Positions 1-64,000 of a stretch of DNA of 64,000 nucleotides are shown here, piece by piece. Positions within the stretch are counted from its first letter, which is position 1. Each line of letters opens with the position of its first letter. The position numbers and the translations under genes were made by a program. Below the pieces are notes generated by a model. That model was not told where the DNA came from. It saw only the letters and a list, made by a program, of their open reading frames with translations, and made no database searches. Source of the DNA: an uncultured Rivularia sp. (GTDB taxonomy: Bacteria; Cyanobacteriota; Cyanobacteriia; Cyanobacteriales; Nostocaceae); contig OY762007.1 in the NCBI GenBank assembly GCA_963665115.1, forward strand, positions 1,952,001 through 2,016,000, in the 5' to 3' direction.

Positions 1-531
1 CCATCAAAATTAGCTGGCGGTAGCATTTCTGGTTCGCCCATACTACCAAATGCACAAGTAGCAATTATATTTTCTTTACCTATATCCGCTGCTAAATTAG
101 TTTGTTGAGGACGCTTGATGTGTAAACCAATAACAAGCGGTTGGTAAGATTTAATTTTTGTCAATAATTGATTAATAGTTTCATCGGGTAATGGATTGTT
201 GTAATTCTGTAAATCTTCTTCTGTTACCGTTACAAGTACAATCCGATTATCCTGCGATTCCACAGGGACGTAAAGCCATCATTTGATCGTAAGCACGCAA
301 CTCCCAACGCTGCAACCATCTTAATTCCCGTGCCCCTAAAACCAAAACAGTAACACCCAAACTGGTAACAAGAATTGTTCTCCACCAGCTTGTAGGAGTT
401 GAATCTTGAATAGAATTATCGCCGGTACTATCAACAACTTGGGGAAGTTGTGTATCATCATTTACCGACAAATTACTCGGTTTCTTACTTAAAAACGGAA
501 TACGAAAATTATCTAAAAGTCTCCTAATCAC
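1..531 (-). CDS. CHASE2-domain protein, N-terminal part (runs off window start; frameshift at ~265)
   Basis: TM helix, then LQRWELRAYDQMMALRP. Removing one base in GGG 265-267 continues as VESQDNRIVLVTVTEEDLQ...PLPDETINQLLTKIKSYQPLVIGLHI, a typical CHASE2 start. Confidence 0.8.
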
Positions 532-750
532 GGTAGGGTAGCAATAGCCTGAGTTAGTAGATGTATCTTAATATAGTCGAGGATGGGAAAGGAAGGTAAT
601 TATTCAGTTAAGAGTTATACAATTTTACAAAAATTGGGAGTTGGGAGAGGGGGAATGGGGGAGATGAGGAGATGGGGAGACAAGGAGACAAGGGGATAAC
701 TAAACTATTAATTTTTAACTTATTAAGGAAGCAAAAAATAATTAATTCTC

Positions 751-833
751 CCGTAGTGCGAGCATCTTGCTTGCTGTGTGTCTCAAGCGAGCAAAGATGC
801 TTGTCCATAGGACACTTTACGCTAACGCACTAC
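751..833. repeat. Short dispersed palindromic repeat (GTAGTGCGAGCATCTTGC...GCAAAGATGC...CGCACTAC)
   Basis: Imperfect inverted repeat. Related cores occur at 41610-41630 and 45358-45450. Confidence 0.6.
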
Positions 834-952
834 CTAATTTAAATTGCATATTGTTGAATTTGGAAGTCCCTAACTCCTAACTTTCAATGCCCAATTCCCT
901 ATGCCCTATGCCCGATTAAATCTAAAATCTAAAATCTAAAATCCAAAATTGA

Positions 953-1870
953 TTGATGCATGAAATTTCCGGACGCTGGCGTTTTGGGCTAGCTTTGTCT
1001 TTAGTAACAGTTATTCTATGGGGTGTATTACCGATTTCCTTGTCGATAACGCTACAAGGATTAGATGTATATACCTTAACTTGGTTTCGCTTTCTGGTAT
1101 CTTTTTGTTTGCTAGCGATTTATTTAATGTGGCGCGGGAAATTACCAACTGTTTCACAATTACGTTCTACTTCCCCGAAGCTGGTAGCTATTGCAACTAT
1201 CTTTCTGGCGATCAACTACATTTTGTTTGTCAAAGGTTTGGATTTTACTACCCCTGCAAATGCTCAAGTTTTGATTCAATTAGCCCCTTTACTAATGGGC
1301 TTCGGGGGTTTGATCGTTTTTAAAGAGCGGTATAACTTGTTTCAGTGGATCGGCATAGGTATTCTTACTACAGGCTTTGTTTTATTCTTTAACGAACAGT
1401 TGTCTAATTTGATTACCGCCAAAACAACATATTTATTAGGTAGTAGTTTAATTGTAATCGCAGCAACTACTTGGTCTATTTATGCTTTAGCTCAAAAACA
1501 GCTTTTGCAAAGTTTATCTTCTGCTCATATTATGCTGATTATCTATGGGGGATGTGCTTTAATATTCACGCCTTTTGCCAGTATTCAAACAATTTTTACA
1601 CTTAATTTATTGCAGAGCGGAATGTTACTTTTTTGTGCTTTAAATACTCTAATTGCTTACGGTGCTTTTGCTGAAGCATTAGAACATTGGGAAGCATCGC
1701 GAGTTAGTGCGGTATTAGCTTTAACTCCGGTTGTAACATTATTATCATCGTACTTTGTATCAGAAATATCACCAAATTTAATCGTTGCCGAGAATTTTAC
1801 TTTGTTAGGAATAGCTGGAGCTATTTTAGTTGTATGTGGTTCTACGGCGATTGCATTGGGGAAAAGATAA
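953..1870 (+). CDS. EamA/DMT family transporter
   Basis: 305 aa, about 10 hydrophobic helices, two EamA-like halves (LWG...; FKER; EASRVSAVLALTP). Confidence 0.9.
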   Translation: MMHEISGRWRFGLALSLVTVILWGVLPISLSITLQGLDVYTLTWFRFLVSFCLLAIYLMWRGKLPTVSQLRSTSPKLVAIATIFLAINYILFVKGLDFTTPANAQVLIQLAPLLMGFGGLIVFKERYNLFQWIGIGILTTGFVLFFNEQLSNLITAKTTYLLGSSLIVIAATTWSIYALAQKQLLQSLSSAHIMLIIYGGCALIFTPFASIQTIFTLNLLQSGMLLFCALNTLIAYGAFAEALEHWEASRVSAVLALTPVVTLLSSYFVSEISPNLIVAENFTLLGIAGAILVVCGSTAIALGKR

Positions 1871-2196
1871 TAAGTTTCAATTTTCTTCGGTACTTCTACG
1901 TGTAATTAAAATCAAGTTTATTTTTATTTTAAAGTTTAACTTGACCTACTGAAGCAGATGTTTGTTTTATCTGCTATCATGTCATGGTGAACATCAATAA
2001 ATTGATTCAATCTGTTTATTAGTAAGTAGTTTAACTTACCTGTAAATACGGTTGAGATGTAAAACAGCATTCTACCTATCTACCTTCACAACTAAATCGA
2101 TACGTTATTAGTAAGGCAAATAATAATTAATATCACGCAGGGTGTCTGAGCTACCAAATCTACCTATTTGAAGCACATCTTTTTTGACACTATCTA

Positions 2197-3888
2197 GTGA
2201 TGAACAGTTTGTTTGATAAATGGACTAGCACACTGAGAAAATCTTGGCTGTTGCTGGTTCTATCTGTATTGTTATCTATATTTGGTATCAGTAATTATGG
2301 TTGGACTGCGGAGCGAATTTATGCATCTTATTCAGCATTTCAACGTTCTATTTCTATAACTGCTTTAGAAGAATTTGCCCTTAATGGCGAAATTGGCGAA
2401 GAAATTGCGGTGTATACGCAGTATCTAAAACCGGAACAAATAGCAGAATTACGGCAAGTTTTGACAAGTCAGATCAAAGTACATCCCGCAGCGGTATCGC
2501 AGTTTCTCTATACCTCGCAAGGGGAATTTATGTTGCGACGGTTGGGGGAAGTAATTAGAACCGAATCGGGTGAGAGTAAGCCGGGATTTTATGCTTTGCG
2601 ATCGGCTTTAATTTTAGCTGCCGATGAGCCGGAAGGTTTAACTTTATTGAATGTATTGCGAAAGTATCCAAGCTCCAGCATGGATATCGATTTAGCGCGT
2701 ACATTGCAGATAGCAGAGCAATTAGAAACGCTAGTAAATGAAACTAATAAGGCTGTCGCAGTAGTTTCAGCTAAGTCTGATACGGAAGCTGTTATTCCAA
2801 CTGCTCAAACAGCAGTCAGCGTTAATAATTTACCCAACTTAAATCGTAGGGGAAAGTTTATTGCGAAAAAGCAAACATTAAAATTCTTTGATGTAATGCG
2901 TGGAAGGTTGTTATCAACCGACATTTATCTTCCTAATATTTCCTCCTCCGTACCTGTGATTGTGATATCACACGGTATAGGTACCGACAGCAGCAATTTT
3001 CGATATTTAGCCAATCATTTAGCAACAAATGGTTTTGCAGTTATTGTTCCCAATCATCCCGGTAGCGATACCAAACAAATAGAATCTTTATTAAATGGCA
3101 GCGCTTCTGAAGTCGCACAACCGGAAGAATTTATCAATCGCCCTTTGGATGTTAAATTTGTCCTCGATGAATTGGAGAAACTAAACAATACCGATTCACG
3201 CTTTAAGAAACGTCTGGATTTACAGCAAGTTGGAGTATTTGGACAGTCTTTTGGTGGCTATACAGCTTTAGCCTTAGCCGGAGCAAAAATTAATCTAGAG
3301 AAAATAGAAAAAGACTGCAAACAAAAAGCTTTAAAACAAACCTGGAATATGTCTTTACTGTTGCAATGTCGAATCCAGGAATTGCAAGCAAACAAACCAG
3401 TAAAGCAATATAACTTACACGATAAGCGAGTCAAAGCTGTAATCGCGGTGAACCCTATAACCAGCAGCATTTTTGGCAAAACCGGCTTGAGTCAAATAAA
3501 AACTCCGGTGATGATGGTTGCTAGCAGCGAAGACACAGTTGCACCGGCTTTATACGAACAAATTTTACCTTTCGCCTGGATTGCGAATCCTCACAAATAT
3601 TTAGTCCAGCTTGAGGGTGCAACTCACTTTTCCACTATCGGTGATGGCAAAGATAGTTCCGAGCAAGTTGGATTACCCTCGAAATTGATCGGTGATAATC
3701 CCAAACAAGCACAGAGCTACATGAGGTATGTGAGTTTACCTTTCTTTCAAAGCTATGTATCTGGAAACTTGCAATATCGTCCTTATCTTACATCAACTTA
3801 CATAGAAAGCATTTCTAAAAAATCTATGGATTTAAGTCTAATTCAGAACTTAACTACTACTGAAATTGCAAAAGCAGTGAATAAATGA
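2197..3888 (+). CDS. Alpha/beta hydrolase with N-terminal DUF1400 domain
   Basis: AERIYASY...ALRSALILAA N-domain; SHGIG, GQSFGGY nucleophile elbow, HFS catalytic His. Confidence 0.85.
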   Translation: MMNSLFDKWTSTLRKSWLLLVLSVLLSIFGISNYGWTAERIYASYSAFQRSISITALEEFALNGEIGEEIAVYTQYLKPEQIAELRQVLTSQIKVHPAAVSQFLYTSQGEFMLRRLGEVIRTESGESKPGFYALRSALILAADEPEGLTLLNVLRKYPSSSMDIDLARTLQIAEQLETLVNETNKAVAVVSAKSDTEAVIPTAQTAVSVNNLPNLNRRGKFIAKKQTLKFFDVMRGRLLSTDIYLPNISSSVPVIVISHGIGTDSSNFRYLANHLATNGFAVIVPNHPGSDTKQIESLLNGSASEVAQPEEFINRPLDVKFVLDELEKLNNTDSRFKKRLDLQQVGVFGQSFGGYTALALAGAKINLEKIEKDCKQKALKQTWNMSLLLQCRIQELQANKPVKQYNLHDKRVKAVIAVNPITSSIFGKTGLSQIKTPVMMVASSEDTVAPALYEQILPFAWIANPHKYLVQLEGATHFSTIGDGKDSSEQVGLPSKLIGDNPKQAQSYMRYVSLPFFQSYVSGNLQYRPYLTSTYIESISKKSMDLSLIQNLTTTEIAKAVNK

Positions 3889-4079
3889 ACAATTATCAAT
3901 TATCAATTATCAATTAAGAGTATTATTTAGCTTTGATGGGTTTTTCGTGCCGACTTTAATCCTAAATCCGAGCGATAATCGCGGCAGGTAGAAGAATGGA
4001 TTACTAATTGTATTTTGATTAAGTACATTCACAGCTTGCGGCGAGTGATAATTGATTATTGTTAATTGATAATTGATTC

Positions 4080-4959
4080 GTGTTTGGTTTTTTAAATCTC
4101 GATAAAGCTTTTGATTGGGACTTCTCATGATTGTGTGGCGAAAACGCGCAAACTTTTAGGTATCAAAAAAATCGGTCACGGGGGTACTTTAGATCCTGCC
4201 GCTACTGGTGTTTTACCGATAGCTATTGGTAAAGCAACTCGATTATTACAGTATTTGCCTACCGAAAAAGCTTATAAAGCTACGATTCGGTTGGGGGTAC
4301 AAACTACGACTGATGATTTACAAGGAGAAATTATTTCTCAACAGTCTGTAACTAAGTTGAATTTGGAAACTGTAAAAATGGCTTTGAAGCAGTTTCAAGG
4401 TAAAATTGAGCAAATTCCTCCAAGTTACAGCGCTATTCAAGTTGATGGAAAACGACTTTACGATTTAGCACGCAAAGGTGAAAAAGTTGAAGCACCCGTG
4501 CGAAATGTAGAAATATTTAATATTGATATTTTGGATTGGCGAGAAGGTACCTTCCCCGAATTAGATGTGAATATAGCCTGCGGCGGGGGAACTTACATTA
4601 GGGCGATCGCCAGAGATTTAGGTGCAATATTAGATACTGGTGGAACTCTAGCAGCTTTGCAACGTACTGTTAGCAGCGGTTTTAATTTAGCAGATAGCAT
4701 TACTTTGAGTGATTTGGAAGCAAAGTTAGAAGCAGAAGAATTTCAACCAATGGTTGCCGATGCACCTTTACAGCATCTTTCTGAAATAACTTTACCTGCC
4801 ACGGAAGCGCTTAGATGGTGTCAAGGGCAGAAAATTTCCTTCGATAGTCAAGTATCGGAAGTAGCAAGAATTTACAACGAACAAAGGCTTTTCTTGGGAA
4901 TTGCTGAATTGAAAGATAATTTATTGATTCCGCGAATGGTTTTGGAAGGAGTTTCGTGA
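4080..4959 (+). CDS. truB: tRNA pseudouridine(55) synthase (apparent +1 frameshift at GGG 4117-4119)
   Basis: GHGGTLDP and GTYIRAIARDLG motifs. The true N-terminus MFGFLNLDKAFDW-TSHDCV starts at GTG 4080 in another frame. Confidence 0.93.
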
Positions 4960-4970
4960 AAAGGTTCTAT

Positions 4971-5088
4971 CCGTCACCCTATAAGGGTGCGGCTATACAA
5001 ACAAAGCCCACCTTCGTGGGCTAAGAATTCTAATAGCCCACGAAGGTGGGCTTTGTAAATGTAGCCCCACTCTTCGAGAGTGAGGGCG
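4971..5088. repeat. REP/REPIN-like inverted repeat element
   Basis: Perfect 23-bp inverted arms 5001-5023 and 5034-5056, each itself palindromic (AGCCCACCTTCGTGGGCT), with small flanking hairpins. Confidence 0.8.
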
Positions 5089-5195
5089 ATTCTATATAAA
5101 AAATCCAAAAGTATTTTTGTCAAATAAACTACATTTATAAGAAACAATTATGAATTTATTGTTTCTACAAAACTAAAGATGATTGGGAATTAATT

Positions 5196-6941
5196 ATGTT
5201 TAGGCGCTTTCAAAATCGTCCCGCACCATTAGCAACTATATTTATATCTGTATTATGTTTTACTTTGATATATGGGTGTTTACCCAATTCGCAACCAGTT
5301 GCTGAAGCTTCGACGCTGCTAACGGAACCTTTTTTACAGTTACCAACCGAAAATTCAGTTAGAGTTGTTTGGTTTACTGAGTTTCCCGGAGAGAAAAATA
5401 CGGTTGTTTACGGTGAAAATCTGAAACAGACTACTGACGCTACAACTATTAAATTAAGTCACACTAGGGAAGATCAAAAATCCAGAGTTGGAAATCAAAC
5501 GGAAGACAAACAAGTTTATCAGAAACCCGTTAAACGCGATATTTGGCGACATGAAGCCGAAGTTACTGGTTTAACTCAGGGTAAAGAAGTTGACTATCAA
5601 GTTATTAGTAAACCCGAAAATGGTGGCGATGCAAAAAGTGAAGTTTATAAACTTGCACCCGCACCTCAAGCCGGTACACCGTTAAAAATTCTGCTTACTT
5701 CAGATCATCAGTTAAAACCAATGACGGCTGCGAATTTGCAAAAAGCAAAAGAAACTGTTGGGGATATTGATGCAGTATTCATGGCTGGCGATTTAATTAA
5801 TATACCAGACCGCGCTAGCGAATGGTTTGACGATAATCGCGGTGGTGCATTCTTTCGGGCTTTACAAGGCAAAGCTAATTATCAGATAGATAAGGATGGG
5901 GTAAATACAACTTATACTGGTGGCGAAATTATTCAAAATGCTCCACTTTTTACCGCTATCGGCAATCATGAAGTTATGGGAAGAAGAGGTAGAAGTGATA
6001 GTTTGGGTGATGAATATAATGATGCAATTCCTCGTGCAGTTGCAAAAAACTTATATGGTGAATCATCTTTAGAAGCCAATTCTTTTAATACCGATACCTA
6101 CGAAGAAATTTTTAGTTTACCTGAAAGTAAATCGGGAGGAGAAAAGTATTATGCAACAACTTTTGGTGATGTGCGTTTAGTAGTTCTTTATGCAACAAAT
6201 ATCTGGCGAGTTCCTAGTTTAGAACCCGATGCAAAAGGTAAATACCGCGAAAGAAAAGCTGATTTTGATAATCCAGAAAAATGGGGTTACGGACAGCATA
6301 TTTTTGAACCAATTGATAAAGGTAGTCCTCAATATAATTGGTTAGTTGAAGAAATTGATAGTCCGGAATTTAAACAAGCAAAATACAAAGTCGTCATGCT
6401 GCATCACCCAGTTCATTCCTTGGGTGATAATATTGTTCCAGCTTATACTAATCCAGTACAAACAATTGAAAAAGACGATAGCGGTAAAATTACGTCTATA
6501 AGTTACGAATATCCCTTAGAAGAAGATTACTTGATTCGGGATGTAGTACCTTTATTAGAAAAGAATAACGTTCAACTAGTATTTTACGGACATTCTCATC
6601 TATGGAATCGTTTCAAGAGCGAATCGGGAATACATTTCTTAGAATCATCCAATGTTGGTAATAGTTACAGTGCTTATTTAGGTGACAAAAAACGTAACGT
6701 ACCTCAAGGATACGAAGAGAAATATATTCAAGTCGGCGATCCAAATGGTTTAGAACCGATAATGCCATCAATTAAACCATTAAATGGCGAAGATGATAAA
6801 CCTATTCCTTATATTGCTAGTAATGAAATGACCGTATTTAGTATTTTAGATACGGAAAATGCTACGGTTAATAGCTATTATTTCGATATGACTAAACCTG
6901 AAGAGAAAGTAGTGAAATTCGATGAATTTAAATTGGAATAA
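5196..6941 (+). CDS. Secreted/lipoprotein metallophosphoesterase (purple acid phosphatase-like)
   Basis: Signal peptide with Cys; motifs SDHQ, GDLI, GNHE, HHP, GHSH. Confidence 0.85.
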   Translation: MFRRFQNRPAPLATIFISVLCFTLIYGCLPNSQPVAEASTLLTEPFLQLPTENSVRVVWFTEFPGEKNTVVYGENLKQTTDATTIKLSHTREDQKSRVGNQTEDKQVYQKPVKRDIWRHEAEVTGLTQGKEVDYQVISKPENGGDAKSEVYKLAPAPQAGTPLKILLTSDHQLKPMTAANLQKAKETVGDIDAVFMAGDLINIPDRASEWFDDNRGGAFFRALQGKANYQIDKDGVNTTYTGGEIIQNAPLFTAIGNHEVMGRRGRSDSLGDEYNDAIPRAVAKNLYGESSLEANSFNTDTYEEIFSLPESKSGGEKYYATTFGDVRLVVLYATNIWRVPSLEPDAKGKYRERKADFDNPEKWGYGQHIFEPIDKGSPQYNWLVEEIDSPEFKQAKYKVVMLHHPVHSLGDNIVPAYTNPVQTIEKDDSGKITSISYEYPLEEDYLIRDVVPLLEKNNVQLVFYGHSHLWNRFKSESGIHFLESSNVGNSYSAYLGDKKRNVPQGYEEKYIQVGDPNGLEPIMPSIKPLNGEDDKPIPYIASNEMTVFSILDTENATVNSYYFDMTKPEEKVVKFDEFKLE

Positions 6942-7003
6942 CAAGTTAATAATGTAGAGACGTAAAATTTTACGTCTCCTAAAATTTAAATAATAACGAG
7001 TTA

Positions 7004-7106
7004 CAGCACATTTTATTTTGGAAAAGTACATTCGGACGGGCAGGGATGCCCATCCCACAAGAGTTTTATTACATAATTTTGTACTTCATTTACCTGCAAA
7101 GTGCTG
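7004..7106. mobile_element. 103-bp MITE with TA target duplication (family A, copy 1)
   Basis: TA|CAGCAC...GTGCTG|TA. A same-length copy with near-identical core lies at 40818-40920. Confidence 0.8.
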
Positions 7107-7258
7107 TAATTAAAATTTACGTCTCCTAAAATTTAAATAATAACGAGTGGATTGAAATTTACGCCTTTTTTTAGAATAAATTAGTTGTTTAAAACGTTGA
7201 GATCCCCCCAACCCTCTTTTTAAAGGGGGCTTTTTATTAGTAATTTACTGCTTCTATA

Positions 7259-7403
7259 AGTAGGTGGGTGGGAAAATTTATAACTATGTCATTGCGAGTG
7301 GAACGGAGTGAAACGAAGCATTCACCGAAGGTGTGGATCATCACAAGCACTTTGAGGATTTTACATTCCTTTACATAGTTTGGTTTATTCTAGCCTACCT
7401 ACT
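7259..7403. mobile_element. 145-bp MITE with TA target duplication (AGTAGGT...ACCTACT ends)
   Basis: TA|AGTAGGTGGG...GCCTACCTACT|TA, with an internal REP-like GTCATTGCGAG...CGAAGC motif. It supplies the current stop codon of the adjacent reductase ORF. Confidence 0.7.
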
Positions 7404-8006
7404 TAATTGCTCAATAGCATTTACAAATGAAATAGTTGCAGCTTGTACTTCACCCGAAATATTTGAATCGGCAAGAATCCCATCTACATCAAGATTTTTA
7501 CCAAGCAGCGAAACTGCGATTGAGGCTTCAGGAACAATCCTTCCTGCCATTGTTGTAACGATTTCGGTAAGCTGGGCTTGGGCGTGAATTGCTCGCGGTG
7601 ATGCATTGAACAGCGCAACTGGCTTACCTATAAACTCTTCTCCACTCACCAACCAATCCAGCGCATTTTTCAAAACCCCCGGTATACCATGTGCATATTC
7701 TGGGCTTGAAATTATCAAACCATCAGCCCATTTTATCTGTAGCCGCAAATCTTTGACTGATAAAGGTATCTCTTCAATATCGGGATTGAAATGCAGTAAA
7801 TCGGCAAGTCCATGATACAACCTCATTTCTACGTTTTCTGGTGATAGTGCGATTACCTTCGGTAGAGCTTAGTCTAACGACTCACTGCGTGAAACGCTTA
7901 ACGCCGCGTTAAGTAACGAAGTATTTGAAGAAATTTTGCGAAGACTACCGGAAATCGCGAGAATTCGTATAGTTCGGGATTTGTTTGGTATTTTTGTAAA
8001 AGTCAT
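7395..8006 (-). pseudogene. NADPH-dependent FMN reductase, interrupted by a 48-bp insertion carrying an in-frame stop
   Basis: N-terminus MTFTKIPNKSRTIRILAISGSLRKISSN... and SPEYAHGIPGVLKNALDW. The insert at 7854-7901 reads ...TTA GAC TAA in frame. Confidence 0.85.
7854..7901 (-). mobile_element. 48-bp HIP1-targeted micro-insertion (SDR5-like), copy 1
   Basis: Removal restores GCG^ATCGC and the reading frame A-A-I-A-L. Confidence 0.85.
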
Positions 8007-8137
8007 TTATAAAACGCTCAGAGGTAAGTTTAAGAATAGCGTCTCTACAAGCTTTTTTAGATAAATATCAAATTAACTTTAATTTTCAGTTTGTAGCTGG
8101 GAACCATATATGAGTCAGGCTTAACCCTTTTTATGAT

Positions 8138-10729
8138 ATGCCTCTTACTTTTGTTAAAAAATCTCTCCAAACCTCAAGCTGGTTAGGAATTCTAGCAATT
8201 TCGTTTTTACAAGCCCCAGTTTACGCTCAACTGGTTGAGGATGCTACCTTACCAACTCGCGTTAAAACTACAGATAATCTCAATTTTACAATTGACAGCA
8301 TTAACAATCAAAACCGCGTGGGGAATAATTTATTTCACAGTTTCAAAGAATTTTCTATTCCTACGGGTGGCTCTGCGGTTTTCAATAATTCTACGGATGT
8401 AGTTAATATAATCAATCGGGTAACTGGTGGAAATATCTCTAATATTGATGGATTAATTAAAGCGAATGGTAATGCAAATTTATTTTTAATTAATCCTGCG
8501 GGAATAGTATTTGGTAAAAATGCTCGCTTAGACATCGGTGGCTCGTTTTTCGGAAGTACTGCTGAAAGTATCAAATTTAGTGATGATATTGAATTTAGCG
8601 CTATTAGTACCATCACAGAGCCGTTATTAAGTATTAACGTCCCCCTTGGTTTGCAGATGGGGAGTAGTTCTGGTGGTATTAAAGTACAAGCTGATGGTTA
8701 TATTACTACTTCTAAGAATATCGATAATGGTGTCAATGTACTTGCTCCTTTTTTAGTTAACAGTTCAGATGGTTTGCGAGTTAAATCTGGAAATACTTTA
8801 GCTTTAATTGGTAGTGAAGTTTCTTTAAATGGAGGTATAGTAGTAGCCGATTCTGGAAGGATTGAATTGGCAGGTGCTCGTCAAGGTTTAATTAATATTA
8901 ATAATTCGACTACAAAAGATTTAGTTTTAGATTACAAAGGTGTAGAAAATTTTGGTGATATAAAACTTTCTTCTTTAGCTTTAGCAGATGCGAGTGGAAC
9001 TGGAAGCGGTTCAATTCAGTTACAGGGAAGAAATATTTCTATCAAAGATGGTTCTAGAGTATTTGTGCAAAGTCGGGGTAATACAGCGGGAGAAAAAATT
9101 AAATTAAATGCAACACAGTCTATAGAAATAGTCGGAACTCGTTCGGATGGAGATTTAGATGGTGGATTGTTAACCGAAACATTAGGAGTAGGAAATGCGG
9201 CGGAAATTACAATTTTCACTCCCGATTTACTTGTTTCTCAAGGTGCAAGAATAGTTAGTCGAACTTTTAGTTCTGCCAGAGGAGGTAATATTATTATTGA
9301 TGCTTCCAAATCATTACAAATCAGCGATTTTTCTTTTATAAATCCTGAGAATGAAACTGAAATTTCAACTTTAAACTTTAATTCCGGTAGTGCTGGAGAT
9401 ATTGATATTTCAACTAAAAAGTTATCAATTTTAGGTCAAGAGATTTCATCTGCTACCTTTGGTATTGGGGATGGTGGAAATGTTTCTATATCAATCGAGG
9501 AATTGACTATTTTGGATGGTGGAGTTATTGCTTCTGCAACTTTAGGATTTGGTAATGGAGGAGATGTAAAGATTGATGCAAAATCAATTAATCTCAAAGG
9601 TATTAACAATGATAATTTTTCCCCTAGTACTTTGAGCGCTTCGAGTCTTGCAGTCGGTAATGCAGGTAATTTAACTGTCAACACTGAAAGCTTGGTACTC
9701 CAAAATGGTGGTAGGGTTGATTCTTCTACTCTTGCTTTCGGTAATTCGGGAAGCGTAACCGTTAATGCTACTGATTTTATCGAAGTTAGCGGTACTGTAC
9801 CTGGTTCAGTTAATCCTAGTTTAATCATTTCCAGCGCCAATATTATAGATGAATCTTTCCGGCAATTCTTGGGATTACCTCCTATTCCGAGCGGAGATTC
9901 TGGAAACGTGAATATTAACACTCCTGTTTTAAAAGTTAATAATGGTGCGGAAGTAACTGTAAAAAACGATGGTACTGGTAAAGGTGGAATTTTGAATGTT
10001 GACGCTAATTCTATTCTTCTTAATAGTAAAGGAAAAATTACCGCATCAACTCAATCGGGTGAAGGAGGTAATATTGATTTGCAAATTCAAGATGGTTTAA
10101 TTATCAGAAATCAAAGTCTTATTTCTGCTGAAGCTGGAGGAACTGGTAACGGTGGAAATATTAATATCAATTCACCAGTAATCGCAGGATTAGAAAATAG
10201 CGATATTATTGCGAATGCAGTACAAGGTAATGGTGGAAATATCAATATTAATACTCAAGGCTTATTTGGTTTGCAGTTTCGCTCGGAGTTAACTTTAGAT
10301 TCCGATATTACTGCTAGTTCTCAATTTGGTGTTAATGGTATAGTTGAAATTAATAATCCCGCAATTGACCCCAGTTCCAGCTTGACACAATTACCAACAG
10401 ATGTAGTTGATAGCAGTCAAGAAGTTGCTAGTGGATGTAGCGTCGTCAATCAAGGAAATAGTTTTACGGCTGTCGGTAAAGGTGGTTTAGCTGCAAATCC
10501 TAATGAAGTTGTTGCAGAGGTTAATGTGTGGCGCGATTTACGGGATTTAAATGCTATTAACAGCGTAAAAAAAACAAGTATTCAAGTTAAAAAGGATTCT
10601 CCGAAACAAATTGTTGAAGCTACTGGTTGGGTTGTTGATAAAGAAGGAAATATCGAATTTGTTGCTCAATCTGAAAGTAGATACAGTTGGCAGAATGTGA
10701 GTAATTGCAAGGGTGAAGTAATTAATTAG
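8138..10729 (+). CDS. Filamentous haemagglutinin N-terminal domain exoprotein (TpsA-like), copy 1
   Basis: Signal peptide; NLFHSFKEFS, NLFLINPAGIVFG secretion-domain motifs; GxGG-x-I beta-helix repeats; IVEATGW C-terminal motif. Confidence 0.92.
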   Translation: MPLTFVKKSLQTSSWLGILAISFLQAPVYAQLVEDATLPTRVKTTDNLNFTIDSINNQNRVGNNLFHSFKEFSIPTGGSAVFNNSTDVVNIINRVTGGNISNIDGLIKANGNANLFLINPAGIVFGKNARLDIGGSFFGSTAESIKFSDDIEFSAISTITEPLLSINVPLGLQMGSSSGGIKVQADGYITTSKNIDNGVNVLAPFLVNSSDGLRVKSGNTLALIGSEVSLNGGIVVADSGRIELAGARQGLININNSTTKDLVLDYKGVENFGDIKLSSLALADASGTGSGSIQLQGRNISIKDGSRVFVQSRGNTAGEKIKLNATQSIEIVGTRSDGDLDGGLLTETLGVGNAAEITIFTPDLLVSQGARIVSRTFSSARGGNIIIDASKSLQISDFSFINPENETEISTLNFNSGSAGDIDISTKKLSILGQEISSATFGIGDGGNVSISIEELTILDGGVIASATLGFGNGGDVKIDAKSINLKGINNDNFSPSTLSASSLAVGNAGNLTVNTESLVLQNGGRVDSSTLAFGNSGSVTVNATDFIEVSGTVPGSVNPSLIISSANIIDESFRQFLGLPPIPSGDSGNVNINTPVLKVNNGAEVTVKNDGTGKGGILNVDANSILLNSKGKITASTQSGEGGNIDLQIQDGLIIRNQSLISAEAGGTGNGGNININSPVIAGLENSDIIANAVQGNGGNININTQGLFGLQFRSELTLDSDITASSQFGVNGIVEINNPAIDPSSSLTQLPTDVVDSSQEVASGCSVVNQGNSFTAVGKGGLAANPNEVVAEVNVWRDLRDLNAINSVKKTSIQVKKDSPKQIVEATGWVVDKEGNIEFVAQSESRYSWQNVSNCKGEVIN

Positions 10730-10859
10730 TATTTTTTTATAAATTTATATGTAGTGAGGAAATAAATATATTAATCAGAAAAAACTAATATCAAATGAGG
10801 TTTGATTTTTAACTAGAATGTGGGAACCATATATAAATCAGACTCTAGCATCTTTATAT

Positions 10860-13431
10860 ATGTTTATTCCCTTAATCCAAAAATATCTCCAAACCTCAAG
10901 CTGCTTGGGGATTCTAGCAATTTCATTTTTGCAAGCTCCAGTTTACGCTCAAGTAATTGAAGATGCTACTTTACCAACTCGCGTTAACAGTACGGATAAT
11001 CTCAATTTTACAATTGACAGCATTAACAATCAAAACCGCGCAGGAAATAATTTATTTCACAGTTTCAAAGAATTTTCTATTCCTACAGGTGGTTCTGCAA
11101 CTTTCAATAATTCTACAGATGTAGTTAATATTATAAATCGGGTAACTGGTGGCAGTATTTCTAATATTGACGGGTTAATCAAAGCTAACGGTAACGCAAA
11201 TTTATTTTTAATTAATCCTGCGGGTATAGTATTCGGTAAGAATGCTCGGTTAGATATCGGCGGTTCGTTTTTTGGAAGTACTGCTAATAGTATTAAATTT
11301 GCTGATGAGGAATTTAGCGCCGTAGATACGATAACAGAGCCATTATTAAGTATTAACGTTCCCCTCGGTTTGCAGATGGGGAGTAATTCAGCAGCGATTG
11401 AGGTACAAGGGAATGGCTACACTTCTCCTTCTAATGATACTGATTTGTTCACTCCTTTTATCATTACTAGCTCCGACGGTTTGCGAGTTAAGCTGGGAAA
11501 TACACTTGCTTTAGTTAGCGGTGGGGTTTCTTTAAATGGAGGTATCCTAGCCGCGAATTCTGGAAGAGTTGAGTTGGGAAGCGTGAAAGAAGGTTTAGTT
11601 AATCTCAATTCAAATCCACAAGGTTGGAGTTTAGATTACGATAACGTGCAAAACTTTGATGATATCAGATTTAATTCTCAAGCTTTAGCTGATGCAAGTG
11701 GTGTGGGAAGCGGTTTCAATTCAATTACAAGGACGAAATATTTCTATCAAAGATGGTTCAACGGTGTTTTTGCAGAGTCGCGGTTTAGAATCTGGAGAAA
11801 AAATCAAAATAAATGCAACAGAATCAATTGAAGTTGTAGGAACCAATTCAAATGGTATTTTGGCTAGTACATTGTTAACTGAAACTGTCGGTGCTGGAAA
11901 CGCCGGGGAAATTACAATTTCAACTGCAAATTTATTTGTTTCTCAGGGTGCAGGAATAACTACCAAAACTTTTGGGCTGGGAAGTGGAGGTGATATTAAT
12001 ATAGAAGCTTCCCAATTCATCGAAATTACAGAGTTTTCTCCTATTAACCCCAGTAATGATACTAAAATTTCTACTGTAAGTTTTCTTGATAGTAAAGCTG
12101 GAGATATTAGTATTTCCACTAAACATTTATCACTTGTAGGTCAAGATATTCAATCTATAAATTTTGGTATTGCCAATGGTGGAAATATTTCGGTTTCAAC
12201 AGAAAAATTGGCAGTTGAAGATGGTGGAGTTATTGCTTCTTCAACTGTAGGAATTGGTTCGGGAGGAGATGTAAATATTGATGCGAAATCGATTGAACTA
12301 GTAGGTATAAATTTTGATAATTTTACAGCTAGCACTTTGACTGCTGCAACACTTGGAAGCGGAAATGCAGGTGATGTAAATGTTAATACAGAGAGTTTGG
12401 CACTTCGGGATGGTGGTAGGGTTGATTCTTCCACGTTTGCTTTTGGAGCAGCAGGAAGCGTAACTATTAATGCTAAAGATTTTGTAGAAGTGAGCGGTAC
12501 AGTGCCAGGTTCTGTTAATCCTAGTTTAATTATTTCTAGCGCCAATATTGTAGATGAATTATTGCAACAGGCTATAGGAATACCAGCTATTCCCAGCGGA
12601 GATTCGGGAAACGTGAATATTAACACTCCTGTTTTAAAAGTTAATAATGGTGCGGAAGTAACTGTAAGAAATGATGGAAAGGGTAAAGGTGGAATTTTAA
12701 ATATCAATGCTAATTCTATTCTTCTCAACAGTAAAGGAAAAATTACCGCATCAACTCAATCTGGTACTGGTGGAAATATTGATTTACAAATTCAAGATGG
12801 TTTAATTCTAAGAAATCAAAGTCTTATTTCTGCTGAAGCTGGTGGTACGGGTGATGGTGGAAATATTAATATCAATTCACCAGTAATTGCTGGTGTGGAA
12901 AACAGCGATATTATTGCGAATGCAGTACAAGGTAATGGTGGAAATATCAATATTAATACTCAAGGCTTATTTGGTTTGCAGTTTCGCTCGGAGTTAACTT
13001 TAGATTCCGATATTACTGCTAGTTCTCAATTTGGTGTTAGCGGTACAGTCGAAATCAATAATCCTGCAATTGACCCTAGTTCCAGCTTGACACAATTACC
13101 ATCTGATGTAGTTGATAGCAGTCAACAAATTGCCAGTGGATGTAGTGTAAATCAAGGAAATAGTTTTACTCTTGTTGGCAAAGGTGGTTTAGCTGCAAAT
13201 CCTGAAGATGTTATTTCAGAAGTAAATGTATGGCGAGATTTACGCGATTTAAATGCTATTAACAATGGTAAAAAAAGGAGCGTTCAAGTTAAAAACGATG
13301 TTCCGATGAAAATTGTTGAAGCTACTGGTTGGGTTGTTGATAAGCACGGGAATGTTGAATTTGTAGCTGAATCTGAAAATCTAGATAGTTGGCACAAGGC
13401 GAGTAATTGTAAAGGGGAATTAAGCAGTTAA
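10860..13431 (+). CDS. Filamentous haemagglutinin-type exoprotein, copy 2 (apparent +1 frameshift at ~11715)
   Basis: ORFs 10818-11831 and 11692-13431 join into a collinear paralog if one T of GGTTTCAATT is removed (copy 1 has GGTTCAATT). Confidence 0.88.
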
Positions 13432-13460
13432 TTAGCGGTTTTAGAGATTAAGGTTAGGCG

Positions 13461-13507
13461 TTAAGCGTTTATGCAGTGAGTCGTTAGACTAAGCTCTACC
13501 GAAGGTA
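13461..13507 (+). mobile_element. 47-bp HIP1-targeted micro-insertion, copy 2
   Basis: GCG|TTAAGCGTTTATGCAGTGAGTCGTTAGACTAAGCTCTACCGAAGGTA|ATCGC, nearly identical to the reverse complement of 7854-7901. Confidence 0.85.
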
Positions 13508-13637
13508 ATCGCCATAATACATCCTGAAATTTTTCTTAGATAAATATCTTAGATAAATATAAAATAAATTTGCATTTTCAATTTTTAACTTTTATCTGGG
13601 AATCATATATAAAAGTCAAGCACTACCACTCTTGTAT

Positions 13638-16205
13638 ATGTTTATTCTCTCTATAAAACAATCTTTTCAAAGTTTAAGCTTTTTAAGCATCCTAGCAATT
13701 TCATTTTTACAAACCCCAGCATATGCTCAACGGGTAATTGAAGATGGTACTTTACCTACTCGCGTTAACAGTACAGATAATCTCAATTTTACAATTGATA
13801 GTATTAAGAATAAAAACCGCGTAGGAAATAATTTATTTCATAGTTTCAAAGAGTTTTCTATTCCTACGGGTGGCTCTGCAATTTTCAATAATTCCACGGA
13901 TGTGGTTAATATAATTAATCGGGTAACTGGTGGAAATATTTCTAATATTAATGGATTAATTAAAGCGAAAAGTAATGCAAATTTATTTTTAATTAATCCT
14001 GCGGGTATAGTATTCGGTAAAGATGCTCGCTTGGATATCGGTGGTTCGTTTTTTGGTAGTACTTCTGAAAGCATCAAATTCGCAGATGGTGAATTTAGCG
14101 CAATTGATACGATAACAGAACCATTGTTGTCTATTAATATACCTCTGGGTTTACAGATGGGAAGTAGTTCAGCAGCCATCGAAGTACAAGGTGAGGGTTA
14201 CAAAACTACTACCGATATAGATAGAAAACCTTTTATTCTTTCGAGTAGGGACGGTTTACGGGTTAAATCTGGAAATACTTTGGCTTTAATTGCTAGCGAG
14301 GTTTCTTTAAATGGAGGTTTAGTAGCCGCAAATTCTGGAAAAGTTGAATTGGGGGCTGTTAAAGAAGGTTTAGTTAATATTAATTTAACTACGCAAGGTT
14401 GGAATTTTGATTACAAAGGGTTGCAAGATTTTGGTGATATTAAGCTTAACTCTTTAGCCTTAGCTAATGCAAGTGGAACGGGAAACGGTTCTATTCAATT
14501 ACAAGGAAGAAATGTTTCTCTCAAAGATGGTTCAAGAGTGTTTATACAAAGTCAGGGAAACACGGGATTAGGAAAAATTGAGGTAAATGCAACAGAATCA
14601 ATTGATGTTGTAGGTACTAATTCAGATGGAAGTTTGGTAAGTGCAGTGTTAACTGAAACTATCAGAATGGGAGATGCAGCAGAAATTTTAATTTCAACTC
14701 CAAATTTACTCTTAACTCAAGATGCAGTAATCTCAAGTAGAACTTTTAGTCCCGGAAAAGGAGGTGATATTACAGTAAATGCTTCTCAAGCAGTACAGGT
14801 TAGTGAAACTTCTCCTATAAATCCTAGAAATGATACTAAAATCTCTACTGTCAGCTTTCGTGATGGTAAAGCCGGAGATATTAGCATCCTAACCAAACAG
14901 TTATCACTTCTAGGTCAAGATATTCTATCTACGACTTTTGGCATTAATGATGGCGGAAAAATTTATGTCTCAACCGAGGAATTAATAATTGAAGATGGTG
15001 GAGTTATTGCTTCTGCAACTTTAGCAATTGGTTCGGGAGGAGAAGTTGAGATTGACGCGAAATCGATTGAACTAATAGGCACAGATCCTGATTTTACACC
15101 TAGTGCTTTGACTGCTGCAACACTTGGAAGCGGAAATGCAGGTGATTTAATTGTTAATACCGAAAGTTTGGTACTTCGGGATGGTGGTAGAGTTGATTCT
15201 TCCACCCTTGCTTCCGGTACAGGGGGAAGCGTAACTGTTAATGCTAAGAATTTTATTGAAGTAAGTGGTACAGTACCGGGTTCAATTAATCCTAGCTTAA
15301 TCGCTTCTAGTGCAAATATTGTAGATGAATCCTTGCAACAGCTTTTAGGATTACCTGCTATTCCCAGCGGAAATTCGGGTAACGTAACGATTAATACGCC
15401 GATTTTAAAAGTTTTTGACGGTGGGGAAGTAACTGTAAAAAATGATGGAACTGGTAAAGGTGGAATGTTAGATATTAATGCTAATTCTATTCTTCTTAAC
15501 AGCAAAGGAAAGATAACAGCTTCTACCCAATCTGGTGGAGGTGGAAATATTGATTTACAAATTCAAGATGGTTTAATTTTAATAAATCAAAGTCTTATTT
15601 CTGCTGAAGCTGGAGGTACAGGAAACGGTGGAAATATTAATATCAATTCACCAGTAATTGCAGGTTTAGAAAACAGCGATATTGTTGCTAATGCTTCAGA
15701 AGGTAACGGTGGAAATATCAATATTAATACGAGTGGTTTATTCGGTTTGCAGTTTCGCTCGGAGTTAACTATAGATTCCGATATTACTGCTAGTTCTCAA
15801 TTTGGAGTTAACGGTACTGTAGAAATTAATAATCCGGCAATCGATCCTAGTTCCAGCTTGACACAATTACCATCTGATGTAGTTGATAGCAGTCAACAAA
15901 TTGCCAGTGGATGTAGTGCAGCTCAAGGAAATAGTTTTACGGCTGTCGGTAAAGGTGGTTTAGCTGCGAATCCTGAAGATGTAATTACAAGTATAAGTTT
16001 ATGGAACGATTTGCGCGATTTGAGTATTTTTGAAAGAGAGAATAAAACAGATATTCAAGCTAGGGAAAATTCTATAAAACCAATTGTAGAAGCTACTGGT
16101 TGGGTTGTTGATAAACAAGGAAATATCGAATTTGTGGCTCAATCTGGTATTCAAAATAGTTGGCAGAAGATGAGTAATTGTAACGGTGAGTTGGAGGAGA
16201 CATAG
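13638..16205 (+). CDS. Filamentous haemagglutinin-type exoprotein, copy 3
   Basis: Same architecture and motifs as copies 1 and 2. Confidence 0.92.
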   Translation: MFILSIKQSFQSLSFLSILAISFLQTPAYAQRVIEDGTLPTRVNSTDNLNFTIDSIKNKNRVGNNLFHSFKEFSIPTGGSAIFNNSTDVVNIINRVTGGNISNINGLIKAKSNANLFLINPAGIVFGKDARLDIGGSFFGSTSESIKFADGEFSAIDTITEPLLSINIPLGLQMGSSSAAIEVQGEGYKTTTDIDRKPFILSSRDGLRVKSGNTLALIASEVSLNGGLVAANSGKVELGAVKEGLVNINLTTQGWNFDYKGLQDFGDIKLNSLALANASGTGNGSIQLQGRNVSLKDGSRVFIQSQGNTGLGKIEVNATESIDVVGTNSDGSLVSAVLTETIRMGDAAEILISTPNLLLTQDAVISSRTFSPGKGGDITVNASQAVQVSETSPINPRNDTKISTVSFRDGKAGDISILTKQLSLLGQDILSTTFGINDGGKIYVSTEELIIEDGGVIASATLAIGSGGEVEIDAKSIELIGTDPDFTPSALTAATLGSGNAGDLIVNTESLVLRDGGRVDSSTLASGTGGSVTVNAKNFIEVSGTVPGSINPSLIASSANIVDESLQQLLGLPAIPSGNSGNVTINTPILKVFDGGEVTVKNDGTGKGGMLDINANSILLNSKGKITASTQSGGGGNIDLQIQDGLILINQSLISAEAGGTGNGGNININSPVIAGLENSDIVANASEGNGGNININTSGLFGLQFRSELTIDSDITASSQFGVNGTVEINNPAIDPSSSLTQLPSDVVDSSQQIASGCSAAQGNSFTAVGKGGLAANPEDVITSISLWNDLRDLSIFERENKTDIQARENSIKPIVEATGWVVDKQGNIEFVAQSGIQNSWQKMSNCNGELEET

Positions 16206-16239
16206 CAGTGCTACGTCTCTACATTAGTGACTATTTTAT

Positions 16240-17073
16240 TTACAGTTTACCCGTGAAGACTTTCTCGGCTGGCCCAGTCATGTAAATTCGCTCATTATCC
16301 GACCATTCTATTAATAATGGGCCTCCGGGAAGTTCTACGGTGGCTGTTCGATCGCATTTTCCGTTTAATACACCGGCTACCAAGGAAGCACAGGCTCCCG
16401 TACCGCAGGCTAAAGTAATACCCGCGCCACGCTCCCAAACTCGCATTTTTACGTGGTTAGAACTGACAACTTGAATAAATTCAGTGTTAATTCTTTCGGG
16501 GAAAGCTGGGTTATTTTCAAACTGGGGACCAATTTTTTCTAATTGAATTGCGGCAACATCTTCTACAAAAGTAATGCAGTGAGGATTACCCATATTCACA
16601 CAGGTAACATCCCAAGATTTACCGGCTATTTCTAAAGCTTGATTAACTACTTTTTCGTTTTTAACAGCAAGAGTAGTAGGAATTTCACCCGCAGTCAATC
16701 TAGGAGTTCCCATATCAACTTTAACTTGACCGTCGGACATTAATTGAGGTGTTATGGTACCGGCTAAAGTATGAATTTGGTACTTGCTTTTTTTTGCGTC
16801 TCCTTCTAATTCAGCCAGAAAAGCAGCCATACAGCGAATACCATTTCCGCACATTTCCGGTTCCGAACCATCAGAGTTAAAAATCCGCATAGTATAGTCA
16901 GTGCCATTTTCTCCAGGTAAAGCAAAAATGACACCATCAGCACCGATACCAAAATGGCGATCGCACAACTGAATTGCTTGCTCTGGAGTAACTGCCGGTT
17001 CGGAAGATGAGCGATTATCAATCAAAATAAAATCGTTACCTAAACCCTGATACTTAGTAAAATTAATTGCCAT
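16240..17073 (-). CDS. dapF: Diaminopimelate epimerase
   Basis: [29 protein letters not shown] motifs. Confidence 0.97.
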
Positions 17074-17182
17074 TTGCCTATGAGATGAATTATTACAGTA
17101 AAGAAATTGTTAGTTGTTAGTTGTTCAAAACACTATCTACTAACCACTAACCACTATCCACTATCCACTAAGCACATAAACA

Positions 17183-17398
17183 ATGTTGACAGAATTCGAT
17201 ACTTCATTACCCAGCGTCAAGCAAGTTCAAAGATTAATTCAAGAAAACACGCAAATTGAACTAAAGCTAATAACCGGCGATGTCATTGCAGGCAAAGTAT
17301 TATGGCAAGACTTACAGTGTTTCTGCATCATGTCAGAAGACAATCAAAAAACCACCGTCTGGAAGCAGGCGATCGCCTTTTTGAAAATCGGGAGTTAG
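17183..17398 (+). CDS. hfq: Cyanobacterial Hfq-like RNA chaperone
   Basis: FDTSLPSVKQVQ...KLITGD...GKVLWQD...WKQAIA; divergent from dapF. Confidence 0.9.
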   Translation: MLTEFDTSLPSVKQVQRLIQENTQIELKLITGDVIAGKVLWQDLQCFCIMSEDNQKTTVWKQAIAFLKIGS

Positions 17399-17530
17399 GG
17401 GAGAGGGGGGAGAGGGGGGAGAGGGGGTAGAGGGGGGAGAAATAAATTCCTACCTAACTATTCCCTATTACTCATTCCCATGCCCAATGCCCCATCCCCC
17501 ATGCCCAATGCCCCATCCCCCATTTCCATT
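17397..17530. repeat. STRR/low-complexity tandem repeats (GGGGGAGAG; CCCAATG/CCCCATC)
   Basis: Visible tandem units between convergent genes. Confidence 0.85.
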
Positions 17531-17532
17531 CT

Positions 17533-19873
17533 TCATTCCCGCAATTCATCAAGCGGCAAGTATTCGCGCAATGCTTCTAATTCTGCGGCTTTGACTACTG
17601 GAATTGATAATGCTGGCTGGTTGTTTTGGGGTGATAGTAATTGTTCTAGTTCATTTAAAGCGGATAATCTGCCGCACAATAATAGTTGATCGCGGTTTTG
17701 CAGTTTGGTTTTGCCGTTGGGATAGCGAATAAATTTTCCTTCTCGCCTGATTGCTTGTATTTCTACTGCGTATTGTTTGCGGATGTCTAAGTTGCTAAGG
17801 GTTTTACCTAATATGGGGGATTCTGCGCTGAGTTTTACCCACTGACAAGCGCTGTTTTCTCCGGGTACGGTTGCTTTCCCGGATGCGAATTCGTCTAAGG
17901 CTGCTATTTCTTCGGATGAACCAACCACTAAAAGTTTGTCGCCTTGTTCTAAATTTGTTGCAGCGTCGGGATAATCTATTTCTTCCCCGGTGGTGCGCTT
18001 GATTGCCATTAAGCTCACGCCAGTAAGATAGCGCATATCGGCTTGTTCTAAGGTCATGCCGACGAGGGGAGAGTTTGTTGGGAGGGGATACCAGCGTTTG
18101 TTTAAATCGGCTGTGGCGCGTCGCAAATCGCGGGCTACTTCGGAGGCTGATTGTTCGGGACGGAAATCTAAGTAGTGACTTTGACGAATTTCTTGGATTT
18201 CTCGCTGTACTGTTGTTGGCGATAAGCCGACATCTGTTAACACGAAGGAAACCATTTCTAAACTAGCTTCAAATTCTGGCTGTACTACTTCTCGCGCTCC
18301 TAATTGGTAAAGTGCTTCAATATTTTTATTGTTAGTAGCGCGAACAACTATATTTAATTCCGGAAATAATTCCAAACCGCGACGTAGAGAAAGACGAGTA
18401 CTCATTGGATCGGGAAGTGCGATCGCCATTGCTTTGGCTTGGGTTACTCCTGCTGTTTCTAAGACGTGAAAACTAACGCAGTTACCGTATACATAAGGAA
18501 TTTTCGCTTCTCGCAGTTGTTGAATTACTCTTTCGGATTGATCTATAACTACTACGGGTAGCTGATGAAAAAGCAGCAATTTAACTAGGTTTTTACCAAC
18601 TCTTCCGTAACCGCAAACTATTACATGATCTTTTATCGGTAAATCGTCGGCTGCATCTAAGGGTTTGCCTTCACCGTTGAGATAAGGTTTTAACCAGGGC
18701 ATCGATTCGGCCCAATCAAAGAAAATTGGTACCAATCGCAACACGAAGGGCGTTAAAACTAATGTTACTGCCGTTGTACCTAAAATAAGTAAATATACTT
18801 TACGAGATACTAACCCTAATTTTTGACCTTCACTAGCGAGAACAAAGGAAAATTCACCAATTTGAGACAATCCCAATCCCGCAATTATCGCCGTTTTCAG
18901 CGGATAGCGAAATATTTTTACTAAAGGAGTGATTATTAAAAATTTACCGATAAATACTAGCGTGACCAATCCTAAAATTAATTCCAGATGGCTCCATAGA
19001 AATACCGGATCGATCAACATCCCGATCGCTACAAAAAACAAACTGGCGCAAATATCCCGCAGCGGTTCTACATAAGTTAAAGTTTGATCGGCATATTCCA
19101 CCTCGGAAATCATCAAACCGGCGACAAACGCCCCCATTTCAATGGAAAGTCCCAACTCTTCGGTTAACAGAGCGATTCCCAAACACAGAGCTACCACACC
19201 TAATAAAAATAACTCCCGGCTTTCCGTCCGCGCTAATAATTGCAATAAAGGCGGAATCAGCCAAATTCCCGTGGCTACAGCACCCGCAGCGAATAAACCA
19301 ATTTTTAACAAAGCCAACAGCACCGCCATGCCCAGAGTTTCCACGGGTTGGTCGAGAGCGGGTAACACTGCTAACATTAATCCCAACGCTAAATCCTGTA
19401 CCACCAGGATTCCTAACATTACCTGTCCGTGAGGGGTTTCCGTTTCATTGCGTTCCATCAAACACTTCAAAACAACCGCAGTGGAAGACAATGATAAAAT
19501 TGCCCCCAAAAATACACCTTGGACTGGCGAATCTACCCAACCGACTCCCACCGACACCAGAGTCGTGACTGCGATAGTCAAAATAATTTGTAAACCACCA
19601 CCACCCAAACTAATTTTCTTAACCTTGTTGAGTTCCGCAAAAGAAAACTCCACACCCAGCGCAAACAATAAGAAAGCCACACCAAACTGCGCCAACGTCT
19701 CAACTTGAATAAACTCCTTAATTAATCCAAATCCAGTTGGCCCCAACTATCATTCCACCTGCGAGATACCCCAATAGCACGGGTAAACCCAAAAGCGAAG
19801 CACACAGTCCCCCACCAGCAGCAACGGCGAGAACCGAAACCAAATCAACTATTAATCTAAAATCTTCTTGCAC
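17533..19873 (-). CDS. CPA2-family cation:proton antiporter with TrkA-N/TrkA-C domains (apparent +1 frameshift at CCCC 19741-19744)
   Basis: True start GTG 19873 (MQEDFRLIVDLVSVLAVA...GYLAGGMIVG); LSSTAVV, QDL, CGYGRVG motifs. Confidence 0.9.
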
Positions 19874-19944
19874 GAGCTTATAAAAAAATCTGAATATCCC
19901 TATTCAAATAGCATACAAAGTTTTGTGAAGACTGTCTCAGGAAT

Positions 19945-20173
19945 CAGTTATCAGTTATCAGTTATCAGTTATCAGTTACCGATTTTAAATTTACATTAAC
20001 TCCCAATCCCCAATCCCCAATCCCCAATGCCCCATCCCCAATGCCCAATCCCCAATCCCCAATGCCCCATCCCCAATGCCCAATCCCCAATCCCCAATGC
20101 CCCATCCCCAATGCCCAATGCCCAATCCCCAATGCCCCATCCCCAATGCCCAATCCCCAATGCCCCATTCCCA
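19945..20173. repeat. STRR heptamer tracts (TCAGTTA)n and (CCCAATC/CCCAATG/CCCCATC)n
   Basis: More than 20 tandem heptamers. Confidence 0.95.
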
Positions 20174-20177
20174 ATTA

Positions 20178-21572
20178 TTAAAAAACCATTTCTTCCAAAG
20201 CCGTTTGTAAATCTTGAGTTAATTGAGCTACAGCTTGCTTTGCACCTTGACGGCTTTGTTGATAAACGGTAGTGCGATCGCTCACCGAAATAGGTTCTCC
20301 CACAGTCACCGTTGACTTACGCAATCCTAAGCGGGGACGACGAGGACTTTTATTACCTTTGATTCGGGCGATCGCATCAAACAAAATTAAGGTTGTTTCG
20401 GCAAATCTTTCAAAACTAGGTTTTTCTTTAACGTAAGTAGCTGTCATGACGACAAAATATTCTACCAAACGCATATGCAGCATTTTTAAATCGGCTTCTG
20501 CTGCAATCCAATCTGCTAAACCTCGTTTCACAGGAGATAATTTTTTGAACTTGTCCTCTTCTTCGCGATAAATGTAATTCCAACCAGCTTCTTCTAAACG
20601 TCTACAGCGTTCAATTACGTTTCCTTTTTTCTTAATACCAAAATATTCTTCACCTACCTGTAGAGATACATCTAATAATTGTTGTAGTCTAGCTGTGAGA
20701 TTTTCTTCTAAACTAACAGAATCTACAGATAAATCTTGCAAATCGCGATGATAAAAACAACGATAAAACTGTTCCATTTCTTCAATAAGATATTCTCCCA
20801 ATCTCAATAAACGCTTTAGATATAATTGTTCTGGTTCCGTATTAGTAATTTCTATAGTTTGTTTTGATAAACCGCAATCCGCTTCTAATTTACTTAACAG
20901 CCGATCGAGTTTTGACCATTGAGGATTAATGTAAGAATACTGAATGTTAATTGGAAGAACAACAACTCGTTCAAAACGGCTGGCTTTTGCTAAATCCTCC
21001 GCACACCAAAACGCTAATTGAGCTACACCAGGTTCGAGAGGACTAATAACTTCGCTATGCCCATTTGTCGCACCTTCAGGAGCAACTACCAAAGGAAACT
21101 TACCATCAACCAATATTTCTCTGACTTTTTTTATCGCTTGCAAATCAAGAGCTTTACCTCGATGTACGGGAATACCTCCTAACTTGGAAAACAACCAACC
21201 CAGCCAATCACCAGCCCAAATTGTCATACCTCTGTCATACATAAAATGACAGTTAGCTGGAGATTTAATCGCAATATTATTTTGACGAGCAACAAGCGGT
21301 ATTTCGCGAGAAAATAAATATAAACCAATAAGAGGGTCGTCTACTTCGCAATGACGAAAGGAGAAGATAAGGCGAATTTTTCCTATTTGGAATTGATGGT
21401 AAAGATTAACTAAAGTTTCTTTATTTATTGTTTCAATTTCTTTAATTCCTGCTGGTAGCCAAGGCTGCAAGCGAAATCGTTGTAAAAGAGGCAGCGACCA
21501 ATGAACAAGTCGAAGAATTGAAAAGTTAAAATCTGGAGAAATAAAACCTAGTTTTGGTTGAGCGCGTTGCAT
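20178..21572 (-). CDS. Glycerol-phosphate acyltransferase family protein (PlsC-like)
   Basis: FRHCEVDD (HX4D), APEGATNG motifs. Confidence 0.85.
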
Positions 21573-21627
21573 ATTTTAGTTGTTAGTTGTTAGTTGCTAG
21601 TTGTTAAATATTCCCCTGTTCCCTGTT

Positions 21628-21854
21628 CCCTACTTTCTACTCTCTACTTTCTACTCCCTACTCCCTACTCCCTACTCCCTACTCCCTACTTTCTACTCCC
21701 TACTCCCTACTCCCTACTCCCTACTCCCTACTCCCTACTCCCTACTTTCTACTCCCTACTCCCTACTCCCTACTCCCTACTTTCTACTCCCTACTCCCTA
21801 CTCCCTACTCCCTACTCCCTACTTTCTACTCCCTACTTTCTACTCCCTACTCCC
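21628..21854. repeat. STRR heptamer tract (CTACTCC/CTACTTT)n
   Basis: About 30 tandem heptamers. Confidence 0.95.
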
Positions 21855-21869
21855 TCAAATACTGACAAA

Positions 21870-22724
21870 CTACTTTATTATTCCCGAACTCAACAGATGT
21901 CTTTGTATCCAATCTTCCATATCTCTTAGTACCTCTTGGTAGTTAATATCGCTGTGAAGCTCATGATAGCCACCTGCGTACTCTTGTCTTTCTTTATCAG
22001 CTAAAGTTAAGCGTTCAAAAAAAATACTGCTGCTTTGAGGTAAGGTAACTTTATCCGCACCACCATGAAGAATTAATAGAGGAACTTTTATTTCTGGGAT
22101 ACGAGCCTCAATCCACTCAATAGTATTTAGTAATTCTGTAGCTAATCTAGCGGTACCTCGGCTATGACGAAGCGGATCTTCTCTGCAAGCGGCGACTGCT
22201 TTTGGATCGCGAGAAGCAGCACTAAAGTCTATTCCCGTAGCTAAAGAGAAACGAGGCAAAATGCCGGACAATATTTTACCAGCTAATAACTTCCACGAAG
22301 TTACCCCCAATCCCAAAGCTGGAGCTAACAATATTAAACCTTTGAGTTGCACGGGTTCTCGTAAAATATAGTCTAAAGCAATGGTTCCCCCCATGCTTTG
22401 AGCAATAATAAACAAATCTTGGTTGGGTTCTTTCGCTTTGACTAAATCTAAAAATGACGCTAAATCCGATCGAAATTCTGCCCAACTATTAATATAGCCG
22501 CGTTGACCTGGCGATCGCCCATTACCACGCAAATCAAAGCTATAAACAGCGTAATTACACTCAGTTAAATATTCGACCATAAGTGCAAAAATGCCGCTAT
22601 GCCCTCCGTGTCCGTGAATTATTACCAAAACGGCTTCTGTTGAACTTTGAGGATGCCAACTTTGATAATACAGTTCGAGTCCTTTTGCACCTTGGAAAGT
22701 TCCTTGTCTATGATGATTTATCAT
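21870..22724 (-). CDS. Alpha/beta hydrolase, lysophospholipase/monoglyceride lipase-like
   Basis: [28 protein letters not shown]; probable ATG at 22724. Confidence 0.88.
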
Positions 22725-23141
22725 TTTAAATTGATATTCATATTGCGATAATTTTGTAGTATTAACCGACCCTATAAAATCCGTATAATCTGGCAAAATA
22801 ATAGTAGTGCGTTAAAGTAAATCGTTAGACATTCAGGTGATAATAAAGTTACAGCCGATAAAATTCGATGGTTATCAATATTTAAAGCAATAAAATTAAT
22901 ATACCTTATTCTTACTTCTCATTTACAATCGCTATTTAGCGTTTGACAAAGTAATTATATTATTTTTCAGGCTTAATATATATCAAAAATTATATTAAAG
23001 GTAAAAAAATACTAAAAACACTCTTATTTAATATTTAAAGCTTTACACCTATGGTTATTAAAAATACCTAACCGTAAAATATATCTTTCAGAAAATATAA
23101 CTGCTCGCTGTTAACTGTTCACTGCTTACTGTTTCTTGATT

Positions 23142-24701
23142 ATGAACATAATTTGGTTCCGTAGAGACTTACGTTTAAGCGACAACGAAAGTGTTGTCAA
23201 AGCAACTGCTAACAATGCAGAAGTTTTACCATGCTTTATTATCGATCCGTGGTTTTATCAGTGGAAAGATGTTGGACAAGCACGAGTCAGATTTTTGTTT
23301 GAATGTTTGGAAGATTTAGATAAAAATCTACAAGAATTAGGTAGCAAATTATATTTATTTGAAGGAAATGCGGTAGATATTCTGCAACAACTTACCCGCG
23401 AACTAAAACAGCAATCCTATCAACCAAAACTGTATTTCAACCGCGACGTACAGGTAGAATATGGAATTGCCAGAGATAAATCAATTGTAGATTTCTACCA
23501 ACTACAGAACTTAGAATATCACATCGGTTTAAGCAACTTTATCCAGCCCCAGGAAAATCGCGAAGAATGGTTTAAAGAATATTATTCTTATCAAAGAGAT
23601 ATTTTATATCCAACTCCAACTCATATCAACACACCACAATTATCTTTAAATGTACCCCAACTAACAATAGAAGAATTAAAGCAGAAATATCGGAATTTTT
23701 GGGAAACAGAAAAAGTTTATTTCCCCGGTGGAGAAACAGAAGCAACTACGGTACTAAATTCCTTTCTTTCGAGCAGATACAAAGGATACCATTGGAAAGT
23801 ATCTCGCCCTTGGATGGCACAGAAAAGAGCTACATCTCACCTATCACCACATCTTGCCTTCGGTACAGTTTCTACACGCACGGTATATCAAAGAACTAAA
23901 AAACGTGCCGAAGAATTAGAAAAACAACCCAAAGCAGGATTTTCACTAAAAGCATTCAGAGATCGGTTACGATGGCATGATAGTTTTACCCAACGCTTAT
24001 ACTCGCATCCAGAAATAGCTTACACCAATCGTTTTCCAGAATTCAACGAATACTACAAACCCGAAGAATTAACACCCCAACAGCAAGAATTATTTCAAGC
24101 TTGGTGTGAAGGAATGACAGGTTTCCCAATGGTAGATGCAAGTATGCGTCAGTTAGAAAGAATGGGTTGGATGAACTTCCGAATGCGGGCCATGTGTGCT
24201 ACTTTCTTAACAATAAACTGCGGCATTTCTTGGCATCATGGTGCTAAACACTTCATGAACTATTTAGTAGATGGAGACTTAGCTATCAATAATTGGCAGT
24301 GGCAAATGCAAGCAGGAATTACCAATCCCCTTAGCGACACCTTCCGTATTTATAATCCGACTAAAAACATCAAAGATAGAGATCCCGAATTAAACTTTAT
24401 TTACCATTGGATTGAAGAATTGCGGGGTTACAGCTTACCGGAGATACTTTCTGGCGATTACATTAACAGTAGTTACTATCCGCCACCAATAATTGATTGG
24501 TCGCAAACACGTAAAGTTAACGGTAAAATAGTTTCTAACCTACGTAAAAAAGTTAAAGAAAGATTGCTTTCCGAAAAAGGCGAAGAATACTATAATGCAA
24601 CTGCTACAAAACGCACAGTAGAAAAATATCGCGAATCTAAAGATAGACAGTATCGCGAAGTTCAAAATAAACAAGCCGGAATGATTGATACAAACCGGTA
24701 A
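23142..24701 (+). CDS. Photolyase/cryptochrome family FAD-binding protein
   Basis: WFRRDLRLSDN, TSHLSPHLAFG, GFPMVDASMRQL, DGDLAINNWQWQ, RIYNP. Confidence 0.92.
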   Translation: MNIIWFRRDLRLSDNESVVKATANNAEVLPCFIIDPWFYQWKDVGQARVRFLFECLEDLDKNLQELGSKLYLFEGNAVDILQQLTRELKQQSYQPKLYFNRDVQVEYGIARDKSIVDFYQLQNLEYHIGLSNFIQPQENREEWFKEYYSYQRDILYPTPTHINTPQLSLNVPQLTIEELKQKYRNFWETEKVYFPGGETEATTVLNSFLSSRYKGYHWKVSRPWMAQKRATSHLSPHLAFGTVSTRTVYQRTKKRAEELEKQPKAGFSLKAFRDRLRWHDSFTQRLYSHPEIAYTNRFPEFNEYYKPEELTPQQQELFQAWCEGMTGFPMVDASMRQLERMGWMNFRMRAMCATFLTINCGISWHHGAKHFMNYLVDGDLAINNWQWQMQAGITNPLSDTFRIYNPTKNIKDRDPELNFIYHWIEELRGYSLPEILSGDYINSSYYPPPIIDWSQTRKVNGKIVSNLRKKVKERLLSEKGEEYYNATATKRTVEKYRESKDRQYREVQNKQAGMIDTNR

Positions 24702-24730
24702 ACCGCCTTGGAATTTATTCCAAAGCGGTT
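24701..24730. terminator. Hairpin, likely terminator
   Basis: AACCGCCTTGGAAT-TT-ATTCCAAAGCGGTT immediately after the stop codon. Confidence 0.55.
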
Positions 24731-24831
24731 GTTGAGAATGGTGCAATATGTCAGATTTATAGGACTTTCGTTATTAGATACATTAATTGATTCCGGAGTG
24801 CGTTTTCGTGCTGATTACAATTGATGCTAAA

Positions 24832-25023
24832 TTAACTTTCTAAATCACCAACTTCAAAAGTTTGATTTTCCACCGTTACTTTATCTCCAGTCACTAATTT
24901 TCTACCGCGACGAATTTCAAGAGTGCCATTAACTTTCACAGCACCATCTACAATCATGTGCTTGGCTTGCCCACCCGTTGACGCGACACCCAACAACTTC
25001 AAAAATTGGTCAAGTTTGATCAT
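24832..25023 (-). CDS. S4-domain RNA-binding protein (YaaA/YbcJ-like)
   Basis: IKLDQFLK...TGGQAK...VNG...RRGRKL. Confidence 0.9.
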   Translation of the reverse strand: MIKLDQFLKLLGVASTGGQAKHMIVDGAVKVNGTLEIRRGRKLVTGDKVTVENQTFEVGDLES

Positions 25024-25182
25024 AATCAGTTATCAATTATCAATTATCAATTATGGTATTTTAGATTTTTGGTTAGGAGATATGAGTTAATTATTCCTTG
25101 TCTCCTTGTTCCCAATCCCCAATGCCCAATCCCCAATCCCCAATCCCCAATGCCCAATTACCCATTACCAATTCCCAAATTT

Positions 25183-28066
25183 TTAATGAAAATATCGCAT
25201 TAATATCGATTCCAATTTAACAATACCAATTGGTTTGCTTACAAAATCATTGGCTCCAGCTTGGATAAAACGACTGCGGGAATCATCATTATCTTTAGTT
25301 GGAGTCATCACTACTACAATTTTACCTTGTAAATCTGATGTTTTTCGCAAGGAAGCAAGTAAATCGAAACCGCTGACATCTCCTAACAAAATATCTAATA
25401 AAATTAGATTCGGCTGGTAAATGCGGACTTTTTCTAAAAATTCTTGTCCCTTGTGACATCCACTCAACTTGATAGCCAATAGTTTGCAAATAATCTTGTA
25501 ATAAGGTGCCGGTATGTTTATCATCTTCTACTAGCAGAATACGTTTATTTTTGATAACATTTCTGGAAACTACAGCCCTATTCAAAATGTTAACTTTTTC
25601 TTCCCATTTTTCAATAATATTTTCTTCTTGAAATTCACCATCGGGAATAAATAAAGTAAACCGACTTCCTTTTTGAAAATTAGATTCTACCGTTACATCT
25701 CCTCCATGCAAACGTGCTAATTTGCGAGTTAAAGCTAAACCCAAACCCGTACCTTCATACTGACGATTTAGCTGAGAATCAAGTTGTTTAAAAGGTTCAA
25801 ACAAATATTGAAATTGATGAGCTTCAATACCAATACCAGTATCACATACCCGAAATGCGATTCCTTGAGGTAACTTTATTACTTGCAGCGAAACTTTACC
25901 TTTAGAAGTGAACTTAATTGCATTGGTAAGTAGATTTAATAGCATTTGCTTGATTCGTCGTTCATCAGCAATACAAATATCTGCTTTTTGATCGATGGAA
26001 CAAGTTAAATCCAATCCTTTTTCTTCACCACGTTCGCGTACAGTTGATATAACATAATTACATAAATCTTCTACCCGCAAAGGCTGCAATGATAATTCTT
26101 CTTTTCCTGCCTCTATCTTAGATAGATCGAGAATATCGTTAATTAGCTCTAACAAATGTACGCCACTGCCGTATATACAGTCAATATATTCTTTTTGTTT
26201 ATCATTCATCAAACCAACAACTTCTTGTTGAAGCAACTGCGATAAACCCATAATTGCATTTAGAGGAGTTCGCAATTCATGACTCATAGTTGCCAAAAAT
26301 TCGCTTTTTGCTCGACTACCAACTTCCGCTGCTTCTTTACTTTCTCTAAGTTGTAATTCTGTTTCTTTACGTTCACCGATCTCTTCGATAATCGCCAGAA
26401 AAAATTTAGGTTTGCCACTTGAACGTACAATCAAGGAGATACTTAAATGAGTCCAAACCGTACTACCATTTTTATGTAATAGCTGCCTTTCTATTTCCAA
26501 ACGCTCAACTTTACCTAGCATCAGTTGCTTGTAAAGCCCGATATCACCATTCTCAAAGCAAATATAATCGGCAAAACTTTTTTGAATCAGATCGCGATCG
26601 CCATATTTGAGTATTTTACATAGCGCCGGGTTTATATCAACAATTTTCCCTTTAATGTCTACTAAGCAAATACCGATAGAAGAACATTCAAAAATTGCCT
26701 TAAATTGAGCTTCACTCTGCTTTAAAGCTTTTTGCGCGGTTGCTCTTTCGCCTGCTTCTATTGCTAATGTCACAAAGTCTGCAATGGAACTTGCAAAACT
26801 GTCTGCTTCAAAATTCCGCTGACGATATAATTGTATATTGTCATCACTGTATGCATGACATACTATACCTACTACACTACCTCTAAGCCAAACAGGTACG
26901 TTTAATACAGATGTGACACCAAATACAGAAAGATAAAATTTTGATAGTTCTTGGGCTATATTAGTTTCTGAAAGATTATCTACAGAATAACTACCTTTTT
27001 CTAAAGCTGCAAAGTAACTAGAGTAATCCTCTTTTTTTAAAACAATTGACTTTGAATGACTATTGTATTTGTAATTATATAAATCAATACTTTGCATTTG
27101 ATAATTGTCTTCGCCATACAGCCAAACACCGACTTGTTCAACATTTAAAATAATTGCTGCTGCTCGCGTAATTTCACGTATCGAGTCAATTATATTCCCT
27201 TGAATAAAAGCTTTACTCCTAGCTAGCTCTGCCAAAGTATTGCTTTGCTTTTTCAACAGATTTTCTCTTTGTTGTAATACTGCTTCTACTCGATTGCACT
27301 CTGTAATATCTCTTATTGCCGCTACCCGCAAATCTTGGGAACAATTAGAAATTATTTTTGCTTTAATTTCCGCTGGGAATGTAGAACCGTCTTTTCTTAT
27401 TACAGTAACTTTTAGTGTTTTTTCATAACCACTAAAGATATTTTGTTTAATTAATTCTTGCGATTCTGATGTAACTAATTCAAACCCATCTTTACCGATC
27501 AATTCTTCAAACTCATAACCAGTCATCTTTGCTAAAACATGATTTAGATCTAAAATAATTCCTTGCTCGTGCAAGATTATTCCTTCAAAAGTAGCTTCAG
27601 ACAAAAAACACCATTTCGCTTTTTCATTGTCTTCATTCTGAGAATATATATTCTTAATCTGAATATTTTCAGATGCAAAGGCACGCTTTCGTCTTTCAAC
27701 CGCAGATATTAATATGCGTTTCAAATAGCGACTATCAGTATTATTTATAACTACAACTTCGTCTGCGCCCAACTCAATGGCTTTTTGTAGAGTAACTTCA
27801 TCATCATTATCACTTGTCACCATAATAACCGTATTAGGAAACAGTGAATATACTGAGGAAATAACTTCAAAATCTTGAATATTCCTAAACGATAAATCTA
27901 AGATTACTGCATCAATAGATTTTTTGGACAATACTGAATCAGCTTCAGAGAACCCATTTACCACAGTAATTTGATGAGGCAAGAGCATTGGCTGCAACCG
28001 CTCAATATCGTTTTGATTAGTCTTTAACAGCAAGATACTATAACTATTCAATGTCATGCTCGTCAC
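25183..28066 (-). CDS. Hybrid sensor histidine kinase REC-PAS-GAF-PAS-HisKA-HATPase-REC (apparent +1 frameshift at ~25448)
   Basis: [11 protein letters not shown]-box, NAIKFT, GTGLGL. The C-terminal receiver (LILLDI...FVSKPI) continues in ORF 25183-25524. Confidence 0.88.
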
Positions 28067-28155
28067 CAGTAGAGCAGTTACCCAGAATCACGACTCAATT
28101 TAAACATTATTAGTGTCTCATAATATCTTACAAATTTGAACTTAATCCTCATTAC

Positions 28156-28197
28156 GTATTTTTACGTACACAGATTATAATAGAATCTAAGTATACT
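28156..28197 (+). promoter_or_regulatory. Possible NtcA-activated promoter
   Basis: GTA-N8-TAC (28156-28169), N22, TATACT (28192-28197). Confidence 0.4.
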
Positions 28198-28444
28198 CAC
28201 TAAACATTATCATATTAATACCAAAGGCTATAATTTAAAAGACCGTATATCTTAGAGCTATTCTCACCAACTATAAAGCTGTATTCTTCCTATAGCGGTA
28301 AACTTGGCAATATTAATATAGACACTTTTAATTTTCTGGTTTTTGTTAATTCATTTTAATTTTGATTGCAGTTGCTGTATTTACATTTATAGCTCAATAT
28401 GCTCAGAATTAGTGTAATATCAGTTATTGTCTTCGAGTTGAGTA

Positions 28445-29371
28445 ATGACCAAAGACAGCATTAGAATAGTTTCGTTGATTCCCAGTGGAACCGAGATATT
28501 AGCAGCTTTAGGATTAACCGATGCGATAGTCGGACGCTCTCATGAATGCGATTTTCCTTCTGATATAAAAAATCTTCCTGCTTGCACTCAAGCCAGATTA
28601 AATAGTAATGCTGCTAGTGGTGAAATTCACGACAAAGTTAACGAGTTACTGCAATCTGCTTTGAGCATATATCAAATTAAAACCGATATTTTGCAGCAGT
28701 TGCAACCCACTCATATTATTACCCAGGATCAATGCGATGTTTGTGCTGTCAGCTTTGGAGAAGTAGAAAACGCGCTGAAGAGTCTTACTCTTACTTCACC
28801 ACAAGTTATTTCCCTACAACCAGATATTCTTCAAGATGTTTGGAATGATATTGCAAGAGTCGCTGAAGTTTTTGAGGTAGATTCTAAACAGGCATTAGAA
28901 AGTTTACACTGGAGAGTTAAAACCATTCAAGATAAAACCCAGGCACTTACAGCTAAAAATATTCCTAGCATTGCCTGTATCGAATGGACTGAACCTTTAA
29001 TGAGCGCATCAAATTGGATTCCCGAATTAATTACTTATGCTGGAGGGAAACCTTTATTTAGTTCCACAGGGAAACCTTCCGAAATATTAAAATGGCAAGA
29101 TTTTGTCAATAGCAATCCAGATATAATCATCTTTATGCCCTGTGGTTTCGATTTAAACCGTACTCGCACCGAAGCTAGTTCATTAACTCAAAAACCCGAA
29201 TGGGAAAAACTCAAAGCAGTACAAAATAGTCAAGTGTACATCACAGACGGTAACTCCTACTTTAACCGTCCCGGACCGCGCTTAGCAGATTCGTTAGAAA
29301 TTGTAGCAGAAATCATCCATCCAGAAATCTTTCAATACGGTTATCAAGGTAAAGGTTGGGAAAAGTTTTAA
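28445..29371 (+). CDS. Cobalamin/Fe-siderophore-type binding protein (BtuF-like)
   Basis: RIVSLIPSGTEI, GRSHECDFP, YFNRPGPRL. Confidence 0.85.
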   Translation: MTKDSIRIVSLIPSGTEILAALGLTDAIVGRSHECDFPSDIKNLPACTQARLNSNAASGEIHDKVNELLQSALSIYQIKTDILQQLQPTHIITQDQCDVCAVSFGEVENALKSLTLTSPQVISLQPDILQDVWNDIARVAEVFEVDSKQALESLHWRVKTIQDKTQALTAKNIPSIACIEWTEPLMSASNWIPELITYAGGKPLFSSTGKPSEILKWQDFVNSNPDIIIFMPCGFDLNRTRTEASSLTQKPEWEKLKAVQNSQVYITDGNSYFNRPGPRLADSLEIVAEIIHPEIFQYGYQGKGWEKF

Positions 29372-29463
29372 GAAGTTAGGAGTAGTGAGTAATAAGTTAA
29401 GAGTTAGGAGTTAATAATCAGTGAAGTTTTACACCTTTAACCTTTAACCTTTGACCTTTGACC

Positions 29464-29754
29464 TCATGAATTATTTGCGATCCAATCAATCAAAGGTTTT
29501 AAATCTTCTGGTATCGCGCTTTCGGCTACCGTGACTGTATGTTGACTACCTTTATCTTCTACTGCCAGAGTATATTGAAAGCGATCGCGCTGGTTAGATT
29601 GGGCAGCTATATATGCAGGTAAATTAAAGAAATTTGCAGCTTCTAATAATATAGATACTTCCTCGGCTTTATTTTGCGGTAATTTAGCCGTATCAATCTC
29701 CATAACTTTACTTATTCCCGCAAAACCGCCGCTACGCTCTAAGGATATTAACAT
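29464..29754 (-). CDS. Protealysin inhibitor (emfourin family)
   Basis: ERSGGFAG...DRFQY motifs; lies directly downstream of an M4 protease. Confidence 0.85.
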   Translation of the reverse strand: MLISLERSGGFAGISKVMEIDTAKLPQNKAEEVSILLEAANFFNLPAYIAAQSNQRDRFQYTLAVEDKGSQHTVTVAESAIPEDLKPLIDWIANNS

Positions 29755-29907
29755 TTTGGTTGCGAATGGGGAATTGGGGAGAGAGGGGGAGAGGGGGAAG
29801 ATGGGGAGATGGGGAGACAAGGAGAATTTTAACCTTTAACCTTTAACCTTCAACCTTTGACCTTTGACCTTAATTACTCCTAACTTTCTACTCACTACTC
29901 ACTACTC

Positions 29908-30993
29908 CTAACTGTTCACTCCCACTTCTTTCCAAGCATTTTCTACAGCTTTTTGTTCGCTGCTTCCTTCTCCGTAAAGTTCTCCTGCGACTGCAATTGT
30001 TACTTCTGCGCCTTGTGTGATGTTGGCTTTTGAATCTAATTTTTCACATAAGCTAACGTACCAAATTTTTCCTGCTTTCTCCCAAGCGTAACCGCCGATT
30101 TCGGTTGCTGCTAGGTAAAAAGCTCGGTTGGGAATACCGGAGTTTATATGCACTCCGCCGTTATCTTTAGTACCCGTGTATATATCTTTCATGTGTCCTG
30201 GTTGGGGATCTTTGCCAAGTACGGGGTCGTCGTAAGCTGTTCCTGGTGACTTCATCGAGCGAATTCCCTCGCCCTTTACTTTATCGGTAAATAATCCTAC
30301 ACCAATTAACCAGTCTGCTTGATCGGCGGTTTGATTGTTGATTCGCTGTTTGACTAAAGAACCAAATACATCAGAAAATGATTCATTAAGTGCCCCGGCT
30401 TCGCCAAAATAGATTAAGTCGGCTTCATGCTGGGTAACTCCGTGGGTTAATTCATGTCCGATGACATCAACTGATTTGGTGAAACGATTAAATAATTCGC
30501 CGTCGCCGTCACCGTACACCATTTGGCTACCGTTCCAGAAAGCGTTTTCGTAATCCTTGCCGTAATGTACCGTGGAATCTATACGCAAACCTTTATTATC
30601 TATGGAAGTGCGATCGCAAATTTCTTTGAAAAAGTCGTAAGTTGCGCCAGCAGCGTCATATGCTTCGTTGACAGCTTCGTCTTCGGTAGGAGAATCACCT
30701 TCACTACGTACTACTTCACCAGGAAGCTGCTGTGCATTTTTCGCATCATATATAATCCGGTATTTTTCACCAGTTTGGGTTGCAACTTGCATACGGCCCG
30801 AATTTATCCGCTTCCCCCTAGTTTGTGCCGAAAGATTTAAAGTCTCAAAAGCCCATTCACGCTGCCTTGGAGAACCATTAACCGCCACTTTTTCTAACAT
30901 ATAGGGCGGTACAATACAACAGATAGGACATCTGTAATTCAGTGAATGGGTAAACCCTAAACCATGCGATTTTTTGTGTTTTTTTCGAGCCAT
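29908..30993 (-). CDS. M4 family metalloprotease, protealysin-like
   Basis: Propeptide CCIVPPYML, NAFW, HELTH, GALNESFSD, GGVHINSG. Confidence 0.93.
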   Translation of the reverse strand: MARKKHKKSHGLGFTHSLNYRCPICCIVPPYMLEKVAVNGSPRQREWAFETLNLSAQTRGKRINSGRMQVATQTGEKYRIIYDAKNAQQLPGEVVRSEGDSPTEDEAVNEAYDAAGATYDFFKEICDRTSIDNKGLRIDSTVHYGKDYENAFWNGSQMVYGDGDGELFNRFTKSVDVIGHELTHGVTQHEADLIYFGEAGALNESFSDVFGSLVKQRINNQTADQADWLIGVGLFTDKVKGEGIRSMKSPGTAYDDPVLGKDPQPGHMKDIYTGTKDNGGVHINSGIPNRAFYLAATEIGGYAWEKAGKIWYVSLCEKLDSKANITQGAEVTIAVAGELYGEGSSEQKAVENAWKEVGVNS

Positions 30994-31427
30994 TTAAAAA
31001 TGTTCTCCCTAAGAGAATTTTAGATTTTAGATTTTGGATTAATATAGGAAGTTGTATTCAATCTGCTTTTCCTTATTAAACCAATACAGACATGGCTTAA
31101 TGTCGCGAATGTATCAAAGTATCCTTTCGGGTAAATTATATTTTGATACCAAATTCAATGAATCTAAACGATAAAACAAACGCGAATGTTGGCTATGTTA
31201 CTTATCAGTGTTTTATTAATGCAATATAGATAATGTTTTTTATTGCTATGTAATAATTGTTTATATTTATTATTTAAAATTCAATGTATTTTAATCAGAA
31301 GAAACTTTAGAAATAATCCCTACCGAAAGCACCCGTTGTTAAACTCTATCTAAACATTTTAATCATAAAAAACGGGCAAGATGCCCGTACCACAAGACGT
31401 TAAGGAATAATCTAAAATCCAAAATCT

Positions 31428-32162
31428 TTAGATTATTCCCCCAAACACGGCTAATTGATAGTATTTCCAAGGCACTGCTACGGTATTGAATTTAGCTTCC
31501 ACTAGCATTTGCAACTGTGCATCTAAAGTTGCTAACTGGTCTTGACTGGAGTAACCGTAACTAGCAGCATAATCTACAGAATCGCTATTACTTGCCAAAC
31601 GAGAACGAACTTCTTCTATAGTCACTCCTTGTTTTTCTGCCCATTCTTTTCCTACAGTTTTATATATTTCTTCTAATATTGGCGATTCTGATAAAACTGG
31701 ATCTGCATTCCAAAAACAACCACCCTTTTTTAGACTTTTGCCGATGGATTGAAATAAGTGTGCTTTCATCTCATCACTAAGATGATGAATTGCCAATGAT
31801 GAAACGCAAGCATCAAATTCCGCTCCGATATCTAATTTTTTAGGATTATTAGCCCATTCGCCAAAATCGGCTTCTATCCCATTCCACTGCTGATATCCAG
31901 CTTCAATCATCTTTTTTCGAGCAAATTCAATCATCCTCGGCGAATAATCTAGAGCGATAATTTGAGCATCGGGACAACGATTAAGGATTTTCTTACTAAG
32001 TTCACCCGTACCGCAACCTAATTCCAAAATACGACGAGAGGTAGAAGGAATGCAGCGAGCAACAGCTTCTAGCATTTCGTCATATCCCGGCGTTAGTTGC
32101 CGCATACCAGCATCAAAATCTATAGTTTGAGCGAAAACTTCACCCGGAAATACTTGTAGCAT
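31428..32162 (-). CDS. Class I SAM-dependent methyltransferase
   Basis: ILELGCGTG, ALDYS, SSLAIHHL. Confidence 0.88.
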   Translation of the reverse strand: MLQVFPGEVFAQTIDFDAGMRQLTPGYDEMLEAVARCIPSTSRRILELGCGTGELSKKILNRCPDAQIIALDYSPRMIEFARKKMIEAGYQQWNGIEADFGEWANNPKKLDIGAEFDACVSSLAIHHLSDEMKAHLFQSIGKSLKKGGCFWNADPVLSESPILEEIYKTVGKEWAEKQGVTIEEVRSRLASNSDSVDYAASYGYSSQDQLATLDAQLQMLVEAKFNTVAVPWKYYQLAVFGGII

Positions 32163-32343
32163 GGGAATTTGTATCCTGAGAAAGCAGCATCAATATAATC
32201 ATGCATCAATTTTTGTCTTCAATGTAATATTTTTACTATCAATAGCAATTAAAGATAATTTTGCAGTCAATAGCGATAGTAACGGCTTTAGCAAACGGTT
32301 ATTGTTGTAATTACTCAAATAGAAGTATCGAACAAACCAAGAT

Positions 32344-32397
32344 TCAACGAACAAAAGCATCAAACAGTACACCAAAGCTGCGGAATTTCTTTAACAT
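32344..32397 (-). CDS. Candidate 17-aa small protein MLKKFRSFGVLFDAFVR
   Basis: ATG preceded by GAGGT at normal spacing and an A/C-rich leader. Confidence 0.35.
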   Translation of the reverse strand: MLKKFRSFGVLFDAFVR

Positions 32398-32782
32398 GGT
32401 TATAGACCTCACTAGTTTTGTGTGGTTGTGTGTTGTAAAACTTAGTTGTAATTTGTCGGGGGTTTAAACCCTTGGCATTTTTTTTGCAGAATAAAGCTGA
32501 CTCAAAATCCAATTAACCGTATAAAAACTACAAATCAGTCTTTAGTTAGCTTTAAAATTAATCCTTTAGATAGATACTATATTAGCTATTATCTATTCAG
32601 CGGATAGATTGCCAAACTATAAAGGCTTAAACTAAAATCTTGATATTCTATGGTGATTATAAGTTTTATAAATACTGATTTTTTAAATTCAAAATTATTA
32701 GACTATATTTCTATGATCCGAATTACTTTTGGATAACAAAAAAACCTTCTATTCTTTCGTATAAGTTTTTCTTGGATTATTT

Positions 32783-33699
32783 ATGGCTTTGATAGAGACA
32801 ATAAAAGACAGCATCAAGGAACTAATTGGCAGTGCAGTTAAAATTTTTCCTGCATTATTAACGGCACTAATTATTATATTTTTAACTAGATTTGCCGCCC
32901 AATTTGCTCAGAGAATAACTGAAACAATAGCCTATAAAACGGTTAGCAGTAAATCGCTACAGTTTTTGATGGTGAAAGCCGCTTCTACTACTACCTGGAT
33001 TTGTGGAATTCTGCTTGCTTGTGTAATTGCCTTTCCCGGTTTAAGTTTGGGAGATATTATTGCTACTCTCGGACTCAGTTCTGTAGCAATAGGTTTTGCT
33101 TTTCAAGATATTTTCAAAAACTTTTTTGCTGGTATTTTGATACTATTACAGCAACCTTTTCGGATTGGCGATCAAATAGTTGTCAGCGATTACGAAGGTA
33201 CCGTCGATCAAATTGATATTCGCACAACAGAAATTATCACTTATGGTGGGGAACGAGTTGTAATTCCCAATTCAACAGTATTTACAAGCGTAGTTCGAGT
33301 CAGAACAGCATTTGCTCACAGACGTACTGATTTAGCTGTAGGTGTAGATTACAATACTTCTTTATCACAAGCATCTGACATTTTAGAGCAAACAATTTCA
33401 CAAGTCGAAGGAGTTTTAGATAAACCAGAACCAGAAATCGATTTAGTAGGTTTTGGTGATAGTTTTCTATTGATTTTATGATTCGCTATTGGACTTCATC
33501 TCAACAAAAACAAGTCCGTCACGTTCAAACCAGAGCAATATTAAGTATAAAACAAGCTTTTGACAAAGCTGATATCAATATTCCTTACCCAATTCGTACT
33601 TTGTACTACTACAATCAAGACAAATATAACGATTATATGCCCGCTTCAGATGATGGGAAAGCTTCTTCGCAAGCTGACTTCGGCGATAATTTTCAATAA
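32783..33699 (+). CDS. Small-conductance mechanosensitive channel (MscS family; apparent +1 frameshift at ~33463)
   Basis: GLSSVAIGFAFQDIFKN, PFRIGD, IPNS; C-terminus GFGDS-SIDFMIRYW...INIPYPIRT spans two frames. Confidence 0.9.
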
Positions 33700-33738
33700 T
33701 AAAGCGTAATCTAATCTTTTAGAACCTATAACAAACCT

Positions 33739-33768
33739 AAAGCCTGGTAAAGGGGTTTACCAGGCTTT
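33739..33768. terminator. Intrinsic terminator (bidirectional type)
   Basis: AAAGCCTGGTAAA-GGGG-TTTACCAGGCTTT. Confidence 0.75.
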
Positions 33769-34195
33769 TCGATGAAGATTTATTAAGGTCAAATCTTTGC
33801 TTTTAGTCAATGATTTAAAGAATTGAATATTTCAAAAACTAAGGTTTACTCAACTCATAGCAAACAACGCATTTATATATTTTCCTATTTAGGAGCTTGG
33901 CTTACCGAAATTCGGTATATGCCCTTTTTTAATGCCGAAATTTACCTGGGCGTTGACCGGAGACACGTTGTCATTTACCCGACTGAGTTCTTAATGCCTT
34001 GGTAGGTGTCTTACTTATTAAGTTATCACCTCTCAAGAAAATTGAAACCCCTTGTTTACTCAAATTTACGAGTCTTCAAATTTCGCAATATTGTTAGTTG
34101 GGGATGGGGGATGGGGCATTGGGCATTGGAGATTGAGTTATTTCGATCTTAATCTGGGAAAACTATCTGGAGAGGCATTGTTATAAGGCTATTTT

Positions 34196-34735
34196 ATGAA
34201 ACCTTTTTTGAATAAAGGACGATTGATAAGCTGGAAAGATGATAGAGGCTTTGGCTTTATCAAACCGGATAATGGGGGTAAAGAAATTTTTTTGCATATC
34301 AGTGCGCTGAAAAAAGCAAGTCGTCGTCCAAAAGTCGGAGATACAATTTTGTACGAGCGAGTTACTCAATCAAAGGGGAAGGTAAGCATTGCTAGAGCTT
34401 CAATTCAAGGTGTTGCACCTCGACGCAAACCAACAAAACGGGGGGATCTATCTAAAATTATTATTCCTATTTTTCGTATTGCCATCGCGACTGCGATAGT
34501 GATTCCTACAATAATGGAATTTAATCGTAACCAAGCTCCCTCACCAATTACATCGATCGCAAAACCAGGATGTACTATCAAAGGCAACATCTCGATTAAT
34601 ACGGGAAACAAAATTTATCACCTTGCGGGTATGGAAGATTACGAATCAACAGTTATCTCGCCAGCAAAGGGAGAAAGGTGGTTTTGTACAGAATCAGAAG
34701 CGATCGCCAATGGTTGGCGTAAAGCACCAAAGTAG
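34196..34735 (+). CDS. Cold-shock domain protein with TM helix and C-terminal CxIKGNI domain
   Basis: WKDDRGFGFI/FLHIS CSD motifs; CTIKGNIS...YH...GERWFCTESEA...GWR. Confidence 0.85.
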   Translation: MKPFLNKGRLISWKDDRGFGFIKPDNGGKEIFLHISALKKASRRPKVGDTILYERVTQSKGKVSIARASIQGVAPRRKPTKRGDLSKIIIPIFRIAIATAIVIPTIMEFNRNQAPSPITSIAKPGCTIKGNISINTGNKIYHLAGMEDYESTVISPAKGERWFCTESEAIANGWRKAPK

Positions 34736-35232
34736 CCACAGCCAACCAAAACTTATAATTAACTGCTCACTGTTCACTGATTACCAATTCCACATTACAG
34801 GGCTGTCGTCATGATGGCTGGTGACGGTTTTTCCGATCTCGTCTATTTGTTTTAGTTCGTCTTGAGAAAGCTTTACTTCGGCAGCTTTGGCATTTGATAT
34901 AACGTGTTCGGCAATTCGGGCACCTGCGATCGCGTTACTTTGAGGTTGGGCAATTAACCACGCTAATGATAGCTGTGCGAGGCTGCATTGATGCTTTTCA
35001 GCGATTGGGCGGAGTTTATCTAAAGCTTGTTGGGCGCGTTTCATATTTTCTCCTTTAAATAGCTGGTTATCGGCGCGATTATCACCTTCTTGAAATTTAT
35101 GGGAAGCGTCAAATTTTCCAGTTAGTAATCCTTGGGCTAGAGGTGAATAAGCCAGGATAGAAATATTATTTTCAACACAGTAAGGCGCTGCATCATTCTC
35201 GACTTTCCGCCAAAATAAAGAATAAGGTGGTT

Positions 35233-36521
35233 TTGACATACTCCTCAGCCTAAAGGCGTGAGGATTGTGGATTCAATCAGCAATCGCAAAGTCGAAACCT
35301 TGACTAACATCGCCTAGTAGACCAAGAGAAGATGCCCCTTCTCTATAAATATTTACCGCTGCTCCAATATCTCTATGCTGTTCTTTATGACATTGAGAAC
35401 AGCGCCACCATCTATCTTCTAATTTTAAATCTTTATTAACATAACCACAATTATTACAAGTTTTAGAACTAGGATACCATCTTTTTACAAAACCTACATA
35501 CTTTCCTTTTTTAGAAGCCACAAAGTTTAATACTTCTAGAAACGTTGCAAAAGCTAGGTCTGAAACCTTATGACCCCACAACCTTTTCATTCCTTCTATA
35601 TTTAGGTCTTCAAAAAACAAATGGTCACAAGTATTGCATAACTGATGTGCTAATTTCCAAAAGAAATCACGTCTTTTATGAACTATTTTCTCATGCAATT
35701 TAGCTAAATTAACTCTAGCTTTATTCCAGTTTTTAGAACCTTTTTTCTTAGAGGATAGTTTCTTGCTTAAAGCTTTTATTAGCTTGGAAGCTTTACGCAT
35801 TAATAATGGCGCATGATATTCTTGACCCATCGAGTCAGTTAAGAACACCTTCAAACCGAAGTCAAAACCCGCGTTTTTACACGTCGCGATTCCAACTGTT
35901 TCTGGTTTAAAATCAGTTACTACATAAATGTACATATCTCCTGTTGGAGATCGTTTAACTGTTAAAGTCTTAATATGACCTTCAATATCTCTTGATTTAT
36001 GAAACTTATATATGTATTTGCCTATTTTTATTTGATTGGAACCTAAAAACTTGTAGCCTGCTTGCTTAAGAGTGAAAGACTTATACTTTTTAGATTTACA
36101 GAAAGAAGGAGGACGTACACCACGTTTATGATATTTAAAAAATAGCTGATAAGCTTTATCCACTCTGTCACAAATGTTCTGTACCGATTGAGAACCTACT
36201 AATTGCCAATATTCAATTCTGTTTCTTAGTTTGGCAATATGTTTCATAAGTCTAAACTTATTCAAATGTTTTTTGTACATTGAATAATATCTTTTATGAA
36301 TTGCAATACAGTGATTGTAGATAGAAGCTGAGGCATTGATGCTACGCTTTAAATATCTGTTTCTTCTATTCTCGTATAACTTAAATTTATAAGTCTTCAC
36401 AACTTCGACCTAGTTATTACTTTTAATAATGTACCCCAACATTCTTTCGCAGAAATATAAAGTTTCATATATTAAAAATATGCCGTCCTATAAGGACGGG
36501 GCTTTAAACCCAAAATTTTCG
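35233..36521 (-). mobile_element. IS200/IS605-family element, tnpB-only (IS1341-type)
   Basis: Inserted 3' of TTAC with no target duplication; left-end hairpin preceded by AAAG; right-end hairpin ending TCAA. Confidence 0.92.
35273..36400 (-). CDS. tnpB: RNA-guided endonuclease TnpB
   Basis: KTYKFKLY N-terminus; RuvC D (GFDFG), E (FEDL), D (HRDIGAAVNI); CxxC...CxxC zinc finger. Confidence 0.93.
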   Translation of the reverse strand: MKTYKFKLYENRRNRYLKRSINASASIYNHCIAIHKRYYSMYKKHLNKFRLMKHIAKLRNRIEYWQLVGSQSVQNICDRVDKAYQLFFKYHKRGVRPPSFCKSKKYKSFTLKQAGYKFLGSNQIKIGKYIYKFHKSRDIEGHIKTLTVKRSPTGDMYIYVVTDFKPETVGIATCKNAGFDFGLKVFLTDSMGQEYHAPLLMRKASKLIKALSKKLSSKKKGSKNWNKARVNLAKLHEKIVHKRRDFFWKLAHQLCNTCDHLFFEDLNIEGMKRLWGHKVSDLAFATFLEVLNFVASKKGKYVGFVKRWYPSSKTCNNCGYVNKDLKLEDRWWRCSQCHKEQHRDIGAAVNIYREGASSLGLLGDVSQGFDFAIAD

Positions 36522-37087
36522 GTAAACTATCTATTCTGCCGTATTTTGCAGCTTCTTCTAATTGATTCCGCGAAAAATTTGATACACCGATGGCTCGGAT
36601 TTTACCTTGTTCCTTCAAATAGTTGAGGGCGTTCATTGTCTCTTCTATAGGAACAATTTCACTATTCAAAGAACCACTAGGCCAATGAATTTGGTATAAA
36701 TCGATATAGTCAGTTTTGAGATGTTTTAAAGAACGCTCGCAAGCTTCGATTACCTGTTGATATTTAAGATGATTGAGGAAAACCTTCGTAGCATATTCAA
36801 CTTTATCTCTAACATCTGATAGTGCTTCAGCAACAATTTTTTCTGAATGCCCGTTACCGTAGACTTCGGCAGTATCGATAGTAGTGATACCATTATCAAA
36901 AGCGGCTCGTATGGCTTTAACAGAATCAGCATCTTCGATTCCTACCCACCACTTTTTACCCGCTTGCCAAGTTCCCATCAGAATGGGAGTAATTTTAATA
37001 TCGGATTGACCTAAATTGCGTTTTTCCATGATTCTTCCCTGTTTTATCTATAAATAGTTTGACACGGCTTTATAGTTATTTATTTCT

Positions 37088-37696
37088 ATGAAAAAATTGC
37101 AAATGGAAATAACCACAAACCATGCACTCAAAGAATGGGCGATCGCCATTAATGCTTTAGAAACCGGAAAAACGATAATGCTGTTGCGTAAGGGTGGTAT
37201 TCACGAAAAAGGAGGAAGCTTTCGAGTTGCTCATAATCAGGTTTTACTTTACCCAACCTACGAGCATCAAAAAACTTTCATGCTCAAAGCCGATTACTCA
37301 AATCAAGTTGTTCCAATAACACCCGGTTGGCGACCTCAAAGCGTTAATATCAATAGTTACGCTCAAATTACTCATATCTTACCCGTCACCGATGAATCAA
37401 TTGTCAACGCTCTATTTCCATTCCATATCTGGAGTAAAAAATTTGTTTGCGATCGTTTTGTGTGGAAACCTCAAGAGCCCTTGTTTGTACTGCTATTACG
37501 GACATACAAACTTCCAGTACAACAAGTTGTAACCTATCATCAACGATATGGTGGATGCAAATCCTGGATTGACTTAAATGAATTAATTTTCCTGGAATCA
37601 GCAAAACCAGCTTTGTCAGAAAGTGTTTATTTGGAACTAACAACTCAAATCTGCGAGATTATTGGCGATTCTTCCTATATTTCCTCGATAAATTAG
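37088..37696 (+). CDS. DUF1802 family protein
   Basis: ALKEWA...LLRKGGIHE...LYPTYEHQ...YGGCKSWI. Confidence 0.8.
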   Translation: MKKLQMEITTNHALKEWAIAINALETGKTIMLLRKGGIHEKGGSFRVAHNQVLLYPTYEHQKTFMLKADYSNQVVPITPGWRPQSVNINSYAQITHILPVTDESIVNALFPFHIWSKKFVCDRFVWKPQEPLFVLLLRTYKLPVQQVVTYHQRYGGCKSWIDLNELIFLESAKPALSESVYLELTTQICEIIGDSSYISSIN

Positions 37697-37832
37697 AAGA
37701 ATAAAAAACCAATCTTTATTTCTATATACAAACTCAAATTTTTAATCTTAGCTGTGAAAGCCTTTATTTGTAAGAGTTCTAGAAACTCATACAATGCACT
37801 GAGTTATGAATGTCAAATTATACAATACAAAG

Positions 37833-37874
37833 GTAGCTAAAGTTACACACGCTTAGCAAAAATACATATAAAAT
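37833..37874 (+). promoter_or_regulatory. Canonical NtcA-activated promoter
   Basis: GTAgctaaagtTAC (37833-37846), exactly 22 nt, TAAAAT (37869-37874). Confidence 0.65.
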
Positions 37875-37880
37875 TGAACA

Positions 37881-37949
37881 AACGCAGACCTTTAAGATTA
37901 GTGTTTGACTTTTGTATTCCACAGACCATTTTGTCTGTGGTTAATTTTT
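37881..37949 (+). ncRNA. Candidate ~70-nt NtcA-dependent small RNA
   Basis: Lies between the NtcA promoter and a terminator CCACAGAC-CATTTT-GTCTGTGG-TTAATTTTT; no ORF. Confidence 0.5.
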
Positions 37950-38157
37950 ATATAGAGAAGACATATAAAATTTCATCTCTAAAAAAGTATCAACAAACAC
38001 GGTAGATTGTTGCCTACAAATGAAGAATGAAAATTAATTATTCTATATCTATTTGATATTTTATAACTCATTTTTCAAAAACATCCTGAAAGGGTGAGGC
38101 AATGATTGACAATTGTCTGTAATTATGCTTCATATGCAAAAATGCGAAGGAGTTTTT

Positions 38158-38412
38158 ATGAAAAGAATGTGTTGGCTATCTAAGTCTGGTCAAAACGGAG
38201 AGAAGATTTTGCACTTGCAGACAGCACCGAACGAACCCTGGCGACCATACACCGCTTTTCGACAAATCGCAGTACCAGACTACAAAATACCCGGCGGTTC
38301 CAAAGGATGGGCAACCTATCAAAAGCTATTAAAAGCAGGTTGGACATTAGTAGCCAGCGCCCGCGCCAACGAATTTTCACCATCGAACACTTCAGACGCT
38401 TCACGTAAATAA
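38158..38412 (+). CDS. Hypothetical protein
   Basis: AAGGAG RBS before ATG 38158; MCWLS...PDY...SKGWATYQKLLKAGW. Confidence 0.7.
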   Translation: MKRMCWLSKSGQNGEKILHLQTAPNEPWRPYTAFRQIAVPDYKIPGGSKGWATYQKLLKAGWTLVASARANEFSPSNTSDASRK

Positions 38413-38414
38413 AA

Positions 38415-38615
38415 ATAGGGGATAGGGCATGGGGAATTGGTAATTGGGCATTAGGAGTAGAGAGTAGTAAGTAGTAAGTAGAGAGTTAATTTAAGATTAA
38501 TTATTCTCCCCCCTCTACCCCCTCTCCCCCCTCTACCCCCTCTCCCCCCTCTCCCCCCTCTGCCCTTGTCCCCTTGTCTCTCCATGCCCAATGTCCAATG
38601 CCCAATTCCCTTCTC
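38415..38615. repeat. Mixed STRR tracts
   Basis: GGGCAT/AGTAGAG/CCCCCTCT/CCAATGC units between convergent genes. Confidence 0.8.
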
Positions 38616-38616
38616 C

Positions 38617-40392
38617 CTAAAATCCCCTGGCTTCACCTTCCCCCCTGGGATCGGCAGCACCTTCAAGAGTGCCATCTGGTTTGACAATAATTAAGTTGGA
38701 GTTGCCCCAAGGGTTGGTTTGCTTGATTTTGTGTCCCCGTCGTTTTAATTCTTGCAAAGTCATTGCATCTAATCCCCAAGGCTCAACGCGCAACGTATCG
38801 GGAAACCATTGATGATGTATGCGGGATGCAGATACTGCTGCTGATGCATCCATGTCATATTCGAGGACGTTAAGAATAATTTGTAGTACTTGGGTGATAA
38901 TGGTGCTACCACCGGGGGTACCGACAGCCATCCGCAACCTGCCGTTTTGGGTGACAATTGTGGGAGTCATGCTCGATAGGGGAGTTTTGAGAGGTGCGAT
39001 AGAATTTGCTTCGTTGCCGAGCAAGCCGAAAGCGTTGGGAACTCCTGGTGCTGCGGAAAAATCATCCATTTCATTATTAAGAACTATTCCCGTTCCCGGC
39101 GTGACTACCCCAGCACCAAAACCTAAGTTAATAGTGAATGTCAAACTCACTGCATTGTGTTGTTCGTCGATAACTGTCAGATGACTGGTTTCTGTAGACT
39201 CATAATATTTTGGATTTTGGATTTGAGATTTTGGATTGCTAGTTGCAGGTATTAAACGAGATGGTGCGTTTACACTAAATTTCTGTAACGTCTCTTTACT
39301 AACTGGCTTTACTTGAGTTGAAGGCTTCGCACGCTGCATATCAATTTGCTGACGGCGAAGTTTTGCATATTCGGGATTTATCAGTTGTTGTTGGGGAACT
39401 TTGACGAAATCAGGATCGCCCAAATATTCTGAGCGATCGGCATAAGCAATTCGCATCGCTTCCGCCATCAAGTGTATTGCGTCTGGGTGATGCCATCCTA
39501 AAGATTTTAAGTGGGTATTGCCGATAATATTTAACATCTGCAATAAATGAATGCCTCCCGATGATGGTGGTGGCATCGAACAAACTTTAGCTTTGCCAAA
39601 ATCACCGCATACTGGCTCGCGCCAAATCGGTTTGTAAGATTTCAAGTCTTCTAAAGTAATTAAGCCGTTATTTTTTGCCATATCATTGGCGATCGCACTA
39701 GCTATTTTGCCCGTATATAAACTTTGAGGATTGGCAGCTATATCTTGTAAAGTCTTTCCCAAATCTCTTTGTACAAGCTTGTCTCCCGGTTGAAAATAGT
39801 TACCGTTGCGAGTAAAGATAGCCCGTGCCTCTTGGTTGCTAGCAATCATTTTCTTGCGTCTTTTGACAGCTTGCACAAACTTGTCACTGACTAGAAAACC
39901 ATTCTTTGCCAATTTAATTGAAGGTTGAACAACTGTTTTCCAAGGTAACTTACCGCTTCGGCGGTGAACCTCATACATACCCGCCACAGTTCCCGGCGTA
40001 CCCACAGCCAAATAGCCATTTATACTTGCATTACGACGAACTTTACCGTCATCATCCAAATACATATTTTTCGTTGCTTTTAACGGAGCGCGTTCGCGAA
40101 AATCCAAAGCCTTAATTTTACGGTTTCTTGAGTCATGCATCAACAAAAAACCGCCACCACCAATTCCTGCCGAAAAAGGTTCCACCACCGAAATTGCAAA
40201 AGTCGTCGCTACGGCAGCATCAATAGCATTACCTCCTTTTTTTAACATTTCTAACCCTGCATCGCTAGCTAAAGGATGGGCTGAAACTACTATTGCTCTT
40301 TTTCCACGCAAAGGTTGCCTAAAAGCGGCACTAGCAATTTGAGTGTAAAAAACAACGCTTAATAAAATGATTGAGCGAGATAAAATACGCAT
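38617..40392 (-). CDS. ggt: Gamma-glutamyltransferase
   Basis: GGNAIDAA, DFRE, ETSHL (autocleavage Thr), NNEMDDF, PLSSMTP, GTPGG, ADPR. Confidence 0.95.
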   Translation of the reverse strand: MRILSRSIILLSVVFYTQIASAAFRQPLRGKRAIVVSAHPLASDAGLEMLKKGGNAIDAAVATTFAISVVEPFSAGIGGGGFLLMHDSRNRKIKALDFRERAPLKATKNMYLDDDGKVRRNASINGYLAVGTPGTVAGMYEVHRRSGKLPWKTVVQPSIKLAKNGFLVSDKFVQAVKRRKKMIASNQEARAIFTRNGNYFQPGDKLVQRDLGKTLQDIAANPQSLYTGKIASAIANDMAKNNGLITLEDLKSYKPIWREPVCGDFGKAKVCSMPPPSSGGIHLLQMLNIIGNTHLKSLGWHHPDAIHLMAEAMRIAYADRSEYLGDPDFVKVPQQQLINPEYAKLRRQQIDMQRAKPSTQVKPVSKETLQKFSVNAPSRLIPATSNPKSQIQNPKYYESTETSHLTVIDEQHNAVSLTFTINLGFGAGVVTPGTGIVLNNEMDDFSAAPGVPNAFGLLGNEANSIAPLKTPLSSMTPTIVTQNGRLRMAVGTPGGSTIITQVLQIILNVLEYDMDASAAVSASRIHHQWFPDTLRVEPWGLDAMTLQELKRRGHKIKQTNPWGNSNLIIVKPDGTLEGAADPRGEGEARGF

Positions 40393-40670
40393 ATGTTTTT
40401 GTTATAAAATAGGTAAGAAAACTTATATCATGAAGCAAGCACGTTTGTATTTTAAGATTTGTAGTTATAGATGAAAAGTTAAAACAATTCAAAATTATCA
40501 ATTAAAAATTCAAAAATTACCATTACTTGAAGTCTAAGGCTTGAAGCGGCATAATAATTCTTTTATCTTTTTCTCCTTAAAAGGAGAGGTTTGTATCCCT
40601 AATTCAAAATTAAAATAGAGTTTATTTTTTATTTTGCACTTTGCATTTTGAATTCAAAAAAAAAGGTTAA

Positions 40671-40970
40671 TCGGCAGAATCGCAGTTTGTCAGACAACTC
40701 GATCGATTAGAAATGGCTTTACAAGCTAGCGTTTACGAGCACCAAGGCAATCAAGATTTATCGATATTTTTTGCTTCTGCGAATCGTAGTTTATCTTCGG
40801 TAGAATTGAAACTTATACAGCATATTTCATCTCTGTAAGGTACATTCGGACGGGCAGGGATGCCCATCCCACAAGAGTTTTGTAATATGAGGCTGTACCT
40901 CACTTATTTGCAAAGTGCTGTATTAAGTAAATTGGAAGAATTGAGGGATAATCCAAAGTCTAAAATCTAA
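40671..40970 (+). pseudogene. C-terminal remnant of an HD-domain protein, interrupted by a MITE
   Basis: ESQFVRQLDRLEMALQASVYE...LKLI[MITE]LSKLEELR; no N-terminus. Confidence 0.6.
40818..40920. mobile_element. 103-bp MITE with TA target duplication (family A, copy 2)
   Basis: TA|CAGCA...TGCTG|TA. Removing it plus one TA restores CTT ATA TTA AGT in frame. Confidence 0.85.
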
Positions 40971-40988
40971 GATTGAGTTGACGTTGCA

Positions 40989-41099
40989 GATTTACGTATC
41001 GCAGAGCAGTTATTAGAAAAAGGAATTTCTAAATCTAATATTGTATTAGGATTTCATTCACCCATCAAAAGACCCGATACGGGTTTTGCTCTATTTTAA
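40989..41099 (+). pseudogene. C-terminal remnant of a XisI-family protein
   Basis: DLRIAEQLLEKGISKSNIVLGFHSPIKRPDTGFA matches the XisI C-terminus; start is missing. Confidence 0.7.
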
Positions 41100-41158
41100 T
41101 TAATACGATTTACGGTTAATTACCAACCCCCAATCATTTAGGGGGTTTTTGACAATAG

Positions 41159-41350
41159 CTAATAATGAACACCCTTATAAGAACTACGACGACCGCTACC
41201 ACGATGGTCTTTTTGCCTCCTTGGATAGTTTTTTTGTGTTTGCTTGTAAGTATCCAACTTATTCTTTGATTGAAATATAGAATTTTGGTTAAACGAAGGT
41301 GACGCTACTGAAATCAATAGCGGCAAAACCAAGTATAAAATTTTCATCAC
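41159..41350 (-). CDS. Small secreted peptide with HRGSGRR motif (PatX-like)
   Basis: 63 aa, hydrophobic N-terminus, C-terminal HRGSGRR; terminator-like hairpin at 41124-41148. Confidence 0.6.
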   Translation of the reverse strand: MMKILYLVLPLLISVASPSFNQNSIFQSKNKLDTYKQTQKNYPRRQKDHRGSGRRSSYKGVHY

Positions 41351-41576
41351 CTTTGAGTTTAGTTAGGGGGAATTTGCTATTAACTCAAAAACCTACATCC
41401 CTTTCCATCTCAATTACAAGTCAAATAGAATACATAGTATTTTTAGTTACTGAGAACAAATAACTTTTTCATAGATTTTATGTTTTCGATAAGAGTTAAA
41501 TGTGAATAAAAATATATAGTGAATTTTGGTTGAGCCGAGCAAGGAGTAGGAAGTAGAGAGAAAAGGATATAGGATA

Positions 41577-41700
41577 AGCTGTTACGCACTTAATTTGTAT
41601 AATACCCTTCGTGCAAGATGCTCGCACTACAATACTTTCACTTTTATGTCCTTCGGACACGCTGCGCTAATGCATTATATAATTTAGCTGCACATCAGCT
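41577..41700. mobile_element. 124-bp MITE with TA target duplication (AGCTG...CAGCT ends)
   Basis: TA|AGCTGTTACGCA...TGCACATCAGCT|TA; carries GCAAGATGCTCGCACTAC and GTCCTTCGGAC repeats. Confidence 0.65.
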
Positions 41701-41760
41701 TAGAAGTCTTTGCACAAATACTCCAATAATAAGTAACTATCCAACCATAACTTCTAACTC

Positions 41761-42666
41761 CTAACTACTTAACTTTTTAATCTGCTTGAGTGCCTCTTGA
41801 TAGTCTTTCTGATTTCCCTGCTGCTGATAAAGATTTGCTGCTTGTTTAAAATCTGTAATTGCTTGGAGTTTATTCCCCAGTTTTTCATGGACGAAACCTC
41901 GATTGTAGTAGGCTAAGGTGTTTTGGGAATCTATTTCGAGTATTCGGGTAAAATCGACAATTGCTTTTTGATAGTCTTTTAATTCGGTATAAACAAAACC
42001 TCGATTATTAAAAGCATTAGTATTTTGAGGATTAAGTATAATGGCTTGGTTAAAATCGGCTATAGCTTTTTGATTATCCTTTAATTCGTTGTGAGCATTG
42101 CCACGGTTGTTATAAGCTGTATCATATTTAGGATCTAGCTTAATAGCTTGGTCGTAATCGTTCATAGCCTTTTGATAATCATCTAAACTAAGATATACAA
42201 GACCCCGGTTGCTATAAGCTGTAGCCAATTTGGAATTGATTTTGATTGCTTCGTTGAAATCGGCGATCGCACTATTATAATCTTTGAGATAATAATACAC
42301 TAAACCTCTGTTGTTAAAGGCTCCTGCATATTTAGGATTGATTTTAATTGCTTTGCTGTAATCGGAAATTGCTTGTTTATAATTCTTTGATTTTCGATTT
42401 GCTAAGCCACGAGAATTGTAAGCTTCTGTAAAATTGGGATTAAGCTCTATCGCCTTGTTATAACTGTTAATTGCTCCTTTTAAGTCACCTTGTTGAACTT
42501 TATCTTCAGCTTGATTGAAGTAGTCTTTTGCTTTAGAAAGAGTTTGGCTATGGCTGGTTTTAGCTAATAAAGAGTTTTTTATGGCGAAATTTTGAGTTGT
42601 GCTACAGCTAATTGTAGAAATGGATAGCAGTAGTACCGCTATAAATAAGGACTTTTGGGATTTCAT
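41761..42666 (-). CDS. TPR-repeat lipoprotein
   Basis: Signal peptide with Cys; about 7 TPRs (AYNNRG...AIADFNQAI). Confidence 0.9.
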   Translation of the reverse strand: MKSQKSLFIAVLLLSISTISCSTTQNFAIKNSLLAKTSHSQTLSKAKDYFNQAEDKVQQGDLKGAINSYNKAIELNPNFTEAYNSRGLANRKSKNYKQAISDYSKAIKINPKYAGAFNNRGLVYYYLKDYNSAIADFNEAIKINSKLATAYSNRGLVYLSLDDYQKAMNDYDQAIKLDPKYDTAYNNRGNAHNELKDNQKAIADFNQAIILNPQNTNAFNNRGFVYTELKDYQKAIVDFTRILEIDSQNTLAYYNRGFVHEKLGNKLQAITDFKQAANLYQQQGNQKDYQEALKQIKKLSS

Positions 42667-43300
42667 CTTATATTAATTTGTTGTCTTATTTCTGTTACTT
42701 TTTTAAATCTTTTGCATTACCTGAAAATATAAGTAAAATCGAGAATGCTGCGGGTGATGCAATGTTTTCATATTCGTACACCGCAAATAATTTTAGTCAA
42801 AAGCAAAGATAAAATTAGATTCTTTTTTATATCAGTGCCCTTATTCTATTTTACTGTTTATTTATACAATAATGAGGATATAATTACGTATTAATTTTAA
42901 ATTTTAAATATATTTTATCTGTTTAAAATGTTTTAATTGCGTTGTTTGCTGATAAAAACAGTCAAATCAAAGTATAAAAAACAACCTTTATGCTTTTAAG
43001 GTAGAAAAATACAGATTTTCGGCTTTACTTCCTTTTATCCTCCTATCTCGACTTTGTTGTTTCTGCAAACAAGCGAATTCGGAATATATCAGCAGATAGT
43101 AGTGGTATTTTCAAACAATTTGCAGTATCGTTCATTTCCAAACCTGCTTTTTTCAGGTTAATTTTTAATTTACTGGTTATTCTTTGACAAAGTTTTTGAA
43201 ATAGTAATTTGATCGGCGATTAAAAGTAGACAGCGAACAATAGATTGAAGTTAAAAAAGTTAAAATCACTTTTATTCTTAACTACAAACTCTTTAAAAAT

Positions 43301-44155
43301 ATGCAAAGCGTTGTCGTCACGGGCGTTTCCACAGGTATCGGTTGGGGTACGCTGAAAGTACTAACCAGTAAAGGAATTCACGTATTTGGTAGCGTTCGTA
43401 AATCCGAAGATGCACAACGTTTAACTGACGAATTTGGCGATCGCTTTACACCTTTAATATTCGACGTTACGAATGAACAATCTGTACGTGAAGCTGCGGC
43501 TAAAGTTAGCAATCAAATCAATGGAAATAACTTACTTGGTTTGATAAATAACGCCGGTATTGCAAAAGGTGGCCCTTTAATGCATCAACCGATTGCGGAA
43601 TTTAGCAAACAAATCGAAGTCAATTTAATTGGGCAGCTAATTGTTACTCAAGCTTTCTTGCCTTTATTGGGAACCAATTCCACTTTTAAAGGTAAACCGG
43701 GAAGAATTATTAATGTAAGTTCCGTTGGTGGCAAAATTGCATCGCCATTTTTAGGTGCTTATAGTGCATCAAAGTTTGCATTAGAAGGATTTTCTGAAGC
43801 GTTACGGCGCGAGCTTATACTCTACGGAATAGATGTAATTATAATCGGACCAGGTTCGGTAGTCACACCAATTTGGGACAAAGCCGAACAAATGGATGTT
43901 TCTGCATACGAAAATACCGAATTTGCAGCTTCAAGTAAGAAGTTTTTAGACTATGCCTTAGAAAAAGGACGTTCGGGTTATTCAGCAGAAGCAGTAGGAA
44001 ATTTGATTTTGAAAGCTTTGACAGTTGCAAAACCTAAAGTACGCTATCCCATTGTGCCAAACCATTTATTTGATTGGGCGATCGCCAGATTACTTCCCAA
44101 AAGAGTCCTTGATAATATCCTTGCAAAGGAATTTGGGTTGAACAGTAAACAGTGA
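43301..44155 (+). CDS. Short-chain dehydrogenase/reductase
   Basis: TGVSTGIG, NNAG, YSASK. Confidence 0.92.
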   Translation: MQSVVVTGVSTGIGWGTLKVLTSKGIHVFGSVRKSEDAQRLTDEFGDRFTPLIFDVTNEQSVREAAAKVSNQINGNNLLGLINNAGIAKGGPLMHQPIAEFSKQIEVNLIGQLIVTQAFLPLLGTNSTFKGKPGRIINVSSVGGKIASPFLGAYSASKFALEGFSEALRRELILYGIDVIIIGPGSVVTPIWDKAEQMDVSAYENTEFAASSKKFLDYALEKGRSGYSAEAVGNLILKALTVAKPKVRYPIVPNHLFDWAIARLLPKRVLDNILAKEFGLNSKQ

Positions 44156-44244
44156 ACAGTCTGTTTTTCATCAACTTTTTATAAAAAGAAAAGCAATTTA
44201 CCGAGATATCGGGCAATATACTTAAGGCATATTTTTTAAATACA

Positions 44245-44385
44245 ATGATATTCTTTCAAGTAATAATGCCCGTGATTATTGGAACATCAATAGTTTCGCT
44301 GCAACCTTTCTCAGCAAAAGCTTTATGCTCCGTAGAAGTAGGAAAAATTGCTGAAGGTATTACTCTTTCAAACCCTATTAATTGA
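44245..44385 (+). pseudogene. N-terminal remnant of a secreted protease/TPR-type protein
   Basis: Signal-like sequence then AKALCSVEVGKIAEGIT, ending early. Confidence 0.35.
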
Positions 44386-44447
44386 TTACAAAGATAATTC
44401 TGGAAACGGTTGGGGGTAGTTATAAAAATTAGGTCAATTTAGTATGG

Positions 44448-44796
44448 TTAGCGACGGTAAGTACGGTAACGGCATACAGTTTTGTAACGACTACGGTAGC
44501 AGGTACGACGACGATAAACGCGAACCGGACGACGGTAAACCCGACGACGGTGGACCCCGACGAACGCGACGACGACTATGAGGGCGACGACGATAGCGAA
44601 CGCGACGACGAACGCGACGACGACGAACGCGGCGATAACGATCTGCTATTAACTCTTCTTTGAGTATTTCCGCTTGGATTTCTGCTACAGATTCTTGAGC
44701 AGTTTTTAACAATGCTGCACTAGCAGGAGGTGCCACTGGTAATATAGCTGAAGCTGCAACCAATGCTAAAGCTGCAAGTTTAATCTGTTTAAACAT
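44448..44796 (-). CDS. Secreted Arg-rich small protein (~115 aa after removing one base at CCCC ~44555)
   Basis: Signal peptide (ASA), acidic linker, then DRYRRVRRRR...RVYRRRTCYRSRYKTVCRYRTYRR-stop in the shifted frame. Confidence 0.7.
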
Positions 44797-45003
44797 CAGA
44801 TATTAAACCTTTATTTATCGATATAGTTATCTAGAATGATACACAAGTATTTTTACGGGTTTTCGGTAAGTTTTTGATTTGTGAGCTTTATTTGCAAAAC
44901 TTATTTAAAAGGATGCGCCAGAAAAGTCTAATTTCAAACTCTACCTGCCATTGCCGTACTGTCGGCAGTAGCACTCTTTATTGGCTACGAGAGTGATTAT
45001 TAT

Positions 45004-45301
45004 AGAAACGAGTCGAGGCTCAAAACTCCCATCTTTGAAGTGGGAGATGTAGAGCGAGGCAGGGCATTCATGCCCCAACATGGTACTATTTAATTGTCAG
45101 TATAAGACGTTAAAACCTACCGGGGGACTCTCGGAAAGTATACGCCCAAATCTCGAACCGACGAGTTGTAAGGAAACATCACTCCGCCCATTGTTGGCAA
45201 ACGGTGTGAGCCTGGGAACCCGACAGCCATGTGAGGATATTTCAAGCGAAAGCTGTCTAGGCTTGAAAGAATCTCCCATCTTCCAGGTGGGAGAGTGTCA
45301 A
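45004..45301 (+). mobile_element. Non-autonomous IS200/IS605 derivative: both ends plus the omegaRNA region, no ORF
   Basis: TTAT|left end with AAAA+CTCCCA-N9-TGGGAG hairpin; tnpB-3'-like ACCGGGGGACTCTCGGAAAGTATACGCC; right end GAAT+CTCCCA-N9-TGGGAG...TCAA. Confidence 0.8.
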
Positions 45302-45495
45302 CGACTTAGGATAATTTATTTTCTGGAAGTCCCTAAATTTGACGGGTTTTATATTTCGTAGTGCGTTAGCGTTCAGGTGGAGCGTGCGGCGAGCGCATAT
45401 CCGTTCACCGTAAGGTATTCCCGTAGGGTAGGACATACATCTTGCTCGCTCGTAGATAAATCATCCCATCAAAACGGCTGGAAATGGAGTACTAG

Positions 45496-45598
45496 TAGTC
45501 CTTTTCCAGCCGTTTTGATGGGTTGTAGAGACGTAGCAGTGCTACGTCTCCCGACGTTAGGTCGAAAACGAACCCTTCATAATTTATGCAATCGACCA
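45496..45598. mobile_element. IS630-type MITE (103 bp), flanked by CTAG
   Basis: TIR TAGTCCTTTTCCAGCCGTTTTGATGGGT; internal GTAGAGACGT...ACGTCTC palindrome. Confidence 0.8.
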
Positions 45599-45602
45599 CT
45601 AG

Positions 45603-45726
45603 TAGTCCTTTTCATTTGTTCTGACGGGTAAAGATGGGGAGGGGGAAGAGGGGGAAGAGAGGGTAGAGGGGGTAGAATAATCTTTTATTTTTTCTATACA
45701 CCCATCAGAATTTATGCAAAGGACTA
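45603..45726. mobile_element. IS630-type MITE (124 bp), flanked by CTAG, with STRR cargo
   Basis: TAGTCCTTTTCATTTGTTCTGACGGGT...ACCCATCAGAATTTATGCAAAGGACTA. Confidence 0.8.
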
Positions 45727-45730
45727 CTAG

Positions 45731-46983
45731 TAGTCCTTTTCATTTGTTCCGATGGGTTTTTATTCTATACTACTTATAGCAGCGATGTGAACTTTTAACT
45801 TCACGAGCAGATTGCGATCGCCAGTCAGATGGGTGTACTTACTATGAAGCATAAAATTGATCTTACAGCAGAACAAAAGCAACAACTACTTGATATTGTA
45901 AAAAAAGGTTCAAGTAATGCTAGAGAAATTCGTAGAGCGCATACGCTATTAATGGCTTATGAGGGTAGGACAGATAAAAGAATATCTAAAACTCTACATA
46001 TATCAATCCCAACTATTGAAAGAACTCGTAAACAATTCTGCACCGAAGGTTTAGAAATCACGCTTAAAGAACGTCCACGTAGTGGCAAACCACCTAAGTT
46101 AACTTCTACAGCAGAGGCATATTTAATTGCGACCACTTGCAGTAATCCACCAAGCGGTTATGCCCGTTGGACTTTAAAAATGTTAGCAGACAAACTTGTA
46201 AACTTAGAAGTAGTTGATAGAGTGAGTGAAACTACAGTTTTTCGTACTTTAAAAAAAACGAATTAAAACCTTGGCTAAAACAACAATGGTGTATCCCTAA
46301 AGTTAGTTCAGAATTTGTCTCAAAAATGGAAGATGTACTTGATCTATACGCTCAACCATTAGACCCCAATCCGTCCATTAGTATGTTTCGATGAAAAACT
46401 ATGCCCATTAATAGAGGATGTTTATGACTCTATCCCACCTGCGCCTAAAATCGATAAGAAACCAGGTAAAAAAGAAAAAATTGATTATGAATACGAGCGT
46501 AATGGAACTTGTAATTTGTTCGCATTTTTTGCTCCATATTTAGGATGGAGACACATCAAAGTTACTAGTAGAAGAACCAAAATCGACTTTGCGTACTGCA
46601 TGAAAGAACTAGTTGATATTCATTTCACTGATGCCGAAGTGATTCGATTAGTCATGGATAATTTGAACACTCATACAATCGCTTCTTTATATGAAGTATT
46701 TACCCCCGAAGAAGCCAGAAGAATCACAAAAAAATTAGAGATTCACCATACACCCAAACATGGCAGTTGGTTAAATATGGTTGAATCTGAGCTATCTGTA
46801 CTTGCGCGGCAATGCTTAAATCGACGAATTCCGAATGTCGAAACTTTAGAAAAAGAAGTTTCCATTTGGGAGGGCGATCGCAATGCAAACTCGGTTTGTG
46901 TAGATTGGCGTTTTCGTACAGAAGACGCTAGAAATAAGCTTTATAAAATTTATCCAACCCATCAAAACTAATGAAATGAACTA
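45731..46983 (+). mobile_element. IS630-family insertion sequence (1253 bp)
   Basis: Imperfect ~28-bp TIRs, CTAG on both sides, transposase inside. Confidence 0.92.
45844..46971 (+). CDS. IS630 transposase (orfA/orfB joined by a likely -1 frameshift at TTTAAAAAAAAC ~46248-46259; extra apparent indel at ~46365)
   Basis: HTH orfA (RPRSGKP, RWTL); orfB with CFDE, MDNLNTH, TPKHGSWLNMVE (DDE). Confidence 0.9.
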
Positions 46984-46987
46984 CTAG

Positions 46988-47091
46988 TAGTCCTTTTCCA
47001 GCCGTTTTGATGGGTTCGTTTTTCCCATAACCTTCGGGAGACGTTATGTATAACGTCTCTACAACCTGTCAAAACGGCTGGAAAAGGATTT
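46988..47091. mobile_element. IS630-type MITE (104 bp), inverted relative of 45496-45598
   Basis: Same TIR; the reverse complement of its interior matches that MITE. Confidence 0.8.
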
Positions 47092-47266
47092 TGGCTATTA
47101 GATTGGGGTTTTCAACCCCAGGCGGGTGTGCGATAAAACCTATTATATTTAGTAGGACAGACTATTAGATACAGAGAACGTAGAGTAAAATTTCACATTG
47201 TTATTAGCAGCGATCGCCATTTCCATTCAAAGCGACTTACTTAACTCACTGATAACTGATAACTGC

Positions 47267-49601
47267 TCAACAAGCTGTTTCCAAAATAGGTGAAGAAGAA
47301 GAATAATTAATTAAGCTAGGTTTGCCGAAGTGATAACCTTGTGCGTAGTCAATATTCAATTCTTTTAAAATATCAACGATATCTTGATTTTCAGCAAATT
47401 CTGCTATTGTCTTAACTCCAAGAGCTTTTGCTAAATAATGTATGGCCTGTACCATTGCTTTCGTAACAGTTTCGGTATGAATTTCTTTGATAAAAGAACC
47501 GTCTATTTTTAAATAGTCTACGGGAAGATTTTTTAAATAAGTTAGCGATGACATTCCTTTACCGAAATCATCTAAAGCGAAAGAACATCCCAAAGCTTTG
47601 AGAGTCTTTATAAATTTTGATGCTTGAGATAAATTATTAATCGCGATAGTTTCTGTAATTTCAAAACAGAACAGTTGTGGAGGGAGCTTAGAGTGTTGAA
47701 ACTTTTGATACAAATATCTAAAAAACTCATTGTCATTAAGAGATGCACCGGAAATGTTTACAGAAAAGCATACATTATCCCAACTTGTAAAGTTAGCATT
47801 AGTTAAATAATAAAATAAGTTATCAATTACCCATAAATCAATTCTAGGCATCATAGAATACAGATTAGCTATCTCTAAAAATTGTTCCGGCATAAGGATT
47901 TTACCGTTCTCATCTAATAGTCGAAGCAGAACTTCATAATGTATTTTGTTATTATCCTTGCCTAAAGGAACGATTGGCTGAGCGTACAAACGGAATTGAT
48001 TTTTTTCTAAAGCCTGACGTAATTTCTTTACCCATAATAGCTGAGAATCCTTTCTCGATTTTTCTCTAGCTATATCGTGCATATATACCTGTTCTCTGTT
48101 ACGTCCTTGTGCTTTTGCTAAGTATAAGGCATGGTCGGCTGCTTCTAATAATAAAATAGGATTGTCTTCGTTATTTGGAATAGAACCAGCAATTCCCATA
48201 CTGACGGTAACAGATGAAGATACAGAGGAACTACTATGAGGAATATTTAGTTCTTTTATTTTATTTCTAATTGCTTCTGCTACTTTCAAAGCACCTCTTG
48301 CTGGAGTATAAGGTAAAATAATCGCAAATTCTTCACCTCCATATCTAGCAACGCAGTCAGCCGGACGCTTTGCCATATCAGAAATAGCATCGGCGATTGT
48401 TCGCAAACATTTGTCTCCTGCTTGATGTCCGTATGTATCGTTGTAAGATTTGAAGCAGTCAACATCACACATAATTATAGATAACGGTGAAGGAATGCGC
48501 CGTAAACGATTCCATTCTTGAGTCAGTTTTTCATCGAAGAAACGACGATTAAAGACTTTAGTTAAAGGGGTCGCATAAAGCAAGTTGTTTTAGTTCTGTG
48601 TTGGCCGTACTCAGCTGATGATATAACCTTCCTTGTTGAATTCCAATTGCTAATTGATTTACTAACCTTTTTATAAATTGGATTTCTTCAGATTTCCATT
48701 TTCTGGTTGTATTGCATTGATGTACCGTAAGAAATCCCCACAAAAAGCTTGTTCTATCTGTTTGAGCCTCGTAATTTTTATTACTTTTGAAAAGAATTGG
48801 TATTATTAAGGCTGCTTTCACTTCAAAGTGCTGCAAATTATTTAGAAAAATAGTTTCCAAATTTGACTCTTCAATATCATCTATTGCTTTAATTTCACCT
48901 TTAATAAATTGGGCTTCATCTTTATCTTCAAGAAAACACTTATGAACAATGCTCTCTTGAGGTATTTCTGATATTCCAGGCTTTGTAACTTGCTCTTCAA
49001 TAGAACTAACTAAATTGTCTAAGCGACTGATAATAACACGGTCGCACTCCAAAAACTGTAAAATTTCTTTAGCAGCAGTTTTTATAATGAAATCAACGTC
49101 TAAAGAATCACGAATCCGTTCGGAAAGTTGAACTAATAGTTTTTCTTGCCGTGCTTGTTTTTGTAAAGTAGTGTTTTGTATGACTAAATTATGACGGCAT
49201 TTTTCTAGACTAATGTGAGTCTGAATGCGAGCAATTAATTCTTGTTTTTGAATCGGCTTAGTTACATAGTCTACAGCACCTAATTCAAATCCACGTATTT
49301 TATTGATACTATCCGACAAACCAGTCATAAATATTACAGGAATGTCTTTAGTTTTGTGATTATTTTTCAAACGACGACAAGTTTCAAACCCGTCTATCCC
49401 AGACATCAAAATATCTAGCAAAATCAAATCTGGCTTACTATATTCTGCACTTTTAAGAGCATTATTACCTGTTTGAGCCACTAGTACTTTAAATCCAGCC
49501 GAGCGTAAATGGCTAAATAAAACGTTTAAATTATTGGGAGTATCGTCAACAACTAATACTATTCCCTTATATTTATCAACAATCTCTTTTTTAGCAAACA
49601 T
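47267..49601 (-). CDS. REC-GAF-GGDEF-EAL diguanylate cyclase/phosphodiesterase (apparent +1 frameshift at GGGG ~48567)
   Basis: Receiver DLILLD; GAF WGFLTVHQC; ALCDP-LTKVFNRR junction; GGEEF; EVLLR; DDFG. Confidence 0.9.
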
Positions 49602-50127
49602 AATACTTTTGGTAGATATACATTATCTAGTTGGCAAAATATTATAAAGATAATATTAAACATTTTTAAAAATAGTATAAAATTAAAATATGTAGTAAAA
49701 ATATACAGCTAATAAAATATTTATTCAATTTAATTAAGCCAACCTTTTAGCTATATTGATTTGAATTATTTATTAAATGAAAGATATTTAAAATAAGCAA
49801 GCGAAAATTAGCTATAGAGCTTCTTCTTTTATTACACTTGCATTGATGTTACTCACGCGCATTATATATGCAGTAGAAAAAAGACTGTAATGAGGTTATC
49901 GTTTCAATAAAAATAATTTTTATGGATAAAAGATAAATCAATTACAATCTATTTATATGCGTTGTACTTGAGCAAGAAGTGTTATACACAATCTTATTCA
50001 AAATACCTAATATATACGTAACTACAATCTCGGCATACTTTTAATCTAAGCTATATTACATTTAAATATTCACAGTAATTTTACAGTTATTCAATAGTGA
50101 AAATACTGAATTACACCCAAAAAGCAT

Positions 50128-53100
50128 CTATTCAAGAAAATTTTCCAGAAATTTTAACAATTTATGTTGTTGAAAACTTTGAGCAAGTTCGCAAACTTTT
50201 TTAATGAATAGAAGGTACTTGGTATCTAATTCTTCAAGATGCTCTGCTTGCTCAATAATCGCTTCTATATCCCCCATTTGAGTTAGATGTATAAATTGTG
50301 TTAATTGCTCGTCCGATGGAGCTACTATAGATTCCGACGTATTAGTATCTTGGTAAGTAGCGATTTCTTTAGATTTGTTATCTTCAGATAATGCTAATTT
50401 AGAAGGCTGCGGATAAATCCATTCTATTTCTACAAATTGGGCTATGGATTTTATTAGTAGCTTTAAGTCTATAGGTTTTGATAAGAAAGCATTACATCCG
50501 ATGCGATAGCTGGAAAGTTGTGCATCAAACATTGCATTAGCAGAAACGGCGATAATTGGCAAATCTTTAAATTGAGGATTATCCCTTAAGGCTTTGGTTG
50601 CTTCAAAACCATCCATAACTGGCATGACTAAATCCATTAATACCAGATCGGGCTTAAAACTTTCAACTTTTTCCAATCCTTGCCTACCATTGATAGCTTC
50701 ATCAATTTCAAAACCCAATTGTTCTAAATAACTAACAACTACAGCGCGGTTAACTTTATTATCATCTATAACTAATACTTTCGGATGTTTACCTTTGATA
50801 CCTATAGGCTGTATTTCTAAATTAGTATCTGTATGGATTTGAGCATTTTCTATTTCTAAAACACAAATGTCAAAATAAAAGGCACTTCCTTTTCCTGGGG
50901 TACTGTCTACAATAATTTCTCCCCCCATGAGATTGACGATTTTTTGGCTAATAGTCAAACCCAATCCACTTCCTTCATTAATAGAATCATCTTGTATTAA
51001 TTGATGAAACGGTAAAAATATTGCCTGCGTTTTTTCTGGAGATATACCAATTCCTGTATCTTCTATTTTAAAACGAATCAAACAGCCTTTATTCTTTTCA
51101 GTAGCTTCTTCGCAATCTCCTAGCTTACTGACATAAAAATTAACGCTACCTTTGTCAGTAAACTTAACAGCATTACCTAATAAATTGAGCAAAACTTGTC
51201 TCAAACGGGTTTCATCACCTCTAATTACGGCAGGCAAAGGTGATAAAGCTTCATATTTGAAACTAATATTTTTTTGTTGAGCGCGGACATTAATTATAGA
51301 ATTTATCTTTTCTATAAACAGTGGAAACGGTATATCTTTGAGTTCTAGTTCTAACTGATTAGCTTCAATCTTTGACAAATTCAATATATCGTTGAGCAAT
51401 GTGAGTAAATGCTCGCCGGATTGATGAATAGTATCTATTTTTTTACGCTGCTCTTTGGTAAGAGTATCATCTCCTTGAAGAATTTGAGCAAAGCCTAAAA
51501 TCCCATTTAAAGGTGTTCTTAATTCGTGGCTCATATGAGCAATAAAAGAACTTTTTGCTTGATTGGTGCTTTCTGCTGCTTCTTTAGCGCGAGATAATTG
51601 TATGGTACTTTTTTCTAATTGATAATTGGTTCGATAAAGCTGTTCTTTAGCATTTTTAATTTCGGTAATATCAATGCACGAGCCAATATAGCCAATGACT
51701 TCACCTTGAGAATTAAAGCGAGGAACTTGTCTTCCCAGCATCCAAGAATATTGAGCATCAACTCCCCGGATGCGGAATTGGATTTCAGTTGGTTGAGTTT
51801 TATCGCTCACATTGCATAGAGTTTCGTAACATAAATCTCGATCTTCGGGGTGAATACTTTCGAGCCAACCATCACCAAGTTGCTGCTCTAAACTATTTCC
51901 AGTACACTCCAACCATGCTTTGTTGAAAAATACCGCTTTACCATACGCTTCACTCATCCAAATAAGTACGGGAGCGCTGTCAGCCATAGTTTTAAACCGA
52001 GCTTCACTTTCACGTAACGCAGCTTCGGCTTTTTTGCGCTCGGTAATGTCAATAATCACCTCTAAAGTACGTATTACAATCTCGTTTTCATCTTTATCAG
52101 CGATCGCACTCAGCAAAGTGTCAATTACTTCGCCATTTTTGCATACAAATTGATAAGGAATATCCCAACAGCTACCATTACGGAAAAATTCGGGTAAAAT
52201 ATCTTGCGCGTAACTATGAGATTCTGAAGTGAGAAATTGAATGAATTTTTTACCAATAACTTCTTGACGAGAGTAACCAAGTTTTTGCAGCCAATAGTTA
52301 CTTACATCGAGAATGTTACCATCCTTATCCATAGAATGAAGCATCACCGGCGTTCTTAAATACAAACTGCGAAATCTTTCTTCACTCGATCGTAAATCGG
52401 CTTCAGCCTGTTTGCGATAACTAATATCTCTTATTAATTTCAAAAAGCCAAAAACGTTACCCTGACTATCTTTAACAGTGGTTTTTAAAGTTTCGCTGAC
52501 AAAAATTTCTCCATTACGACGACGGAAGTTAATTTCATAAGGCTTGATTTCACAGGATTCAATATGGATATCGCAATGTGCATCGCTTAATTCCAAGTTG
52601 TATTTGTGAAAATCTTCTAAATCTGCATATAATCTTTCTGCACTTTTTCCAATTAAAGCTTGAGGTTGATAACCAAATAAATTAGAAAATCCGGGATTAA
52701 GCATTCTTATCCCACGAGTCGTATCGGTAAAGATAACAGCATCGGGTAAAGAATAAAAAATTGCTTCAAATTCTGCTTGTTTTTGATTTAATTTTGTATT
52801 TGAATCTTGTAGTGCATCAAAAGTTTCTTGCAATTGATTTTGAGCCGTTTTAATTTCATTAATATCAATAAAGCTAAGTACTACACCATCGATACTGCCG
52901 TTATCCTTAATATAAGGATTAATCCGCATCAATAAATATTTATCAGAACGAGCAACTTTGACTTCTAAATCTAATGACTTTTCACTTTGAGCAGCTGACT
53001 GAATAATTTCAATAAAATTGTCGCAATCGAGATTATGACTGAGATGTTTTAAAGGGCGGTTGATATCTGTTTCTATCAGATTTATTGCAACAATTGTGGC

Positions 53101-55425
53101 CGGAGTAAACTTACGAATTCTTAACTTCTTATCTAAAAACACAACTCCGATATTCGTACTTTGAAGTAAATTATTAATATCTTCGTTTAGTTCAATTAAT
53201 TCATGAATTTTTAACTGATATTGAGAATTTACTGTATAAAGTTCTTCGTTTACTGAATGTAATTCTTCATTTGTACTTTGCAATTCTTCATTAGAAGCAG
53301 TTAATTCTTCATTAGCAGCTTGATGTTCCTCATCAATAGACTCTAATTCTTGAATCAGGGTTTGAAAACTTTCTTCAGCCTGCTGTAATTGATATTCGAG
53401 TTGCGAAATTCTCTCCGAGGCTTGAGAGTCGGGTTGAAAATTTTCTCCTTTAATAAGCGGTATTGATATATTTTGTTCTTCAAAACTTATTACGAATAAA
53501 TTACCCGCTACTTTGTTATCCTCAGATAAATGCACTTTTAATTGCATTGTGCGGACATTATTTTCTTCAATTAATTTTATCCCTTTATAAGTAACGCTCT
53601 GTTTTTCCTTGCGTACTCTATATAAAGCCGTATTTAAAGGTAACTGTAAAGATGGTAATACAAGTTGCGTTACATCATTGGTCAATTTTCCTACGGGTAT
53701 TTTTAGGACATTCGCTAAATCTTCAAAAAATTCTACTACTTGATTCTCATTATTCACGATTAAGCAGGTAGTTTTACTAGCATTTAAAAAGGTTTTTAAT
53801 GCATTTTCTAGCATCAATTCCCTTTTACCTTGCTTATTTTTATTCCTAGATATATTTCCAATTGAAAACTTACTAATTTTATGTTGATTATCTATCGAAA
53901 TTGCTGGTATATGTAAACTGACATCTCGTCGTTTGTAGTAAAGCTTATATTTCTTATTGATCGGAATAAATTCATCTTGTAAATTACCCAGATGTTCGGA
54001 ATCTCCCAAAAATAAAATCCCTTGACTTTTGAGAGAAAAATGCAAATTTTGCAGCACTCTACGCTGTAAATCTGGCTGCATATAAATTAATATATTACGA
54101 CAGCTAATCAAATTTATTCGAGTAAAACCCACATCTGTTGTTAAATCGTGACTCGCAAAAATTAGCATATCTCGTAATTTTCGCGTTACCTGGAATGAAT
54201 TTTTCTGCTTGATAAAATATTTTTCTAATCTTTCAGGATCGACATTCTTAGCAATAGTTGCAGGATAAATACCAATAGCAGCTGTTTCTAAAGCATTTTG
54301 ATTAATGTCTGTAGTAAAAATTTTGACTCGTAATTTTTTTGGCGAATTTTCTAAAGCTTCATCAACTAAAATAGCTAAAGAATAAGCTTCTTCTCCCGTA
54401 GCGCATCCACTTACCCAAAATCTCAATTCTTCATCTGGCTGAATCTTCTCAATTAAATCGGGAATGACTTCTTCTGATAAATATTCCCAAGAAGCTATAT
54501 CTCTAAAAAAGTTCGTAACAACAATTGATAAGTCTTGAGATAAAGCCTGCTTCTCTTCATCGGACTCCTGCAAAATTTTGATATATTCCTGCACGTTATC
54601 GCAGGAAGTCGCAGAACAACGACGATGGATTCGTCTTGATAAAGTACTGGATTTGTAGAACGAGTAATTGACTTTTTGATATTGAGATAAAATATCAGTA
54701 ATTTGTTTGAGCTTAACATCATCTAAAGGCAAACAAGAATTGATATACTCTTGTCGCATAGATGCAGGTGAAGTTAGATAACTATAAATTAGCTGCGCTA
54801 ATTCACTAGGAGAATCAATTTGAGTGATTATCGGCTTGAGATTTTTTTGAGGCAACTTCTGTAAATTCAATGTTGCGATCGCGCTTGATGGCATACCATC
54901 AAATTCAGCAGTTGATGGATCTTGAACTAAAGCAAAACCGCCAGCTTGAGTAATCGCCTGTAAACCCAGAGATCCATCACTTCCCGTACCAGATAAAATT
55001 ACTCCAGTTGCATTTTCTTGATAATTTTTTGCTAAAGAATTAAAAAGTAAGTCAATCGGAAAATTTGGTCCTGAATGTTTTTTATCTTCCCGTTCAAGTA
55101 AACGTAATTTATTATCTTCTACAATCAGATTTTTATCTGGTGGAATTAAATAAATAGAATTAGCAGTCAACTCAATACCATCTGTGACTCGGTGAATTTC
55201 CATCTGAGTATGTCGCTGCAATAATTGCTTCATCAAGCTCTTGAAATCAGGAGAAAGATGCTGCACAACCACAAAAACCCCACCGCTATCAGCAGGCATA
55301 TTTTTGAAAAACTCTTCAATTGCATGCAAACCACCAGCAGATGCACCAATACCTATAACGAATAATTTGCGATTATTCTCATAAAATGAGCATCCCGTAT
55401 CTATTTGTCCGCCAGACATAAACAC
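50128..55425 (-). CDS. CheB-CheR fusion hybrid histidine kinase with multiple PAS domains and a C-terminal receiver
   Basis: GASAGG/VQH/GTGSDG (CheB), TNFFRD/GCATGEEAYS/CRNILIY (CheR), NEEL coiled coil, [13 protein letters not shown]. Confidence 0.92.
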   Translation of the reverse strand: MFMSGGQIDTGCSFYENNRKLFVIGIGASAGGLHAIEEFFKNMPADSGGVFVVVQHLSPDFKSLMKQLLQRHTQMEIHRVTDGIELTANSIYLIPPDKNLIVEDNKLRLLEREDKKHSGPNFPIDLLFNSLAKNYQENATGVILSGTGSDGSLGLQAITQAGGFALVQDPSTAEFDGMPSSAIATLNLQKLPQKNLKPIITQIDSPSELAQLIYSYLTSPASMRQEYINSCLPLDDVKLKQITDILSQYQKVNYSFYKSSTLSRRIHRRCSATSCDNVQEYIKILQESDEEKQALSQDLSIVVTNFFRDIASWEYLSEEVIPDLIEKIQPDEELRFWVSGCATGEEAYSLAILVDEALENSPKKLRVKIFTTDINQNALETAAIGIYPATIAKNVDPERLEKYFIKQKNSFQVTRKLRDMLIFASHDLTTDVGFTRINLISCRNILIYMQPDLQRRVLQNLHFSLKSQGILFLGDSEHLGNLQDEFIPINKKYKLYYKRRDVSLHIPAISIDNQHKISKFSIGNISRNKNKQGKRELMLENALKTFLNASKTTCLIVNNENQVVEFFEDLANVLKIPVGKLTNDVTQLVLPSLQLPLNTALYRVRKEKQSVTYKGIKLIEENNVRTMQLKVHLSEDNKVAGNLFVISFEEQNISIPLIKGENFQPDSQASERISQLEYQLQQAEESFQTLIQELESIDEEHQAANEELTASNEELQSTNEELHSVNEELYTVNSQYQLKIHELIELNEDINNLLQSTNIGVVFLDKKLRIRKFTPATIVAINLIETDINRPLKHLSHNLDCDNFIEIIQSAAQSEKSLDLEVKVARSDKYLLMRINPYIKDNGSIDGVVLSFIDINEIKTAQNQLQETFDALQDSNTKLNQKQAEFEAIFYSLPDAVIFTDTTRGIRMLNPGFSNLFGYQPQALIGKSAERLYADLEDFHKYNLELSDAHCDIHIESCEIKPYEINFRRRNGEIFVSETLKTTVKDSQGNVFGFLKLIRDISYRKQAEADLRSSEERFRSLYLRTPVMLHSMDKDGNILDVSNYWLQKLGYSRQEVIGKKFIQFLTSESHSYAQDILPEFFRNGSCWDIPYQFVCKNGEVIDTLLSAIADKDENEIVIRTLEVIIDITERKKAEAALRESEARFKTMADSAPVLIWMSEAYGKAVFFNKAWLECTGNSLEQQLGDGWLESIHPEDRDLCYETLCNVSDKTQPTEIQFRIRGVDAQYSWMLGRQVPRFNSQGEVIGYIGSCIDITEIKNAKEQLYRTNYQLEKSTIQLSRAKEAAESTNQAKSSFIAHMSHELRTPLNGILGFAQILQGDDTLTKEQRKKIDTIHQSGEHLLTLLNDILNLSKIEANQLELELKDIPFPLFIEKINSIINVRAQQKNISFKYEALSPLPAVIRGDETRLRQVLLNLLGNAVKFTDKGSVNFYVSKLGDCEEATEKNKGCLIRFKIEDTGIGISPEKTQAIFLPFHQLIQDDSINEGSGLGLTISQKIVNLMGGEIIVDSTPGKGSAFYFDICVLEIENAQIHTDTNLEIQPIGIKGKHPKVLVIDDNKVNRAVVVSYLEQLGFEIDEAINGRQGLEKVESFKPDLVLMDLVMPVMDGFEATKALRDNPQFKDLPIIAVSANAMFDAQLSSYRIGCNAFLSKPIDLKLLIKSIAQFVEIEWIYPQPSKLALSEDNKSKEIATYQDTNTSESIVAPSDEQLTQFIHLTQMGDIEAIIEQAEHLEELDTKYLLFIKKVCELAQSFQQHKLLKFLENFLE

Positions 55426-55512
55426 CCCCGATTATTCGTCATTCCTATAAGATAAAAAGAACGTTATAGGTTGTAAGTAATTATACATATATTTTTCAAT
55501 GGATTGAGAATA

Positions 55513-55621
55513 GTTAGGAGTAGTGAGTAGGGAGTAGGGAGTAGGGAGTAGTGAGTAGTGAGTAGTGAGTAGTAAGTAGTGAGTAGTAAGTAGTAAGTAG
55601 TGAGTAGTGAGTAGTGAGTAG
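55513..55621. repeat. STRR heptamer tract (GTGAGTA/GGGAGTA/GTAAGTA)n
   Basis: About 15 tandem heptamers. Confidence 0.9.
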
Positions 55622-55785
55622 CAACCAATTCGTTTTTATTACCGGCTCCTCAACTATCTATTCTAATTTCTTTACTCTTTACTCTTTACTCGCTACTCGC
55701 TATTTAAAGAATCTCCCCATCTCTCCCTCTCCCCCTCACCTCCACTTTGCAGTAAGCTGATAAATTATGCGTTTATCAAACTAAT

Positions 55786-57021
55786 ATGGCAACTATTAAC
55801 GACAATTATTTGAAGCTAAAAGCAGGTTATTTATTTCCCGAAATTGCGCGGAGAGTAAATGCTTTCGCTGAAGCTAACCCTAATGCGAAAATCATCAAAT
55901 TAGGAATTGGAGATGTTACCGAACCATTACCGGAAGCTTGTCGCACGGCGATGATAGAAGCTACCAAGGAAATGGGAAACCGAGAAACATTTCATGGTTA
56001 TGGCCCCGAACAAGGTTATGGTTGGTTGCGCGAAAAGATTGCCCATCAAGATTTCCAGGCACGAGGATGCGAAATTGACGCTTCCGAAATCTTTATTTCT
56101 GATGGTTCCAAATGCGATACGGGTAATATTCTCGATATTTTTGGTAAAAATAATACTATTGCGGTCACAGACCCCGTTTATCCCGTTTATGTTGATACTA
56201 ACGTCATGGCAGGTAATACAGGAGATGCCAAGAAAAGCGGAGAATATGAAGGCTTAGTATATTTACCAGTAACTGCTGATAATAATTTTACCGCTCAAAT
56301 TCCTTCACAAAAAGTTGATTTAATCTACCTTTGCTTTCCCAACAATCCCACGGGAGCCACCGCGAGTAAAGAAGATTTAAAGGCTTGGGTAGATTATGCA
56401 AAAGCGAATAATTCAATTATTTTCTTCGATGCAGCTTACGAAGCCTATATCACCGACTCCTCACTTCCCCATTCGATTTACGAAATTGAAGGTGCGAGAG
56501 ATTGTGCGATTGAATTCCGTTCCTTTTCCAAAAATGCAGGATTTACTGGAACCCGTTGCGCGTTGACAGTAGTACCCAAAACACTTACCGCAAAAGCTGC
56601 CGACGGTTCCGATGTCGAACTGTGGAAACTGTGGAATCGCCGTCAATCAACCAAATTTAATGGCGTATCTTATATAGTACAGCGCGGTGCAGAAGCAGTT
56701 TATTCTAAAGAAGGACAAGAGCAAATTAAAAAACTCGTCAGCTTCTACTTAGAAAACGCCAAAATCATCCGCGAGAAACTCACCGCTGCCGGATTGCAAG
56801 TTTACGGAGGAGTTAACGCACCTTACGTTTGGGTGAAAACACCTTTAGGATTAACCAGTTGGGACTTCTTCGATAAATTAGTCAACACTTGTAACGTAAT
56901 AGGAACACCAGGTTCCGGTTTTGGTGCTGCGGGTGAAGGTTATTTCCGTATTTCAGCTTTTAATAGTAGAGAAAATGTAGAAGAAGCAATGAAGCGGATT
57001 ACCGATAAATTTAAAGTTTAA
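55786..57021 (+). CDS. dapL: LL-diaminopimelate aminotransferase
   Basis: [38 protein letters not shown]. Confidence 0.96.
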
Positions 57022-57031
57022 AACTTTACTT

Positions 57032-57052
57032 AGTCAGGCATTTTGCCTGACT
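57032..57052 (+). terminator. Hairpin terminator after dapL
   Basis: AGTCAGGCA-TTT-TGCCTGACT. Confidence 0.6.
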
Positions 57053-57231
57053 ATGATTATCAAAAGAATTTTTGCTAGTTTCGATATAAATAATACTTAT
57101 TAAGTGTTATTTATCACAAAATTTTGGGAAAGATAAACATAAGAATCTAAGCTTACTTTAATGTTTTACAAGTAGTCTTTAGATTTTCTCCAAAAAGCTT
57201 TTTTTTCACTCAGATGATAAAAATTAAGACT

Positions 57232-57516
57232 TTAATATACTTCGTCATGAGTTCCAATATCAATTAGTAAAATTTCTTCTTCCCTAGAATCCTCATTTTC
57301 TACAAAGTTAAACACTATCCGGCAGTCATACTCTACTGAACAAGCCCAAGCTCCAGATAACTTACCTTTAAGTTTATGGGTTTGCAATAAAGGCTCGAAT
57401 GGGTCATTTGCCAACAAGGCAAGCCGTTCTTCAATCTGCTCTTTGAGTTCAGGTTGTCGCTTAATTAATCGCTTATATGCCCTTTTAAAGGAAGATGCAA
57501 AAACTAAAGTTTTCAC
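57232..57516 (-). CDS. Type II toxin, RelE/YafQ-like mRNA interferase
   Basis: FKRAYKR...HKLKGKLSG...RIVF...IGTHDEVY. Confidence 0.88.
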   Translation of the reverse strand: MKTLVFASSFKRAYKRLIKRQPELKEQIEERLALLANDPFEPLLQTHKLKGKLSGAWACSVEYDCRIVFNFVENEDSREEEILLIDIGTHDEVY

Positions 57517-57749
57517 TTATTCAACTCGTCCATAATTTCGGTGACGGAGCCACGAAAAACTTTACCTGTACGGTATTCGACATTTGCTTGAGCAACATTT
57601 TCAGCGATTTCATTCCGGCGCTTTTCAATAATCCGTTGCCGTACAACTTTTACTATTGCTTCCTGTTCCTCTAAAGATAACGTTTCTATACTTTCCAAAA
57701 CCCGATCAAACTTAGAAAATTCTGCCATTATCTCTGCTTGTTTTCCCAC
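57513..57749 (-). CDS. Putative cognate antitoxin
   Basis: Small ORF overlapping the toxin start by 4 nt. Confidence 0.75.
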   Translation of the reverse strand: MGKQAEIMAEFSKFDRVLESIETLSLEEQEAIVKVVRQRIIEKRRNEIAENVAQANVEYRTGKVFRGSVTEIMDELNK

Positions 57750-57915
57750 ATTTACATGGTAATTTTAACAGTAATTTTAAACCCCGAATTCAAAATACCC
57801 AATGCCCAATGCCCCATCCCCCATTCCCATTACATATATGTAAGCACCGCTGCTTGAAACTCCATCACCACAATCTGTAGGATAAATTCAGCAACAAGAG
57901 GATTGAACTGGAAAA

Positions 57916-58092
57916 ATGCCTACAGAAGAACAGTTAAAATGTCTGTACACAATAACTTGCCAGTTAACCTTCGTAATGCTCCAGCCAATTCACCTTGTTT
58001 ACTTAGATCGACGCACGTTAAATTTATATATATTAGCGGGTGAAAACGAAGATATCGAATTTGAAATAACTATTGATGGAGAAGTATTTTAA
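57916..58092 (+). CDS. Small protein, DUF6888-like (58 aa; not in the ORF track)
   Basis: MPTEEQLKCLY...PIHLVYLDRRTLNLYILAGE...IEFEI; TAATG coupling to the next gene. Confidence 0.65.
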   Translation: MPTEEQLKCLYTITCQLTFVMLQPIHLVYLDRRTLNLYILAGENEDIEFEITIDGEVF

Positions 58093-58295
58093 TGAATCCT
58101 GAAAACTATACTCAAATGTCCGACAAGCAGTTAAAAAAATATTTGATTAAAAATCGCAACGACAAAGCAGCACTTCAAGTTTATTTAAACCGCCGCCATC
58201 AACATTCAAATCCAGTAATTGCAACTCTCAATGAATCCGATTTTGAAGATAAAATTTTAACTGCAATTCGCGAAAAAATAAGTAATAAAACTTAG
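58092..58295 (+). CDS. Small protein, DUF6887-like
   Basis: NYTQMSDKQLKKYLIKNRND; translationally coupled to the upstream ORF. Confidence 0.65.
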   Translation: MNPENYTQMSDKQLKKYLIKNRNDKAALQVYLNRRHQHSNPVIATLNESDFEDKILTAIREKISNKT

Positions 58296-58302
58296 GTTAT
58301 TA

Positions 58303-58764
58303 TTGGATATTATAATCAACGAAATTTTAGAAACAGTCGCAAATTGGGCTAAAATACGCTCGGAAATATTCGCATTAGCTTTAGTCGGTTCTCATGCGCG
58401 AGGTGAAGCAACAGCAGATTCCGATATTGATATAATGGCGATCGCCTTTAACCCACAATTTTTCCGTCAAAATCATGATTGGATGCATGAAATAAACTGG
58501 GAATCCATCAACTACAAAATTCTAACCTTTAATGACGCTCAATATGGTGCAGTTTGGTCAAGACATATATATTTAGATGATTTGAGCAACAATCTAACCA
58601 GCAAGTTAAAAGTCGAAATTAGTTTTGGTTTACCTTCATGGGCATCGGTTAACCCGATCGATTCGGGTACTTTTAACGTAGTTAGTCGCGGCTGTAAAAT
58701 TCTTTACGATTCACAAGGAATTTTGACTAACTTGATGTCCAAAATAGATTTATACAAGAGATAA
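58303..58764 (+). CDS. Nucleotidyltransferase-domain protein
   Basis: GSHARG...SDIDI motif. Confidence 0.8.
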   Translation: MDIIINEILETVANWAKIRSEIFALALVGSHARGEATADSDIDIMAIAFNPQFFRQNHDWMHEINWESINYKILTFNDAQYGAVWSRHIYLDDLSNNLTSKLKVEISFGLPSWASVNPIDSGTFNVVSRGCKILYDSQGILTNLMSKIDLYKR

Positions 58765-58815
58765 TACAAATTGCAAAATCCAAAGCATCTGTTGTTGAAA
58801 TTCTGTTAGCGAATC

Positions 58816-58935
58816 ATGCATCCATTGCCAGATATTGCCTATATTCCCTGCAACCAAGAGATTGTAGAAGCCATACTAAAATTAGCTAAAATCAACTCCA
58901 AAGATATTCTCTATGATTTGGGTAAAGGTTTTTAA
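58816..58935 (+). pseudogene. N-terminal remnant of a SAM-dependent methyltransferase
   Basis: DIAYIP...VEAILKLA...DILYDLGKG, then a stop. Confidence 0.55.
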
Positions 58936-59189
58936 AATCGGTAATCGTAGAGCCGGGAAGGGAGTAATAGTTATAAGTGAACAGTTATTTTCTGATTATC
59001 CCCCATCTCCCCCTGAGCCGCACGCTCCGCGTGTTCAGCTTGCTGACTCGTTAGAGTAACGGGTTGCGCCACTTCTCTCAACGGAGGGAAGCTCCCCACG
59101 AGAGTGGCTTACCATCTCCAAATTCCCATTGAAGTTCCGCACTCTTCGGGTGATAATTGTTGATTGTTCATTGATAATTGATTCAAAAA

Positions 59190-59440
59190 ATGTCTATTTC
59201 AAAAACTGAAGCACAACAACTTTTAGAACGGATGATTTTTGAAGAGACTCACCCTAAAGATTGGGTAGAGGATGTTTGGGGGTTAAGCCCATTATTGGGA
59301 GATAGCGCTGCTAAATTATTTGAGGTTTTTGAAGCATTAATTGAATGTTGTCCCGAAGGGGACAGTTGGAAAATTTATTACAAAGCTATTATCAAGAAAA
59401 GTTGCTGAATGAAGATTTTTATCCAAATAACGAAAATTGA
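59190..59440 (+). CDS. Hypothetical protein (apparent indel at GGGG ~59358)
   Basis: MSISKTEAQQLLERMIF...CCPE continues as QLENLLQSYYQE in another frame. Confidence 0.6.
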
Positions 59441-59450
59441 TAACTAAAAT

Positions 59451-59840
59451 ATGCCTCAAACTAAAATATATGGTGTTCGCGAGTTTTTAAATCCGATTAA
59501 AAGCCAACTAAGTATAATAATTCATAGTTGTTTTGTGGATGCACTGCAATATCCTTCCGAGAAACGTTTCCATCGCTTTTTCCCGATGGATAAATCGGAT
59601 TTTATCTTTCCACCGGATAAAAGCCAAAGCTATTTGATTATTGAAATTAGTATGTTTGAAGGACGTTCCATTGAAGCAAAGAAAAACTTAATTCGCTTAC
59701 TTCTCAAACGTATTAGCGAAAGATTTCGTATTTCTCACAACGATATCGAAATTACCATATTTGAAACACCAAAACATAACTGGGGAGTGCGAGGTGTTCC
59801 CGGCGATGAATTGGATTTGGGTTACAAAGTGGATATTTGA
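59451..59840 (+). CDS. Tautomerase family protein
   Basis: N-terminal Pro; KRFHRF, GRSIEAKK, NWGVRG. Confidence 0.85.
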   Translation: MPQTKIYGVREFLNPIKSQLSIIIHSCFVDALQYPSEKRFHRFFPMDKSDFIFPPDKSQSYLIIEISMFEGRSIEAKKNLIRLLLKRISERFRISHNDIEITIFETPKHNWGVRGVPGDELDLGYKVDI

Positions 59841-60024
59841 ACAAGAGTTAGGAGTTGTGATACTTCACCAAACTAATTATCACGGGTTCGTAGTAGGGAA
59901 TGCCTGTCCCAAATCCCAGCGCTTACTACGAACTTTTGTCTCCATTTATCAAAATTTAATCTATTTTTATGAAATTTTTATCTGTTAAATCCTGGGTATA
60001 TAGCTATCTAAAGTAAAAATTATT

Positions 60025-60267
60025 GTGCCGTCTTCAAGTGATTTTATGACTCAGCATCAGTTTTTAGATCGGCGTTTTCAAGAATATAATGCAGCTTTGA
60101 TAAAAGCATTGCAAGATTTGGCTACTCAGTTAGAAGCAGAAAAATGCTGTCAACAAGGTAAAGTTGTTCGGGTGATGCTTGATATTTTATTAGAAGTCGA
60201 AACTAAAAATGCACAGTCTGTAACTGCAATCGAAGAAGATATTAAAAAGTCACTTCTGTTAGACTAA
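60025..60267 (+). CDS. Hypothetical protein
   Basis: 80-aa helical ORF. Confidence 0.5.
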   Translation: MPSSSDFMTQHQFLDRRFQEYNAALIKALQDLATQLEAEKCCQQGKVVRVMLDILLEVETKNAQSVTAIEEDIKKSLLLD

Positions 60268-61116
60268 GACGTTAACAAAATAGTCAATTAAATAGTCTAA
60301 GTAACCCTTTAATTCGTCAATTGCTTTATCGGAAACGACACCTGAAGTTTGCCAATCGCGGATATACTTACTTCTAATTAACTCAAATGCTTTCAAATAT
60401 ATCTCAATTGGTGGTTCGTAATGTGTAACTACCCCTTTGTAAACTAAACGGGGTTCGATTTCATTTTCCATGCAGCTACCAATTAGTTTGAGATATTTAC
60501 TGATGTTACGACAAAATTCTTCTATGTGAGGATGCTCTTGAGTTAATAATTCACGAGCCACTGTTTGCGCTAATTCGATTCGATTCGCTAATAGCCATCT
60601 TCCTCCTTCTATACATCCAGCCCTCTGCGATTCTAATTCTGGAAGCGATGCTGTTAATTCTTTTTCCAGATATTCTAATGAGTAACGAAGTTTGTCTTGT
60701 CTTTCTTGAACTTCTTTAAGATTTATAATTCCTACATGAGAGAACTTTTTATCTTCTAATTCCCTGATTAATACTTCTACAGTTGGTTTGATAATTTTAA
60801 CAATAAAATCTATCTGCTCTTGAATTCCCTCCGAAACCCGATCGCGTAGTTCGTAGTTTACGATTTTTTCTAGACGATTGTTTGTACTTTCTTCTAAAAC
60901 ATCAAGCTGCTGTTGCAAAGAGCTAATCATCTTCTCTTGAGATAATTCACTCTGCGACGAAGTTTTATACAGTTTTCTTTCTAAATCTTCTACTCTTCTT
61001 TGCATTCTTTTAAATAAAGATGCATTCACCCAAGGGCTAAAAATAAACCCTGCAAACCCATGTAAAGTTTTTCCCATTTTTCCTATTACCCCTGCATTAT
61101 TCAACTTTTGAGCCAT
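60259..61116 (-). CDS. Hypothetical coiled-coil protein
   Basis: 285-aa ORF with AAGGA RBS. Confidence 0.7.
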   Translation of the reverse strand: MAQKLNNAGVIGKMGKTLHGFAGFIFSPWVNASLFKRMQRRVEDLERKLYKTSSQSELSQEKMISSLQQQLDVLEESTNNRLEKIVNYELRDRVSEGIQEQIDFIVKIIKPTVEVLIRELEDKKFSHVGIINLKEVQERQDKLRYSLEYLEKELTASLPELESQRAGCIEGGRWLLANRIELAQTVARELLTQEHPHIEEFCRNISKYLKLIGSCMENEIEPRLVYKGVVTHYEPPIEIYLKAFELIRSKYIRDWQTSGVVSDKAIDELKGYLDYLIDYFVNVLV

Positions 61117-61793
61117 TCGGCTTATCCTTAAAATTTGACGTTAATTACAAGCTTCCGAATTTTGTTTGTAGAGTTTACTATTGTCTTAGAAGTTTACGAC
61201 ACCTATTAAAAAATATACTTACCTGCTTTACTTTGAGAGTGAATAGTTACCGCAAGCAATAACCAACTTTACTCTACTCATTAAATCTCCAGATTGCTTG
61301 AGAGTATTTATAATCGCGCAGATTATGCTGTATTTACGGGAAATTATGCCGAGAATATATATAAAGCGTAATCATACGGTGACTCAACTAAAATTGCTTA
61401 CCTTCCTAATGTCTATTCTAGCAATTTAAACGTTACAAAATATTCAACTACAGGCAATTTTTGTTATATACTTCACTATAAAATTACAATTTCTCCGTTT
61501 ACAAAAAATTTACTTATCCAAAAATTATTTTCGGGCAAATAAAAAATAACCCTATAGATAGATACTCGAAAGCGCTATTAATGATATCAAATTAAATTAA
61601 TCTCAAATTCATAAAGATTATTCAGAATCTACAAAAAATTTGTAAAACTATTAGTACGCAAAACCGTACTTAAGTATTAGCGTTCTCTACCCAAAAATAT
61701 TAGTAATGGTAGATACAATTAAGGTATAGATTGAGTAATGCTGTTCCACCAGAATAACAATTATGAAGACGCAGCATACTTCAGGAGAAAAAT

Positions 61794-62660
61794 ATGGAGA
61801 ATCAATTAAAGACAGCTGCTTTACTAGCTGCACTGAGCGGTCTTCTGATAGCTATTAGTTATTGGATAATTGGCGGTAGTGCAGGTTTAATTATAGGTAT
61901 CAGTATTGCAGCAATTACTAATCTTGTCTCTTGGTACCAATCGGATAAAATCGCTTTGGCAGCTTATCGAGCGCAGCCCGTTTCGCAAAGCGATGCGCCG
62001 GGACTCTATCGTATGGTAGAAAGACTATCTACTTCATCTAATATTCCTACGCCAAGGATATATATAGTTCCCGGTTCCAATGCTAACGCTTTCGCCACTG
62101 GGAGAGATCCAGAAAACGCCGCTGTCGCTGTCACCGAAGGGATTTTAAATATTCTCTCAGAGCAAGAACTTGAAGCCGTACTTGCCCACGAACTGACTCA
62201 CATCATAAATCGCGACACTCTTACTCAAGCGGTTAGCGCTACCATCGCCGGTGCAATTTCCTTTTTGGCACAGATGGTAAGTTACAGTTTATGGTTTGGC
62301 GGAAATTCGCGGGATGGAAATAGAGGTGCGAATCCTTTGGGAATGTTATTAACAGTAACTTTAGCCCCTTTAGCTGCAAGCGTGATTCAACTGGCAATTT
62401 CCCGCACGCGAGAATTTTCCGCCGATGCTGGTGCAGCCAAATTAACGGGTAATCCCCGTGCTTTAGCTCAAGCTTTACAGCGGTTAGATGCCACAGCGCG
62501 ACAAATGCCAATGGAGGCAAATCCAGCTTTCGAGCCTTTATTAATTATCAATCCCTTGAGCGGCAAATTCTTGGGCAACTTATTTAGAACCCATCCCAGC
62601 ACCGAAGCCAGGATTGAAGCATTATTAAAGATAGAGCAACAATTACCCACAAAAGTTTAA
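61794..62660 (+). CDS. htpX: M48 zinc metalloprotease, HtpX-like
   Basis: NAFATG, HELTH, SRTREFSAD, THP motifs. Confidence 0.88.
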   Translation: MENQLKTAALLAALSGLLIAISYWIIGGSAGLIIGISIAAITNLVSWYQSDKIALAAYRAQPVSQSDAPGLYRMVERLSTSSNIPTPRIYIVPGSNANAFATGRDPENAAVAVTEGILNILSEQELEAVLAHELTHIINRDTLTQAVSATIAGAISFLAQMVSYSLWFGGNSRDGNRGANPLGMLLTVTLAPLAASVIQLAISRTREFSADAGAAKLTGNPRALAQALQRLDATARQMPMEANPAFEPLLIINPLSGKFLGNLFRTHPSTEARIEALLKIEQQLPTKV

Positions 62661-62822
62661 ATATGAAGAGTGAAGATTGATTTGTAATCGTGAATTATTA
62701 GAACTTTAAAAATTGTATTTCGGTTCTAATTCATGTATTCTTAGCCCATGAAACAGCTAAACTTCAGTCTTCATCATAATTCATAATTCGTAATTCATAA
62801 ATCCTTAACTTTATCTAAAATC

Positions 62823-63221
62823 ATGACAGATAACAATCCACAACCAAAAGTAACGGTAGAAGTCAGTCCTCAAACTACCGAAATGGTAGAAAGCCAAATG
62901 CCTGGGGAAAGCCAAGATGTCAAAGATGAAACTGCTGCTTTAATTGAAGCCTTGAAAAGACGCGCTCAATCCGAAGCACAATCTGCCGGTACTCTTACCC
63001 GCGAAACCTACTTAAGTGCAGTACGTCAAGCACGAGAAACAATCGAACAAAACCAGCTTATCGAACGCGCTCGTATAGAAAATGCTTTCGAGATGGTGCA
63101 AAATGAAGCAACCAAAAACTTTGAATCGATTGTCGCAGAAGTGCAAGAACTTGGGGATCGATTACAAGCCGCAGCTCAAGCAGCTTGGGACGTACTAACA
63201 ACACCTCGTCCAAAGCCCTAG
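62823..63221 (+). CDS. Hypothetical protein
   Basis: 132-aa helical ORF. Confidence 0.7.
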   Translation: MTDNNPQPKVTVEVSPQTTEMVESQMPGESQDVKDETAALIEALKRRAQSEAQSAGTLTRETYLSAVRQARETIEQNQLIERARIENAFEMVQNEATKNFESIVAEVQELGDRLQAAAQAAWDVLTTPRPKP

Positions 63222-63472
63222 TAGCAATAAAAAATTTATTTTGTAGAGACGTTGCGATCGCGCAGCGTCTTTATTATTTTGGGGGATGGGGGAGAGGGAG
63301 AGGGGGGAGAGGGAGAGGGGGGAGAGGGGGTAGAGGGGGTAGAGGGGGGAGAGGGGGTAGATAAATATTTTTAACCTTTAACCTTTGACCTTTATTACTC
63401 ATTGACTCATATAATATTAAGGTTTTCACAAAAGCTTGAAAATCCCTGCTCGACTACTAAGAAGTAATACTT

Positions 63473-64000
63473 ATGCGAACTTACTATTGCGGCGAAATCC
63501 GTTCATCTAATATCGGAGAAACTGTCACTTTATATGGATGGGTAGACCGTCGCCGCGATCATGGGGGTGTGATATTCTTAGACTTGCGCGATCGCACTGG
63601 CATTGTGCAAATTGTTAGCGATCCACAACGTACTCCTGATTCTTACGAACAGGCGAATGCGCTGCGTTCGGAGTACGTTGTTAAAGTCACTGGTAGAGTA
63701 TCCCAACGTCCTGATGATTCTCTTAATCCCCGCTTACCTACTGGTGAAATTGAAATCTACATTGATAATATTGAACTGCTTAACGCAGTGCGATCGCAAT
63801 TACCTTTCCAAGTTTCTACCGCCGATACAGAACCCGTGAGGGAAGATTTACGGTTAAAATATCGTTATTTGGATTTGCGTCGGGAACGTATGGCGCGTAA
63901 TCTACAGTTACGCCATCAAGTTGTTAAAGCTATTCGTCGCTACCTTGAAGACGAAGAAAAGTTTATCGAAATCGAAACTCCCATACTAACTCGTTCGACT
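63473..64000 (+). CDS. aspS: Aspartyl-tRNA synthetase, N-terminal part (runs off window end)
   Basis: MRTYYCGE...[20 protein letters not shown]...[11 protein letters not shown]...IETPILTRS. Confidence 0.96.

Follow-up and report, generated by a model that had tools for sequence, protein, structure and literature searches.

How do several mobile elements come to stand end to end at one place in a bacterial genome, with hardly a base between them? This question is raised by a locus of an uncultured Rivularia sp. in the window that was analysed, a stretch of 64,000 nucleotides (contig OY762007.1, positions 1,952,001 to 2,016,000). At positions 45322-47092 of the window, five IS630-type units abut, and they are joined at four CTAG sites, each with a shared TA. 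The array was probably built as a chain from IS630/Tc1-mariner-type elements, each inserted independently by cut and paste with a TA duplication, and it likely grew by preferential insertion into a TA lying against a resident terminal inverted repeat (TIR). The direction of insertion towards ends is well supported, and the molecular cause is one that we infer. The attraction to resident ends is itself a statistical deduction; it is drawn from the copies now in place, on which selection and loss have left their mark as well.

Units and Junctions of the Window Array

The joining sequence ACTAGTAGTCCTTTTC occurs exactly four times on the plus strand, with CTAG at 45492, 45599, 45727 and 46984, just as the original prediction had placed it. 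The minus strand holds three near-copies at the same window junctions. The number expected by chance is 0.01. By direct reading, the units measure 103, 124, 1253 and 104 bp from CTAG to CTAG, which reproduces the predicted lengths; counted between successive TAs, with the TA bases left out, the lengths are 105, 126, 1255 and approximately 106 bp. The TIRs, predicted to be about 28 bp long and related, are indeed related 28-mers, and TA is present on the flanks of all five units.

The leftmost unit is a decayed MITE of about 171 bp (45322-45492). A partly deleted left TIR can be placed near 45322-45345, and the sequence at 45334-45363 corresponds to the inner portion of the TIR of another copy. 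The right TIR, which ends at 45492, is clear and intact (GTACTCCATTTCCAGCCGTTTTGATGGG when read inward), and the interior holds a small repeat with five to six copies elsewhere. Junction 1 (shared TA at 45493-45494, CTAG at 45492-45495) leads to an F0-family MITE of 105 bp on the minus strand (45495-45599), reversed relative to the family model and matched over model positions 1-103 with an nhmmer score of 93.2. Across junction 2 (TA at 45600-45601, CTAG at 45599-45602) lies an F3-family MITE of 126 bp on the plus strand (45602-45727), with 98% identity to the family consensus. Junction 3 (TA at 45728-45729, CTAG at 45727-45730) opens the IS630-family insertion sequence (IS) of 1255 bp on the plus strand (45730-46984), with HTH_32, DDE_3 and A-type TIRs. 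Beyond junction 4 (TA at 46985-46986, CTAG at 46984-46987), the array closes with a second F0 unit of about 106 bp on the plus strand (46987-47092), opposite to the first, with an nhmmer score of 78.4 and 76% identity to the consensus. The outer right TIR tip of this unit is decayed and reads GGATTTT in place of GGACTAC. The decay that the original prediction had described at the outermost ends is found on both sides.

The units differ in family, length (105-1255 bp) and orientation, and no unique DNA lies between them except the TA. The earlier description of the array as repeat-spacer-like was a visual analogy, from which the variation in all three properties departs. A CRISPR-like array was rejected: there is no constant repeat with unique spacers of similar length, only TA between the window units. 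An Rfam scan of 44200-47400 gave no matches apart from mir-2; these, with 47.4 bits at 45462-45527, coincide with the palindromic junctions and were set aside as a hairpin look-alike in a bacterium.

The IS630-Family Element and Its Transposase

The transposase of the window IS matches HTH_32 (E 3.8e-19), HTH_23 (3.1e-10) and DDE_3 (E 3.5e-17). Judged by these domain matches, the combination of HTH_32 and DDE_3 is that of the IS630 family, and among the blastn matches of the element are genes of Nostoc plasmids that carry the annotation IS630 family transposase. Its arms (45718-45758 and 46956-46996) are 88% complementary, with weight-matrix scores of 44.8 and 41.3, and this is the one copy in the genome of a full IS with A-type TIRs.

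The N-terminal part of the transposase (45829-46266, plus strand; HTH_32, HTH_23 and HTH_29) ends just past a run of eight A (46251-46258), where the protein goes on by a -1 shift (NELKPWLKQQWCIP...). The same A8 run and -1 overlap are present in three copies of another IS, F4. Frameshifting is known within the IS630 family, as passages of PMC5009743 describe. The C-terminal part (46516-46971, plus strand) carries DDE_3, in a frame that is open from approximately 46366 (PIRPLVCFDEK...). Just before it, on the same strand, a CCCC run (46362-46365) has one base too many for the frame in the assembly and in run X8; the excess is absent from the X6 and X1 contigs. In the assembly, the catalytic frame of the window IS needs the -1 shift at A8 and is then broken by the extra C. 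Owing to this extra base, the element may be inactive here. The window IS, with its A-type TIRs, would be the candidate transposase source for the A-type MITEs (F0 and F3), and the 1310-bp F4 IS that for the H-type MITEs; expression of both ISs would depend on a -1 shift at the conserved A8 run.

MITE Families and Their Interior Repeats

The F0 family (103-106 bp) has 61 paired copies, and nhmmer finds 67 at full length; for F3 (126 bp), these counts are 8 and 9. The TIRs of both match those of the IS within a few bases, and TA flanks are present. By their sequence features, F0 and F3 are MITEs: they are small, non-coding and multicopy and have IS-like TIRs and a TA target duplication. Over the whole genome, nhmmer found 483 element copies and fragments.

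The interiors of the window MITEs hold other repeats, located by sequence reading and genome search. A GTAG-tagged hairpin, GTAGAGACGTAGCAGTGCTACGTCTC, lies at 45526-45551 (plus strand) in the first F0 unit, and its second loop variant, GTAGAGACGTTATACATAACGTCTC, at 47039-47063 (minus strand), so the palindrome had been correctly foreseen in two units and in opposite orientations. The G-rich short tandem tract expected within one MITE, (GAGGGGGWA)n, is found in the F3 unit at 45637-45677 (plus strand). The hairpin, GTAGAGACG(N2-16)CGTCTC, has 362 oriented copies in the genome. With GTAG at one end, a palindromic stem-loop and a high copy number, this cargo would fit the GTAG-tagged REPs; as to a possible partner RAYT (REP-associated tyrosine transposase), the genome has nine Y1_Tnp matches above the cut-off. 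It had been suggested that MITEs spread these short repeats, but as the main vehicle they do not hold up: most hairpins (232 of the 362) lie outside any MITE, and the G-rich tract occurs at 34 further loci without TIRs compared with nine full-length F3 copies. Small dispersed repeats of cyanobacteria were reportedly treated by Elhai et al. in 2008.

Element Ends across the Genome

The 8.69-Mb genome contains 459 recognisable TIR ends in two related groups, A-type and H, at thresholds set where a reversed-genome control gives 4 to 8 matches. Group H is the larger and takes part in most junctions. A Hamming-distance search with six TIR seeds was noisy above 7 mismatches and was replaced by weight matrices; for the rare CCAGCCG variant of the TIR, the weight matrix was noise-dominated (control 458/691), and a Hamming distance of at most 6 was used.

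Exact junctions are common. In 83 tail-to-head pairs, the two ends are separated by exactly 2 bp, and 78 of these pairs share a TA; solitary units number 31. Tail-to-head neighbours within 1 kb number 116, and the 2-bp gap accounts for 83 of them. Another 20 show a register shift of 3 bp (12 at gap -1 and 8 at gap 5, six of the latter with TAGTA); these two gaps arise on either side of an element that entered the TA at TIR positions 2-3. Other gaps occur in only 13 pairs, only 6 pairs lie 12-1000 bp apart, and there are four candidate nested insertions. A TA flank is present at 184/241 free ends and on both sides of 19/31 solitary units. All four full-length IS copies abut MITEs, chains reach six paired units, and at least four MITE families and two ISs are involved.

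Variation among Species and Probable Growth of the Arrays

A comparison of orthologous loci for gain or loss of units shows sister species to be empty or to have shorter arrays. The window array is absent at the syntenic spot in six sister species, and the site of a five-unit array at 2518320 is empty in 5/5 species. At 4875265, two relatives (G007 and G003) keep two TA-abutted elements, and G000 has four more units between them. Two further loci range from 0 to 6 units among species. The array at 4389645 is uninformative on unit gain, as matching flanks in the relatives are found only at distances of 1-1.6 kb and 4.8 kb. Which way a locus changed, by gain in G000 or by loss in the others, is judged by parsimony on unrooted comparisons.

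In arrays of at least three units, those in the interior differ less from the consensus of their family than those on the outside do (identity 0.881 vs. 0.825; p 0.004 by a one-sided Mann-Whitney test, 0.012 when F3 is left out), a modest difference over 15 arrays. This higher identity fits growth from the inside, as the original prediction had proposed.

A 16-nt perfect junction is found in 14/27 genomes of the genus, compared with one genome for the control sequence. A scan of 200 genomes from the rest of the order found it in none. The latter result concerns only these TIR tips, which appear restricted to the genus; other genera may have arrays with other TIRs.

Alternative Explanations

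The abutment might follow from a short motif alone. CTAG or the palindrome TACTAGTA would be the preferred target, and the element tips (GTAG.../...CTAC) would rebuild it without any recognition of the TIR. IS630 itself prefers TA in CTAG, judging by the titles of Tenzen and Ohtsubo 1990 and 1991 (PMC2170065), free-end flanks show C at -3 (approximately 45%), A at -4 and T at -5, and CTAG is present at all four window junctions. Nevertheless, this explanation is unlikely. CTAG, predicted as a constant feature, holds in the window and fails genome-wide, where it occurs at only 31/83 junctions compared with the shared TA at 78/83, and only 6/31 solitary units sit in CTA|TAG. Outside long ORFs and element territory, the genome offers 3959 CTAG, 388 ACTAGT and 59 TACTAGTA sites (179 natural TACTAGTA sites when long ORFs are included). 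TA beside a natural TAC, [CG]TAC or A[CG]TAC is used in 0.5%, 0.9% and 1.2% of cases, whereas TA beside real ends is used in 22-29%. A null model whose target weight matrix was trained on free ends and confined to TA outside long ORFs gave 14.4 ± 4.0 junction-forming events (maximum 25) in 260 insertions versus the 83 observed; with a whole-genome background, it gave 3.5 ± 1.9. The null count rises roughly with the square of the insertion number, and if all 483 copies and fragments were targets, the most generous null could reach approximately 50 junctions and the excess would be narrower. Abutment, which the original prediction had set against random CTAG targeting, lies far above the expectation for a random choice of TA, CTAG or TACTAGTA. 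CTAG is not required for a junction, and a resident end is a better predictor of use than CTAG. The preference probably involves more of an end than its last 5 nt, which points to recognition of the resident TIR rather than of a short target motif. Half-sites of 6-8 nt show a usage of 7-44%, but these sites are few and probably decayed ends; for this reason, a very long sequence preference is inseparable from TIR recognition.

Selection and rearrangement have to be considered as well. Only 18/459 ends lie inside long ORFs, though these make up 75% of the genome, which implies strong selection or avoidance of genes. Such a deficit is what random TA insertion would produce if copies survived only in dispensable DNA such as resident repeats. 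Survival of this kind would, however, permit any of the approximately ten internal TAs of a resident MITE, or anywhere nearby, and 103/116 close neighbours are instead in exact or 3-bp-shifted register, with few spaced or nested copies; the null confined to non-ORF TA still falls about six-fold short. This makes survival in safe DNA a highly improbable account of the junctions. It is also very unlikely that the arrays go back to few independent insertions and were otherwise built by tandem duplication, by unequal exchange between similar TIRs or by composite blocks that move. Such processes are credited for the Bari1 arrays of Drosophila in passages of PMC8834629 and PMC5932611; here, F0|F0 junctions are tandem in 9/14 cases, and some blocks recur, such as the F0 units at 2745293 and 2745526 with near-identical neighbours. 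However, the 63 typed junctions comprise 20 family/end combinations, with the same orientation in 32 and opposite orientations in 31, and 46/83 junctions join different TIR groups. The single TA in 78/83 is what target duplication predicts, and sister species differ at one locus by units of different families. The mixture of families and orientations argues for independent insertions instead of duplication. Finally, a long-read assembler may collapse or chain repeats; the short-read contigs break at repeats, and not one of them covers the array from end to end. Unitigs cross junction 2 (55-56 nt, 45572-45627) and junction 3 (38 nt, 45706-45743) exactly and at single-copy depth in three runs, and a 2.7-kb short-read contig from unique DNA crosses junction 1. 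Each of these extends past its junction by fewer than 31 letters on one side, and no short-read contig bridges a junction with at least 31 letters on both, so short reads lend the window assembly weak support. The precise TA at the 83 junctions and the recurrence of the 16-nt junction in the genus, in fragmented assemblies of hundreds of contigs too, make an artefact scarcely credible.

A Proposed Model of End-Directed Insertion

The attraction of new copies to element ends, as originally predicted, is supported as a statistical deduction by the excess of exact abutment and the independence of the junctions, and CTAG is no constant part of it. In end-directed insertion, each insertion at a TA would leave TA on both sides of the newcomer and hence one more end-flanked TA, and a junction would keep the TA between two ends. 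A site once seeded would therefore keep growing, often from the inside. For example, a TIR-bound transposase might capture an incoming transpososome.

A broader reading can be put forward tentatively, with more doubt than confidence. The IS630/Tc1-mariner-type transposases of the genus could use resident TIRs as landing pads, by which unrelated MITE families and ISs would co-assemble into self-seeding arrays that grow from the inside, and new copies would be funnelled into junk DNA while host genes are spared. Tn7, Mu and Tn3 show target immunity, and the behaviour proposed here would be its opposite. Accounts of target choice in Tc1-mariner/IS630 elements usually name TA and the local shape of the DNA, and an "end-targeting" mode would be added to the superfamily. 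If it is an active property of the transposase, it would explain how cyanobacteria tolerate hundreds of MITE copies, with so few ends inside long ORFs. It would also provide a bacterial model of transposons that seed tandem arrays. At fixed loci, the arrays differ from one sister species to the next, so they may serve as strain markers. Additionally, such arrays break short-read assemblies.

Comparison with Known Systems

A literature search for such arrays in prokaryotes found none, although Elhai 2008, Zhou 2008 and Lin 2011 could describe abutting cyanobacterial MITEs; the words "tandem" and "nested" are absent from a 2024 review of prokaryotic MITEs (PMC10969869). In the IS630 family, ISY100 inserts at TA, duplicates it and moves by cut and paste, according to passages of PMC2170065. 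The same source cites Tenzen and Ohtsubo (1990, 1991) for the target of IS630, TA within 5'-CTAG-3'. The TA duplication and CTAG context recur at the four window junctions, but genome-wide the CTAG preference is reduced to the minority of junctions and solitary units given above. In Nostoc and Anabaena, Nezha MITEs of approximately 130-170 bp share their TIRs with ISNpu3 of a related strain (Zhou et al. 2008, cited in PMC3184786). The H-type F1 family (116-167 bp) with the 1310-bp F4 IS resembles this pairing, compared by description, and the review's passages on Nezha and ISNpu3 make no mention of arrays. GTAG repeat families are reported from the same two genera (Di Nocera et al. 2013, in passages of PMC3733652). 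The F0 hairpin likewise starts with GTAG, is palindromic and has hundreds of copies, a likeness of the cargo and not of the array.

End-to-end joining has known analogues in P-element double insertion, plant MITE multimers and IS30 IR-targeting. In the part of McGurk and Barbash (2018, PMC5932611) that treats the P element and hobo, the duplication kept at tandem junctions shows two insertions at one site, and dimers occur where the site best fits the preferred target. The target-site duplication is likewise kept in Rivularia, but the former are eukaryotic dimers of a single element, rare per genome, and the latter are bacterial chains of several families with 83 junctions in 8.7 Mb. In rice, more than 10% of MITEs are in multimers, adjacent or nested above expectation, which was read as independent insertions with a preference for MITEs (Jiang and Wessler 2001, as cited in PMC5172404). 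From that account, the plant multimers are mostly nested, whereas the prokaryotic ones described here are joined almost exclusively end to end through a shared TA.

IS30 is alike in target choice, as far as the relevant passages of PMC9333248 describe it. IR-targeting places an insertion right beside a resident terminal repeat, with the ends 2 bp apart, and forms a second class of target besides sequence hot spots, as in the present genome. IS30 is of a different family and transposes by copy-out-paste-in, with circles and dimers as intermediates; the elements considered here are of the IS630/Tc1-mariner type. Its junctions are exclusively IRL-IRR, reactive and unstable, whereas the arrays of Rivularia are persistent, mix families and depart from strict orientation, with L|R 12, L|L 5 and R|R 1 among same-family junctions. 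Judged from standing copies, the preferential insertion beside a resident end that marks IS30 is nonetheless found here as well, with end-flanked TA used in 22-29% of cases versus at most 1.2% for mimics and with 83 junctions where about 14 would be expected.

The array in the window and its surroundings

The genome is a single contig of 8.69 Mb with 37.9% G+C, of which the window covers 1952001–2016000. When 45000–47400 was read directly, ACTAGTAGTCCTTTTC was found in four + strand copies, with CTAG at 45492, 45599, 45727 and 46984, against a chance expectation of 0.01 matches from shuffles. Mirror-image near-copies occupy the same four places on the - strand. This reading bears out the five abutting, CTAG-joined units of the original prediction. 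With TA set as the target duplication, they are a decayed MITE (~45322–45492), a 105-bp MITE of family F0 (45495–45599), a 126-bp MITE of family F3 (45602–45727), an IS of 1255 bp (45730–46984), and a 106-bp F0 MITE with a decayed outer tip (46987–47092). The 105-bp and 106-bp MITEs are of the same family in opposite orientation. Rfam matches to the mir-2 microRNA at 45462–45527 and 46953–47017 (47.4 bits, above the gathering threshold) are false positives that reflect the hairpin shape of two abutting TIRs.

An assembly artefact is very unlikely in view of junction-crossing sequences taken together with the junctions found throughout the genus. Junction 2 is crossed by exact unitigs of 55–56 nt (45572–45627) and junction 3 by exact 38-nt unitigs (45706–45743), both at single-copy depth in three of three runs, and junction 1 is crossed by a 2.7-kb contig that runs from unique DNA to 45519; none of these has 31 letters on each side.

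The surroundings show several features of their own. A unique 300-bp stretch to the left of the array (45000–45320) carries two short hairpins, CTCCCATCTTTGAAGTGGGAG and CTCCCATCTTCCAGGTGGGAG, is missing from the syntenic spot of the related genome G003, and has a second genomic copy for 45012–45054 only. Directly to the right lies a small repeat (47087–47130; GATTTTGGCTATTAGATTGGGGTTTTCAACCCCAGG...) with about six related copies elsewhere in the genome. The neighbouring response-regulator/GAF and GGDEF-EAL gene (47267–49601, - strand) is represented by two ORFs, 347 and 438 aa long, that overlap, and its open frame in G003 is likewise only 440 aa. It is one open frame of ~780–820 aa in nine other sister species (635 aa in G016, where the contig spans just 2.9 kb), and the match in G014 contains a single TAA. 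A frameshift is likely, or else a real split.

IS630-family elements

The transposase of the window IS contains the HTH_32 (E 3.8e-19) and DDE_3 (E 3.5e-17) domains, and the element shares 64–68% nucleotide identity with annotated IS630 family transposase genes on plasmids of Nostoc, Scytonema and other cyanobacteria. Its frame is open to an A8 run at 46251–46258, after which a -1 shift carries on (NELKPWLKQQWCIP...); frameshifting is recorded in the IS630 family (PMC5009743). A second break is caused by one extra C at 46362–46365. The C run at 46364 is CCC in contigs of run X6 and metagenome run X1 and CCCC in run X8 and the assembly, all from the same organism, and only the shorter run keeps the frame open.

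A second IS630-family lineage with H-type TIRs is present in three copies of 1309–1310 bp (708546–709855, 2371371–2372680 and 2431438–2432746 of the contig). These share 50–62% amino-acid identity with the window IS, and each has two ORFs whose overlap, at an A8 run, is in the -1 register, as in the window IS. The MITEs of this 1310-bp IS (families F1 and F2) account for about 430 of the genome's H-type TIR ends.

Abutment across the genome

Weight matrices for two related TIR groups, A (GTAGTCCTTTTCATT.GTT.TGATGGGT) and H (GTACTCCACCACATTAATTCTGCGGGGT), located 459 ends in the genome; at the same thresholds, the reversed genome matched group A 4 times and group H 8 times. Among 116 tail-to-head neighbours within 1 kb, the gap was exactly 2 bp in 83, -1 in 12 and 5 in 8 (TAGTA in six of these eight); other gaps account for only 13. 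The -1 and 5 classes are the two sides of insertion into a TA at positions 2–3 of a resident TIR. One TA is common to both ends in 78 of the 83 exact junctions, which comprise 46 A|H, 21 H|H, 14 A|A and 2 with the rare C variant. Look-alikes of nested insertion amount to only 4 end pairs genome-wide. Pairing of ends gave 144 units, which comprise the ISs and four main families: F0 (104 bp, 61 copies), F1 (~126 bp, 34 copies), F2 (14 copies) and F3 (126 bp, 8 copies). They form 48 singles, 19 pairs, 7 triples, 4 chains of four, 3 of five and 1 of six, and family profiles in nhmmer detected 483 copies and fragments. Abutment is a genome-wide habit and not peculiar to the window locus.

The junctions are separate insertions rather than products of duplication. 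The 63 junctions typed on both sides represent 20 family/end combinations, with the same orientation in 32 and the opposite in 31, and L|R, L|L and R|R all occur between members of the same family.

Long ORFs make up three quarters of the genome, yet hold only 18 of the 459 ends. A generous null was therefore restricted to TA outside long ORFs, with sites weighted by a target matrix (8 nt per side) trained on 184 free ends having TA, and with the larger of the two TIR half-site weights assigned to every end site. For 260 sequential insertions it yielded 14.4 ± 4.0 junction-forming events (maximum 25; 3.5 ± 1.9 with a whole-genome background), an expectation that scales approximately with the square of the insertion number and could approach 50 in its most generous form, with all 483 copies as past targets. 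Abutment exceeds this random targeting, with 83 exact and 20 shifted junctions observed.

Reportedly, IS630 favours TA within CTAG (Tenzen & Ohtsubo). Here, CTAG is dispensable for junctions: it is the junction tetranucleotide in only 31 of 83, and only 6 of 31 solitary units lie within CTA|TAG. Natural sites outside element territory number 15862 for CTAG, 1303 for ACTAGT and 179 for TACTAGTA (3959, 388 and 59 when also outside long ORFs). An element end follows 0.5%, 0.9% and 1.2% of non-ORF TA after natural TAC, [CG]TAC and A[CG]TAC, whereas a second element occupies 22–29% of TA adjoining a real end. The core proposal, that element ends attract the next insertion, stands once TA takes the place of CTAG as the constant feature.

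Variation among species and probable growth from the inside

Unit number differs among species at orthologous loci. The genes flanking the window array keep their synteny in six sister species, and the array is missing in all six; G003 has 96 bp where the source genome has 2.29 kb, between flanks of ~91% nucleotide identity. In each of the five relatives compared, the five-unit array at 2518320 is represented by 45–308 bp that contain no recognisable end. At 4875265, two elements share one TA in G007 and G003, and the source genome has four additional units (F0, F2, F0, F0) exactly between them; G007 matches the source genome at 94% identity in the flank and 93% in the right element. At two more loci the count ranges from 0 to 6 units between species. 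Within the genus, 14 of 27 genomes contain the 16-nt junction GGASTACTAGTASTCC in perfect form (9 in G008, 8 in the source genome, 6 in G003), against one genome matched by its backwards control. None of 200 sampled genomes from 96 other genera of the order contains it.

The original prediction also held that arrays build from the inside, and inner units are indeed nearer their family consensus. Over 15 chains of at least three units, identity was 0.881 for inner and 0.825 for outer units (one-sided Mann-Whitney p 0.004; 0.012 without F3, 0.034 within F0, 0.029 within F1). All four full-length IS copies adjoin MITEs, and three have a MITE at either end. In X9, a run from a strain without the window locus, a 99%-identical IS again passes through TA into an A-type TIR. 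The window array fits this pattern, as its outer ends are decayed, its F3 unit is 98% identical to the consensus, and its IS is internal.

Repeats carried by the MITEs

MITE interiors do hold other repeats, and these also live independently. The hairpin GTAGAGACG..CGTCTC, a GTAG-tagged REP form, has 362 oriented copies, and F0 copies carry at least three of its loop variants. Such REP families are known in Nostoc and Anabaena (PMC3733652). Y1_Tnp has nine matches above the cut-off in this genome, any of which might be a REP-associated transposase. The loop variants TAGCAGTGCTA, TTATACATAA and TAAAATTTTA are common to free and MITE-borne copies (e.g., window 45526–45551), a pattern suggestive of an exchange of hairpins or of subfamilies among the MITEs. 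As for the G-rich tract, it is a short tandem repeat, (GAGGGGGWA)n. At 34 other places its nonamer tracts, (GAGGGGGTA/GAGGGGGAA)n, have no TIRs (e.g., 7944754–7944822 of the contig and window 38476–38543), and heptamer repeats of the AACTCCT type often follow them. Because most repeat copies lie outside MITEs, including 232 of the 362 hairpins, MITEs are not the main vehicle of the short repeats that, as had been proposed, they may spread.

Mechanism and comparison with known systems

The arrays consist of TA-duplicated units accompanied by an IS630-type transposase gene, and their exact abutment arose in excess through independent, species-variable insertions. They are real and general, and well supported statistically. 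Insertion at a TA adjoining an end would leave the newcomer with TA on either side; end-flanked TAs would therefore increase with each event, and the junction would stay a target. The target preference appears to take in more than the terminal 5 nt of an end, which suggests that the transposase recognises the resident TIR rather than a short motif. One possibility is that TIR-bound transposase tethers the incoming complex, another that the catalytic complex simply prefers a very long palindromic target; the sequence fits both.

No account of TA-sharing prokaryotic IS630-type MITE arrays was found in the literature covered, which excludes Elhai et al. 2008, Tenzen & Ohtsubo, Zhou et al. 2008 and Lin et al. 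2011; the words "tandem" and "nested" are both absent from a 2024 review (PMC10969869). Self-end-directed and double insertion are already known, and the present arrays are a variant of these. ISY100, of the IS630 family, inserts at TA and duplicates it (PMC2170065). Dimers of the P-element and hobo arise by double insertion, with a junction that retains the target duplication (PMC5932611), more than 10% of rice MITEs are described as multimers (PMC5172404), and the Tc1-type Bari1 occurs in head-to-tail arrays whose origin is unclear (PMC8834629). IS30 likewise inserts beside its own IRs, but its orientation is strictly IRL-IRR, unlike that of the arrays described here, and it proceeds by way of reactive intermediates (PMC9333248).
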